Positions 1-1,122 of a DNA stretch of 1,122 bases are shown in pieces. The stretch comes from Naegleria gruberi (Eukaryota). The notes under the pieces are model-generated. The model was not told the origin of the DNA. It ran no database searches and saw nothing but the letters and a program-made list of their open reading frames with translations. The stretch's first letter is position 1, and the number at the start of each line of letters is the position of its first letter. The DNA lies in NCBI GenBank assembly GCA_000004985.1, contig GG739546.1; one strand, given 5' to 3'. The position numbers and the translations under genes are program-made.

Positions 1-10
1 CAATAAGTTT

Positions 11-165
11 TTGAAATATTCTTTTCTTAGTGAACTTTGCTTGCATCATAATTATTAAGTGAATTGTTTCAAGTAGATGGAAAGTGTTCTAAAATTGCTG
101 TAGATGGTAACATTCCGTTACAGCATAGTTAAATTCTAAGAAATGATTGAGATTTGTGATTTTTT
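11..165. repeat. Copy 1 of a diverged direct repeat of about 155 bp (partner at 326-481). It may extend beyond the left edge of the window.
   Basis: Hand alignment of 11-165 against 326-481 gives about 122 matches in 157 columns (about 78%) with 3 single-base indels. Perfect blocks: 67-83 = 382-398 (tttcaagtagatggaaa, 17/17); 129-137 = 444-452 (ttaaattct); 142-153 = 457-468 (aatgattgagat, 12/12). Confidence 0.8.
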
Positions 166-325
166 CACAACTGTTATCTTTTAAACAATGGTTGTCATCC
201 AACCCGATGTAAAAACGACTTGAAATTGTTTCAAATGAACGTGGAGTGGCTCAAACCCGTTGCTTCTTTTCAAAAAAGAGACTTATCCAACCTTTTGAAT
301 GAGAATGTATTAACTATACAACAAA
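166..325. repeat. Degenerate third copy of the same unit lying between the two good copies. Positions 11-481 thus look like a 3-monomer tandem array with a period of about 155-160 bp.
   Basis: Anchor matches to copy 1 at consistent offsets of about 151-162 bp: tctttt (20-25 vs 177-182); ttgcatca vs ttgtcatc (41-48 vs 192-199); gaattgtttcaa vs gaaattgtttcaa (61-72 vs 222-234, with a 10-bp exact core attgtttcaa); tctaaaattgct vs ctcaaacccgttgct (about 89-99 vs about 250-264). Overall identity is low, roughly 50-55% by eye. Confidence 0.3.
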
Positions 326-447
326 CTGAAATTTATTTTTTCTTACTGAACTTTTCTTACTTCACAATTATTAAGGAATTTTTTCAAGTAGATGGAAAAT
401 GTTCCAAACTCGATGGAAATGGTGGCAGTCCTTTAAAGTGTACTTAA
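220..447 (+). CDS. Hypothetical 75-codon ORF, probably spurious or a relic. It starts at TTG; the first ATG is at 235. Its C-terminal 26 codons are translated from repeat copy 2.
   Basis: Only ORF in the six-frame track. There is no GGAGG-like ribosome-binding site upstream of either 220 or 235. The middle of the peptide is low-complexity and hydrophobic (EIYFFLLNFSYFTII), as expected from AT-rich non-coding DNA. The homologous frame in copy 1 is closed by a TAA at 49-51 and a TAA at 130-132. Confidence 0.12.
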   Translation: MKLFQMNVEWLKPVASFQKRDLSNLLNENVLTIQQTEIYFFLLNFSYFTIIKEFFQVDGKCSKLDGNGGSPLKCT

Positions 448-481
448 ATTCTCAATAATGATTGAGATCAGTCGATTTTGG
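326..481. repeat. Copy 2 of the diverged direct repeat of about 155 bp (partner at 11-165).
   Basis: Same alignment as for copy 1. The offset between copies is 315-316 bp. Both copies open with (c/t)tgaaat(a/t)tt and close with gattgagat...gatttt. Confidence 0.8.
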
Positions 482-494
482 GTTTGGGTTTGGG
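477..494. repeat. Perfect (TTTGGG)3 hexamer microsatellite, telomere-like and G-rich. With flanks it reads ttttgggtttgggtttgggtt (476-496).
   Basis: Read directly: tttggg tttggg tttggg at 477-494. It lies immediately after the end of repeat copy 2. Confidence 0.7.
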
Positions 495-509
495 TTAGAC
501 GAAAACCCA
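491..509. other. Short hairpin-capable inverted repeat: tgggtt (491-496), 7-nt loop agacgaa, aaccca (504-509).
   Basis: The reverse complement of aaccca is tgggtt, giving a 6-bp stem. There is no trailing T-run, so it is not a classic intrinsic terminator. Confidence 0.3.
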
Positions 510-654
510 TCGACGACTAACGAACGGCCAATATTGAGTATCTGAATTTCATATATGTCATTCAAATATAAATAAAAAGCTTATATTGTAACGAAGCAGT
601 CATATCTCAAAGTAGTTATAGAGATAATCAACTCTGATAAAATAAAAGTTAGGT

Positions 655-697
655 TTTCCCGGTATTACTCTATGAATATGGAGATCGCCGGTCTGGA
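655..697. other. Local GC-rich cluster in an AT-rich background with two CCGG(T) motifs (cccggt at 658-663 and gccggt at 687-692) spaced about 29 bp apart.
   Basis: ttttcccggtattactctatgaatatggagatcgccggtctgg. The two ccggt pentamers are direct repeats. CCGG is self-complementary, so a minimal 4-bp stem is possible. Function unknown. Confidence 0.25.
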
Positions 698-710
698 TTA
701 AATATATGTA

Positions 711-770
711 GTAGATATAAATATGAGTTGACTATATTCGCAAATAAATTTGAAAAATATCATTGCGTTC
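711..770. repeat. Degenerate AT-rich repeat, copy a (partner at 864-920).
   Basis: gtagatataaatatgagt (711-728) vs gtagatatatatatgaat (864-881) matches 16/18. The next 12 bp (tgactatattcg vs agatgatattat) still align at about 7/12. Similarity then decays to about 60-65% over roughly 60 bp. The offset is about 152 bp. Confidence 0.35.
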
Positions 771-863
771 AAAAATAATAAGGCACTTCCTGAAATATTA
801 AGATATTTACCCTAGTAGGTCTAAAATTTCAAAGTTGGGTTGAAATGTAAATTTTAGTATATT

Positions 864-920
864 GTAGATATATATATGAATAGATGATATTATGAATTAA
901 TCATGTTGAATCGGTGTATT
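864..920. repeat. Degenerate AT-rich repeat, copy b (partner at 711-770). It also shares atatatatga...gatgatatt with 1006-1032.
   Basis: See 711-770. In addition, atatatatga (870-879) plus gatgatatt (883-891) recur as atatatatga (1006-1015) plus gatgatatt (1024-1032). attgtaga recurs at 861-868 and 1035-1042. Confidence 0.35.
868..877. repeat. (AT)5 dinucleotide run. A second (AT)4 run lies at 1006-1013.
   Basis: atatatatat read directly at 868-877. Confidence 0.6.
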
Positions 921-1122
921 TAATAAGTTACAACATGTCTAAAAATTAACTTTTCAACATTTATTGTACTATAATATGAATGTTATTACAATCATCACTA
1001 ATCTCATATATATGATGTATAATGATGATATTCACATTGTAGAAGTGTTGGAAGTATAATATATGATATCCTTAGTATACTGTACTCATTCTACCTTAAT
1101 TGACCAAGATATTGAGCCATAC

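Follow-up and report, generated by a model that had tools for sequence, protein, structure and literature searches.

Miniature LTR elements known as TRIMs are shorter than 1,000 bp, with some as short as 292 bp, and their target duplications measure 4–6 bp (PMC4717578). The working criteria for these elements are two terminal direct repeats, a short internal region, a length below 1,500 bp and no retroelement proteins (PMC4717578). The locus described in this article is similar to a TRIM in that terminal direct repeats of about 154 bp, both beginning with TG, surround a 161-bp non-coding core and no proteins are encoded, and it is different in that it has no demonstrable primer-binding site or polypurine tract, no CA end common to the two repeats and no clear target duplication. 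Compared to an intact LTR element, the identity between the repeats is low (~79%).

SINEs and other short interspersed repeats likewise consist of a unit of ~150 bp with discrete common ends and a variable simple-sequence 3' tail, as does the unit in question, whereas a head derived from tRNA, 7SL or 5S RNA, an A or B box, and significant target duplications are all absent here. Satellite DNA with nucleosome-length monomers agrees with this locus in the length of the unit (~155 bp) and in the 315-bp spacing, but here there are two copies that are not arranged head to tail, the sequence between them is unrelated, and the alternate unit does not recur. Bacterial intergenic repeats of similar size include the ~155-bp bcr1 of the Bacillus cereus group as well as Correia and BOX elements. 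These are multi-copy elements which, like the unit described here, are about 150 bp long and non-coding; however, our unit has neither terminal inverted repeats nor a stable hairpin, and its core 23-mer is found in 0 of 185,579 species genomes.

By the window we mean the whole stretch of DNA that was analyzed, which is 1122 bp long and has a GC content of 29%. We confirm that it contains two direct repeats that are 78–80% alike, 315 bp apart and non-coding. As to what they are, we give about an even chance to the view that the copies are the remains, under neutral decay, of a small non-coding element, either mobile or duplicated, that resides in AT-rich non-coding DNA of a probably eukaryotic genome.

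The repeat pair and its boundaries

In a global alignment of positions 11–165 with 326–481, identical nucleotides occupy 123 of the 157 columns (78.3%) and there are three 1-bp gaps. The score of this alignment is 83, compared to a mean of −21 and a standard deviation of 5.8 for shuffled sequences (z = 18). Self-BLASTN aligns 12–163 with 327–479 at 79.9% identity over 154 columns with 3 gaps (E = 2e-32), and in a repeat search of the window the pair comes out as two blocks, one spaced by 315 and the other by 316. Judged by the global alignment and self-BLASTN, the original prediction was right, to within 1–2 bases, in its coordinates, its identity, its number of indels and its spacing, and its description of the repeats as dominating the 5' half is fair. 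The same prediction was to be given up if there was no signal at an offset of about 315 or if the identity was at the level of chance. Without gaps, the 5' half matches itself at a rate of 0.63 at lag 315, the background being 0.29 (z = 8.9), and the score of the alignment with 78.3% identity stands 18 standard deviations above the shuffles.

Copy 1 (~154 bp) extends over positions 12–165, as delineated by self-BLASTN and the global alignment, and copy 2 (~155 bp) over positions 327–481, as delineated by the same two methods and the repeat search. Both are recorded on the plus strand; this orientation is an arbitrary choice, and no strand-specific features were found. They are separated by a 161-bp spacer (166–326) that is unrelated to the copies (z = 0.8–1.6 versus either copy), so that the block from 12 to 481 consists of 154 + 161 + 155 bp, about 470 bp in total. 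The unit has the ends 5' TGAAAT ... GATTTT 3'. Each copy starts with TGAAAT; copy 1 ends in a run of six T, and the 3' end of copy 2 passes into a (TTTGGG)3.3 microsatellite (477–496, plus strand) that Tandem Repeats Finder reports with period 6 and 100% matches. This microsatellite lies exactly at the 3' boundary of copy 2, its counterpart in copy 1 is TTTTTT, and it could be either an expanded tail of the element or an unrelated microsatellite. TTTGGG is known as a ciliate (Paramecium-type) telomere variant.

The homology between the copies begins at the same TG (12–13 and 327–328) and stops at nearly the same point, to within 2 bases (163–165 versus 479–481). Outside these limits the likeness is lost on both sides: bases 1–11 and 316–326 are identical at only 3 of 11 positions, and 166–200 bears no resemblance to 482–516. 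The sharp ends shared by the copies, combined with unrelated flanks on both sides, indicate that we are dealing with a discrete unit and not with a larger segmental or tandem duplication. It also follows from the 3/11 match that the 315-bp period, looked for as a spacer–copy junction, stops upstream of copy 1. Within the first 11 bases, the suggestion that an array runs on upstream finds no support.

The spacer contains a hairpin, GGTTG-TCATC-CAACC (190–204), which on the minus strand was marked as resembling a terminator. The plus-strand sequence of this hairpin, TGGTTGTCATCC (190–201), begins with TGG, and this TGG, 24 nt past the end of copy 1, is the nearest one downstream of that copy.

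The two copies differ at a proportion p = 0.196 of sites, which corresponds to a Jukes-Cantor distance of 0.227 and bears out the earlier view of the pair as old diverged duplicates instead of a recent pair. Among the substitutions, transitions number 14 and transversions 17. Columns without identity are distributed evenly over the unit (chi-square 5.4, 5 df), and identity extends over at most 17 consecutive nucleotides, where chance would give a mean of 16.4; the pattern of differences marks no conserved functional core within the unit. The differences look like what is expected from neutral decay, with no sign of constraint.

Copy number and periodicity within the window

Neither a third copy nor an array was found inside the window by Tandem Repeats Finder, self-BLASTN or alignments of window segments. 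In particular, Tandem Repeats Finder detects no tandem array in the window whose period is close to 155 or 315; its yield is limited to the (TTTGGG)3.3 microsatellite at 477–496 and two short AT-rich arrays. When all ~155-bp segments of the window are aligned with each other, the known pair alone stands out. We considered the spacer (166–326) as a diverged monomer and rejected it, the global and local alignment scores being about 1 standard deviation from those of shuffled sequences against either copy. The spacer and the copies have one word in common, an 11-mer found at 62–72 and 224–234 (E = 3.8). The spacer also has no similarity to 482–640, that is, it is not repeated after copy 2, and the 640 bp downstream of copy 2 are unrelated to the copies.

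The segment 793–847 (56 bp) matches the middle of copy 2 (366–421) at 70% identity with a BLAST E-value of 5e-4. The z-score of this match is 6 when evaluated with mononucleotide shuffles and 0.7 when evaluated with dinucleotide shuffles. The segment fails as a third copy on the dinucleotide shuffles and on its lack of likeness to copy 1, and we attribute the match to chance; alternatively, it could be a strongly degraded third fragment. Just before this match, positions 791–799 read TGAAATATT, which is identical to the opening 9-mer of copy 1.

Within positions 541–1030, AT-rich patches of the TATATA type recur about every 150 bp (near 548, 699, 857 and 1003). Two weak pairs of segments are found in the same region, 705–747 with 858–900 (74%, E = 2e-4) and 541–587 with 692–738 (66%), and in the 3' half of the window matches at lag 304 are diffusely enriched (z = 4.8). 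An array with a periodicity of ~152/304 bp was considered for the 3' half and rejected: the signal comes from AT-rich patches at 50–60% identity, and the segments concerned cannot be aligned. The ~150-bp recurrence of the patches is probably compositional.

On this evidence, the earlier interpretation of the pair as satellite or higher-order tandem-repeat DNA finds no support within the window, given that there is no array, that the spacer is unrelated to the copies and that it is not repeated after copy 2. That interpretation also took the nucleosome- and di-nucleosome-sized lengths as a sign of satellite DNA, and length by itself is no evidence.

Coding, RNA and regulatory tests

The window contains no open reading frame longer than 75 aa, and stops interrupt every frame. 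A word-indexed search found no homologue of the 75-aa open reading frame at 220–447, and nine open reading frames from the window had 0 occurrences in a collection of 15 billion proteins. Similarly, the window sequence has no counterpart among 5.8 billion proteins, a pseudo-protein made by joining all 41 stop-free segments gave no match, and Pfam returned nothing at E-values up to 10. An exhaustive HMMER search with the 220–447 reading frame gave two nominal matches (E = 3.5e-7 and 5.3e-6), one to an Ig-like repeat protein and the other to an ankyrin-repeat protein; the two targets are unrelated to each other and highly repetitive. The matches fall on different parts of the query, and single stretches score 25–29 bits with BLASTP. 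We rejected the coding of an ankyrin-like or Ig-like repeat, as the HMMER E-values are made up of weak matches summed over dozens of repeats in the targets, and we note that library-wide E-values against repetitive proteins call for caution in general.

Mismatches between the copies in the indel-free core are distributed over the three codon positions as 7/5/7, that is, with no periodicity. The alternative genetic codes that we tried were the ciliate code, chosen because TTTGGG resembles the Paramecium telomere variant, and codes with TGA=Trp; they were rejected in view of a longest TGA-only-stop frame of 179 codons, which is under the shuffle mean of 208.

In the window, all Rfam matches stay below the thresholds of their families. 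The best match is the plant H/ACA snoRNA snoR137 (RF01433), with 22.9 bits compared to a gathering score of 44 (E = 0.23). This match, at 19–130, is weak, full-length and restricted to copy 1; copy 2, which has kept neither the second hairpin nor the terminal box, gives none. ARAGORN detects no tRNA or tmRNA. The fold z-scores for both copies on both strands (−0.99, 0.05, −1.32 and −0.73) are no better than those of shuffles, and the two copies fold into different structures. The RNAalifold consensus amounts to −12.05 kcal/mol with 1 compensatory pair on the plus strand and −2 kcal/mol with 0 pairs on the minus strand, and there are no terminator-like sites inside the copies.

Just 3' of copy 2, a CCAAT word (528–532) and TATAAATA (567–574) occur 39 bp apart, and about 30 bp past the latter there is an initiator-like TCATATC (600–606). 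The spacing of these words recalls a eukaryotic pol II promoter, and such words are frequent in AT-rich DNA. No open reading frame follows them; the ATG at 672 yields 9 codons.

Searches with the window found no match in phage and plasmid records (distant mode), nor did complete E. coli genomes give one (near mode). We also scanned sequence collections for two exact patterns, the 23-mer core common to both copies and a GC-rich 20-mer at 514–533. Each had 0 occurrences in 185,579 species-representative prokaryotic (GTDB) genomes, 0 in JGI metagenome contigs and 0 in IMG/VR. Combined with 1.1 kb that contain no open reading frame above 75 aa and with the GC content of 29%, these absences favor a non-coding region of a probably eukaryotic genome as the source. 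The original prediction offered a duplicated prokaryotic ncRNA or regulatory module as the alternative to satellite DNA. That idea lacks support as well: no Rfam family reaches threshold, the folds are equal to those of shuffles with hardly any covariation, the copies are devoid of terminators, and the sequence is absent from GTDB genomes, plasmids, phages and metagenomes. The pair does not now encode a protein or an RNA, nor does it have a demonstrable role in regulation.

Origin of the pair

A mobile element is the origin that we favor because the unit is discrete, exists in two copies in the same orientation and surrounds an unrelated core; we infer both this origin and an LTR-type mechanism. 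The most economical origin would be one event giving rise to both copies at once. Such an event could have been the reverse transcription and subsequent integration of a TRIM-like miniature LTR retroelement of ~470 bp (12–481), in which case the two copies would be the terminal direct repeats made at that integration, and they would have gained their ~20% substitutions and three 1-bp indels afterwards. The layout fits a TRIM, with 154 + 161 + 155 bp, no open reading frame longer than 75 aa and no Pfam match.

The short sequence signals of LTR elements are a different matter. A 3' CA is not common to the copies, since CA follows copy 1 (166–167) and is absent after copy 2, and the copies end in T-runs. 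The test for a primer-binding site beside copy 1 covered the initiator-Met tRNA, whose site TGGTATCAGAGC is matched at best at 7/12 or 6/12 positions near the junctions. The sole primer-binding-site-like word near the junction of copy 1 is TGGTTGTCATCC, the hairpin sequence described above, and no tRNA was matched to it. A polypurine tract is missing ahead of copy 2, where the last 15 nt, AACTATACAACAAAC, are 60% purine with no run, and likewise in the reverse orientation (67% purine, no run). The candidate target duplications, GTTT (7–10 and 482–485) and TTTTG (9–13 and 476–480), consist of T-rich sequence of low complexity and overlap the ends of the repeats. At ~20% divergence these short signals may have decayed. 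We do not class the locus as a TRIM; most plausibly, it arose like one. That the block 12–481 belongs to an uncatalogued family of miniature LTR-type elements of a probably eukaryotic genome, whose priming and integration would require neither a canonical initiator-Met site nor a polypurine tract, appears to us a doubtful proposition.

The TRIM-like origin has a close second: a short non-autonomous interspersed element, SINE-like or of another type, may have inserted twice, independently, 160 bp apart and in the same orientation, with each copy retaining the whole unit and a variable simple-sequence 3' tail. The sharp ends common to the copies would be expected of such an element, the 3' ends differ in the simple tail only (T6 versus T4(GGGTTT)n), and ~20% divergence is typical among members of an old family. 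Furthermore, TATACAACAAAC, the 12 bases before copy 2, agrees at 8/12 positions with TAGACGAAAACC, which follows the microsatellite, and could represent a decayed target duplication; this agreement, however, is not significant, with an estimated p of ~0.1–0.2 once the choice of offset is allowed for. Neither ARAGORN nor Rfam at E-values up to 10 revealed a tRNA-, 7SL- or 5S-like head, and scans for A and B boxes gave 0 matches inside either copy. Two insertions would also demand the coincidence of the same family landing in the same orientation within 500 bp, and we consider this origin possible but on the unlikely side. Somewhat less credit still is due to a plain local duplication by slippage, unequal exchange or repair synthesis without any mobile element, in the form of either a ~154-bp segment copied 161 bp downstream or a tandem pair split later by a 161-bp insertion. 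Only two copies are visible, nothing specific to mobile elements has been demonstrated, and the differences look neutral, all of which would suit a local duplication. On the other hand, if a 315-bp block had been duplicated in tandem, another spacer would follow copy 2, where there is none, and the copying of one discrete unit across an unrelated spacer requires two events.

The explanations that invoke a larger array or a function fare worse. The window as the edge of a satellite or higher-order array, with ~155-bp monomers and a 315-bp dimer, would agree with the lengths of unit and period and with the position of copy 1, 11 bp from the window edge with the upstream sequence beyond view, and it could draw on the lag-304 excess (z = 4.8) and the weak AT-rich pairs 151–153 bp apart in the 3' half. 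It is nevertheless highly improbable: Tandem Repeats Finder sees no array, neither the spacer nor any of the remaining 155-bp segments is related to the copies or to another segment, bases 1–11 match 316–326 at 3/11 positions, and the lag-304 signal is traced to TATATA-type patches of 50–60% identity. Equally remote is a duplicated functional module, whether a small RNA gene (e.g., an H/ACA snoRNA), a small-peptide open reading frame or a cis-regulatory block. In its favor are the weak full-length match of copy 1 to snoR137, the peptide FQVDGKCSK that both copies encode in one frame followed by a common stop, and the CCAAT (528–532) and TATAAATA (567–574) words near the downstream side of copy 2. 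Against this, snoR137 reaches half of its gathering score in copy 1 and is unmatched in copy 2, the fold z-scores range from −1.3 to 0, and the consensus fold of −12 or −2 kcal/mol comes with one compensatory pair. Codon-position bias, a Pfam match and a real homologue are all absent, and conserved positions are no more clustered along the unit than expected by chance. The functional-module explanation is thereby weakly refuted.

The window holds no hidden gene, RNA or defence-type array, and the repeat pair is real but ordinary: old, decaying, two-copy and non-coding. A repeat length of 155 bp and a spacing of 315 bp alone are no basis for labeling a sequence as satellite or nucleosome-related. 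If the mobile-element origin is true, the locus would be just another ancient, dead member of a small repeat family, and its use would at most lie in the annotation of the source genome.
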